This document shows, piece after piece, positions 1-64,000 of a DNA stretch of 64,000 nucleotides (its first letter is position 1; every line of letters starts with the position of its first letter). Under the pieces are notes generated by a model. The model saw only the letters and a program-made list of their open reading frames with translations, did not search any database and was not told the origin of the DNA. The position numbers were made by a program, and so were the translations under genes. Origin of the DNA: Eledone cirrhosa (lineage: Eukaryota). The DNA lies in contig OZ024741.1 of assembly GCA_964016885.1 (NCBI GenBank), positions 230,578,001 through 230,642,000 on the forward strand, in the 5' to 3' direction.

Positions 1-273
1 CATAATATCTATATTTTCATAATCTTCATTGTAGTTAATTCCTTTATATCTCTATAATTTATATTCACATATCTTAGATATTTCACATACTAAGTTAACA
101 CCAAATGCCACCCTGCCACCACTCTCTCATTCTCCCATGATAGGTACTGTAATTTTATATTTGCATAATCTTCATTTTACTTCTTTAATTTTATATTCTT
201 TACTAATCCCCACTACATCAACAGCCCTGCCATCACCACCACTATTCCTCACAGTACCCATACACCCACCAGC

Positions 274-315
<42 letters not shown>

Positions 316-409
316 CATGCATTGGAACTTAAATATTGATATTCATGTTTCTTTGTAAATATGCATGCTTGTGTGTAGGCATGTATTTATTAGTATGTTG
401 CGCGAGTTT

Positions 410-1020
<611 letters not shown>

Positions 1021-1269
1021 CATTCCTCACACTTAGTACAGCTGATACTTAAATGTAAGTATGTATGTATACGTACATACATATATGTATACATACGTAC
1101 AGTAGTATGTATATATATACATACATGCACACATACATATATGTACGTATGGGTTTACAGAATATTTATTATCAAGTTCGGTTTGTTTATAAACAAGCAA
1201 CTAGCCCGAATTACGCCGTACAGTCTTCAGGCAACCATCGTCGCCTTTTTGTTCAACACTGACACAGGA

Positions 1270-1312
1270 ACGATGTACTAGTTTCACGTTTATTAGCTAT
1301 CGTCAGCATCGT
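1270..1312 (-). ncRNA. Minimal hammerhead motif (PLE type), weak stem II
   Basis: Minus strand acgatg-CTGACGA-tagctaataaacgt-GAAAC-ta-GTA-catcgt: 6-bp stem I, palindromic actagt. Confidence 0.55.
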
Positions 1313-1432
1313 ATACCTTCCTGCCAGATGATTGAACGTCTGAAAGTATAAACTTTCCTTATGCATATTAACGGCTGAGCAGCCTAATTTGCATACCGAG
1401 TGAGTTAGTCGGCCGGGCGCACAGAAAACGAT

Positions 1433-1532
<100 letters not shown>

Positions 1533-1695
1533 ATAAATTTATATTTGAAGACACTAAAATCCAAAGAGGGCTCGATAAGGATAAATATATATCAAATATA
1601 TAAGAAACGTAGAGCAAATATATATATACGCATTTTTGTATGTGTGTGTGCGCGTGTATATATATATATATATAATTATATATGTATGTTTGTAA

Positions 1696-1739
<44 letters not shown>

Positions 1740-1856
1740 TTAGGTTTATATGCACGCATATGTTTCTTGTGTATGCATATGTATATATATTTTTATAATG
1801 TTTTTATATATCTCCTCGTCTGACTCTCATATAGGTGTGTCAGTATGTATACATGC

Positions 1857-1896
<40 letters not shown>

Positions 1897-1902
<6 letters not shown>

Positions 1903-2588
1903 AAATATAGAGAAAAATACTGCAGGTAGCACATGGATAACATGAAATAAAATGAGTCCCTCATCAGTGATTTGCCGACGATCATAGATATTTCATTGCA
2001 TTACAAATCATATACCTCACGTCGGTGCAATAATAACCAAAATAAGTTATTAGGACAATTGAAACGCGTAAAGCGAGTGAGACAGGAGAACAACAAAGAG
2101 TATAGCTAACCGTAGGGGAAAGAAACAAGCTTCAAAATTATTCTGTTTAGCATAAGCTAGGTGAATATATGAGCGCTTTTAGACAACAGACCTGACACGA
2201 ACGATGGCCATGTGAGAAGAGAGAAAAATAGCCTTCGTGGTGTACAGGATGAAATGAAGAGAAGAGAAACAGTGAGTGAGTGAAAGTGTGAGGAAGAGTT
2301 AACTGACATGACAGAGGGGGAGAAACAGAGAGAATGGGGGAGCAGTAAGAGAGAGAGAGAGAAAAAACACAGAATCGCAGTGGTAAATATATGTAATAAA
2401 ATATAGAGAAAAATACTGCAGGTAGCACATGGATAACATGTAATAAAATGAGTCCCTCATCAGTGATTTGCCGACGATCATAGATATTTCATTGCATTAA
2501 AAATCATATACCTCACGTCGGTGCAATAATAACCAAAATAAGTTATTAGGACAATTGAAACGCGTAAAGCGAGTGAGACAGGAGAATA
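1897..2588. repeat. Partial tandem of a PLE terminal-repeat-like sequence (1897-2090 repeated at 2396-2588)
   Basis: Direct ~190-bp duplication seen in the sequence. Related sequence occurs at 54140-54790. CTGATGA is on the minus strand. Confidence 0.65.
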
Positions 2589-2659
2589 TATATATATATA
2601 TATAAAAGAAATAGGATTTCGCTTCAAGCATAGCTTTATACAATTTGTGTAAATATTAC

Positions 2660-3060
2660 ATCTCTCCAAAGAAATACGGTTTTAAGAAGCCGTAGCTATA
2701 CAAACAACCGGGGGCGAACGCCCTCTGGTGATGTCAAGCAGAAGCAAGGGGGACAACCGTCTATATATTTAAGGACAGTACCTCCAACTGCTTGCGACTG
2801 CTGGACTAGAAGACAGGCGAGAATATATAGTTTTCTCGTCTGTGTAAATGAGGTGATTAAATGGAAAATACCCCAGAATGCGCGCTCATACAACGGAGGA
2901 CACAAGTGCTGCGACCTTTGTATCTCAGAGAGCTACGAAATATTATTCGCCAAGGGCCCGCTCCTGAACAAACTCGCTGAACACTGCCTGAACTGCATGC
3001 ACAACAACTTTACAACTTTCAAATACCTTAAGCCAGTGTTAATTCCCGATGGCTAAAAAA
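2660..3060 (+). mobile_element. PLE GIY-YIG endonuclease C-terminal fragment
   Basis: ORF 2853-3056 IKWKI..ARSYNGG..CDLCISE..I...LLNK..E....C.H matches the C-terminal PLE endonuclease motif. Related pieces at 53880-54125 and 55398-55650. Confidence 0.75.
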
Positions 3061-3371
3061 CTATTTTTTTTTGTTTTTGTTTTTAAACGCCAGCCGACAA
3101 AATAGACCTTCCACCTCCTTCCCACCCCACCCCTACCCCTTCTCAACCTGAAACACGGCACTATGGTTATGTACGTACTCCTTACCTCTCTGCATTTTCT
3201 GCTTGTAGAGCTGTTTTTATGTGCTTGTGTATATGCGTATATTTATGAGTACATGTTTGTATGTATTTGTATGAGTGTCCGTTCGTTTGTATGTGTATCG
3301 TTGTGTGTACGTGTGTACGTGCGTTCATATTACCTGCATATGGGCATGTATGTGTATGTTTATGTGTGTAT

Positions 3372-3443
<72 letters not shown>

Positions 3444-3508
3444 GTATATATATGTGTGTGTATATGTATGTATATATATATATGTATATATATATATGTA
3501 TATATATA

Positions 3509-3816
3509 TATTGTTATACTTTGGGAGGGTCATGTTGCCAATAAGAAACACACGCACCAGTTGTTTCACTTCAATTTAATTTATTATATATTTATAAATT
3601 TACAAATTTATAAATTTCTGGTTGGTTGGTTGGAACCAACCAACCAACCAGAAATTTATAAATTTGTAAATTTATAAATATATAATAAATTAAATTGAAG
3701 TGAAAGCAACTGGTGCGTGTGTTTCTTATTGGCAACATGACCCTCCCAAAGTATAACAATATCGGTTTCAACACACGATTTCAGATAAAGAATCTTGCTA
3801 AACAAATTCAGAAACG

Positions 3817-3820
<4 letters not shown>
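3509..3820. repeat. Fold-back palindrome (~250 bp) made of two fused PLE termini
   Basis: 3509-3631 is a near-exact reverse complement of 3634-3761. The sequence matches the ends of the 4527-9339 element. Confidence 0.9.
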
Positions 3821-3891
<71 letters not shown>

Positions 3892-3939
3892 AGTGTGTGT
3901 GTGTATATATATGTATATGTCTGTATATGTATATATATA

Positions 3940-4283
3940 CACCTGCAACTCTGATGGTATCCAATGATGTTGACTTGTTCTTCTTTTTGGTAAATATCAT
4001 CTTGGTTAAGAGAGTGGGACTGGCTTTGTGCAGTGCCTTTGCTCACTATAAAAGCTTCACGGCACAGGCATTGCTTTATATCTGGAGATCTCTCTGCACT
4101 TGTCGTGACATGGTACCATGGGCCCAGCACTATGTGTCAATAATTGTCACAAGTATAGTGTTTGTACCCGAGTTTTCAAGTCGCTGGCCGGACTGAAAAG
4201 TCACACTCGTTTAGCGCATCAGTAGGGGGTTCTCCTACATGGATATAAAGTAGTGGCCGTACTCGAAAACGAGTTGGCAGCCA

Positions 4284-4285
<2 letters not shown>
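3940..4285 (+). mobile_element. 5'-truncated copy of the non-autonomous RTE-derived element at 14196-14800
   Basis: Near identical to 14458-14800. Ends [12 protein letters not shown] plus tail ggccgtactcgaaaacgagttggcagccacca. Confidence 0.8.
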
Positions 4286-4351
<66 letters not shown>

Positions 4352-4458
4352 ATATATATGTGTATATATATGGGTGTATATGTATATATACATGTATATG
4401 TATGTGTATATATGGGAGTGTGTATATATATGTATGTGTGTGGGTATTTATTTTTATA

Positions 4459-4513
<55 letters not shown>

Positions 4514-4526
4514 GTATATATATATA

Positions 4527-7500
4527 TTTCGTTTCTGAATTTGTTTAGCAAGATTCTTTATCTGAAAACGTGTGTTCAAATCGATATTGTTATACTTTGG
4601 GAGGATCATGTTGCCCATAAGAAACACACGCACCAGTTGCTTTCACTTCAATTTATTATAATAAATTTATAAATTTAGGAATTTATAAATTTACGGTTGG
4701 TTGGTTGGTTCCAAAACCAGATGGTTGTTTATATATTGTCAAAGTTTTTCGACACACATTCTGTGACCTCTTCAGTGACTGGGGATTCTTTTCTTGGTTT
4801 TTGTGCCTCTCCTTTGTTCTGTCCTACGCCATCTTGTTTCTCTGTGTGTGTTGTGTGCTCAGTCTGCCCATGCGCCACATCCGGGTGTCTGTGTGTGTTT
4901 ATATTCGTTTATTTATTTGTTTATTTACATGTTACTGGTTGGTTGTTTGTTCTATGCGCGTGTGTGTTTTCATTTTGTCCTTAATTGTAAGTTGTGATGT
5001 TGCTGTTCCACTCATGTTTACTATTTAATTTTGGTTGTAATTCTTTTATGTTTATTGCCTCTGTTATTTGTCTAAACATTGCGTCTTTTCTGTGTGTAGA
5101 TTCTATTTTTATTTCTATGTTCTCTAATTTAACCCTATGTTCTATTTTAGCATGTTGGTGGAGTACAGATGAAGGTCTCGCCAGTGTTCATTTATCCGTT
5201 ACCCTACACTACGAGCTGTCTCACCTATGTACACTATATTTTTATCTCTACATTGTCCTTCAGTACATCTTATGCTATATACTACATTTCTAATTTTACA
5301 GTTAATATGGGTGCTTAATGTACAGGTTATACATTTCTTATCTATACAGGGGGGTCTTTGAAAAGGGTATGTCTTGCTAATAAGTGTTTTCATGGAGCTA
5401 CCTGGTCTTTCTACTATCTTAATATTGAGTTTATGTTTATCCAGGGACATTCTAAATTTGTAAGCTAATTCACCTCTAGAGGTTGTATCGATGAACATTA
5501 CTCTCTGGTATTTATTGCTATCATACCATGAGTTTACTCTATTAGCTTTATTCCTAGTTCTTTCTATTCTATTCCAAAATTTGCTCCTATACAAGGGGCA
5601 GGTCCCATTTGTGTCATTATTTACCATTTTTTCCCATTTGGTCTGGCTCCTCTATACACTCTGATTTTATCTCTCTAATTGTAACCAGATAACTGCATAT
5701 GGTGGCTGAAGTGTTGTATGTGTCTCTCTAGTTCTTCGGGGTTGCACATGCGGGACATGTTTCTCATCACCCGTACCAACTCCGCAATCAGTATGTTGAT
5801 TTTGGTATGGTCTGAAACAGCTGAGTTTCGTTGGATCAGATATTTGGAAGTCATGGGTTTGGCATAATGGGAATGGAGGATTTATTTTTTGTTATTAATG
5901 GTATCTAACCAGAGCTCTGTGTCTAGTACAGGTAATCGATGGTTGGGGTGTTTGCTTGGGTAGTCTATAGTAACTCTAATACGCTGGTGGATGGAGTTAG
6001 CTCTTTGCTGGATGCTTTCCATTGTGTTTTTCTCTAATTCCTGACTGTTCTCTAGTGGGAGTGTTTTAACTACGATGTTTATATCATCAACGTAGTGGGA
6101 GTACATTATCAGGGTTAAGGGGTCTTCTAATTGTTCTTTAAGTTTAAGTCTACTGTCCCATCATACCATGAATAAGTTAGCTATGTCGCCTGCAATGTTA
6201 ACACCAATGGCTGCTCCCTCCTCTTGGGCATATGTTTTTCCATTAAATTTGAACATATGTTCCTTAAGGATTAATTTTATGCTGCCCCCCACCGCATGTG
6301 CAATCATTTTCTTTAGTTCATCTTGGTTTTCGGAGGTCCGTAAGGCTCTGGTCCACCCGTTCCATCTATCTGTGTGGGTTTTCTTGGCCATTGAGGTAAT
6401 GGTAGGTTGTCTGCTTCTTGCTGGTCTTGTAGGGCACAGGTTGCTAAGGTCATATGTGTCTAGATAATTATTACTATAGGTAAGTTTAAGTAGGAGTCCC
6501 AGCTCACTGGTATCAATCCCACGGAACTCAACATTGCTCTCACTGATCATTTCTACGCATTTCTCCACAGCAAAATCCACGTCAATAGATGGATACAGGG
6601 ACACAACATCCATACTACCTATTATGCAGTTTGTTAGGTCCCTAGATGGGTTACTCTCCCCGATTCTGCTGAGGATGTCCTCCATGCTGTCACATACATC
6701 TGGGGACATTTCAATGATGGCGCGTATGATCAGGGAGAGGAAGTAGGACAGTCCGTTGTTACTAGCAATGTTAGCTCCACAGACTGGCCGTGTTGGTGGT
6801 CCCGTGACAGGTTCACTGCTCATTTTATGGTCTTTTCGAAGCACATACAACGCTGGCACGTCATTGTTCCAGGCCTGGAAGTTGTTGGCAGTCCTTTTGT
6901 TGGGCTGCATTATATTTATCCACATCACCATATGGGCATTGAAGGCTTTTTCTCTATCCTCATGCTCTTCTGGTGTTACTTCTCTTGTGTTAGTGATGTG
7001 GGGTTGCATTGCCTGGATGTAGTTTGGCAGACTGTCAACCGACATTGTGCCAGTCTTGTCTGTTGGAAAGCATACTATCTCTCCATTACGCGAGCGCTGC
7101 ATGAGCTTACGCAAGACATTTGCAGATTTTTCTCCCAGTTGCTGGGCCTCCATTCTATTATGCTTCTTGCTATACTGTTCGATAATATTCCTAAGTTTAG
7201 ATCTAGCTATACTAAATTGTGCTTCTGTTTGTTCATCGACCTGCGACGGCAATTGCGTGCGTTTGTTAAAAGCTAAAGACGTGGCGTGGACTCGTCGCAG
7301 GTCGAACGACTTATCAGAGGGATTATAAAAAGTAGAGTTCAGGGCTGCTGCTTTATGTGTACTAGTGCTATTGTTATTGTTAGTTGTGTTGTTTCTATTT
7401 CTATTTCCACCACCAGCCTCATGGTTGATTCTATGTCTCTCGTTATTACTCCTGTCTCTTTCCTCTGGCTCATTGTTATTATCTACTCTATTTTGTGTGT

Positions 7501-8431
7501 CTGTGTGTTCGTCTTGGTTATTTTCTCTGTCCATAGTCTCTCTTCTCCTTTCAATCCTATTACCTTCCCTTATTTCTGTGCTACTGCCATTACCTGTTTT
7601 CTGTGTCTGTCTGTTTGTTAAGATTGTGGTGGTGGTGAGAGGCATTGAATGCGTGTGTGTTGTTGTTGTTGTTGATGTGTGCTGTTGTTGATGTGTGTTG
7701 TTGTTGTTGTCTCCGTGTATGTTATTATTGTTGTGTATGTTGTTATTGTTGTTTGTGCCTGCGTGTCTGTTGTTGTTGTTTCTGACTATGTTATTATTGT
7801 TGATGTGTGTGTTGTTGTTATTGTTGTTTGTGTCTGTGTGTATGTTATTGTTGGGATGTGTGTTGTATATGTGTGTGCGTATGTTGTTACTTTTGTCTTT
7901 GTTTTTGTTTTTGAGGCTCTAACGTAATTTTGTAAATGATTTTTCTATTTCTGACAAACATCTAATCATATTTACCTTATTGAATGTGGCAAACTTAGGC
8001 GGCAGTTGTAATACAGATAATTCATCAGAGTCGACCGCAGTGTTGCCGTATATATTTGTGTTGTTGTTGTTGAACTCATCTGTTAATGGGATGTCGGCCA
8101 TATTTATACCGTCAATTTTGTCGGGATATCTATTGATATTCTCTAAAGTATCTTGATTTAGTTTTATCTGTTTAGGCCACTTTAGTTTCTTGTTAAAGTG
8201 CTTGTCACATTCTTGAACAATGTACTGTTCTTCAGGTCGTATAAGGTTTATAAATATTACTTTTTCTCTTGGTGTGGTGATCTTAGTTATTTCTTGTATT
8301 AGGTTACGCTTAGGTTTTTCTTGATGACTTAATTCTCTATAGATCTTATTTTTTATGTTTAGAATTAGTGTTCGTTTTAGCCTATCTGCTTGCTTTTTGG
8401 TGAGCTGTAATCTTCTTCCATCGGTGTTGAT
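4527..8431 (-). mobile_element. Penelope-like retroelement, near full length, inactivated (RT plus GIY-YIG)
   Basis: ORFs 6161-7645 (TDKTG, RKDHK, RPV, GSMDVVSLYPSID, GAAIG), 5882-6106 (YVDD, LPVLD) and 5199-5627 (C..C..C NVVY..C..C VYIGETAR). Stops and frameshifts are present. Confidence 0.93.
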
Positions 8432-9339
8432 GGTGAATTAGCTTACAAATTTAGAAGGGCCCTAGATAAATATAAACTCAATATTAAGACAGTAGAAAGA
8501 CTAGGTACCTCCATAAAAACACTTATTAGCAAGACATACCCTTTTCAAAGACCCCTCTGTATAGATGAGAAATGTATAACCTGTAAATTAAGCCCCCATA
8601 TTAACTGTAAAACTAGAAATGTAGTATATAGCATAAGATGTACTGAAGGACAATGTAGAGATAAAAATATAGTGTACATAGGTGAGACAGCTCGTAGTGT
8701 AGGGGAAGGGATACATGAACACTGGCGAGACCATCAAGATAGTAAAGAATCATCTGTTCTCTACCAACATGCTAAAATAGAACATAAGGGTAAATTAGAG
8801 AACATGGAAATAAAAATAGAATCTACACACAGAAAAGACGCAATGTTTAGACAAATAACAGAGGCAATAAACATAAAAGAATTACAACCAAAATTAAATA
8901 GAAAACATGAGTGGAACAGCAACATCACAACTTACAATTAAGGACAAAATGGAAACACACACGCAGATAGAACAAACAACCAACCAGTAACATGTAAATA
9001 AACAAATAAATAAACGAATATAAACACACACAGACACCCGGATGTGGCGCATGCACAGACTGAGCACACAACACACACACAGAAACAAGATGGCGTAGGA
9101 CAGAACAAAGGAGAGGTACAAAAACAAAGAAAATAATCCCCAGTCACTGAAGAGGTCACAGAATGTGTGACGAAAGAACTTTGACAATATATAAACAACC
9201 ATCTGGTTGTGGAACCAACCAACCAACCGTAAATTCATAAATTCCTAAATTTATAAATTTATTATAATAAATTGAAGTGAAAGCAGGTGGTGCGTGTGTT
9301 TCTTATTGGCAACATGACCCTCCCAAAGTATAACAATAT
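8432..9339 (+). mobile_element. Inverted copy of the 3' part (GIY-YIG plus pseudo-LTR) of the same PLE
   Basis: Reverse complement of 4584-5474. ORF 8672-8941 YIGETARSVGE.I.EH...RQITEA. Confidence 0.92.
9143..9185 (+). ncRNA. Minimal type I hammerhead in the PLE pseudo-LTR (partner copy at 4738-4779, minus strand)
   Basis: gtca-CTGAAGA-g-gtcaca(gaatg)tgtgac-GAAA-gaac-TT-tgac. Confidence 0.75.
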
Positions 9340-11607
<2,268 letters not shown>

Positions 11608-11667
11608 GTGTATGTGAATGTGAATGTGTCTGTTGACACCTGGAATATAGCTTAAGAGAAACATGAC

Positions 11668-11851
11668 AATAATTGTTTCTACGTTAGGCACAAGGCCAGA
11701 AATTACCAGTGCATTACTGGTACTTTATTTTATCGACCCTGTACGCATGAAAGACAAAATCAACCTCGGCGGGATTTGAACTCATATCATAAAGGGACGT
11801 AACTATGCTCGAAAGCATGGCGTCCGACCCTCTACCGATACTGCCAATCCA
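11668..11851 (-). mobile_element. tRNA-type SINE
   Basis: Minus strand has A-box-like tggcagtatcggtag, B-box-like gagttcaaatccc, central gtcgataaaataaagtacc and tail ggccttgtgcctaacgtagaaac. Other copies occur in the window. Confidence 0.85.
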
Positions 11852-12237
11852 TAATGATAGGCACCCAATATTTGAAATGGTTCAGAATTCTCTTGGCCTT
11901 TGTCACTCTAAGGATAGCTTTAAAAATTAGCTTTTAAAGAATTTCCCTTTTCTTTAAATCCATCAACCATGACCGACACCCAACCATCTTATAGATACCT
12001 GAAATATAGGCATTGTTAGCTTAAGAGAAACTTAAAAATAAGGAGTGGCACTCCAATTTGAACTTGTTTATAGAATTCTTTCTGCCTTTGTCACTCTAAA
12101 TATAAATTATAGCTTTAAAGAATTAGCTTTTAATGAATTTCCTTTTCTTTCAGCCAATGACCTCCACCCATCCCACTCCCCACCCTTTCCTACCACCTGA
12201 AAAGATATAAATACCACAACATTTATTTTGGACAGCC

Positions 12238-12288
12238 AGATTCCTGATGATTTCTAAAGAATGAAACAGTTCTATTCCTGTAGAATCT
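12238..12288 (+). ncRNA. Type I hammerhead motif
   Basis: agattc-CTGATGA-t-ttc(taaa)gaa-t-GAAAC-ag(ttctattc)ct-GTA-gaatct: 6-bp stem I, 4-bp stem III. Confidence 0.7.
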
Positions 12289-12519
12289 CATCTATATTAA
12301 AATTATATATATATTTACATGTTTAAGAACCTGCATATGTGTATTTAGTGTGTTTGTATGTGTATATACCTTTGTGTGTATGGTTGTATTTTTATGTACA
12401 TATGTAATTGTATAAAAATGTAAATTCCACCCACAAATTCATACTTTTAATCCCATAACCTTTTCACTAGCCCCCATAATACACCCACCTTCAAATTCAT
12501 CACCCGCATTCCGCTAACC

Positions 12520-13060
12520 AAAGGTCAGGTTTGACGACTTTGGATGGCAGCAGACACCTTGCCCGTCAGAAAAAGTGGCCTTGGTCTCCGGGCTCCGGTC
12601 TCACTGTCTTTACCGGCGTTTCTATCGTCGGTAGCGATTTGCCGTGTCCGGAAAGCAAAGTGACCTGCTAGACATGGAACCGACTTGGATACCCCCTTGT
12701 CGACGTCCCTCCTCATCCTCCTCCCGTAGACGTCAAGTTCCCCCATAGTATATGGAATGCCATTCAATGCCTCAAACAGGCTAGCGCGCCAGCTCGACCA
12801 CCACCGCCTCTTGTTTTTCGCTCGGCCTGTAACCCCACAGTGGTGCTTGGCTCAATGCCTTTACTTCTTTTATGATTGGCAACCAGTTGGATAATGATAG
12901 CCTACGAATCGGGGTTTCCCTGAGGCTCGCCCCCGGATCTATCAGCCACACAAATGTCGTTTCATATCCACTGTAAAATCTTTCGGTCTTCTCCAGCTAT
13001 CCTCTCGGTACAGTGCTGGCCGCTTTCAAAACAAAATAATCGTCTCTAATGAATAAAGGT
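12520..13060 (+). mobile_element. CRE-clade (RLE) non-LTR retrotransposon fragment
   Basis: Manual translation gives TLPVRKSGLGLRAPVSLSLPAFLSS and HSGAWLNAFTSFMIGNQLDNDSLRIGVSLRL, motifs typical downstream of CRE-like RT. Confidence 0.7.
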
Positions 13061-13871
13061 CACTGCAGAAGTGGTTGAAAAGAACGTGAGGGGTGGTATC
13101 AGATCTATGAAACAGAGGCTGGATTATGAAGTATTATGATATGAAAACAATTTGATAGTCTTTATTTGTCATATGGCCTGTAATTTAGTTAATGTGAATA
13201 ATTGAAATCATCGACACAGTACTTGGTGGGTACATTGGTTTATTGAACACTTATGGCTGAAGTACAAAGATTATCCAATAACTATTTCTGATATTGGAAC
13301 AAAGCTATCCATATAGAGGAAGGGGAAAATCGAATCTTTATCTGGTACATTAGCCTATCAACTGGGGATGACGAAAGATATAATTAACAGAATAATAGCA
13401 AAACAACCTTTTTCATGAAACATCAAAACTGTACTGATGTCAAATCTAACATCGTCACCTAATCGTTGGGAGCCATTTCCAGAATCCAGGCTGTTAAAAT
13501 ATTCGGGATAGGTCATCCTTTGAAAATACGTTCCTTCAACTTTCTTCTGCCCCATATCTCTGCCTCAGAAGCCCTGAAAAGGCCAGGAGCACTGCTATGC
13601 GCTGCTAGATATATAAACAATCAAGCAATAAATATTACTAAATCTATAAGTGATATCTTCCCGCGGAAAAATCTACAGCGAATAGTACCTGAGTGATCTA
13701 CTAAATGCTAACAAAGCGGGAGCTCACGACGTCTACTGAGAGTGAACGCTAACGATATTTCCGTTAGTATCGTCATCAAGACGAACGCTTTTTCGACATG
13801 AATTTTCAGCTATTAGAAAACAGCTGCTTTTTCCTCATTTTCGATATAAAGTGTGTTAATCTCGCCTTGCG

Positions 13872-13935
13872 ATGTTCATCATTTCCATTGTTGGATTTAT
13901 TATATTTTTAACATGCCGGCCAAGTTTAGGAAATG
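13872..13935 (+). CDS. Putative first coding exon (signal peptide) of an EGF-repeat protein gene
   Basis: ATG..MFIISIVGFIIFLTCRPSLGN+G followed by a consensus donor G|GTAAGT (phase 1), in non-repetitive DNA. Linkage to the 45 kb exons is inferred from strand and phase only. Confidence 0.55.
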
Positions 13936-14101
13936 GTAAGTTAAAAAATCATTTGCAATATTATTCGCACATTTAATGCTATCTTTGTCAGTCTTTCTTC
14001 AAAAACCTTTCTCCTAATTTCATTAAATTTGCTTCAGGTGGAAAAATAATGTTAGTGATCAATACTTTCGATTATTGATTCGCCTGAACATCGTTTACGT
14101 A

Positions 14102-14137
<36 letters not shown>

Positions 14138-14195
14138 TGTATGTATGTATGTATGTATGTATGTATGTATGTATGTATGTATGTATGTATGTATG

Positions 14196-14800
14196 TCAGG
14201 TCACCAGTTGGTGCTACTGGTAACATGTATCCCAGTACAACCTGTCTCATGGTCGGGTCGTTGGCGACTAAACTGGCAACCCCACCAAGGTTTCTTGGTG
14301 AGGAGGGTGACTTTGGACATCCTGCAGGACTAAAAACAAAACCTGTCAAAGGGCAAAGGAGCTCGTAAGAGTCAATGGCCATCCAAAATCACCGGGAGAG
14401 ATGACCTCTTAGCCTTTGTCAAGGCAGAATTCTAGGAGAAGGAAAACTCTGATATAACACCTCCAACCCTGATGGTATCCAATGGTGTTGACTTGTTCTT
14501 CTTTTTGGTAAATATCATCTTGGTTAAGAGAGTGGGACTGGCTTTGTGCGGTGCCTTTGCTCACTATAAAAGCTTCACGGCACAGGCATTGCTTTATATC
14601 TGGAGATCTCCCTGCACTTGTCATCACATGGTACCATGGGTCCAGCACTATGTGTCAATAATTGTCAGAAGTGTAGTGTTTGTACCGGAGCTTTCAAGTC
14701 GCTGGCTGGACTAAAAAGTCACACTCGTTCAGCGCATCGGTAGGGCTTCTACATGGATATAAAGTAGTGGCCGTACTCGAAAACGAGTTGGCAGCCACCA
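14196..14800 (+). mobile_element. Non-autonomous ~600-bp RTE-derived element next to (TATG)n
   Basis: RTE-like 5' UTR (ggtcgggtcgttggcgactaaactggcaacccca) joined to the 3' zinc-finger end [19 protein letters not shown]. Decayed relative at ~19560-19800. Confidence 0.7.
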
Positions 14801-14878
14801 TGTAAGTATGTCGCTCAGAGATTGGGATTGGCTCAGTGCACAGTCTTTCCTCACTTTAAAAAATATCTTCACGCACAG

Positions 14879-15248
14879 GCATTGCATGATAGAATTAATT
14901 AATAATTATTAATGATTGTTTTTACGTTGGGCACAGGGCCGGCGATTGCCCAGTGCATTGCTGGTGCTTTGTTTTGTTGACCCCGTGGGGATGAAAGGCA
15001 ATGGTAGATTGGCAGTATCGGTAGAGAGTCGGACGCCATACTTTGACGCATGGAGTTACGGCCCTTGCCATTCTGAGTTTAAATCCCGCCGAGGTTAACT
15101 TTGCCTTTCATCCTTGCGGAGTCGATGGAGTGGAGTACCGGTGGTGCGCTGGGTGGTTGCTGGCCTTGTGCCAAAGGTAGAAACAATTGTTGATAATGGT
15201 ATATCGTGCAATGGCCATATTCGATAACGAGGGGACAGCCATCATCAT
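14879..15248 (+). mobile_element. Inverted SINE pair (partial minus copy plus full plus copy) followed by an RTE-like tail
   Basis: 14911-15001 is a reverse-complement SINE 3' half. 15002-15190 is a full SINE. 15213-15248 resembles the tail at 14768-14800. Confidence 0.85.
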
Positions 15249-15440
15249 GTAAGTATGTATGTATGTTCTTCTGGTTTTATAATTTCACAAACTTTTACCA
15301 ATAGAGAGAGAGTCGGTTTCTAACATAGACACAAGACTCTCTCATTGGAATTTACACAACATCAACTAGGTAGATATGTTTGTATGCATGCATGTGTAGA
15401 TATGGATGTTATTGTATGTGTGCATGTGTATATGCAGTTA

Positions 15441-18400
15441 TTAGATGCAACCTTTTTTTTTTACATATGTTTTACATATTTTTACTGTTCCATTAATGGA
15501 TTGTACTTGTAATATCCTAACTAGTTGTGTTCTTTCTGTTCCTGTGAAGCCTAGCTTCTCAAGATTCGTATTGAGGCAGTTACTGACATACCCCAGTGCC
15601 CCAATAATCACAGGCATACATCTGAAGGTGTAATCAGGGTGGAGTATCTGCAGATTTCTCATCAGTTCTGCATAAATGTTCTCCTTTTCACTAATCTTTG
15701 ATACTATATTGGCATCTGCTGGGCAGCTAATTTCCACTACTGTGCATGCTTTCTTCTCCCTATCCCATATCATACTATCTGGTCTGTTATGTCTGCATTT
15801 TATCGGGGTTTTTACTGGAACATTCCTCCAGTACTCTTTCATATTATGTACATGGATGTCTTTCACATTACTGTAGCTGTTTATGTGTTTATTATCGGGG
15901 CTATCTTTTTTACGAACTGCATTGTAAAGTGTTTTGGCCACTACATCATGCCTCATAGGTAGTACATCATGCCTCATAGGTAGATAGTACCGCGATGACA
16001 TCTTTGGACAGCTGCTGATGATATGGGTGATATCCTCGATGTTAGTTCTGCTTGCATCCCTATCTCTTTTGTGAATCAGGTATTTCGTGTTAATCTCCTG
16101 TTCCTGGATTGCAAAAGCGTATCCTTCAAAGTGGGAGCTAATATAGCGGTTGTTGGTTCAAGATAGACTACTTTCCTTATCTATATTACTCTCACCCTGG
16201 AGCTTCCTGGCAACATATCCATGCATGATTTTTTGATGATAAGCATGCAGTTTTTCATCCATGGATTCACTGCGATACTGCTGAGCGATATCCTGGGTGT
16301 GAGTTTTTGATTATCACACAGACAATATCTCTCTAGGAGTTCCTTCCCAACTATCATGATCTTATCTGTTTCATCCAGATAGACTTGCTCGAGAGACGGG
16401 CTCCTACGCTTCGAGGTTCGTAGATGTTGTCGGAGAGATATGATGCGACATTCAAATGTTGTCTGGACTGATGTTAGGCCTATGCCTCCCTGCTTACGTT
16501 TCAAGTAAAGGCGGTCTATGTCACTGTTGATGTGGAAGTTTCCGGTGTTGTTTAGTATTTTTCGAGTTCCAACATCAACTGCTCGGATTTCGTCTATTGT
16601 CCAACTGAGTATTCCAAAAGTTGGTGTTAGGACAGGCACAGCAAACACATTGTGAGCCACTGTTTTGTTTTGCGCAGAGAGTTCCGATGATCAGATCTTT
16701 CTTAATCTAGTGTAGTATTCCCTGGTTACGCGTTCTTTATTACAGATACCATTATAGGATATGTTCTCATCTATCCCCAGGTATCTGTAGCAGTCCTCAT
16801 CAGATATCGGTGAAACAGTTAGGCCATTGATGACCATGGTGCTAGATTGGGTTGTTGTTTTTCCCCGCTTTACAGTAATGTATGAGCATTTATCTTGGCC
16901 AAAATCTATTCCTATATCCATTGAGAACGTTGTAACCAGGTCAAGATGTTTCTTCAACCCGTCCATGTTCTTGGCATAGAGTTTCAGATCGTCCACAAAG
17001 AAATTATGGGTTAGGTTCGTATTTCTGTCCTCTTGTGTACCAATGATGTATCCCTCACATTTCTTGAGCAGATAGGACAAGGGGTTTAATGACAAGATGA
17101 ATAATATCACAGAGAGACTGTCCCCCTGAAATATACTCCCGCAATATTTTATTTTATCAGTGAAAATAGAATCCTCCCTCTCTGTCTTTAACCTTAGGAT
17201 AGTAGCCCAAGAAGAAGATAGCCTCTTTATGGCTCTAACGATGATGTCTGGGACTTTAGCAAGTTGGAGGGCCTCTATCATCCAAGAGTGGGGAGCAGAA
17301 TCGAAAGCTTTCCTGTAGTCCAGCCAGACTGTAGTCATATTCCTCCTAAGTTGTCGCACCTCCGGCATCGCAGTTTTGTTGATTAGGAGTTGTTCAGCAC
17401 ATCCCCAAACCCCTTTCTTTCCAGCTGCTTGTTAATCTGTGATGATGTTATTATTTTCACAGTGATCTTGGAGGAATAGGTTCAGGCAGGCTGTATACAT
17501 CTTATAGATCAGGTTCTGGCATGCAATAGGTCGGTAGTTTTTTGCCAAGTGGGTGTCTTTGTTCTTGGGGACCAGTAATGTTTGTGCTAATGTTAACCAT
17601 TCTGGTATAAGTGTATCTCCCTTAAGAACATGTGTGTAGAGGTCAGTAAGATACCTCCGATAGAATATCAGTTTTTTGTACCAGTAGCCGACAATCATGT
17701 CTCTTCCTGGTGTTTTCTTATCTTGGAGTTTTCCTATCACAGTCTCAAGGGTACCCTCACTTATTTCGTATGTTTTTGTTGTAGTGTAGGAGCAATAGTT
17801 CTTTCGGATTTCTCTTAGCCACACTGCATCTTGGTTGAAATTCTTCTTTTCACTCCATATTTTGCTCCAAAAGGAATCTGTCTTTCTGGGATGGGGCCTC
17901 AGTGACACTTATTATTTTGCCCTTCATATCTCTATAGACTGATGTTTGGTTTCGTCTGAATCTTTTATCAAGCACCTTTCTCTCATCTACCCTCTTCAGG
18001 TATCGGCGTTTTTCGCTAACAGCTCTCAATTCTTGTTTGAGGGTGATCAGCTTAGATTGGAGAGTTCTGGTTCTACTGTTACCAAACATCATCTCTATTT
18101 TATTTTTCACTCTGTGTTGGTGAGGAGTGAGGTTTTTTTGTGTTTGCATGTAAGGGGCATTGTCACACATCCTATGTTTTTTCGTAGGTCAGCAATCTTT
18201 TCTTCTATTTTAGTTATATATGATGTCATTTTTGGTGGTGTTATAATCTTGTTAATATTTCTGCTATCACCAAGATAATGATTCACTGTCGTTGCTAGGG
18301 CATATAAACAGGCGTTGATTTGCCAAAATGTTGAGGTTTTTATCCATCGTAAATATTCGAGGTAGACTTAGATGGTACAGGTGGTGTCAAGTTTCTTACA

Positions 18401-18900
18401 GGCATAGTTATTTCAAGGCGCTGTTCGACCTGGCTGCTAGAAAGTCTAGTAGCATGGCGACCTGTAGCACGTGTTGTTGATAACATGTTTGTTGTGGGGG
18501 ACTTACAATTAATAATATTTATCTTATTTTTACGTTCAACAAACGTTGCTTGTTAGCGTAATTGTTTCGCTGTGAAATAATTTAGCTCTGGGTGCATTTC
18601 GTCCCAGTGTAGCTTCATTCTATTCATATAGCCAATGGAGGGATTGTTTTTTTGCCATTTTATAACAATTAAATAAATCATTAAGTTCGCAACTCCAAGA
18701 GAAATGCGATTTATAATTTCGGCTTCTTCTGTAGGTACAACTGAATAAAGTTTGATTACCTTCCTTGTTATTTGTCTTCGGTCCTTCCTTAATGTTTTTG
18801 TTGATGTTGTATTCAGCCATGCTGTTTGTAGCAAATCTTTGTAATATGAATTATGTGTTTAGTCGGATATCTCTACGAATTCGAATATAAGGTGTCTTCA
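15441..18900 (-). mobile_element. R4/Dong-like non-LTR retrotransposon (RT plus restriction-like endonuclease), degenerate
   Basis: NYRPIAC, WLDYRKAFDS, FQGDSLS, FVDDLKLY, YRYLG, RHD, HNRPD..VEISCP..K...Y, PVIIGALG across several broken ORFs. Confidence 0.9.
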
Positions 18901-19799
18901 GAAGATATAGTTAGAAGAATAACCAGTTATTCAACCTGACTGTAGTTGTGGCATTACTGTCGGAGATAGTATTCATCTTAAATTTAATAAATAGTCTCCC
19001 ACGCCAAAATATGCGACTGATCGCGTTGACTGCCTGTGTATGTATGTATTTATGTACAACTGGGAGTAATAGGTCCCTAGTTGTTGTCACAACACCTTTC
19101 TAAGAGAAGGAAACTCTGAAAATAAAAAAAATGCGGTTTCGGAAGCATTGGATGTTGTTGACAAGTTATCCTTTTCAGGTATGTCTTCGATGCTCTGAAA
19201 TTGGGATTGGGCGAATGCAAGGCCTTTCCCCACCAGGATCTGTTGCAGCTTCGAGTGGCTGGCCGTAGCCTAGGGGTGTGCATTATTTATTGTTATCTGA
19301 CAAAGCGATTGCATTACTCTTAGCAGAGTTTGCAGCCACCCTGTATGTATGTATGTATGTATGTATGTATGTATGTATGTATGTATGTATGTATGTATGT
19401 ATGTATGTATGTATGTATTATGTTAATATGTATGTATGTTCATATATCAAGAAGGCCTGCCTGCCATTTAATATTCAATTAAAAGTTATATTTTCAAATA
19501 TAAATACATCTACTATCTGGTTTTTTTAATATTTTATTACGTTTATGTATGCGCAGGTAAATGGACATAATCGGTTAGGTTCCCGAGCACGTGGTTAGCC
19601 CACCGGCAGTAACATACCCCTAAATCTTGTTAGGACGTCATTCTCGTAGAAGGAAATCTCTGCTGTAAAAACTGCGACTCGATGGCAGCCAAAGATGTTG
19701 AACTGTTCTTCTTTATGAATACTTGTCACCGTTGTTCAGAGAGTGGATTTTGTCCAGTGCATTTCTTTACTGAAAAAGCTTCAAGCACTGGCATCTCTT

Positions 19800-22700
19800 A
19801 ATCTAAACGATATTAACGTTTGTTGAGTGGACATTGCTTTTTGTTGACTTTCGCTGCAAGTATGAAAAATGGGTGTGAGTATGCGGAAATCGCCCTGTCG
19901 CATTCTTTTGACAAGCGCGGGCAAGCAGTTTCCCTCTTTCTGGTGGCTGTAATAAAAAAAATGGTGTTGTGGATGCGGCTGAAAGGATTGAAATAAGATG
20001 ATTTCCTCATCAAAGTCCACTTGAAAGGAATGTAAGGATGAAGAGGGAAGTTATTTCCCCTCCATTACATTTGTTAAAAAGTGAGTGAATGTAGTGACAA
20101 TGAGCATGTAGGTGGTCCGTCGCTCGTTGAAATACTCTATTATTGATTAAAAACCAAAGAAGATGGAGAGAACTACAGACACTCAAATACAAAAGGCTGT
20201 AGGTTCAGTATGGAACATAAAAACTTACATACAATAGGCAGGGGTATTGGCACGGTAGAGACGAGACTTGCAACAGAAGTAGCAAGATCTCACTTCTTAA
20301 AACCCTTACTATTTGATGAGCTCCTGCAGGTTCTTTACTATTGCAGACCTAGATACCGCCTGAAATAGCATTTCTTTGGCTAATTACTGCAGTCACAGTA
20401 GAAAAGCTAAAAAATCCTCAATGTCTAGTAGACTAAAATGTAGGACTGGTCAAGGATAGAGGTTGAAACCCTCGTCCAAACCAGTCAAAGTAATACGATT
20501 CCAGAAGGGATGCGTGTCCAAGGCGACATCATCGTATACATTTGTCTTTTGACAATTCACCTAAGAACCTACTGCCCAACACTGAAAGTGAAAGATAGGA
20601 AGCTCCACCTCTCATAAAAACACCACAAAACTCACCAACGAAAACTACCAAAACCCAGGCAGCAACATCAACACCACTAAGAAGAACAACAACACCAACA
20701 CAAGGAAAACCAACACCAACACCAACATAAACAGTAGCAACAGAACCGCCACCATCAGCAACACCAATACCCATCGAAGACATATCACATCCCGACGTCA
20801 CACAGTTGAACCTAAACCCATCACCAAGAACTCCATACAGGTTCAAAAGCTTCGTCTGAGGATGACAGAGGCTTGGTGAAGTTCTACGGTGTCTGATTTT
20901 AATCCGACCTTCAGGGTTGGTACGAGGTTGCGAGAAGAGTGCCTACTCATGAAGAAATGTGCCGAGAGGAAGCCATCCCTGAAAGGACAGGCGGAGGTGG
21001 TGAACGCATACATCACGCCCGTCATATATTGCCGTTTTCCTTCCGTGTCTTGCCACGTTCACGCCTCGCCAAATTGAAGTGCCTGCTCTTCAAATTTTTG
21101 TGGAATGGACAAGTTCCGTTGGTGAGATGGTCCATTGCTGTCAGCACGCTCTAAGCAAAGGCTGGATGGGCCGTTTCTGATGATGCGCGTGTTACCCTAA
21201 AGAAGTAACTCGTGTTATTGCCGTTTGTAAGATAGATCTTTCCACATCATAACTCTGATTGACTTTCCACATCATGTCTCTTTGATTGAATAGTAATCGT
21301 GTGTTAGGCGAAGAGCGAGACCAGGCGCTTGACAGATGGAATGTTGTCAATATCTCACACCCTTTTACCAGTCAGGCAATATGGTTAGTGGCAGTTTACA
21401 CAAGCTTATAGAAGACAGATGGTGGAGAATTGCGGTGACCTTCGCAAATAATCTCCGGGCGTCGAAAAAATCGAACTGACAATTTTATACCGGAGAACCT
21501 TCAAGCCGGATACTATGGGCAAATTCCACAAATCCCTAATGTGACAGTGTAACCGGGGAACACTGAGAGTTCCAGACAAATTCTAAAGGCACGGAAGTTT
21601 TGTCAGACTGACATGTCCGTTATGCACGAATGGTGACGAAACCTTTCCACACGCACTCGTCCATTGTTCTTGCATTGCTGCCTCGTGGAAGTTTGTCGAA
21701 TCGCTATTATCGCATGTAGAAAGGATCTGGATATCAGCTGAGTCCATTGGGAAGTTTGACCGACAGCTTTGTTTTGGTTGGGAAAGGCAGGTAATATTTG
21801 ATGTATCTGGTGACTATATGAAAGGGATTGCGTGATGGACGTGACTAAAAGGACTGATGACTGACACTTTTCTTTGCGGCCAAGCTTCATCAACTATTTC
21901 AAGTTCCACTTGTAAAGGAATGTAATGGTCGTGACGGAAATGCTGAATGTAATCATGATGGGCCTAGTGAATGGGCTTATTCTGACCATTCGCCTATAGG
22001 CTAGATAATTTAGGGAAGAGAGGAGCACCCATTATCTCAGTATTTGTATTATCTTCCATGTTTCGGCTTTTTGGAGTTAGTGGGCAACTGGAATGTGATC
22101 TTAGATGCCAACTGTGACTGTGTGAATTTAGGAGACAGGTGAGGATTGTGTAATAGTCTCCCAAATATTCTCAGAAAATTCCAACTCTCTTACAGCTATC
22201 GACTAGATTTTCTCGAATTTGTCAATCTGTATTAGGTCATCCAGATCGTAATTAGATAGAGTATTCTCTAGGGAATTAGATAAGGAAAGCATAGGTTACC
22301 CACAATGACCTAGTCGACTACACAGATGTGTGATGTGTACAGTCAGCTTAGACAGGCTCTATAGGCGGGGATCCGGTTACTGGAAGCTGAACGCCCCCTT
22401 TCCGGTACGCAAAGCCTTCTGAGATTAATGCATTAGTAAGGCCTGCGAAGACGGGGACAATCCTTAGCAACAAATAGAGGTTCGCTCTGGAAAGGCCGAA
22501 TAAAATAGAATCGATAAAGCTTAATAAAGCTGTAGCGACAGAGAATAATTTGAGTCGACTGAAAGCGAATTAGATAGCTACAAGAGAGAGTCGGCATCGA
22601 AACAAACGTGCTTGCAGCCAGCGATAATAGCACTGAAGCAATCCTCTGATGCTAATCACGACGTCTGCGTTGTCAGAGCTGGTGCACATGCATGTAGACA

Positions 22701-24130
22701 TTAGAGAACGAAAGTTTTTTAATGGCCGTGAGGGACAGAGGAGCAACGAAGCCTCAATCCAGTCGCTGATGGACTACGAGGGTCACATGTTACTCAAACC
22801 CAAACAGATGAGCGCGGTTTTTCAGCGACACTTAGCTCAACTATTCGGAAACAATGGCAAGCCGGATAAGGGATGGACCGTCTTCGACGGGCTGAGATGA
22901 CTCTCGGCGAGGAAAGTAGAGTGTTCCGAAAAGCCGATAATAGTTGATGAAATATGGGACTCAATGTCTAGTTCCACTATGGGTAAATCTTCTGGTATGG
23001 AAGGACTCCTCTAAGAGCTTTACGCAAACATTCCATACATGTTAGGCAACATCTTAGCGGGCGTGTAGCCCAAGGCTACCGGATCTCGAGATAGACAAAA
23101 CCTGGATGAGGTAACGTGCAGGTTGGTCTTTCTAACCAAGAAATGGGCTGAGAAAAGGCTATCCCTGAATTGTCAGGTATAGTTGGTGTACGAATACAAA
23201 GCATACGTCATCTACTACCACCTAACATTCGTGCGTTGTTCTGGTCCACGACTGTCTGCACTGTATCGGTCACTCTTTCGCCTTTTGTTGAAGGGCCAGG
23301 TTCCATTGGTCAGCTGGTACATTTGCTGTCTACACCCTATACGTAAAGGACTGGGCATGTCATGACTGACTATGCGCAAGCATGTGCAGTAGCTACGGCA
23401 TTTTCAGACATTCGTAAACGGTGAACAAGTGTAGTCACATTTCGCCGGACACATGCTTCGTCTTTTTGACGAAACTACAATACTGGTTGAAGCAAGGACA
23501 AGAGGGAGCTTTGGAAACTGGAATGTTTCCAAGCTCTCACAGCCCACAATCAGTAGGGCAATGTGATCGGTGGAACTCCACCTGCGCGTTCTATACGGGA
23601 TTAATGTGTGGAGGAATCGACGACTGTCTTAGTGAGGCCATGCGTGTCGGAGACGAATAATTAGCTGCTCTCTTCTGGAGAACTTTCAGGTCCTGGAGCG
23701 ATGGATAATTTCCAGATATATTTTGCCTGGTAGTGCAACCGGTGATATTTTCCATTTCATTGCCTAGCATGTCGGAGATGCGCACCGAAACCGTCTTTCG
23801 TGCACAGGCTATCAACTGAACCTATTGTTAAGATCACGCGACCACCTTCTTTTAAAAGGGTAGGACAGCTAGTTTTTATATACCTGTTGCCATGGTGAAA
23901 CAGATTATATGTTGGACACGATTGAAGGGGCTGCTGACGAATATGCTTTTTATGAACTTCTTCAAATTTGACTTGAAGAAGAAAATCAGTGTGGCGAGGG
24001 AAGTGTTGCCTTCCAGCCATTTTGTGGAAAGGTTGAAGAGAGTGGCAAGCATGGTCCGAGTGAACGGGCCTGTCCTGAGTATATGCCTGTAACTCAGGGC
24101 TGAAGAACTGAGGGACGGACCTTGATCTAG
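19800..24130 (+). mobile_element. Decayed L1/Tx1-clade fragments (at least two copies)
   Basis: LSLKG.AEVVNAYI.PVIY, LF.FLW.G, YWKLNA, and C-terminal FFKF.LK.KI.V.R.VL.SS.FVER shared with 34726-34947. Confidence 0.75.
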
Positions 24131-25689
24131 CAGTGTGAGCTTCCGTTGTTTTGTAGGCTTTTTCCATGCGTAGCTCTTGAATGTCTCTTCCCAATTGAAG
24201 AATACTTATTGTTTAAAATTATATTCATACCGACTTCCTCGGACGTCTTCTCCAAATTGAGGAATACCCATTGTTGACATTTATTGTAACTGTATTAAAT
24301 CTGTTTATGTGCAAATGCCACATACTATTAAGCACAGACACATCATTCACACTCAATATTTTGTCCTCTGCCGTTCTTGATGATTTACTTAATATAAGGC
24401 CTGAGTGGCTAATAAAGAAATCATTATTAATATATTTATTATACTTCTTTTGAATTCTGCTTCTTTCTCATATGTTGCCGAGTGTCGACCTGAAATCTAA
24501 ATCAAAATGTGGTAATGCATGTATATTACAATCACTTTGTTTTCAGTTGCCATAGAGGCATAACAGTAAATGTCTTTGCTATATATTTAAATTGATAATG
24601 TCCTTCTCAGGACATGGACAGTGCAGGTGAAGCAATATTTTCTGTATCACTTGAAATTATGGCTTTCCAGGTAACTGGCCCAAATTTGTTTCAATTCCCT
24701 GTTTTATCATCACGAGTGCACTGACTATTACTGGTATTGAACAGGCTTTTTCTCAATTTGAATCGTCAGATCTTTATATTTACTGTGCTTTCGGATCATT
24801 TTTAAGATGTTACGATCTGATGGAATTTTAATGTCAAATATGAAGTGTTTTCTTTTTATGGTCTTTCATAATTATATCAAAGTCTATTAACTTTGATTGT
24901 TCTGTGGGTGTCCACAGAGAAATCCCATAGGATTGTCACATTGTCGCTTCCTATTACTCCATCAGGGTGATGGTTGTACCATTTTCCCTCTGTTTCTATA
25001 CCATAAAACCTACATATTACCCAGTGGTAACATTGCCCTACTCTATAATGTCCTTTTTATATTCCTCTGGAGCTATATATTCCTTAGCAGCCTGAAGCTA
25101 GGTGGTCAATGTTCTCAAAATGTTTATCGCAGAATCGTTTCTTTGGGTCAGTACATTTCTAATCATATTAGCTAGAATGTTGTGCGTTGAAAGACGCTGG
25201 TTATGTACAGCCAATCTTTAGCCCAGAACACTACATCCACTGATGGGCTGGAGTGTGATTTACATCAACAATTATATAGACTTAACTACGTTACACACCA
25301 TAATAAACTTGAATTCCTTCTGGGATTATCGCTAGCCACATTCTTTGAACCATGACACCCAATGTTTGACACAAAAACCAGAACAAAATTATATACCTAA
25401 TCACGGTATCAGTAACAACTTGTACATTTAATATTGTACATTAAACTTACGTATTTGTAGGCGGGCTGCATGGGGTGGGGGGTGTTGGCAGACAGGCGAA
25501 GGATTTGTCAATCACGCGGTCTCTCCGGTCAGTTTTATGGTGGCTCTGACGATGTAAAATTCTCCTGGGCTTCATGAAAAAACAATCCAAGCTCTGGTCA
25601 TTCACCTACCCTAACGTTAGTAGAGCTCAACTGGATTATATTCTAATTCGGAAAAAAATGGCGAAACAGTGTACACGACTCTGAAACCT

Positions 25690-26490
25690 ATTCCCCCATC
25701 TCCAACGTGGGGAGGGGGTCTGATCACAGGATTGTCTCTTCCAAATATACATTTAGCCTTCGCGCTCCTAAGAAAGACTTCGCTAAGCCTATGAAACAAA
25801 TTGACGCGAGGTTAGTGTCACCAAATAAGGAGCTCTCCAGCCAGTATGCAATTAGTGTCTACAATAGGTTCTCTGAACTATCCTGTAATGATGATTCCAT
25901 TGAGACTAAATACTCCAACCGAATTGTTGCAAATAAGGAAGTTGCTCTTTCCAGTTTGCCCCCCCCCCCACCCCACCCCCGAAAAAAGAAAATCAAAAGG
26001 AAGCTCACGAAATTGAGCTCAGATATCTTAGTATCCTCGGTGCGCAAAACATTGCAAAATCTTTCTTCTCAGTGCAACTCAAATCCAACTAGTCTACTGC
26101 AAAGCGAAATGAGCCAATGCGAAAAAGACATCGACGGGGCGTACACAACTGCTCTTGCAGAGAAAGTAGAAGGAAAAAAAACTTAAGACACTTCATGTAG
26201 ATAAACAGCACGCAGACGCATGGGATATAATCAAGAAAAGAGAGCCTTCACCCATCATCAAGGGAGGCTCAAGAAGCTAAGAAAAAGTGCTGGACTGACC
26301 ACTTGAAGGTTCTACAGAGCGAACCGTCCCCTGTATAAGGTGATCTCCCAAAGTATGTGGTATCACCTGAACTCGACAACTCCACTGGACTTTTCACCTC
26401 GAGTGGGATCAACCAGGTGATCAAAACATATGAAAACAAAAAATCAACCAGTCTCAACATTATAGCCAGTATAATTTGGAAAGACCCAAA
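25690..26490 (+). mobile_element. RTE-X-like LINE fragment (endonuclease end and linker)
   Basis: ORF 25707-26186 SDHRIVS....SLR...YAISVYNRFSEL. Confidence 0.6.
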
Positions 26491-26546
26491 CGATACTTAG
26501 GTCCAGATATCAGTCTGCATCGACACCTTAAGCTTCATTACGTTTA

Positions 26547-27028
26547 CTAGCAGAAAAATCATTCTTCGGGTGGTTTTCTGCTACAATGTGTTGTGTGCAT
26601 ATTGATATTATACGCAAATATGTAGTTATGATACATCAAATGAAATCGTAATTGATAATATCCACAGAAATTGAAAAGAATCTGTGTTACACTCTCTTAT
26701 GTAATCAGTAAAGTAATCCATGATACATGAAAAAAATACGATATTATATATAAATTGCATTAGGGAAAAAAATTAGTGACTGAAATATATGAATGTTTAT
26801 ATAAGAGATCGCTAACCGGAAGTGTTGACATTTGAAAAATTGAAAGAATTGAATCTGAAAATAAGCAACAAAATTATTTATATTTAATCAAGAATTACGA
26901 AATTTAATAGATAAATTATGTAATATTCATTCATTATTTATTCAAAGCATTCCAACTTATTTTACAAACGGGATAACAAAATATATTCTGGACGCAATCC
27001 CGCACTCCTTACTTTATTATAGTTAAGA
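26547..27028 (-). mobile_element. Non-autonomous Helitron (482 bp)
   Basis: Minus strand A|TCttaactataataaag...hairpin...CTAG|T, inserted in AT with no target duplication. A split second copy lies at 50479-53450. Confidence 0.7.
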
Positions 27029-28084
27029 TTGAGTAGTGACGCGCGTTTCGCTATTGATCAGCTGATGGTTCGATCTGTATCGATCTGGCCTGACTCTGGA
27101 ATAAAAAAAACTCGTCGGACTTCTGTTATGGTAATGGCACCATGAACCTCTTAATGCTTTGAAACAGCATATAACGATTCACGTTCACTTAAGTTGGTCA
27201 GTTTTAGTTCGTTTTGATTGGTGGTTTTGCTAGAAGGAATGCTTGGGTTTGTGTGGTAGTTGAGGGGGATAATTATAATGAAGAGTTGGTCGGGGAAGTT
27301 GGGAAGGTGTGGTGTTTTGGCTGTTTTATAGACATTATGGCATTTATATGGTGAAGTGATGGTGCTGGGTGAAATTACAGAGATGATTACGAGCGATATG
27401 TGACTGGAGATGAAAGGATGCGAAGGCGGAACAGGGGTAGGTAGGATTTTCTTGGTCAGAAAATCGCTACAGAGAAGAAAAATAAAAGTAAACCAAAAAT
27501 AAGAATACAATGAAAAAGAAGGGGAGGATAAAAAGAAAGGGGTAAGTAGGTCTTGTGGCTATGGTGATGTGGGTAGTATATTAAAAAAATATATATTAAG
27601 GCGGTTTGGAGTTTCGAGAATTTATGTGAGTAAAAAAACTCTAGCGAGTAAGGAAATACGTATAAATAAATAGATTAATAAATAAATAAACGAGTTGCTA
27701 AACTAATTATATGGGCTTACCTAGGCATACACACACATACACACACACACATATATACATAGATACACACATACACCTACGTGTATATATATATATATAA
27801 ACACACATGAATATATATATTTATACACATATACACACATATATGCGTACTCCAGGCATAGGCACACATACATACACGTCAGCATGTCCATGGCTGCACA
27901 TAGATACATGTGGCTCAGAGGACCCACCGACATGCACATGCCAGTATGTATCTACTAAGACATACCCCTAGGAAAAGGTCCAACAAGTTTATATGGTGGT
28001 ATAAAAATTTAGGTAAATAACTTCAAGAAGGGTGAAAATAGTTAATAACGGGTGAATGGTTATTAAATATATATATATATATAT

Positions 28085-29270
28085 AGTTTTGCGAGATTTT
28101 TTATATGAAATCGCGTGTCGAAACAAATATTGTTATACTTGGGGAGGGTCATATTTGTGTAATATTGCCAGAATTAATAACAGAACACACTCATTGTTTG
28201 GTTGGTTTTCGCTTTTCGCTTCTGTGTCTTTTATATCGGTAATCTAATTTATTCGGTTCTCAATGTTGCCATTGACTGACCAACGGTCAAAAATAATACA
28301 GATACAATATAGACATAAACACATATATATAGTTTATCAAAGTTCTTTCGTTGCACATCTGCAACAACGTCAGTGGTGCTATTGTTTCCTCCCGTTACAT
28401 TGTATGTCTATGCCATCTTTATTTAGTCTGTTTATATATTTATTTATTTATTTGTTTGTTTGTTTATTTTATTTTGTCTTCTTTGCGCATGCGTTTGCGT
28501 GTGTGTATAGTGTTTTGTTTGATGTGTTCTCGTGATTGGGTGACTGTGTATTGGTTAATGTATTCTATCTTTACTAGTGTGTGTTTATATGTGTTTGTTG
28601 TTATTGTGCTTGTGTATGTATTTATTTATTAATTTATCTATTTATTTATTTATTTATTTATTTATTTATACTTCTCGTAGGTCAGTGTTGTTTGTTTGGG
28701 TGTTGTTATTCCATTCATTCTTTCTGTTTAGTCTTGGCCTTCTAAGTTCTATTTCACTGGCCTCTCTGATTTGCCTATCTGCTGGGTCATTTCTATGTTT
28801 AGATATTATTCTAATTTCTATGTTGTCTATGTTACCGTCGTGTTGTTGTCTGGCATGTTCGTATAGTACTGACCCGTTTTTGCGTCCTTTTAGTTCCCCC
28901 CAGTGTTGGTCTATCCTTTCGCCTATGCTATGAGCTGTCTCGCCTATGTATGTTGTTGTCATGTTTCTGCAAGTACCCTCTGTACATCTTATGCTATAGA
29001 CTACGTTTCTAGTTTTACAGTTTACCCGGTGGTTTACCTTACATATGATTCATTTCCTATTAGTACAGTGGGTTTTCTTAAAAGGGTAGGTTTTGCTGAT
29101 CAGGAATTTTATGGTGGTTCCTGGCTTTTCTACCACCTTAATCTCTAAGTGGGTCTTTCTCAGGGCCGTTCTACACTGGTTAGCTAATTTCCCTCCAGGG
29201 GTAGCGTCCACAAACATGACACTCTGGTATCTCTGGTTGTCGCACCATGAGGTGGCTTTCCCTATCTGTA
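28085..29270 (-). mobile_element. PLE 3' fragment (GIY-YIG plus pseudo-LTR with decayed hammerhead at ~28335-28377)
   Basis: ORF 28666-28962 YIGETAHSIGERIDQH..SVLYEH..RQIREA. Terminus tattgttatacttggggagggtcat is shared with 4584. Confidence 0.85.
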
Positions 29271-29276
29271 ATTAAC

Positions 29277-29877
29277 AGTTATTGAGGCGGTTTGTATAAT
29301 ATAATTTTATTTTATTTTATCATTCTGTCTGCTTCATGATTAAATATTTCAAACAAATGTGGTTCTTCAACCCTCGTAATATTAGACACGATCTACTGTG
29401 TTTCTTACTACATATATTATTATAATATTCAGTATTTATACTTTGTTAATTACAGGGTTTCAGTATGAGTTATTAACTCTAACTTTCATTTATATTTCGG
29501 CTACCTCAAGAGGTGAGCTTATTAAGTCGCGTGTGTTGGACTGTTATTTCTAACCAATACACTCACACCACTTTTGACTTACGGCACACGAGCTGATGAA
29601 TTCATTTTCTGTGTGAACGTTAGTACTAGGTGTTTGTCGCATTTAATCAGATTCTCTCGCTGATGATGCCCATGGATTATCTGTTACAAACCCACTCAGA
29701 GCGAAACAGATTAATACCTAATCTGTTAGAGAGATACAATAGTTATTGAGGCGGTTTGTATAATATAATTTTATTTTATTTTATCATTCTGTCTGCTTCA
29801 TGGTTAAATATTTCAAACAAATGTGGTTCTTCAACCCTCGTAATATTAGACACACGATTTACTGTGCTTCTTAGTAC

Positions 29878-29881
<4 letters not shown>
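29277..29881 (+). mobile_element. PLE pseudo-LTR partial tandem with hammerhead at 29653-29734
   Basis: 29277-29415 is repeated at 29741-29881. CTGATGA...GAAAC-agatta(atacc)taatct-GTT. Confidence 0.7.
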
Positions 29882-29916
<35 letters not shown>

Positions 29917-29960
29917 TAAAAAAACGAAAAATCAGTGATGCATCTGGACTCAATTTATTG

Positions 29961-30051
29961 CGTGTTACAATTGTTTCGCCGGCAGGTAGCTCGAGACATG
30001 GTCACTCTATGGATCTGGCTGATTCTACGGCTGCACGTTCCTTCAGACACG
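29961..30051 (-). ncRNA. Hammerhead-like motif with long stem II
   Basis: cgtgt-CTGAAGG-~60 nt-GAAAC-aatt-GTA-acacg. A9 is deviant. Confidence 0.5.
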
Positions 30052-30329
30052 GGTAGTTCGTTCGGAGCAAATGTTCTCACTATATATATATATATAATTA
30101 TATGGGGTGGGGGGCGTTTCTATGTGTATGTGTGTATGTATATATATTTATATAATCATATGTGGGTATATGTGTGTGTACATGTTTGCGTGCACATTTG
30201 TGTGTGTATATATACGTTTATATATATATATGTAAACATACTGTCAATTTTGCAGTTATAACTATTATTACTGTTGTTGATGCTATTGTTATTGTGATAG
30301 TTATCAAAAGCACTAAGAAAAAGATAGGG

Positions 30330-31333
30330 AAGGCCAATCATGGTCTGGCAGCCACAAATACCAGAGTGTCATTTTTCGTCGATGCCACCCCTAGTGACAA
30401 AGTAGCAGATCACTTTCGAAGTGCTTTAGAAAAAATAAACCTTAGGATTAACTAGTAGAAAAACCAGGAGCTACTATAAAATTCCGGATCAGTCGTACAC
30501 ACACCTTTACGAAAAACCTGTAATTATGGAAACTGTATATTCTGAAACATAACCCTACAGGTAAACTGTAAAACTAAAAAAATGTAGTCTATAGGATCAG
30601 ATGTACAGAGGGACATCACAGAAAAAAGACAACGCTATACACAAGAGAGTTAGGCTGTAGTATAGGAGAGAGATGAAAGGAACACTTATGGGAACTTAAG
30701 GAGGAGAAAAGCTCATCGGTGCTATAACAACATGCCAAACTACTACACGAGGGCTCAATATATAACATAGAAATAAAGATCCTTTCCACACATAGAACTG
30801 ACGCAACACTCAGACATATTACGGAGGCCACTCACATAATAGAAGATAATCCTAGTCTGAACTGAAAACACAATCAGAAAAGTAACAGCACACAACTTAA
30901 TTATTGAAGACAATAGATACACAAAATAAAAAGACACAAACGGTAAAACTGCAAGCGATTCAACCCCACCCTCCACACGCACATAAAACACATGTAGACA
31001 TGACACATACGAACACACACATATACACACAGAGACGCATGCACAGACAAGAAACACAAACAATGCACTACAAATGAAACATAGACAAGGTGGAGTAGAA
31101 ATTTAAGACCAGGAAAAAGAGAAGGCAAAAATACAGATAATTATTGAGGAGATCATAGAATGTGTGACATAAAACTTTGATTTGCAACTGAATAACGAAC
31201 AATAAGGTTAAAGTGAAACGTATATAGTGCGCGTGTTTGGCAATATTGGCAACATGACCACCCTCAAATGAAACAATATCGGTTTCAACACACGATCTAA
31301 CCCAAAGAATCATGCAGAACTATTACATAAACG

Positions 31334-31335
<2 letters not shown>
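30330..31335 (+). mobile_element. Decayed PLE 3' fragment
   Basis: Homologous to 8432-9339 and 28085-29270, including the terminus ggcaacatgacc...aacaatatcggtttcaacacacgat. Confidence 0.8.
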
Positions 31336-31389
<54 letters not shown>

Positions 31390-31398
31390 TTATATATA

Positions 31399-32855
31399 CC
31401 AGCAGAATAACCCAGCGTTGCTCGGGATTCTAAACATAGATGGGGATATTTATCCCTCCTTTCTGAAACAGTACAGAGAAGTACGGAATAGCTCGGCCTG
31501 GGAATGGTGTCTACATGTTGTGCTTATAAATAAAAATCGTCGTAGATTACTAGGGGTCTAACTTAATTGGGTGCCTGAGAGTAAAATGTTCAACCCACGA
31601 AAGCCAAGACGATAGGGTTAAGTAAAAAGGCATTCGACAAACCGATCATGTATTTGTTGTTCTATGGTACAATGAAGGCAATTGTTACAGAGCAGTAAGC
31701 ATGTGGGACTGCAGTGGTGGAGAGCATGAAGGAATTTAGTTGACTGTTTTAAGGTTACAGATCCTAACGCAACCAAATTGCTAAACAATGCGGTGCCCCG
31801 GCAAATATTTGAAATCTTTTTCAGTCAAGAAAATGTGTGAAAATTAAGTAATGCATATGCAAAGTTTTAAAAAAATCGGTTGGGTACTTCTCGAGTTATA
31901 GGCCCTAACGCAACCAAAATGCTTTAAAAAATCGGCTTTTCGCGTAATGCGGTCCCTGGAGTATAAAATGAGAAAATATTTTTGGCTCAAAACACTTTAA
32001 ACGATATAAGTAATGCAAAATTTGAAGAAATCGCCTGGATTATTTTTCCGTTATGTCTAAAATAAAATACTCACACCACCATAAGTATTACAAGTGTAAA
32101 GTTTGAAAAAAATCGGTTGGGTGGTTCTCGAGTTTTAGGGAAACAGACAGACAGACATTCTCTGTTTTATATATATACTAGCAGAATGGCCCGGCGTAGC
32201 TCGGGATGCTAAACATAGACTGGCATGTTTATCCCTCCTTTCTGAAACAGTACAGAGAAGTACGGAATACCTCGGCCTTGCGACCGTCGATTAGCAGATT
32301 CCACTGACGATTCGTTTGCCCGCCTTGTTGTTTTTCTTGCCGCTTTCGCAGTATTTCGGCCAATGGAGTATCTCTTCCTACGAGGCATGACCTAAAAGCA
32401 GGACGAGTACACTAAGACTAACTGGTAGAGTAAAGAGTAAACTCGTCAGTACTTTCCGAACCGTTGACTATGTAATTGCTGGCCTTGTACCAAAAGTAGT
32501 GGGACATTTTGGATGGTATATCGGCAGTAACAATGACGATAAGCCGTCTGTGCTTTCGTGAAATAAATACGTTTGTTTATATTTTGTTTTTGTGTATACA
32601 AAAATATCTGTACATGAATATATAATTACATATATATTAAAATAACAGATTAAAATTTAAGCAAAGAATCGTTGCTTTCACCCTCAACGGTATCTTCTGA
32701 AACTAAAAAAATCAATTTGTGAACGCAGAAGTAAATATTTCGAAAGACGTTGCAACCGAAGTAAAACAGGAAGACGATACTTTGGTTCGTGAAGACGTTT
32801 TCATAATGACGTAATGCAGACAGCCAGACAGCCAGACATACAGACATATATTATA
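31399..32855 (-). mobile_element. Two head-to-tail non-autonomous Helitrons (31399-32177, 32178-~32855)
   Basis: Each begins on the plus strand with c(t/c)ag-cagaat..ccc(g/a)gcgt.gctcggg (reverse-complement CTAG plus hairpin) and ends with (gaca)n and an AT-rich end. The first ~105 bp are shared. Confidence 0.7.
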
Positions 32856-34214
32856 AGGGCGCGAAGCTATAGCTATGTATCTATCTAAAAAGACAGACTA
32901 AGAAATAGCCATCGAAACGGATTGAGCTCTGCCGTCGGGGTCTTGAACATTTTCGTGCGTGTATATGAATGCATATACGAACAGAGCCACCCCGCAAAAA
33001 AAACTTGGATGCCCGTTTGGCAATACCTGACACCCTGGACACCCTGCCAACTTTACAGTGAAGTCAGGAGTTTGAAGTGTTGTGGGTAGTAAACTACAGC
33101 ACATAAATTCAAGTCAGAATCAATGGCGTATGTCCTCTGATGCTGAGCAGGAGAAACTCCTCCATCATCCATCAGTATCTAAATGTCAACTAACTAAAGC
33201 ATCTCATCTACAGGTGTGGCCTCCGTAGATGAGAAAAAGAAGAAATTCCACTGGGATTGAAGGAATTAGATCCGATGTCCCGGCGGAAACTCTGAAGAGA
33301 ATCTTAGGGCTTACGCGATAACCGCTCATCTCGCTTAGGTTTGTTTCAGATAATAATAACTGATGTTTAGAGAGAGGTACTCATGTTGTACATGTATTTA
33401 CTACTATAATACAATGATGTACAAATCTTTCTTACATGACCTTCTCTTCTGTCATTGTATCTGCTAAAGGTCCTACTGCAATGGCAAACTGGTGACGTGT
33501 GCAGACCTAATCAGTTAGAAGCAACAATTAAAAATCTGCGCATAGGTGGCAGGGGTCTTATCTCAACATCGTTGTTGTGTCTCCCTGTTAGAAGTACTAA
33601 CTTCGGTAGAGGAGTTTGTGTCTGAAGAGCCCTATTATGTAGAACACTGCTCACTCGGTGTATTGGGGAGTTGCTAGAAATGGTGCACTGAACATTGCCT
33701 GGCCCATTAACAGTGGTTAGTGCCCTGTGGATAAATGTGTTTCATGTCAGTAGGAGAAGAAAAGATGTCAGGCATGGTAAATTAATTCTAAAAGAGCGAT
33801 TAAGCATAAACTTTGTTGTTGGAATGTTAGAACAATTTTGGACTAGAATTCATCAAACCGACCAGAAGGAAGAACTACACTTGTAAATATTGAACTTAGA
33901 TATTGCAATGTAGATATTGCAGCCTTCTCAGGAACGCCCTGTGAGCTGTTGATCATTTGAACGATATATCATCTTGATATACACTTTTCTGACTTAGTAA
34001 GTCGAAAGGTGAACGTCAAAAATGTGGGGCTGATTTTTCTATCAGAACAATATTGGTAAAACATTTACAATGCCCGTCTATAATTATTGATTACATAAAG
34101 AGGCGACGTGTTCACTCTTGCGTAGACGCTTTGCGACAATCTTTTCAGTTTATACTCCAACTCTCCAAGTCAATGAAAACCGTGTTATAACTGTCTAGAA
34201 AACCTTTATTCTGC

Positions 34215-36402
34215 CATTATTCCACATAAGGAAAGGAGTAAAGATAGAGGAAAATAGAGTAGAAGGAGAGCTAGTTAGAAGACTAGAAGAGGCGTTTAGA
34301 GCAGGCATCGCAACCGTCGTGCTTGCGGCAAGAATGGTATTTAACCAATTCTTCAATGCAAAGCACGAATGTGAAAATCTGATCCTCGAAGACGATCAGC
34401 TGTCCGCACTCTTCAAGAGAACTTTCAGTCCGGGACCTATGAACAGCTTTCAGAAATCCCTGGCCTGGCAGTGCTAACTGGGAGCGTTGCCGGTTCGAGA
34501 TAAGATCTACAGGCACGGAAGTGCCGTCAGCCGAACCTGTCGGAGATGCACACAGAGCGACGAAACCGTTGTGCACGCACTCGTTCTGTGCCCGAGCATC
34601 GCTGACTTGTGGAGCTATGTCGAACATTTGTAGGACGGATCCGGTTATCGACTGAGTCCATTGTGCAGATAGCCCCACCGTCCTACTTTAAGGAGGAAGA
34701 AGGGTAGGCAGTTTTCTTCTGCCTGGTGGCCATGGCGAAAGACATTGTATGGTGGACAAGGTTGAAAGGATTGAAGACGGACACTTTCCTCTTTGGCGAA
34801 TCTCTGATTAACTTTTTCAAATTTCACTTGAAGAGGAAAATCAGGGTGGAGAGGAAAGTGCTGTCTTCTAGTAAGTTTGTTGAAAGGTGGGTGAAAGTGG
34901 CGAGTCTAGTCCGAATTAACGGGCCCGCTCTGAGTATGCGCCTGTAGGCTGAGGAGTGGAAAAGTGAGAGAGGGTGCTTACTCTGGTCGTCAGAGTGGCC
35001 GTGGCCTTTTTTGCGTTGTTTTCGGAACGTGTGACACCCGGAGGTTTCTGTTTTTTGAATTTTTTTAATTTCTAGCCCGATTTTGTTATAACCTGTTTAC
35101 CAGCCGTCCGGGAGCGGGGAGCGGAGTTGTTGTGCTTTTTCGGAGAGGCTTGGATCTCGCCATACGTGCCATCTTCCTGGAAACAGAAAGTAAGTCGATG
35201 GTGCTGGACGTGACCGGCAGCGAAGGCAGTGCTTTCAGGCTAGTAGCCGTCTACCCCCAACGGGGGCAGGACGGCCAGATTTCTGCAGACGTCTAGCAAC
35301 CTTTCTTGGAACGTCCCGCTCTTTAGTGTTAGTGGGTGACTGGAACGGTTTCTTAGATGCACGCTGGGATTATGTGGGGCTAGTAAATAAGGGAGGAGGA
35401 TGTAAAAGCCTTACCAACCTGCTTAGACGTGTTCAACTGTCTGACAGGTATCGATTGGATTATCCGAATGTTCCAATGTGGACATGGTCAAACTGCAACG
35501 TGTCATCCAGATCGTATCTAGATAGAGTATTGTGTAGGAAAAAAGATAAGGCTAGCGTAGGTTGTCCACAATTTAAAGTAGTCGGCTACTCGGACCACAC
35601 ATTTGTGATCTGTGAAGTCGACTTAGATAGAGTTCATAGCCATGAACCTGTTTACTGGAAGTTGAATGCGTCTTTCCCGGTGCGTAAAGCTTAAAGAGAC
35701 AGGAGAAGCGAATTATTTAAGCATACGTTGACGAGTGCGATCGTCAACAACAGGTGGTGTTTTACCCGGAAAAGGTTAATTAGAGTAGAATCAATAAGGT
35801 TTAGCAAAGAAGTAAAGATAGAGGAAAATAGAGTAGAATGAAAGCTAGTTAGAAAGCTAGAAGAGGCGCTTAGGACAGGGATCGCAACTGACGTGCTTGC
35901 AGCAAGATTGGCACTCGACCAATTCTTCAATGGAAAGCACGAAGGCTGCGTTGTCAGAGCTAGAGCGCGTGCTCTGAGACAAGAGGGGACAAAAGATGTC
36001 CAATGGGCCCGATTGGTGGAGGCGCGACGTGGCAACAAAGCCATAATTCAATCCTTGCCTGACCAAAAGGGCACATGATACTCGAACACGAGCAGATGTG
36101 TGAGGCTTTTCAGCAGCACTCTGCTCAAATGTTTGAGAGCGGCGGCGGGCCAGATCGGAGTATGAACTTCAGTGAATACCTTGAGGGACTGCCGCAGCTC
36201 TTGACGTCCGGAGTGCAGTATTGCGAAAAGCCGATAACAGCTGGTGAAATACGGGAAGCGATGTCTGACTGCACGAGTGGTAAATCGCCAGGTTTAGATG
36301 GTCTGCCATACGAGCTTTATGCGTACATGCCAGACTTGTTCGGCGACCTCTTGGCAGATGTCTACTGCAACTGGCAGCAGAACGGGAGCATCCTCAATTT
36401 TG
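34215..36402 (+). mobile_element. L1/Tx1-clade fragments (a 3' end, then endonuclease to RT start)
   Basis: LVGDWNG.LD, SYLDRV, SDH, YWKLNAS, KSPGLDGLPYELY. Confidence 0.85.
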
Positions 36403-39400
36403 TTCTGTTCCTTTCTTGATCATTCCTAGTCCTCCCACAATCACTGGTATTTTAACGGCCTTGAGGTGCCACATTTTCTCAATTTCAATACGCAGATCTT
36501 TATATTTTCGTAACTTCTCAAATTCTTTTGCCACGATATTGTGATCACATGGGATGCTCATATCTATCAATAAACAGACCTTGTTATGTTGATCTTTTAC
36601 AATGATGTCAGGTCTATTTGCTTTTATGGTCCTGTCAGCATGTACAGGAAAGTCCCAGAGAATTGTTACTTTTTCTCCATCAGTTACAGCTTCAGGGTGA
36701 TGATTGTACCATTTGTCTTCAGCTTTGATCTTGGGCAGCTAAGATGAAGCCTTCACTCTCCGCCTTTAACCCTGAACTACGTAGCCACTGATGGGTGTGC
36801 TTTTGGTCAACATCAGCTTGTTTGCTACGGGCCACATATTTGCCATGCAGATGTTTCTGCTCCTAATTTGATGCTAATTGTCCTTGCCCTTTTGCTTTTG
36901 CCAGTGATTTTATGTGCCTAGCAGCATCAGTTGCAACAGTTTCTTTAGTCTGTCCAGCCTGTGTATCAAGCATGAGATCAGTAGCATATTGTTTGCTCTC
37001 GTTCAAGATAGAATGAAGCTTCTTACTTCTCTCATGCTTTTCAACAAATTTCAGCATACAGTCGTTAGTTGTTTCAAGGTATTTGGCCAGTCGAATGATG
37101 GTGGTCTTGTAAGCAAGTTCAAATTGGATCAGACCACGTCCTCCTTGAGTTCTAGGAAGGTAAAGACGATCCACATCTGCTTTTGGGTGGTGCATCCTAT
37201 TACAGGTCAGTAGCTTACGGACTTTGGTGTCGATTCTTTTGATTTCACTCATATTCCAGTTCAACACACCGAAGCTATAAGTGACAACTGGGACTGTCAA
37301 GGAATTTATGACTAGCACCTTGTTACGGGCGTTTAGTTCTGATCTCAGAACTGCACGTACTCTCCTGTACCATTATTTCCTTATCCCCTCTTTCATACTT
37401 GCATGCTGTATGCCAGAGCCCCCATTAATCCCTAAGTATTTATAGGTTTGTTCCTGCTCAAGTTCCTTTATGATTGTTTCATCAACCAATTCAACTGAAT
37501 CTGAGTTGACAAGCTTCCCCTTCTTGAAAGTGGCTTTTGCACAATTGTCAAGTTCAAACTCCATCCTGATGTCATCGCTAAACATTGTTACTGTCCGCAA
37601 AAAGCCTTCCAGTTCGTCATCACCTTTGCAATATAGCTTCAAATCATCCATATAAAATAGGTGGCTTATTTTTTGTTGTCAATTCTATAACAGTACCCTG
37701 TTCAATTAAGTTCGGATGTAAGGGGTATTAAAGCTATGCAGAAAAGCAAGGGTGAAAGTGAGTCACCTTGGAATATACCAAAGTTGATGTTTATATTCCT
37801 AGAGCACAGTACGCCAGTGGAATGAGACAATTGGATATTTGTGTTCCATAATGACATATTGTCTTTCAGGACGTTTGAGATCAGAGGTGAGATTTTGAAG
37901 ATGTCCAGTGATTTCAGAATCCATGAGTGTAGTATTCTGTCAAAGGCTTTTTTATAATCAATCCATGCAGAACTTAGATTTCTGTGTTTATTATGACAGT
38001 TCTCAAGGATCATACGATTAATCAAAAGTTGATCTTTGCAACCATATGAACCTCGTCGGCACCCTTTTTGTTCAATGGGGAAAAGATTGTTCTCCTCCAA
38101 AAACACGTATGCTTTTTCCATGAGAATAGAGGTTAATAGTTTATAAGTTGTCGACAAGCAGGATATGGGCCGATAGTTTTTTGGATCTTTGGTTCCGTTG
38201 GAGGGGGGGGGTCTTCAATAATTATTTTTTTCTTCCCTACTTCTCTATAAAATGACTTGGTATTGGATGAGAATAACTTATTTTGCCTGTAGAAGTTGTT
38301 TCCCTTCTCGAATCTTCGAATTCGTTGGGCTTTTACTTGGAATTTTTGTTTCAGAGATTCTTTTGTTGAAACTATTGCATTTCTAGAAGACAGCCCATAT
38401 TTTCTCTTTAGCTTTCTTACCTTCTTGGATCTTATATAATTTCCAACGGTTAACTCACTCAATAATAAAGATATTTCTCTTCTCATTACGTCAATGTCCT
38501 TTTCAATTCTACGCCTCCAAATTGGGTTACCTCGAACGTTCGACTTTTTTGTTGTTTTTGTGGTAAACAACTTGTTTCAATTACTCTAGCAAATGCATAA
38601 ATGATTTCATTTAACTCAGTAAGATCAGGTTTCACTTCTTCTATGATTTCCTTTGTCACAGAATTACCAATAATTATTTGTTTTCTATTTTGGATTGTAT
38701 TTGGGAGTTTTTGAAGTGGTTCTCTATCATTTATATAAGAATGTTTTACTACTGCAAGCTCATTCAGTATTTTTTGCTTTAATTCCTTCATAGTCTCCCC
38801 CTGTTCTTCAGCAGATGTTTGGTTTTCAATTACTCTTTCTAAGTCCCTCTCCTGGCTATTTTCAGCGGGTTCAATAGGGGTTCTCATTTCTTCAAACCTA
38901 TTTGCGATTTGGTCAGATGGAGGTCTTTCCGTAAAGACTTGTGACTGGTTACTATCTCCAGGAGATTCTTCAGTTCTTTCATCATTTATATTTATGTCAT
39001 TCTCCACAGCCTGCTTGATCGCAGTTAGTTCAGTGTCTGTGAGTCTATTATTTCTGAAGATATACCTCCTTACATTTGCCAACTTATTTCCATCCATATC
39101 ACGTCTGCTAGCTTGATTCCGAGTTTTACAGATTTTGTAGGAGTTTAAACTGTGTCTGTCTCGTGATGGCTTACCTAATGCATGGTAAAAATCATATATT
39201 ACTTCTTTATATCCTTCTCGGGTCCATTTCTTCCCTTTAGGTTTTTCTTTTTGGGGTGGTTTGGGTGGTGGATCTGTGATCAAGTGACCATCCAGGTCCA
39301 TAATTGGAGAAGAGTTTGTGCCAGAGGAGGACTTTTCTATCTCAGGTTGGCACCTTCCTGTGAGACGCGCTTCCTGATAGGAAAAGCGATTTGGTATTGT

Positions 39401-39515
39401 GTATTAATTTTTATTTGTTCATCTCGCAGTACAAGCTTGCGTTACGCATGGTATTGGACGTACATGGAAAGCTGCCCGGCTCTTTGGGTAGTGCATTTGC
39501 TGGCTGGCACTGAGA
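36403..39515 (-). mobile_element. R4/Dong-like non-LTR retrotransposon, degenerate
   Basis: EQKGCRRGSYGCKDQLLIN, AWIDYKKAFD, GIFQGDSLSPL, MDDLKLY, YKYLG, DVDRLYLPR.QGGRGL, LWDFP..ANRPDI. The 5' end abuts decayed (ATT)n. Confidence 0.92.
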
Positions 39516-39689
39516 TCATTATTACTATTATAAAAGTACAGTTATGGTCATTGCTGTTGTTGATTGAGGTGATATTATTATGGTTGCTGCTGTAAGAAGT
39601 GTACGAGAATTTTCTCAACTGTTCTTGTGGTGTGAGTGGTGTTGGTGATAGTGGCAGGGAGGTTAATGCTGGGGGTGGAGTGGCAAGTG

Positions 39690-40085
39690 CTGACTTCTAG
39701 CAAGTTTGTTGAAAGGTAGGTGAATGTAGCGAGAATGGCCCGAGTGAACGGGATCGTTCTGAACATACGCATGTAGTTTGGGGAATGGTAAAAAATTGAG
39801 AGAGGGCGCTTGCCCTGGTGGTCAGGGTGGCCGTGGACTTTTTGTGTGGTTTTCGCCACGAGTAACCCTCGGAGGTTACCCCCTATTGGGGAATTTTTTA
39901 TTGTTTGAATTTTCATTTTTATTGTTGATATATATATATATATTTCTATGTCTTTTTTCTTTTTCGTTTCTTATATAAATAATAAAAATCTGTACACGCA
40001 CAAAACCCACATTGTACCGTCCTGTACCGTCCTGTGCCGTCTGTAATGTTTTTCTTGATATCAGCACTTGTGGCCAATAAAGAAA
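39690..40085 (+). mobile_element. L1/Tx1 3' end and UTR
   Basis: Matches 34850-35090 and ends in aataaagaaatc. Confidence 0.75.
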
Positions 40086-40233
40086 TCATCATTATTATTA
40101 TAATATATATATATATGATTTTTGCATTCCTGATGATGGGCGTAAGCCCGACGCGCCGAAATTTCTTTCCTCTTTCCAATATAAAGCGTGAAACTAATAA
40201 GACTAATTGTACCTCTGTTTGTTGTCTCGTTGA

Positions 40234-40296
<63 letters not shown>

Positions 40297-40299
<3 letters not shown>

Positions 40300-41238
40300 T
40301 ATTGAAGTTTCCGTTGAAAATTGAAAAAGTCATAGGAGTGAAGAATGCTCTATGTAAGTACCAGAGCAAAATTTAATTATAAAAAACAATACAATATAAT
40401 TACCTCATTACCAGAGGTTTTCCGAATAAGACGAATACGAAAGAAACGTCTTCATTCGTTCGTCGGACGAGGAAATATGAAACATAGTGAAATATTTGGA
40501 AAGTCTCCTGAAGAAATGCAAACAAAATTATATATATATTAATAAAAGTAATGCAATAGACATATAAAATATATAATAACATTTTAAAGGAAATATAGTT
40601 AGGTGTGTGTATATGTATGTATATACACTCACAGATGTACATATGTATGTATGTACAAATGCGTGTGTATAGTGAACATGTGTGCGTAAATATATGTATG
40701 AGGGCAAGTATATCTGTGTATATGTAACCACAAACACAGACATAATATGAGTGATGGTTGACAGGTATACAGAAAACAGGGTATTAGATACATTATAAGA
40801 ATATGAAGGCACGCGTATAAGCACACACACACGCGCGTACACTTATATGTGGAAGAAAAAGAGGTAAAGGAGTGTAATAGTTAAAAGAAAGTGTCATTCT
40901 CGATATATTTATAAAAATGGAACAATAATTTAGAAAGAAAAAATTGCAAAGTAAAGAAAAGAAAACAAACAAGGTACACGCGTACATACACATATATCTA
41001 TAAGAAACATATATCTATAAAAAAAAAAAAAATATATATATATATACACGCAATACGTGCAGACAAAAGCGTATGCAAGCGTACATACACACACAGGATG
41101 CACGTATATATATACATACACATCGCCCATGTATATCTAATCACACGTACGTACGCGACTGCATACACATACACATATACACACATATAATTATATATAT
41201 ATATACATACGCACACATACACATGCATACATGCAGTA

Positions 41239-41274
<36 letters not shown>

Positions 41275-42335
41275 TACACTCACGCACATTGACCCGCTTA
41301 CATGCACACACATAAAAATAAGAATGTAAAAAAACATAGATGTAAAAACACATATAAAAACACACATACATACACATGTATATATACACGCACGCGCGCG
41401 CACATACTGAGGCGTTCGTGTACATATACAGAAAATATACACACATAAAGACGCTCAGACACATAGATACAGGGTGTAAAGCAGCCTTATGAATAAGTGA
41501 GTACAAATATAAAAATATAAAATTGGCTGCGAAATAACAGAAAATATCTGGAGTGGAAAACGCAAGTGACTTTGTAATCAGGTAGTGAAGAAAATAGGGA
41601 AGTAAAAAGTGGAAAGTGAAGATATTAGGTAAGTGAATCGGAGAATAAAGGGAGGGGGGTGGTAGTGGTGGATGTGAAGTAAAAATAAAAATAAAAATAA
41701 AAATAAAAATAAAAATAAAAATAAAAATAAAAATAAAAATAAAAATAATAATGAGGTTAAAATTGAAAGTAAATAAAAAATGGTAGTCTTTAAAGAGTAT
41801 AATTTAAGTGAAGAATAAGAGCTTATGGAGGATAAGTATCTGAAAGTGTGTTAAGTTTATATGAGCTGGAAAGCAGGTGTGATTTCATGTGTGGGCAACT
41901 GGTAAAAATTTCTTTCTTTGTGTTTAGGCAGGTCTTTGGTGATTTAAGGTTTTGCAAAATCCAATATTTTTCATTTGTGCAGAGCGTGCATTTTCTTGAT
42001 CCTCTTGCATATTATTTAGATTGGTTCAAAATTGACCAATCCAATTTATATTGGATACCTTGGTCTTTCAAATCCCATATTCTGCTAGCCAGAGCTGTTG
42101 TGAATCTTTTTTCTGGATGTCGAAAGGATGCGACATGTGAGTAATAACGCGTTTTGAATTTGTCTTGCGTCATACCCACGTATCATTCACTGGTGGCTGG
42201 TTGGTTGTTGCTAATGGTTGTCACTTTAGCCGCATATACAATGGCTTTGATGTTGCATTTACCTTGTAATGGGCATTCACTTTTGATTCTACAGGAGCAA
42301 TGTTGATGTTCTCTAGGTGATTTTTTGTTGATGAT
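40297..42335 (-). mobile_element. PLE 3' fragment: GIY-YIG (41860-42330), UTR and pseudo-LTR with decayed hammerhead (40403-40472)
   Basis: CSCR.KSECPLQGKC..KAIVY.A.V, YVGMT..FKTRY..H..SF.H, CTLC..EK. (TA)n on both sides. Confidence 0.8.
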
Positions 42336-42350
42336 ATAAGATTTATATAT

Positions 42351-42458
<108 letters not shown>

Positions 42459-42469
42459 CATCATCATCA

Positions 42470-43480
42470 TGGTTTAACGTCCATCTTCCACGCTACCATG
42501 TTTTAGACGGTTTGGTTCCAATTGATGCGGGAATGGTCGGAGACTATGTCTCACTCGCACGGAAGCGTCTCTGGCAGGTATTTTTTACAGCTGGATGCCC
42601 TTCCTAACACCAACTACACTTACAGTGTGGACTGGGAGCCTTTACACGGCCACTTTACTGTGTAGACTGTTATGTGATCGACACAGTGGACGGAACTGGA
42701 CAGGAATGATGGGGTAGGGGTGGGAGTGGGATGTACATTAGTCTAAGAGGTGCCTTCTGACTATAGGTTTGTATACAATGGCAGCCGCGTCTTCTGTAAA
42801 ACTGCATGGCGCCAAAGGTCCCGATCCAAAGTCATTGTCTTAGAGAGGTGTAGGTGAACAAGGTCAGTTTTTATCACCTCGTCCCAGGTTTTTCTTTGTC
42901 CACCCACTACATATCTTCCATCAATTTTCATTGCCCTGCACTTTTTTATACAGCTGTCGCTCTTCATACGCATCACATGTCCATACCAATGCAGTCTTCT
43001 CTCCAGAACACAACATTTGATACCTCTTATGTTTTGTCTCTCTCTTAGTTGGTTTGCGTTTCACCTTTCGCGCACATTACTATTACACAGCCATCGGATC
43101 ATGCACGATTCATTTCTTTCTAATCTTCAGCACGCAATGCCCAAGTCTCACTACCATGTAATATCGCCTTTCGTATACATGCATCATACAATTTGCCTTT
43201 CATTTTAGAGAAAAAAACGCTTGTGGCCAACAGCGGTATTAGCTCTCTGAACTTTTTCCATCCCGCTTTAACTCTGGCTACTACACTTTCAGAGCACCCG
43301 CCTCCACTGCTGATTTTGTCACCCAAGTAACGGAATGTGTCTACTATTTTTATACAACGAACTGGACAGTTGAAGGAGATAGCATCTAGTGGGTCCTTGC
43401 TACATACTGCACATGAACATCGGCCACATATAATATCTACATCCTTAGATAGCTTACCTGTGATCCCACTACATCTTTTA
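42470..43480 (-). mobile_element. RTE LINE 3' fragment
   Basis: GDKISSGGGCSESVVARVKAGWKKFREL, LHGSETW, KTWDEV. (CAT)n tail. Confidence 0.85.
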
Positions 43481-45301
43481 TGTACCCATATATATATATA
43501 TATATATATAAATCATGAACATCAATTACCATAAAATCAACAAAACAACAACAGCAGCCGGCACAAATCAGCAAGTAGAAGATCATCCACAGCAAGGGCA
43601 AGAGCCACTCCTCAATTTCAGCACTATAAAAAAAGACTTATTAAATGACAGGGTCACCAGTTCTTCACATTCAGATTCCCATTCACCTCTTTCAGTGAAT
43701 ACGTTAAGAGACCAACCACAACAACCAGAACAATTGTAATCATGATGATGATGATCATCATCATTATCATCATCGTCTACTGCTACTACTATTAACATTT
43801 CTACCAACTCCCCTAATAATAAACCACTGCTTTTTCCATCTGGATCTCCACAATACCATCAACATCACCAAATAGTATGTCGAACGTTAAAACTTGCGTA
43901 ACACGGAATCATAAATTCTGCCGTTACTCCCAACGCGAGATTATGTCTGCAGCTTGATAGTCCCTTTATTTGTCTTCCACGGATTCGACGCACTAATAGA
44001 AATGGACCTCCAAGCCAACATCTAGCCCAATAAAATAATCCCCTACTGCAGTAATGACGGTTAAGACATTTCATGAAGGTACAAAGGAGCAATTAAAACT
44101 AGAAACTACAAATTCATCCATCTGTGCACCCATACCCCCAGTCGGCGACAGCTCAGTAAACAAGAACACATTTTTTTAGCCATGATGAACTTGGCAAAAA
44201 GGGATAGAAAACCTTCTAACTATCACACAACAAAATCCTCTGCTATTAATCCAGAGCACTAACTACCCCTTTGCTGTCACTAACAAACAAACACAAAACA
44301 ATGCCCCTGAATCATTCAAAACCAGGTACTACTCTAGTCTCAACACTTTTCCGCAATGCACAAGGTGTCACCTCTTCCACCAATGCATAGAAGTGGAAGG
44401 CCCATTCATGGAGGATTATGGTAACAACCATCCATGCCACACATATTTCTTAATTCTGACCGAAACCCATATCAATAACTCCCACTTGGAAGCCCATGAG
44501 AAGGAGAAGGATATTATAGCGATTGGCGTGGATCGTGTCTGCAGATGGAAGGTAGGAACTGCCATTTTCCTGCATAATTTCTTTACGGCAGACGGAAAAA
44601 ACATATTCTGTGAATCAGTCAATGTGCAGAAGACAGCCTAACATTTAAATAGAGGTTGGGCTCTATAAACTACATCAAATGTCCATAATGTGCTTCAAAG
44701 AATGCTTCAATAGCATTAAGTGTTTTATACAACAGTGGCATTCAGGTAACATACTAATGATGAAAGATTTCAAGTTAGCCTGTGTTGATTTGTCTACAAA
44801 ATGTTTGAAACTAGGTACTTCAACTTAAACCACTGACTAAGAAGCATTAAAGTCATTTATCGACTTTATAGATGATGTTTTCCTGTTTCAAATTGGTCTT
44901 GAGCCAAGAAGTTATATAAAAAAACAACAACTTGGGTCTTATGTTTAGTAACCACACTAAAATTATACACAATATTACAGTGGAAAACAACCCTTCTCTC
45001 AGATCATGACATGGTTCTCTGTAACCTGAGATGCCACCCAATAACCTCTCTCTAGTAAACCCATTTGAAAAGATGGATATTTATAATGCAATCAGGGGCG
45101 CAATCAGTAACGATCTATCTCATGTTGACTGGTCTTTCCCATACGCATCTTTACCAACATCAAAATGTACTGGCAGTTATTTGTAGATGGTGTTACACAC
45201 ATGTGCAAAACATAGCCCATCACGTATAGAATCCCCCAAAACAGAAAAAAAACTTTTATACATGCAATAACCAGATAAATGTAACTATCTTTTTTTATCA
45301 G

Positions 45302-45385
45302 ACCAATGCTTGCTAAGTGCTTCCTGTGTTACAGAAGACCCAGTTATCACTGAAGCTTGTAGGACCCAGTGTTCAGTAGAGGCGC
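45302..45385 (+). CDS. Cys-rich 84-nt exon, phase 1-1
   Basis: tttttttatcAG|...|GTAAGT. Open frame (D)QCLLSASCVTEDPVITEACRTQCSVEA. Confidence 0.7.
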
Positions 45386-45810
45386 GTAAGTATTCTAGTT
45401 GTTGAGTTTTATAATATCGTTTCCTATCCAATACATTTATTAGACTAGTTCTTTCTGCATTACTTTTTCGTTTCCTAAAATTTTGACTGACTGGTTTTTT
45501 TTGGAATTATCTCCCTACATATAAAAAAAAAATTAAATAGCCTCTAGAAGGAGAATTTTGTTTATAAATTTCATTGCTAACCACACTTAAATGAAATCAT
45601 TTCAACTCATTTTAAGATATATTTGAAGCCATGTTATGTTTATTTGATAAAAATTCTAATTCATTTTTTACCTAAAGGTTGGTAATGACACTCAATCGAA
45701 TAAGCCTTTTTAACATTTTCAGCTTGTTTTTCCTCCTCCTCATTACCATTATCATTATCACCCTCTAAAATATATACACATCTGAATGATTACTATTTCA
45801 TATATTACAG

Positions 45811-45960
45811 TCGACTGCCCACCTTTTCTTGATTGGTTTGGACTAGACAAAAAATTTCAATGTCACTGTCAATCTCTTCGTTATTGTGAATTCACTAAAG
45901 GCGGTGATTGTCAAAATAGAACGTGTTTGAAAGGCTATGAAGGTCGAACTTGTCAAATAC
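45811..45960 (+). CDS. EGF-like (MEGF/laminin-type) 150-nt exon, phase 1-1
   Basis: ttacAG|...|GTAAGT. DCPPFLDWFGLDKKFQCHCQSLRYCEFTKGGDCQNRTCLKGYEGRTCQI shows the WFG..QCHC..C..G.C..C..GY.G.TCQ pattern of molluscan EGF-repeat receptors. Confidence 0.85.
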
Positions 45961-46357
45961 GTAAGTAAAATATTGTGTAATGTATATTAATGTGCCAATA
46001 TCCTATGACAGCTAAACCTAGTTGTTAAAGTAGCAGTAATTATGAATCCTCTCATTTTCTGTCACCCTGGGTTAAGTGTTTTTTTTCTCCATAGTATAAT
46101 ACTAGCGTCAGTTTTATGTCAAATTTTGCAAGATTTAGGGTGCATTTATAATTTAGCTACAGGACCGACACTCAGTTCATCCTGCGCTACATATATCTAT
46201 GTTTTTCATGAATATATTATATTTCATAACATGTGTGTAAATCTGTTCCAAACTCTGTAACTGACAGCCATCAGTTTCGACGATGAGCGTTTTAGCTGTT
46301 CGATAAAGAGAGCAGCCTGCTTGTGATATTAACGTGTAAGTGGCTGAGTGTGTTATA

Positions 46358-46792
<435 letters not shown>

Positions 46793-46999
46793 GTCTCATA
46801 TTAATGTAAATGTCAGAGATAATAATTCTGGTGAAGTGTGACAAGGCAGACACTTTCAATAACAATTACTGCCTACCCTTTCGTTTTCCAAACTGTTACA
46901 CTATACCCAACATCACACACACGTCATGGGTCGATCTGAGGCTATAGTAAATGACACGCGTCCAAATTATGATTTTTCCTGACATAATGGTTGTAATTC

Positions 47000-49900
47000 A
47001 TCATCATCATCATTATTTTACGTTCGCTTTTCCCTGCTTGCAAGGGTTGGACAGGTCCTGTTCAGCACAGCATCTCTCCACTTATCACGGTCCTTTGTCA
47101 TCTCCTCCGTGAGTCTTAGCGATCTGAGATCTGCACTCACCACCTCCGCCCATGTTTTTCGTGGTCTATCTCTACTGCGTCTTCCCTTCATTGGGACTTC
47201 CTGGCACTTCTTTACCCAGCGGTCATCCTCCATGCGCATCACATATCCATACCATCTCTGTCTTCTCTCCTGCACACCACAAATTATCCTTCTTATACTC
47301 AGTTTCTTTCTCAACTCGTCTATGCTTGACATTGCACATCCAACGGAGCATGCTTGCTTCATTTCTCTCCATCCGTCGCATATCCTCTGTAGTTGATGCC
47401 TATGTCTCACTACCATGCAGCATCGCGCATCTCACACAGGCATCATATAACCGACCTTTCGTACGCAGGGACAAACCCTTCTTTGTCAACAGAGGGAGCA
47501 GTTCCCTAAACTTCTTCCAACCCGTCCTTATTCTAGATAATATGGCCTCGGAACACCCCCTCCCATGCTAATCTTATCACCTAGGTACCGGAAGCTATCA
47601 ACCACTTCTATAGAAACCACCTGCATTGGAAAAATGTGTCTATCACTGCGATTACTACTGCCAACTTTCCCTGTACATCTACTGCATTCGTCGTTTTCCC
47701 TACCTGTTAGTTTGCCTGCTATCCCACTACATCCCTTGTGTACCCAAGATCTGCATTGCGCACATTTTATGGAATTTATGTCAGTTCCTTTCCTATATAT
47801 CTTATCGAACTTGGCCATTTCCCTGGTGGAATTAGAGTATTGTCCTCTCTTCTACTTATCAACACCTTTGTCATAGCTATATTAACTCTCAGTCCCCTTG
47901 ATTCCAACTGCTGGTTCTATAGCCAGAATTTCTCCTCTAGCTCCTCTACTGATTCTTCTATAAGAACCAGATCATCAGCATAGAGAAGTTCCCATGGGCA
48001 TCCAGTTTTAAACTCCTCTGTTATGGCTTGGAGGACTATAATGAACAAGAGCAGGCTGGGGACCGAACCTACTTGTATCTGGAATTCCTCATTACATTCC
48101 ATTCCTACTCTAACTTTACTGACAACACCCCTGTACATAGCTTGCACTGTCTTCACAAGCCATTCTTCTCCACCTAGTTTCTTTCGGGATCACCAAGTGA
48201 CAGATCGAGGTACCCTATCAAAGGCCTTCTCTAGGTCAACAAAAGCTAAGTATAGTGGCTAAGAACCTCTAAGAACCTCTCTTGTAGTTGCCTCACTAAG
48301 AAGAGGGCATATGTTGTACTTTTCCGAGGCACAAAACCAAACTGCATCTCATCTAATTTAACCCTTTCTCTTATCAGTTGCGCTAATATTCTCTCTGCCA
48401 CTTTCATAACCTGATCCATCAGCTTTATGCCCCTATAATTGCTCCTCTCCAGAGCATCCCCTTTACCTTTGTAGCAATTTATGAGAATACTGCTGCACCA
48501 GTTTTTGTGTATAACACCACCATATATAGCTTGATTGATAATGCGTGCAACCAGTTTAGTGCCTACTTCTCCTGATGCCTTCAGCATCTCAGCAACTATC
48601 TCCGATGGTCCAGCAGCCTCACCATTATTCATTTCCTTAATTGCCTCTTGTACCCTATATTCGTCAATCTCAATAGCTGGTCCCTCTTTCGGGTCTACTG
48701 GGGGTCTCCACATTCATCAGTCTCTCATAATGACATTTCCAGGCCTCCTTTATTTTATCATTCGTGACACTAAGTATACCAGCATCATTCCGGACACACT
48801 TATCACCAACAGCATCCTGATTTGCACTGACGCACTGCCTTGCAATGCGGAACACCCCACGTCTCTGATCTTCCCGTCGCAGAACACTGGCAAACCTCCT
48901 ACTCTCAGCCTCCCTGCGTGCTAATTACACCTGACGTCTAGCTTCTGTCTTAACGGTTGTGTATTCTTCTCTACTCCCCCCATTTTTCCAAGCCTTCCAT
49001 GCCAGTCTTTTGTCTCTAATGGCACTATCTACCGTGCTGTTCCACCACCAGGCCACTCTCTGTCTAGTTGAAGCTCTGCTCCCACCATAAATTTCTTCAG
49101 TAGCCTGCAGTAATTTGTCACGCAAGAAATTCCAGTTATCATCTGTCATACAACTCTAAATCGTCTTCTTTTTCGTCATACACATCTTGAAGGGCTTTGC
49201 TAAATTTATATTTTAATGAAAGGACTTTTAGCTTCTAGACCTTTCTTTTCCACACTTTCATGTATGTCTCATTCTTTCTCTTGCTTACTGAGCTGTCACT
49301 AACGACTAACCTATGCTGTGGGGTACATTCTTCCCCGGGTATGCCTTAGTATTTGACAGCATCTGTCTATCTCGCTGTCTAACTAGCAGGAAGTCAATTT
49401 TGCTTATGTGCTCGTCTGATTTGTAGGTTATTGGGTGGTTGGTAGGTTATTAGGTGGTTGGTAGGCTTCTGGAAGTGTTGCAAATGGTTAGTGTACTTGC
49501 ATCACAAAATTCAAGAAGCCTCACTCCTTCTTCATTTCTTGAGCCATAACCGTGCCCCCCATGTACCCCAGTGTATCCAACCTGGAGCTGTCCAACATGA
49601 CCATTGAAGTCCCCTGCTAGCATAACGATGTCTCTGTCCTCTGTCATTGAGGATGTCTGTAAAAGTTGCTCGTAAATACAGTCTTTCTCTTCTTTACCTA
49701 GGCCTACCTGGGGAGCATAGGCAGAGATGATTGTCAGTAGTCTCTTGCCTACAACTAATCTAAGCTTAATTATTCTATTACTAACTCTAACTACCTTTAT
49801 TGTCTTCTCTATCCATCTCTCAGCCAGTAATATGCCCACCCCACCTAACCCATCATCATTATCCACCCAGAAAAGCTTATAACTAAGATGTTTGCCTGTG

Positions 49901-50130
49901 ATTAGTCTTGAAGAGGCACCTCTCCATCTCACCTCTTGCGCACAGCATACATTCACACGCCTTCTCTCCAGCATCTCCGCTGTCTCACCAGATCTACCTG
50001 TTTGAGTGCCAACATTAAGTGTGGCAACTCGGAGATGCATGTATTGTCCCGTAACTCCTAATAGTGTAGTGCGGGTTCTTTATTGACCTACGGCGTTTCT
50101 CGGGCATTTTAAGCCTGGCGGTGCCCATCC
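47000..50130 (-). mobile_element. RTE-clade LINE, near full length (APE endonuclease plus RT), degenerate
   Basis: LRVATLNVGT, QEVRWRG, SAYAPQVG, GDFNGHVG, KGKGDALERSNYRGIKL, QFGF, ELLYADDLV, RRQRWYG. Confidence 0.95.
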
Positions 50131-50219
50131 CTCTCCAAACCTGAGCATAGCAGATTTCTTCCAGAGAAAGATAGAAAGTGACAGAGAGAAGATATGAGAA
50201 AGAGATAAAGAGGAACAAT

Positions 50220-50360
50220 CCACCCCAGTACTAGACTGGTACCTATATTTATCGACCTCGACAGGATGAAAAGCAAAGCTGACCTCAGCGGGTTTTGAAT
50301 TCAGAGCGACAGAACGAATACCATCTGGCTTTCTAACGTCTCTGTCAATTCGCCGCCTAT
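50220..50360 (-). mobile_element. tRNA-type SINE
   Basis: ttatcgacctcgacaggatgaaaagcaaagctgacctcagcgggttttgaattcaga is homologous to 11730-11785. Confidence 0.75.
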
Positions 50361-50478
50361 ACATCCATCATACAAACACACACACATATATATATATATA
50401 TATAGGCAAAGACACTTAGACTCACACACACGCACATAAATATATCGCACACATATTTTTCCCGTTTTATCATATACA

Positions 50479-50671
50479 CTAGCAGAAAAACCACCCTTTG
50501 GGTGGTTTTCTGCTAGCATGTGTAGTGTGTATATTGATATTATAAGCAATATAAACGTTATGATATAACGATGCAAATATATGAACGTTTATATGTTGGA
50601 AGTGTGTGATTGCTATCAAGACTTCCTTCAGATAAGTTTATTTTTATTTGTATGTCTCCAAACTTTTCGGT

Positions 50672-50744
<73 letters not shown>

Positions 50745-53450
50745 ATATCACAAAAGAAACGGAGAATTACAATTGTTTCTCTGGCGACAAGCTCGAGGCA
50801 CGATCGATGTAATGATCGAACCTGACTCTGAAATCGCAAGATACTCAGATACGTCTTGATTCTTCGAAGCACAGTGTCCAAATGTCCAGTTACACCCTCG
50901 GCCTTCGCTTGCCAACTTTAAATCCTGTTGTTGTCTGTCGATGAGTGGTCAAGAATTGTACACGTCATCGGTATTTTTGACTACTCATGGCTGTCATTTA
51001 TTTGGTTCCTTTCGTATGTCACCTGTCAATCAAAGTTGTTTTTTATATTGGAAGGAGGTAAGGAGTTGGATTATTGAAACGCTCGCGCCCTGTCGCAGCC
51101 TTCCCGGCCTGTAGACGTCTACACCCATGTCCATGTTTCGCGCAGGCGTGATACATATGGGCACGTATGCACCCACAACAATCATATACACTCCCGCAAC
51201 TGTATTACATGCGACAATCACAGTAAATATTGAATGTGCACCGAATACTGAGAAACAATTTTTTTTAAATTTAAAAACATAAAAAAAAACGTTTCAGAAA
51301 AGCACACCCTCAAAATGCCTTTAAAAACACGCATTTCAAATTTAAAAAAAAACTTTTACAAAGAACATTTTTTTAAAAATGCTTGAAAGAGCCTTTCAAA
51401 AAAATTATTTCAAAAGTATTTTTGATAAATATACTTACGCATACACACACACACACACACACAGAACTCAGGAAAGCATATATACTTAAGAGGCAGCACA
51501 TACATACAGATGTATATACGGAAAATCTACACATATGCATACACCTACACAGACATGTTCATACACATAGACATGCATACACATGCATGTATACATATAT
51601 GCATGCATACACGTACATACGTGTACCCACGTATGGGTATGCTTTTACATCTCAAAAAGCACATACTTGATGAATACCTACATATCCACACACACACGCA
51701 ACTGTGCACATGGCGCATAAAATATTATATGAGAAAATATACTAATGACAGATAACATGGGGGGGGGGGGCACATATATGAATGCGTGTACGTGCATAAA
51801 ATAAAATAAAATATTTGAAAAAGAAGAAGAAGATGCAAACGAGGTAACTGTTCACGCCACCCGAACAATATCGGGATGTACATAAATTTGCATAAGATAC
51901 TTAAAGAATGTGGTGCATAGGGTTATATAAGATACAGAAGGACTGACGATCCAAGGGACTGGGTAAGAACCTACACATCAATCATGCACATGAGACAGAT
52001 TTCATGACAAGTGGACACAGGGGACCGTGTAGGTACACACAAACAAGTTATATATTGTGAATGTGTAGAATATCCTTTTTATAATAGTACATGGAATGGA
52101 TGCATAAATGGAATATATCGGGAATGTGTAGAATATGTTTCATAACAGTATATATGAAATGTGTGTGGAATGGATGCATAAGTGGAATATACCAACGGCT
52201 TGTGTTATAAGCATGTATATAGCAACGGCAGGCAAAGTTGGAATTAACTACAACATTAATCTTAAGTCCAGCATCAAGTTCAACATTAAAGTTGCAAATT
52301 AAACATCAAGAATCGAAAATTAAAAATTAAAAATCCAAAATTTAAATTCAAATTCAAAATCACAGATAAGGTTGTAAACAAAATCAGACTTATATTGAGT
52401 CGGCGTCCCCAAGTTGGTGCGACGGTGTTATCCAAGGTACGTGACGATGTAGCTATCGTTGGATCGGCCGCTGATTTCAGCTTGTTCCGACGTGCAATAG
52501 TTGGTATGCTTTGGCATGTCATGGTCCGCTGCAAGCGTCTCATCTGGCATTATCGAACTGGTAGGACCTTAGATAGACCCATCCGAGGCCATAGTATCTA
52601 GAATAAGGACGGATTGGAAGAAATTTAGGGAGTTGCTTCCTCTGTTGACAAAGAAGGGTTTATCTTTACGTACCTAAGGACGGTTATATGATGCCTGTGT
52701 GAGATGCGCGATTCTGCATGGTAGTTAGACATGGGCAGCAACTGCAGAGGATATGCGACGGCTAGAGAGAAATGAAGCAAGCATGCTACGTTGGATGTGC
52801 AATGTCAATGTACGTGAACGACCAAGCATAGATGAGTTGAGAAAGAAACTGTGTATAAGAGGGGTAAGTTGTGGTGTGCAGGAGAGAAGACTGAGATGGT
52901 ATGGACATGTGATGCGCATGGAGGACGACCGCTGGGTAAAGAAGTGCCAAGAAATCCCAGTAGAAGGAAGATGCGGTAGAGGAAGACCACGGGAAACATG
53001 GTCGGAGGTGCTGAAACTCACGGACGAGATGACAAAGGACCGTGACAAGTGGAGAGATGCTGTACTGAATAGGACCCGTCCGACCCTTGTAAGCAGGGAA
53101 AAGCGGAAGTAAAATGATGATGATGATGATGATGATATATAAGTGATATAATATACCGTCCGTTATATCATAACCGGAAGTATTGACATTTGAAAATCTT
53201 TTAAAGAAGTGAATCTTAAAATAGGCAATCATTATATATAAGAATATTTATGTTTAATCAACAGCTTCAAAATTTAGTACATAATATTCATGTAATATTC
53301 ATTCGTACCAGTGATGCACTGGCTAATTACTGGCCTTGTGCCTAAAGTAGAAACAATTATTTATTCAACTTATCCGACTTATTTTACTAACGGGATAAAA
53401 AAAAAATCTTCAGGATAGAGTTCCGCACTCCTCTCTTTATTATATTATAT
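50479..53450 (-). mobile_element. Helitron copy split by nested insertions
   Basis: 50479-50600 and 53170-53450 align to the two ends of 26547-27028. Confidence 0.65.
52610..53135 (+). mobile_element. RTE 3' fragment
   Basis: ORF 52753-53112 RRLERNEASMLRWMC...ERRLRWYGHVMR. (TGA)n tail. Confidence 0.9.
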
Positions 53451-53452
53451 AT

Positions 53453-53525
<73 letters not shown>

Positions 53526-53649
53526 TATATATATATATATATATATTGGGTGTAGGATGCTTCAAAGCGTCCTTATGTGGTAGGCCGTTTGAGCACTCGA
53601 TGCTCTTACAGAGCAGAGTATAATATCACATTTGGAAATTCTGCTTCGA

Positions 53650-54833
53650 GACGTAATACTTGTTGATTATAGATAAGCTCTGGAGCAAAATGACCTACCT
53701 GCGCACTTGGTCGAGTGTTCTACCCTGCATACTAAAGTGTCGGTAATTAACCAACAGAAGCTCTTATTAAAATTATATATGTGTGTGTGTGTGTATGTGT
53801 GTATGTGAGAGAGAGAGAGGGGGGGAGAGAGGGGGAGAGGCGGAGAGAGGGAGAATGAGTGTGTGTGTGTGTAGGTATTTCGTAATTCTAAAGAAATACG
53901 GTATGTTTATAAATAAAAATATAGAAAGCCGTAGCTATGCAAAAACACCCGCAGCTATAGCTACCTAGTGGTGTCCAGCAGAAGCAAGGGGGACAATCGT
54001 CGATGCATTTCGAACTGAAATGTTCTTATCAAGACGGCACCTTCCTCTCTAGCAACTGCTGGACATGAAAAGAACAGGCGGGAATATATAGTTTTCTCGT
54101 CTGTGTAAATGAGATGATTAATCTCATATATATATATGTATACATAAATAAATTTAGTCCTTCATCAGTGATGTTCCAGCCTTCATTTGTATTTCATCGC
54201 TTTAAAGACCATATACCTCTGTTTGGTGCGAGCAACGGCTAAAGAAAGTCGTTGGGACACGTAAATAGGGGGAACGAATGCAACGAAAAATGAGGAAGAG
54301 GGAGTCAAATCCCTGAAAATGATGAACATAAGTTCTATGAAATCGTAGACGAGAGAGAATAAAAACCATCCGACCTGGTCGAAGTGTGAGTGAGGAAAGA
54401 ATCTCGCACAAGTCAAACGGGAGGAAGTAGGAGAGAGAGTAGCAGAGAGTGAGTGAGTGAGTGAACGTGTTAGGAAGAGGCTAACAGAGAGAGTGACTGG
54501 TAGAGGGGGTAAAAGGAAGTGAGAGATACAGAGAAAAGGTGAAGCAGTAAGAAAGAAACAGACGGATCACAGCGGAGGAAAATATATATGAAAAATATCC
54601 TTCTTCCTCACTTTTCGTTGCATTACCATCTTTGTTTGTTTACTGTCTCGCTCGTTCCCCCTATTTACGTGTCCCAACGACTTTCTTTAGCCGTTGCTCG
54701 CACCAACCAGAGGTATATGGTCTTTAAAGCGATGAAATACCAATGAAGGCTGGAAGATCACTGATGAAGGACTAAATTTATTCATATGTAACCCATTTGC
54801 AACCACGCAGCACGCCATGTTTTCATATTTTTC

Positions 54834-54899
<66 letters not shown>

Positions 54900-54936
54900 T
54901 CGTATCTTTCATATATGCTTCAAGCAAGTTACAAAA

Positions 54937-54974
<38 letters not shown>

Positions 54975-55002
54975 TTTTGTAACTTGCTTGAAGCATATAT
55001 GA

Positions 55003-55072
<70 letters not shown>

Positions 55073-55332
55073 GGGTGTGTATCATTGTGTATAGAAGATT
55101 ATATTAATAAAAGGAATTCCAACTTTTTCTGATTTACTCGTTTTAGTTGAAAATTGCACACTTGACTGTCACCACAGAATATGAACCTGAAGATTGCGAA
55201 AGCATGAAAGTACTTGTTCAATTAACACTTAACTTTTAATATTCTACCATACCATTTCATTCTAATACGATTATAAATTTGAAAGGATTGTAAATAAAAC
55301 GAGTAAATCAGACAAAGTTGGAATTCCTTTTA

Positions 55333-55403
<71 letters not shown>

Positions 55404-55835
55404 TTAATCACCTCATTTACACAGACGAGAAAACTATATATTCTCGCCTGTTTTCATGTCCAGCAGTTGCTAGAGAGGGAGGTGCCGTCTTGATAAGAAC
55501 AGTTCTGTTCGAAATGCATCGACGATTGTCCGCCTTGCTTCTGCTGGACAGCACTAGGTGGCTATAACTGCGGGTGCTTTTGTATAGCTACGGCTTTCTA
55601 AATTTTTATTTATAAACATACCGTATTTCTTTAGAATTACGAAATACCCCCCCCCCCCCCCCACACACACTCTCTCTCTCTTTCTCTCTCTCTCTCACAC
55701 ACATATATATATATGTAATTTTAATAAGAGTTTATGTTGGTTAATTACCGACACTTCAGTATGCAGGGTAGAACACTCGACCAAGTGCGCAGGTAGGTCA
55801 TTTTACTCGAGAGAATATATATAATCAACAAGTAT
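53650..55835. repeat. Nested inverted-repeat complex of PLE-derived pieces
   Basis: Arms 53650-54125/55398-55835, 54150-54290/54600-54785, 54900-54940/54970-55003 and 55100-55145/55296-55338. Confidence 0.85.
55182..55220 (+). ncRNA. Minimal hammerhead motif
   Basis: tgaac-CTGAAGA-t-tgc(gaaa)gca-t-GAAA-gtac-TT-gttca. Confidence 0.7.
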
Positions 55836-56689
55836 AAGTCAGAAGGTTAAAATTAACTTCGATTATTCATAGTCGCTGTTATATATATTTTGGTGATAAC
55901 CGTTATGCAACAGCTATGACCACATGAGACAGCTAGAATTTGAATTGAAAAAAAAAACAGAAAAAAATAACGATGGAATAAAGTTTACTACTGCTGCTTC
56001 GATACTATAATATGCTCCGTGCTGAATTATGGTGTTTCCTTCTAAAGGCAGCTGTAGCATATATACGTATATATATATATATACAAAAAGTTATGAAACG
56101 AAAGGAGCTGTGTGGTTACTAAAAACAAGGTTTAGGATGGTGGTTAGGACGGAACAGGAGGAGAAAGGAAGAAAGGAGTTTCCATCGTCATCTGTAAATG
56201 TATCCCGAACCGATGTTTCGGCGCTGAATTACAGGACATCGGTATAGTTCGGGTGCGCTCGAGGCCTTTTATTAATCAAAAGGCCAGGTGGAAAAGGAGT
56301 GAGAAAGAGAGAAAAATAGGGAGAGAGGAAGAAGGGGAAAAATAGAAAAGGAATAGAAGAAAAAAGTGTGCAGATCCCATCATGGGAAGACACAGGTGAA
56401 AGAAACATGCAAAAAGGTAACCGTGGAAATATAGGGAAAGTAAGTTGTGGCCAACCTGGGAGACTTTAGCCTGGTGGTCAGCTACGACTCTGAGCTGGTA
56501 TGATCGTACTGCCTCTCGCATAGACAGGAGAAGGTGAGAGAGAGATTCGGGCAACCAAAAGTGAGGAGGAGAAGGGAATGGGAGATAATCGGGAACGTTT
56601 TTTTTACGACGGTTGTAAAAACGTGCCGCAAAAATTATATATATATATATATATATAGCGCGTCTAAATTTCCCGAGATCCATGGACGA

Positions 56690-57240
56690 GTTCTCTCCAG
56701 CGGACTCTGTTCCTCGTGATCACTGCCATGTCCTGCATCTCCAAGACACCAGTGTCTGTCCTTGGGGCATCAACATATGTCAACCTCGGTCTACCACTTC
56801 AAGGGCGTCGGTGCAGGGACTCAAACAGGAGCACCGAATGCAGTGTCAACTCTGGATATCGGTGAGCATGTCCAGCTAACTTCAGTCTCCTCTGTGCTAC
56901 TTTCGAGCTGACTTTTGGGAGGCTCCCGTACAGCTGTGAGATCTTCATCCTCAGTGTATACTGATTAATGTTCAGAGCCATGCTCAGCAGTCTCGTGTAG
57001 CATCCATCCACCATCTGAGTGATTTCTTGGTCAGTGTCCAAGTCTCAAACCCGTGCAGCAGCACATACTCAACTGCAGCAACCAAGAGAGGGATCTTCAA
57101 GTTTCTACGATGGTCCGACTTCCACACCGCTCTCAGAGTGTGGCACACCTCCCAAGCTTTGCTCTTCCTCTCAACCACATCATCTTCTGTATTCCCAATC
57201 TTTGGTCCCAGATACAGGAAGTCCTGAACCGATTATAGCG
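56690..57240 (-). mobile_element. RTE-X-like LINE 3' fragment
   Basis: AAVEYVLLHGFETWTLT, DGCYTRLL.MALN, LYGSLPKVSSKV.QRRLKLAGH. Confidence 0.85.
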
Positions 57241-57259
57241 GCTTCTCGCTATATATATA

Positions 57260-57317
<58 letters not shown>

Positions 57318-57319
<2 letters not shown>

Positions 57320-60300
57320 TGTATATATAGTGTATATTGAAATACATTGTATGCTTAATTAAAAGCATTTCGAAGACCTTACGCTATTGTTTTAGAGTAG
57401 TGACAGTCTCACTTACTTTAAATGTTCATCAAACAGGAGAGATAAAGCTGACAGAGCTCTGTTTCATACTGATTGGTACTTATCAAAGCCAAGTACTCTA
57501 CCTGTTTGCTGAAAATCATGAATGTTTGATTCTTATAGAATTCTAGTAATAATCAGGAACTGATTATACAGAGCGTTTACAGGTCAAGCAGAAATTGAAA
57601 ATAGGAATTGGTGTTCTGAAATAGCAATATATATATGAATGTATATATAGAGTATTTTGCAATACACTGTATGCTTACTTAAAAGCAATAGCGTAAGGTG
57701 TTCGAAATGCTTTTAATTAAGCATACATTGTATTGCAAAATACACTATAGACACATTCATATATATATCGCTATTTTAGAGCACCAATTCCAATTTTCAA
57801 TTTCTGCTTGACCAGCAACCGCTCTGTATAATCAGTTCCTGATTATTACTAGAATTCTATAAGTATCAAACACTCATGATTTTCAGCAAAAAGATGGAGT
57901 ATATGGGTAATAAGTACCAATCAGTACGAAACAGAGGTCTGTCAGCTTTATCTACCCTGTTTGCTAAACAATTAAAGTAAGTGAGACTGTCACTACTCTA
58001 AAACAATAGCGTAGGGTCTTCGAAATGATTTTAATTAAGCATACAGTGTATTGCAAAATACACTATATATACATTCATATATATATCGCTATTTCAGAGC
58101 ACGAATTCCAATTTATAATTTCTGCTTGAGCGGCAACCTCTCTGTATAATCTGTTCCTGATTATTACTAGAATTCTATAAGAATCAAACATTCATGTTTT
58201 TCAGCAAACAGGCGGAATACTTGGCTTTGATAAGTACCAATCAGTACGAAACACAACACTGTCAGATTTATCTCCCCTGTTTGCTGAAAATTTAAAGTAA
58301 GTGAGACTGTCACTACTCTAAAACAATAGCGTAAGGTCTTCGAAATGCTTTTAATTAAGCATGCAGTGTTATGCAAAATACACTATATATACATTCATAT
58401 ATATATATCGTTACTTAAGAGCACGAATTACAATTTTCAAATTTTTACTTGACCGGCAACCGCTCTGTATAATCAGTTCCTGATTATTAGTAGCATTCTA
58501 TGAGAATCAAACATTCATGATTTTCAGCAAACAATTGGAGTACTTGGCTTTAATAAGTACCAATCAGACCGAAAATAGTTCTGTCAGCTTTATCTCCGCT
58601 TTTTGCTGAAAATATAAATAAGTGAGACTGTCACTACTCTAAAACAATAGCGTAAGATCTTCGAAATGCTTTTAATTAAGCATACAGTGTATTGCAAAAT
58701 ACACTATATATACATCCATATATATATCGCTATTTCAGCGCACTAATTCCAATTTTCAATTACTGCTTGACCGGCAACCGCTCTGTATTATCAGTTCCTG
58801 ATTATTACTAGAATTCTCTAAGAATCAAACATTCATGATTTCCAGCAAACAAGTGGATAACTTGGTTTGATAAGTTCCAATCAGTAAGAAACAGAACTGT
58901 GTCAGCTTTAATCCCCTGTTTGCTGAAAATTTAAATTAAGTGAGACTGTCACTATCCTAAAACAATAGCGTAGGGTCTTCGAAATGCTTTTAATTAAGCA
59001 TGAAGTTCGTTATTTTAGAGCATCTGTTCCAATTTTAAATTTCGGCTTGACCGGCAACCGCTCTGTATATTCAGTTCCTGATTATTACGAGAATTCTATA
59101 AGAATCAAACATTCATGATTTTCAGCTAACAGGTGCAGTACTTGGCTTTGATATGTACCAATCAGTATGAAACAGAGCTCTGTCAGCTTTATCTCTCCTG
59201 TTTGATGAAAATTTAAAGTAAGTGAGACTGTCACTACACTAAAACATTATTGTAAGTTCCTCAAAATATTATTAATTCAGCATAGAGTCTATTGCAAAAT
59301 ACAATATATATATATTCATATTTATATCGTTATTTCAGAGCACCACTTCCAATTTTCAATTTCTGATTGACCGGCAACCGCTCTGTATAATCAGTTCCTG
59401 ATTATTACTAGAATTCTATAAGAAGCAATCATTCATGATTTTCAGCAATCAGGTGGTGTACTTGGCTTTGATAAGTGCCAATCAGTACGAAACAGAGCTC
59501 TGTCAGCTTTATCTCCCCTGTTTGCTGAAAATTAAAATTAAGTGAGACTGTCACTACTCAAAAACAATAATGTAAGGTCTTCGAAATATCTTTATTAAGC
59601 ATAAAGTGTATTGCAAAATACAATATATATATATTCATATATATATCGCTATTTTAGAGCACCAATTCCAATTTTCAATTTCTGCTTGACCGGCAACCGC
59701 TCTGTATAATCAGTTCCTGATTATTACTAGAATCAAACATTCATGATTTTCAGCAAACAGGTTCAGTACTTGGATTTGATAAGTTCCAATGAGTACGAAA
59801 TAGAAAACTGTTAGCTTTATCTCCCCCGTTTGCTGAAAATGTAACGTAAAAATGAGACTATCACTACTCTAAAACTATAGCGTAATGTCTTCGAAATGCT
59901 TTTAATTAAGCATACAGTGTATTGCAAAATACACTATATATATATATTAATATATATAGCGCTATTTCAGAGCACCGGTTCCAATTTTCAATTTCTGCTT
60001 GACCGGCAACCGTTTTGTATAATCAGTTTCTGGTATTACTAGAATTCTATAAGAATCAAACATTCATGATTTTCAGCAAACAGGTGGTGTACTTGGCTTT
60101 GATAAATATCAATCAGTACGAAACAGAGCTCGGTCAGCTTTATCTCCCGTGTGTGTGGAAAATTAAAATTAAGTGAGACTGTCACTACTCAAAAACAATA
60201 GCGTAAGGTCTTCGAAATATCTACAAATAAGCATACAGTGTATTGTAAAATACATTATATATACATTCATTAATATATATCGCAATTTCAGAGCACAAAT

Positions 60301-63300
60301 TAAGTGAGACTGTCACTACTCTAAAACAATAGCGTAAGGTCTTAGAAACATCTTTTAAGTAAGCATACAGTGCATTGCAAAATACACTATATATACATAC
60401 ATATATATATCGTTATATTGGAGCACCAATTCCAATTTAAAGTAAGTGAGACTCTTACTACTCTAAAACAATAGCGTAAGTTGTTCGAAATGTTTTAATT
60501 AAGCATACAATGTATTGCAAAATACACTATATATACATTTATATATATATCGTTATATTAGAGCAGTAATTCAAATTATCAATTTCTGCTTGACCGGAAC
60601 GGTTCTGTATAATCAGTTCCTGATTATTACTAGAATTCTATAAGAAACAAATATTCCTGATTTTCAGCAAACGGGTGGAGTACTTGGCTTTGATAAGTAC
60701 CAATCAGTACGAAACAGAGCTCTGTCAGCTTTATCTCCCCTCATTGCTGAAAATTAAAATTAAGTGAAACTGTCACTACTCTAAAACAATAGCGTAAGGT
60801 CTTCGAAATATCTTTAAGTAAGCATACAGTGTATTGTAAAATACACTATATATACTTCCATATATGTATCGTTATTTTAGAGCATCCATTCCAATTTTCA
60901 ATTTCTTCTTGACCGGCAACCGCTCTATCTAATCAGTTCCTTATTATTACTTGAATTCTATAAGAATCAAACATTCACGATTTTCAGCAGACAGTTCGTG
61001 TACTTGGCTTTGATAAGAATCAATTAGTACGAAACAGAGCACTGTTAGCTTTATATCCCCTGATTGCTGAAAATTGAAAGTAACTGAGACTGTCACTACT
61101 CTAAAACAATAGCGTAAAGTCTTGGAAATGCTTCTATTTAAGCATACAGTGTATTGCAACATACACTATATATACATTCATATATATATCGCTATCTCTG
61201 AGCACCAATGCCAATTTCAATTACTGCTTGACAGGCAGCCGCTCTGTGTAATCAGTTCCTGATTATTACTAGAATTCTATAAGAATCAAACATTCATGAT
61301 TTTCAGCGAACAGGTGGAGTACTTGGCCGTGATATGTACCAATCAGTACGAAACAGAACTCTGTCAGCTTTATCTCCCCTGTTTGCAGAAAAATTGAAAG
61401 TAAGTGAGACTGTCACTACTCTAAAACAATAGCATAAGGTCTTCCAAATGCTTTTAATTAAGCATACAGTGTATTGCAAAATACACTATATATACATTCA
61501 TATATATATCGCTATTTCAGAGCACCAATTCCAATTTTCAATTTCTGCTCGACCGGCGACCGCTCTGTATAATCTGTTCCTGATTATTACTAGAATTCTA
61601 TAAGAATCAAACATTCATAATTTTCAGGAAATAGGTTGAGTACTTGGCTTTGATATCTACCAATCAGTACGAAACACCATTCTGTCAGCTAAATGTCACT
61701 GTTTGCTGAAAATTTCAAGTAAGTGAGTCTGACACTACTCTAAAACAATAGCGTAATGACTACGAAATGCTTTTAATTGAACATACAGTGTATTGCAAAA
61801 TACACTATATATACATTCGTATATATATCGCTATTTCAGACAACTAATTCCAATTTACAATTTCTGTTTGACCGGCGACCGCTCTGTATTATCAGATCCT
61901 GAGTATTACTAGAATTCTATAAGAATCAAACATTCATGATTTTCAGCAAACAGGTTGAGTACTTGGCTTAGATAAGTACCAATCAGTACGAAACAGAGCG
62001 TGGTCAGCTTTATCTCCCCTGTTTGCTGAAAATTGAAAGTAAGTGAGACTGTCACTACTCTAAAACAATAGCATAAGGTCTTCGAAATTCTTTTAATTAA
62101 GCATACACTGTATTGCAAAATACCCTATATATACATACATATATCTATCGATATTTCAGAGCACCAATTCCAATTTTCATTTCCTGCTTGACCGGCGACC
62201 GCTCTGTATAATCAGATCCTGATTATTACTAGAATTCTATAAGAATCAAAGATTCATGATTTTCAGCAATCAGGTGGAGTATTTGGCTTTGATAAGTACC
62301 TATCAGTTCGAAACAGAGCTCTGTCAGCTTTATCTCCCCTGTTTGCTGCACATTTAAAGTAAGTGAGACTGTCACTACTCTAAAACAATAGCGTAAAGTT
62401 TTCGAAATGCTTTTATTTAAGCATACATTGTATTGCAAAATACACTATATATACATTCATATATATATCGCTATTTCAGAGCACCAATTCCAATTTTCAA
62501 TTTCTGCTTGACCGGCGACCGTTCTGTATAATCTGTTGCTGATTATTACTAGAATTCTATAAGAATCAAAGATTCATGATTTTTTGCAAACAAGTGGAGT
62601 ACTTGGCTCTAATAAGTACCAATCAGTACGAAATAGTGTTCTGTCAGTTTTATCTCCCCTGCTTGCTGAAAATTGAAAGTAAGTGAGACTGTCACTACTC
62701 TAAAACAATAGCGCAAAGTATTCTAAATGCTTTCAATTATGCATACAGTGTATTGCAAAATACATTATATATACATTCATTTGTATATTGCTATTTCAGA
62801 GCACCAATTCCAATTTTTAATTTCTGCTTGACCGGCGATCGCTCTGTATAATCAGTTCCTGATTATTATTAGAATTCTATAAGAATCAAATATTCATAAT
62901 TTCAGCAATCAGTTGCAGTACTTGGCTTTGATAAGTACCTATCAGTTCGAGTCAGAGCTCTGTCCGCTTTATCTCCCCTGTTTGCTGAACATTTCAAGTA
63001 AGTGAGTCTGTCACTACTCTAAAACAATAGCGTAAGGTCTTAGAAATGATTTTAATTAAGCATACAGTGTATTCCAATATACACTATATATACATTCATA
63101 TATATATCGCAATTTCAGAGCAGCAATTCCTATTTTCAATTTCTGCTTGACCGACAACCGCTCTGTATAATCAGTTCCTGATTGTTACTAGAATTCTATA
63201 AGAATCAATATTCACGATTTTCAGAAAATAGGTGGAGTACTTGGCTTTGATAATTCCCAATCAGTAAGATACAAAGATCTGTCAGTTTATCTGCCCTGTT

Positions 63301-64000
63301 TGCTGACAAATTTAAAGTAAGTGAGATTGATACTACTCTAAAACAAGAGCGTAAGGTCTTCGAAATGCTTTTAATTAAGAATACAGTGTATTGTAAAATA
63401 CACTATATATACATTCATATATCTATATCGCTATTTCAGAGCACCGATTCCAATTTTTTATTTCTGCTTGTCCGGCCACCGCTCTGTATAATCAGTTCCT
63501 GATTATTACTAGAATTTTATAAGGATAAAACATTCATAATTTTCAGAAAACAGGTGCAGTACTTGGCTTTGATACGGACCAATAAGTAGGAAACAGAGCT
63601 CTGTCAGCTTTATCTCCCCTGTTTGCTGAAAAATTTAAAGTTAGTGAGACTGTCACTACTCTAAAACAATAGCTTAAGGATTTCGAAATGCTTTTAATTA
63701 AGCATACAGTGTATTGCAAAATACACTATATATACATTCATATATATATATCGCTATTTCAGAGCAGCAATTCCAATTTTCAATTTCTGCTTGACCGTCA
63801 AACGTCCTGTATAATCAGTTTCTGATTATTACTAGAATTCTATAAGACCCAAATATTCATGATTTTCAGCAAACAGTTGGAGTACTTTGGCTCTTATAAG
63901 TACCAATCAGTACGAAATAGTGTCTGTCAGCTTTATCTCCCCTTTTTGCTGATAATTTAAAGTAAGTGAGACTGTCACTACTCTAAAACTATAGCGTAAT
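57318..64000 (+). repeat. ~320-bp tandem array with one type I hammerhead per full-length unit (retrozyme-like); first unit inverted; runs off the window end
   Basis: Period 320 (for example 61909 to 62229). 19 plus-strand and 1 minus-strand HHR-bearing segments counted by eye. Confidence 0.95.
60661..60753 (+). ncRNA. Best-preserved array hammerhead (U3:A8 variant); predicted cleavage after C60726
   Basis: ttttcagcaa...ggagtactt-ggct-TTGATAA-gtac(caatca)gtac-GAAAC-agagctct-GTC-agct-ttatctcc...ttgctgaaaa. Confidence 0.85.

What the first reader, a model, noticed from the sequence alone, without database searches (positions are those of the whole stretch)
60686..60730. Array hammerhead has a compensatory U3:A8 core (UUGAUAA instead of CUGAUGA)
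Seen: the unit consensus core is TTGATAA, with both C3 to U and G8 to A, while U4, G5, A6, A9, GAAA and GUC are retained. Established: C3 and G8 form a Watson-Crick tertiary pair in the active hammerhead fold, and U3:A8 can substitute. Inference: the double change argues for selection on catalysis in the family ancestor, and strict CUGANGA searches would miss this family.
Basis: partly seen in the sequence, partly recalled or inferred. Interest (0 to 1): 0.8.

Follow-up and report, generated by a model that had tools for sequence, protein, structure and literature searches.

The report
Retrozyme hammerhead with swapped core pair
A 320-base mobile repeat carries a predicted self-cutting hammerhead RNA whose central C-G pair is replaced by U-A; sister copies keep C-G, which likely reflects selection for cutting, but this swap is already known in nature.

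Summary
Observation confirmed. Bases 60686-60730 are an intact type I hammerhead with U3 (60690) and A8 (60695); 28 of 32 scored array units are U3:A8 and none is C3:G8. The ~320-bp unit is a non-LTR retrozyme family with over 1,000 dispersed copies. They end in (TA)n and often sit head-to-head, like two Penelope-like families in the same genome. The same family has C3:G8 subfamilies (90 and ~270 matches), while mismatched 3:8 copies are scattered (22 of 1,385). Subfamilies also swap pairs 10.1:11.1, 10.2:11.2 and stem pairs, so selection on the fold in source lineages is well supported. Limits: the 3:8 swap is one event and its direction is unresolved; C3:G8 may be a reversion. The window's array is decayed (3 of 32 units fully intact), with no core conservation after insertion. 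Natural U3:A8 is published (Perreault 2011; ~1,300 schistosome hits, Cervera 2014). New lead: folding predicts C3 would strengthen an inactive helix by ~3 kcal/mol, and the C3:G8 subfamilies carry changes that relieve it. Cleavage and expression were not tested.

The parts
60686..60730 (+). Minimal type I hammerhead of one array unit; one of only 3 of 32 scored units with core and all three stems intact
60690..60696 (+). Core strand with U3 (60690) and A8 (60695) in place of C3 and G8; U4, G5, A6, A9 canonical
60697..60710 (+). Stem II (4 bp, G10.1:C11.1) with a 6-nt loop
60711..60726 (+). G12-A13-A14, palindromic 12-nt helix III (4 bp plus AGCU loop) and C17; predicted cut between 60726 and 60727
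   Evidence: cut site from the established hammerhead numbering
60661..60753 (+). Extended stem I with internal loop (60681-60685 / 60731-60734) and long closing stem that isolates the ribozyme
57688..64000 (+). Plus arm of the tandem array of ~320-bp retrozyme units; it continues ~4.8 kb past the window and ends in (AT)n
57315..57687 (-). Inverted 5'-truncated arm, head-to-head with the array, with one U3:A8 hammerhead (about 57421-57516); boundaries approximate, read from the sequence
57250..57329 (.). (TA)n microsatellite joined to the 3' end of the inverted arm (inferred target site)
60297..60577 (+). Two ~140-bp partial units without a ribozyme inside the array

Best explanation
This is a unit of a non-coding, non-LTR retrozyme family whose type I hammerhead has a U3:A8 core pair that is likely functional, kept by selection in the source copies that were multiplying. 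Shown: hammerhead anatomy; dispersed and tandem copies; fixed 3' ends into (TA)n; variable 5' ends and head-to-head arms; a C3:G8 sister clade; several further compensatory swaps; neutral decay of inserted copies. Inferred, in order: tandem transcripts would self-cleave at C17 into ~320-nt monomers (possibly as a two-unit 'double' hammerhead through the palindromic helix III); the monomers would be circularised; a Penelope-like reverse transcriptase/endonuclease, likely of the Hydra clade, would prime at a (TA)n nick and copy round the circle, giving multimers up to this ~11.5-kb array. After insertion the copies decay, so this array is mostly a fossil.
For: Genome-wide 3:8 states with the family's stem II: U:A 1,273 (by subtraction), C:G 90, C:A 10, U:G 12 of 1,385. 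A second C3:G8 subfamily with A10.1:U11.1 has 294 matches; 93 of the first 100 listed are C:G, 5 U:G and 2 C:A. In 77 copies sampled without regard to the core: U:A 52, C:G 20, other 5. On 42 natural copies, 10 of 27 pairs change on both sides, including 3:8 (UA 25, CG 12), 10.1:11.1 (AU 5), 10.2:11.2 (CG 5) and stem I 2.2:1.2 (UA 5); 0 of 500 shuffles reach the covariation score, and slid controls are far lower (related sequences inflate this). U4, G5, A6, A9, G12, A13, A14, A15.1, U16.1 and C17 do not differ among six subfamily majority rows, while 33 of 98 local columns do. Insertion pattern: 74 of 98 5' ends abut an inverted arm, and 50 of 98 3' ends fall on two modal positions running into (AT)n. 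One private variant is shared by 28 of 32 array units, including the inverted arm's side of the sample, against 1 of 87 dispersed copies, as expected from a single template. Two Penelope-like families end in (TA)n the same way. Their ORFs show DKT and CxCx5C motifs, which Craig et al. give for Hydra, and Atlas neighbours carry GIY-YIG/RVT_1 in a minority of members.
Against: The 3:8 swap is a single event on the tree, so the large counts are not independent. Both changes from C:G to U:A are GC-to-AT transitions, which an AT-rich genome favours (own knowledge). Core columns are no better kept than others after insertion: 41/1,057 vs 749/17,807 in dispersed copies and 43/457 vs 670/9,815 in the array. 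5' ends do not pile up at the cut site (3 of 98, two loci). The hammerhead fold is predicted ~3.2 kcal/mol above the ensemble for the window's subfamily, without tertiary contacts. The zero-change result for core columns is only P ~0.02 against the local rate and ~0.2 against the whole-unit rate (9 columns, worked by hand rates). The unit shares no sequence with either Penelope-like family beyond AT repeats, and Pfam gave no family for their ORFs. A published pairwise scan found low activity for every core double mutant except G3:C8.
Confidence: 0.75

Rival explanations
1. The hammerhead is dead or nearly so. U3 and A8 came from two AT-biased transitions, and the repeat spreads as a Penelope-mobilised or satellite sequence that needs the hairpins but not cleavage.
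For: One 3:8 event only; no core conservation after insertion; no excess of 5' ends at the cut site; inactive MFE; low activity of non-G3:C8 core doubles in one scan.
Against: No mismatched subfamily was found amplified. Unpaired catalytic bases stay fixed across subfamilies while paired ones swap together. An independent Penelope-like family in this genome also uses U3:A8 (83 of the first 100 listed of 2,527 matches). Perreault et al. cite in vitro activity of covaried 3:8 pairs.
Confidence: 0.12
2. The ribozyme works, but the template for new insertions is an uncleaved or partly cleaved linear multimer transcribed from a genomic array, not a circle. The large array then grew mainly by unequal exchange.
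For: Insertions run through the cut site. The array has at least one later internal duplication (units at 61537 and window-equivalent 64419 share 23 of 30 changes) and slightly more sharing between near neighbours. Li et al. discuss local tandem amplification.
Against: Apart from that pair, array units decay almost independently from one template (mean 21 changes each, about 2 shared). The array has the same (AT)n ends and inverted arm as small insertions.
Confidence: 0.25
3. The array itself is kept by the host for its ribozymes (a regulatory or structural RNA under present-day selection).
For: Its size, about 11.5 kb.
Against: 13 of 32 units keep an intact core and 3 of 32 keep core plus stems. 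Core positions mutate at least as often as others.
Confidence: 0.03

Closest known systems
Metazoan non-LTR retrozymes (Cervera and de la Pena 2020, PMC7229834; Li et al. 2026, 10.64898/2026.07.22.740005)
   Same: Type I hammerhead in each unit of a ~300-bp, low-GC, non-coding tandem repeat; monomers to large multimers; co-occurs with Penelope-like elements.
   Different: The dominant core is U3:A8, with a within-family switch to C3:G8. Insertions end in (TA)n with inverted arms. No pLTR homology to the two Penelope-like families examined. Circular RNA was not tested here.
U3-A8 minimal hammerheads of Schistosoma mansoni Penelope-like (Cercyon) elements (Cervera and de la Pena 2014, PMC4209133)
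   Same: Same core covariation, in about 1,300 hits, tied to Penelope-like elements.
   Different: Those are described as minimal, mostly single motifs. This one is a full hammerhead with 4-bp helices II and III and an extended stem I, in a tandem retrozyme.
Natural core variants in Perreault et al. 2011 (PMC3088659)
   Same: U3 and A8 covary in several natural hammerheads.
   Different: There they are reported as rare. Here U3:A8 matches (at least 3,800) are about as many as C3:G8 matches (about 3,200), though the patterns differ slightly.
Hydra-clade Penelope-like elements (Craig et al. 2021, 10.1101/2021.04.23.441226)
   Same: (TA)n insertion, tandem/inverted 5'-truncated copies, two alternative 3' ends, hammerheads.
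   Different: The retrozyme has no ORF. The Hydra-like elements are the candidate helpers, not the element itself.

Membership tests
Type I hammerhead ribozyme | Three helices round the junction, stem I open-ended | tested here: met
Type I hammerhead ribozyme | U4, G5, A6, A9, G12, A13, A14, A15.1:U16.1, H17 conserved | tested here: met
Type I hammerhead ribozyme | Watson-Crick pair between positions 3 and 8 | tested here: met
   U:A here, C:G in sister subfamilies
Type I hammerhead ribozyme | Literal C3 and G8 (strict CUGANGA) | tested here: not met
   published work accepts U3:A8 as a natural variant, so this does not exclude membership
Type I hammerhead ribozyme | Loop 1-loop 2 tertiary contact | tested here: inconclusive
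   Internal loop in stem I and 5-6-nt loop II are present; the contact itself was not modelled
Type I hammerhead ribozyme | Site-specific self-cleavage | not testable with these tools
   needs an assay
Rfam hammerhead families | Gathering score | tested here: not met
   best HH9 17 bits vs 52; two C3:G8 sister loci also gave no hammerhead match at E up to 1, so the miss is not due to U3:A8
Non-LTR retrozyme | Type I hammerhead in 150-450-bp low-GC tandem units | tested here: met
   definition
Non-LTR retrozyme | No coding capacity or LTR | tested here: met
   only one 82-aa stop-to-stop frame in the array; no LTR-like ends
Non-LTR retrozyme | Dispersed copies from monomers to multimers | tested here: met
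Non-LTR retrozyme | Expressed as linear and circular RNA | not testable with these tools
   no RNA holder was listed, which is no evidence either way
Penelope-like element (autonomous) | ORF with RT and GIY-YIG endonuclease | tested here: not met
   such ORFs lie in other families of the genome
pLTR-derived non-autonomous Penelope-like element | Sequence homology to a pLTR | tested here: inconclusive
   none to the two families compared; other families were not examined

The most novel reading that the evidence does not exclude
The identity of the catalytic 3:8 pair is set by folding competition with the palindromic helix III. With C3, the strand entering the core becomes a perfect copy of helix III's 3' half and traps an inactive helix. 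U3:A8 is the escape, and the lineage that holds C3:G8 could do so only with changes in loop III and stem I. The family would be a natural, dated epistasis series (3:8, 10.1:11.1, 10.2:11.2, loop III) for a ribozyme core, including a reversion to the canonical pair.
Probability: 0.3. Interest if true: 0.55.

Novelty: new member of a known kind. Interest (0 to 1): 0.32.

Why it matters
The core variant and the element type are both known, so the finding as written is not a discovery. Its value is threefold. (1) It is a within-family natural test of the 3:8 pair, with both states and their neighbours present in one genome. (2) U3:A8 cores are about as common as canonical ones in this genome, so CUGANGA-only counts would miss roughly half. 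(3) The shared (TA)n ends and inverted arms point to Hydra-like Penelope elements as helpers. The predicted link between the core pair and a competing helix can be tested with a few short RNAs.

Tried and rejected
Rfam at gathering score: nothing; E-value mode gave only weak HH9 and AT-repeat miRNA matches. RNA evidence: no RNA holder was listed; no evidence either way. Pile-up of 5' ends at the cut site as a trace of cleavage: not found (3 of 98; negative labels in that output are unit positions minus 321). Outgroup to root the family: one metagenome scan gave 2 records that do not continue into the unit. Relative ages of subfamilies overlap (0.028-0.047), so they do not give the direction of the swap. 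pLTR homology to the two Penelope-like families: none. Pfam and PDB did not name their ORFs. The misfold idea did not clearly extend to the two Penelope hammerheads: MFE changed by 0.1 and 1.0 kcal/mol on swapping. Earlier scan notes: none found. Primary kinetic papers (Przybilski and Hammann 2007; Nelson and Uhlenbeck 2008; Martick and Scott 2006) were not held, so no U3:A8 rate is quoted. Supplements of the cited papers were not read; the eLife data files may hold the actual U3:A8 value, and retrozyme supplements may already list this family.

Full report
OBSERVATION. The window is part of a 3.0-Gb genome. From about 57.3 kb to past its end lies a tandem array of ~320-bp units. Bases 60686-60730 form a type I hammerhead with U3 at 60690, A8 at 60695 and C17 at 60726. 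In the window, 15 of 19 plus-strand units have U3 and 19 of 19 have A8. In the full array, 28 of 32 scored units are U:A and none is C:G; 2 partial units were left out. The 30-base motif occurs 381 times exactly in the genome, with 0 for the reversed control and 0 for its C3:G8 version.

WHAT THE ELEMENT IS. The unit is dispersed over many contigs; a 30-base stretch outside the ribozyme has 1,470 exact matches. I mapped ends in 70 loci chosen by that stretch. Of 98 arm ends, 74 5' ends abut an inverted arm, and 50 3' ends fall on two modal positions about 148 and 168-174 bases after the cut site, running into (AT)n (same picture). The window's array has this layout too: (TA)n, a short inverted arm, then the long arm, which ends in (AT)n about 11.5 kb on. 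Craig et al. describe tandem/inverted 5'-truncated insertions and a tail as typical of Penelope-like elements, and (TA)n targeting, DKT, CxCx5C and hammerheads for the Hydra clade (passages read). The genome holds two such families. One has a C3:G8 hammerhead and makes up most of the first 100 listed of 2,963 canonical matches. The other has U3:A8 and makes up 83 of the first 100 listed of 2,527 matches. Their ORFs are 54% identical over 334 residues, and both end in (TA)n at two positions. The Hydra label is my motif reading; Pfam gave no family, and Atlas neighbours carry HTH_animal, GIY-YIG or RVT_1 in part of their members. The retrozyme unit shares no sequence with them, so helper status is inferred from insertion pattern only. 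Size, GC content and arrangement match the non-LTR retrozymes of Cervera and de la Pena 2020 (passages read) and Li et al. 2026 (parts 1-3 of 5 read).

IS THE PAIR COMPENSATORY? Yes, within this very family. With the family's stem II, 1,385 matches split into U:A 1,273 (by subtraction), C:G 90, C:A 10 and U:G 12. The C:G copies are 81-87% identical to the window's unit over the aligned stretches. A further C3:G8 subfamily also swaps G10.1:C11.1 to A:U (294 matches; 93 of the first 100 listed are C:G). Another U3:A8 subfamily swaps 10.2:11.2. The mismatched copies are spread over different subfamilies at about 0.5-5%, as single-copy decay would give. On 42 natural copies (the window's unit plus 5-6 drawn per subfamily), 10 of 27 pairs change on both sides, 94% of cells pair, and no shuffle or slid structure reaches the covariation score. 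Related rows inflate this, and 18 of 500 shuffles reach the pair count. Unpaired catalytic bases do not differ among subfamily majority rows, although 33 of 98 local columns do. That call also counted 10.1 and 11.1 as unchanged because it had not yet split the A:U subfamily (split); for the remaining 9 columns the chance is about 0.02 against the local rate and 0.2 against the whole unit (hand calculation).

WHAT IS NOT SHOWN. The 3:8 swap happened once. In a tree of nine subfamily majority rows, the two C3:G8 rows group together (bootstrap 100) beside one U3:A8 row (94; 95 without positions 3, 7 and 8). Read from the branch lengths, a midpoint root would make C3:G8 derived, that is, a reversion. 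But the ages overlap (C3:G8 0.037 and 0.045; nearest U3:A8 0.041; window's subfamily 0.028) and no outgroup was found. I put reversion at about 60%. Selection does not act on inserted copies. Core and non-core columns decay alike in dispersed copies (3.9% vs 4.2%), and the core is no better kept in the array (9.4% vs 6.8%). Only 13 of 32 array units keep the core and 3 keep core plus stems, the flagged unit among them, against 53 and 39 of 77 dispersed copies. 5' ends show no excess at the cut site. The array stems from one template (a variant in 28 of 32 units vs 1 of 87 dispersed copies), then mostly independent decay and at least one later duplication.

A MECHANISTIC LEAD. ViennaRNA's best fold pairs the strand entering the core with the 5' half of the palindromic helix III, an inactive form. 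Setting C3:G8 in any of the six U3:A8 backgrounds widens the gap to the active fold by 2.4-3.0 kcal/mol. The AGAU loop carried by both C3:G8 subfamilies narrows it by 2.3-3.6 kcal/mol in their own backgrounds. In the nearest U3:A8 background given C3:G8, that loop change ranks 4th of 198 single substitutions for relief, and a stem I change also found in these subfamilies ranks 7th. With about 7 shared changes, two in the top 7 has a rough chance of 0.02, computed by hand and after the fact. This is one event, ignores tertiary contacts and dimers, and did not clearly carry over to the Penelope hammerheads. It is a hypothesis.

COMPARISON WITH WHAT IS KNOWN. Perreault et al. 2011 report natural U3/A8 covariation and cite earlier in vitro activity (passages read). 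Cervera and de la Pena 2014 found about 1,300 U3-A8 hits in S. mansoni with a dedicated descriptor (passages and first quarter read). The eLife 2023 pairwise scan found only the G:C swap rescued activity at this pair in its hammerhead (passages read). PMC7151607 was seen in one passage and added nothing. Searches for this family in print gave nothing specific: hammerhead+retrozymes+octopus, hammerhead+cephalopod+genome+satellite, U3A8, U3-A8, 'U3 A8' and C3U+G8A. The taxon words were my guess from genome size and repeats, not a result. The library omits most subscription papers, and supplements were not read.

VERDICT. The feature is real. It is most likely a functional hammerhead variant in the source copies of a retrozyme family (0.75), while this array is largely decayed. 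The variant and the element type are known, so this is a new member of a known kind. Interest 0.32, raised a little by the within-family series of compensatory swaps and the testable folding-competition idea.

Noticed in passing
L160:1694-4420; L161; L159 (G000:C1): Autonomous-type Penelope-like family (Hydra-like motifs) with a U3:A8 minimal hammerhead at its 3' end, probably about 2,000 copies; a second, apparently independent U3:A8 lineage in this genome.
   Followed up: partly
L064:3011-5596 (-); L061; L062: Sister Penelope-like family with C3:G8 hammerhead and an 862-residue open frame, also ending in (TA)n at two positions.
   Followed up: partly
L277-L306: Retrozyme subfamily with A10.1:U11.1 in place of the usually conserved G10.1:C11.1, 294 matches.
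   Followed up: partly
unit positions about +45 to +170 after the cut site, e.g. window 60770-60895: The part outside the ribozyme differs less among subfamilies (18 of 222 columns) than the ribozyme region (33 of 98) and folds into short hairpins; it may hold the helper-recognition or promoter signal.
   Followed up: no
L166 (G000:C1:82389000-82397500): A second long tandem array of the same family, from the subfamily with the 10.2:11.2 swap, also more diverged than dispersed copies.
   Followed up: partly
window 56660-57240 (-), 49450-50079 (-), 52729-53112 (+): Broken fragments that look like LINE (RTE-type, recalled label) reverse transcriptase and endonuclease; the first abuts the (TA)n at the array's left end and is probably unrelated to it (no Pfam hit for the 81-residue piece tested).
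   Followed up: partly
L057:3011, L058:2050 (-), L046:1279 (-): Further hammerhead-like C3:G8 motifs with different flanks, probably other families.
   Followed up: no
window 41680-41752: Near-perfect (TAAAAA)12 tandem run.
   Followed up: no
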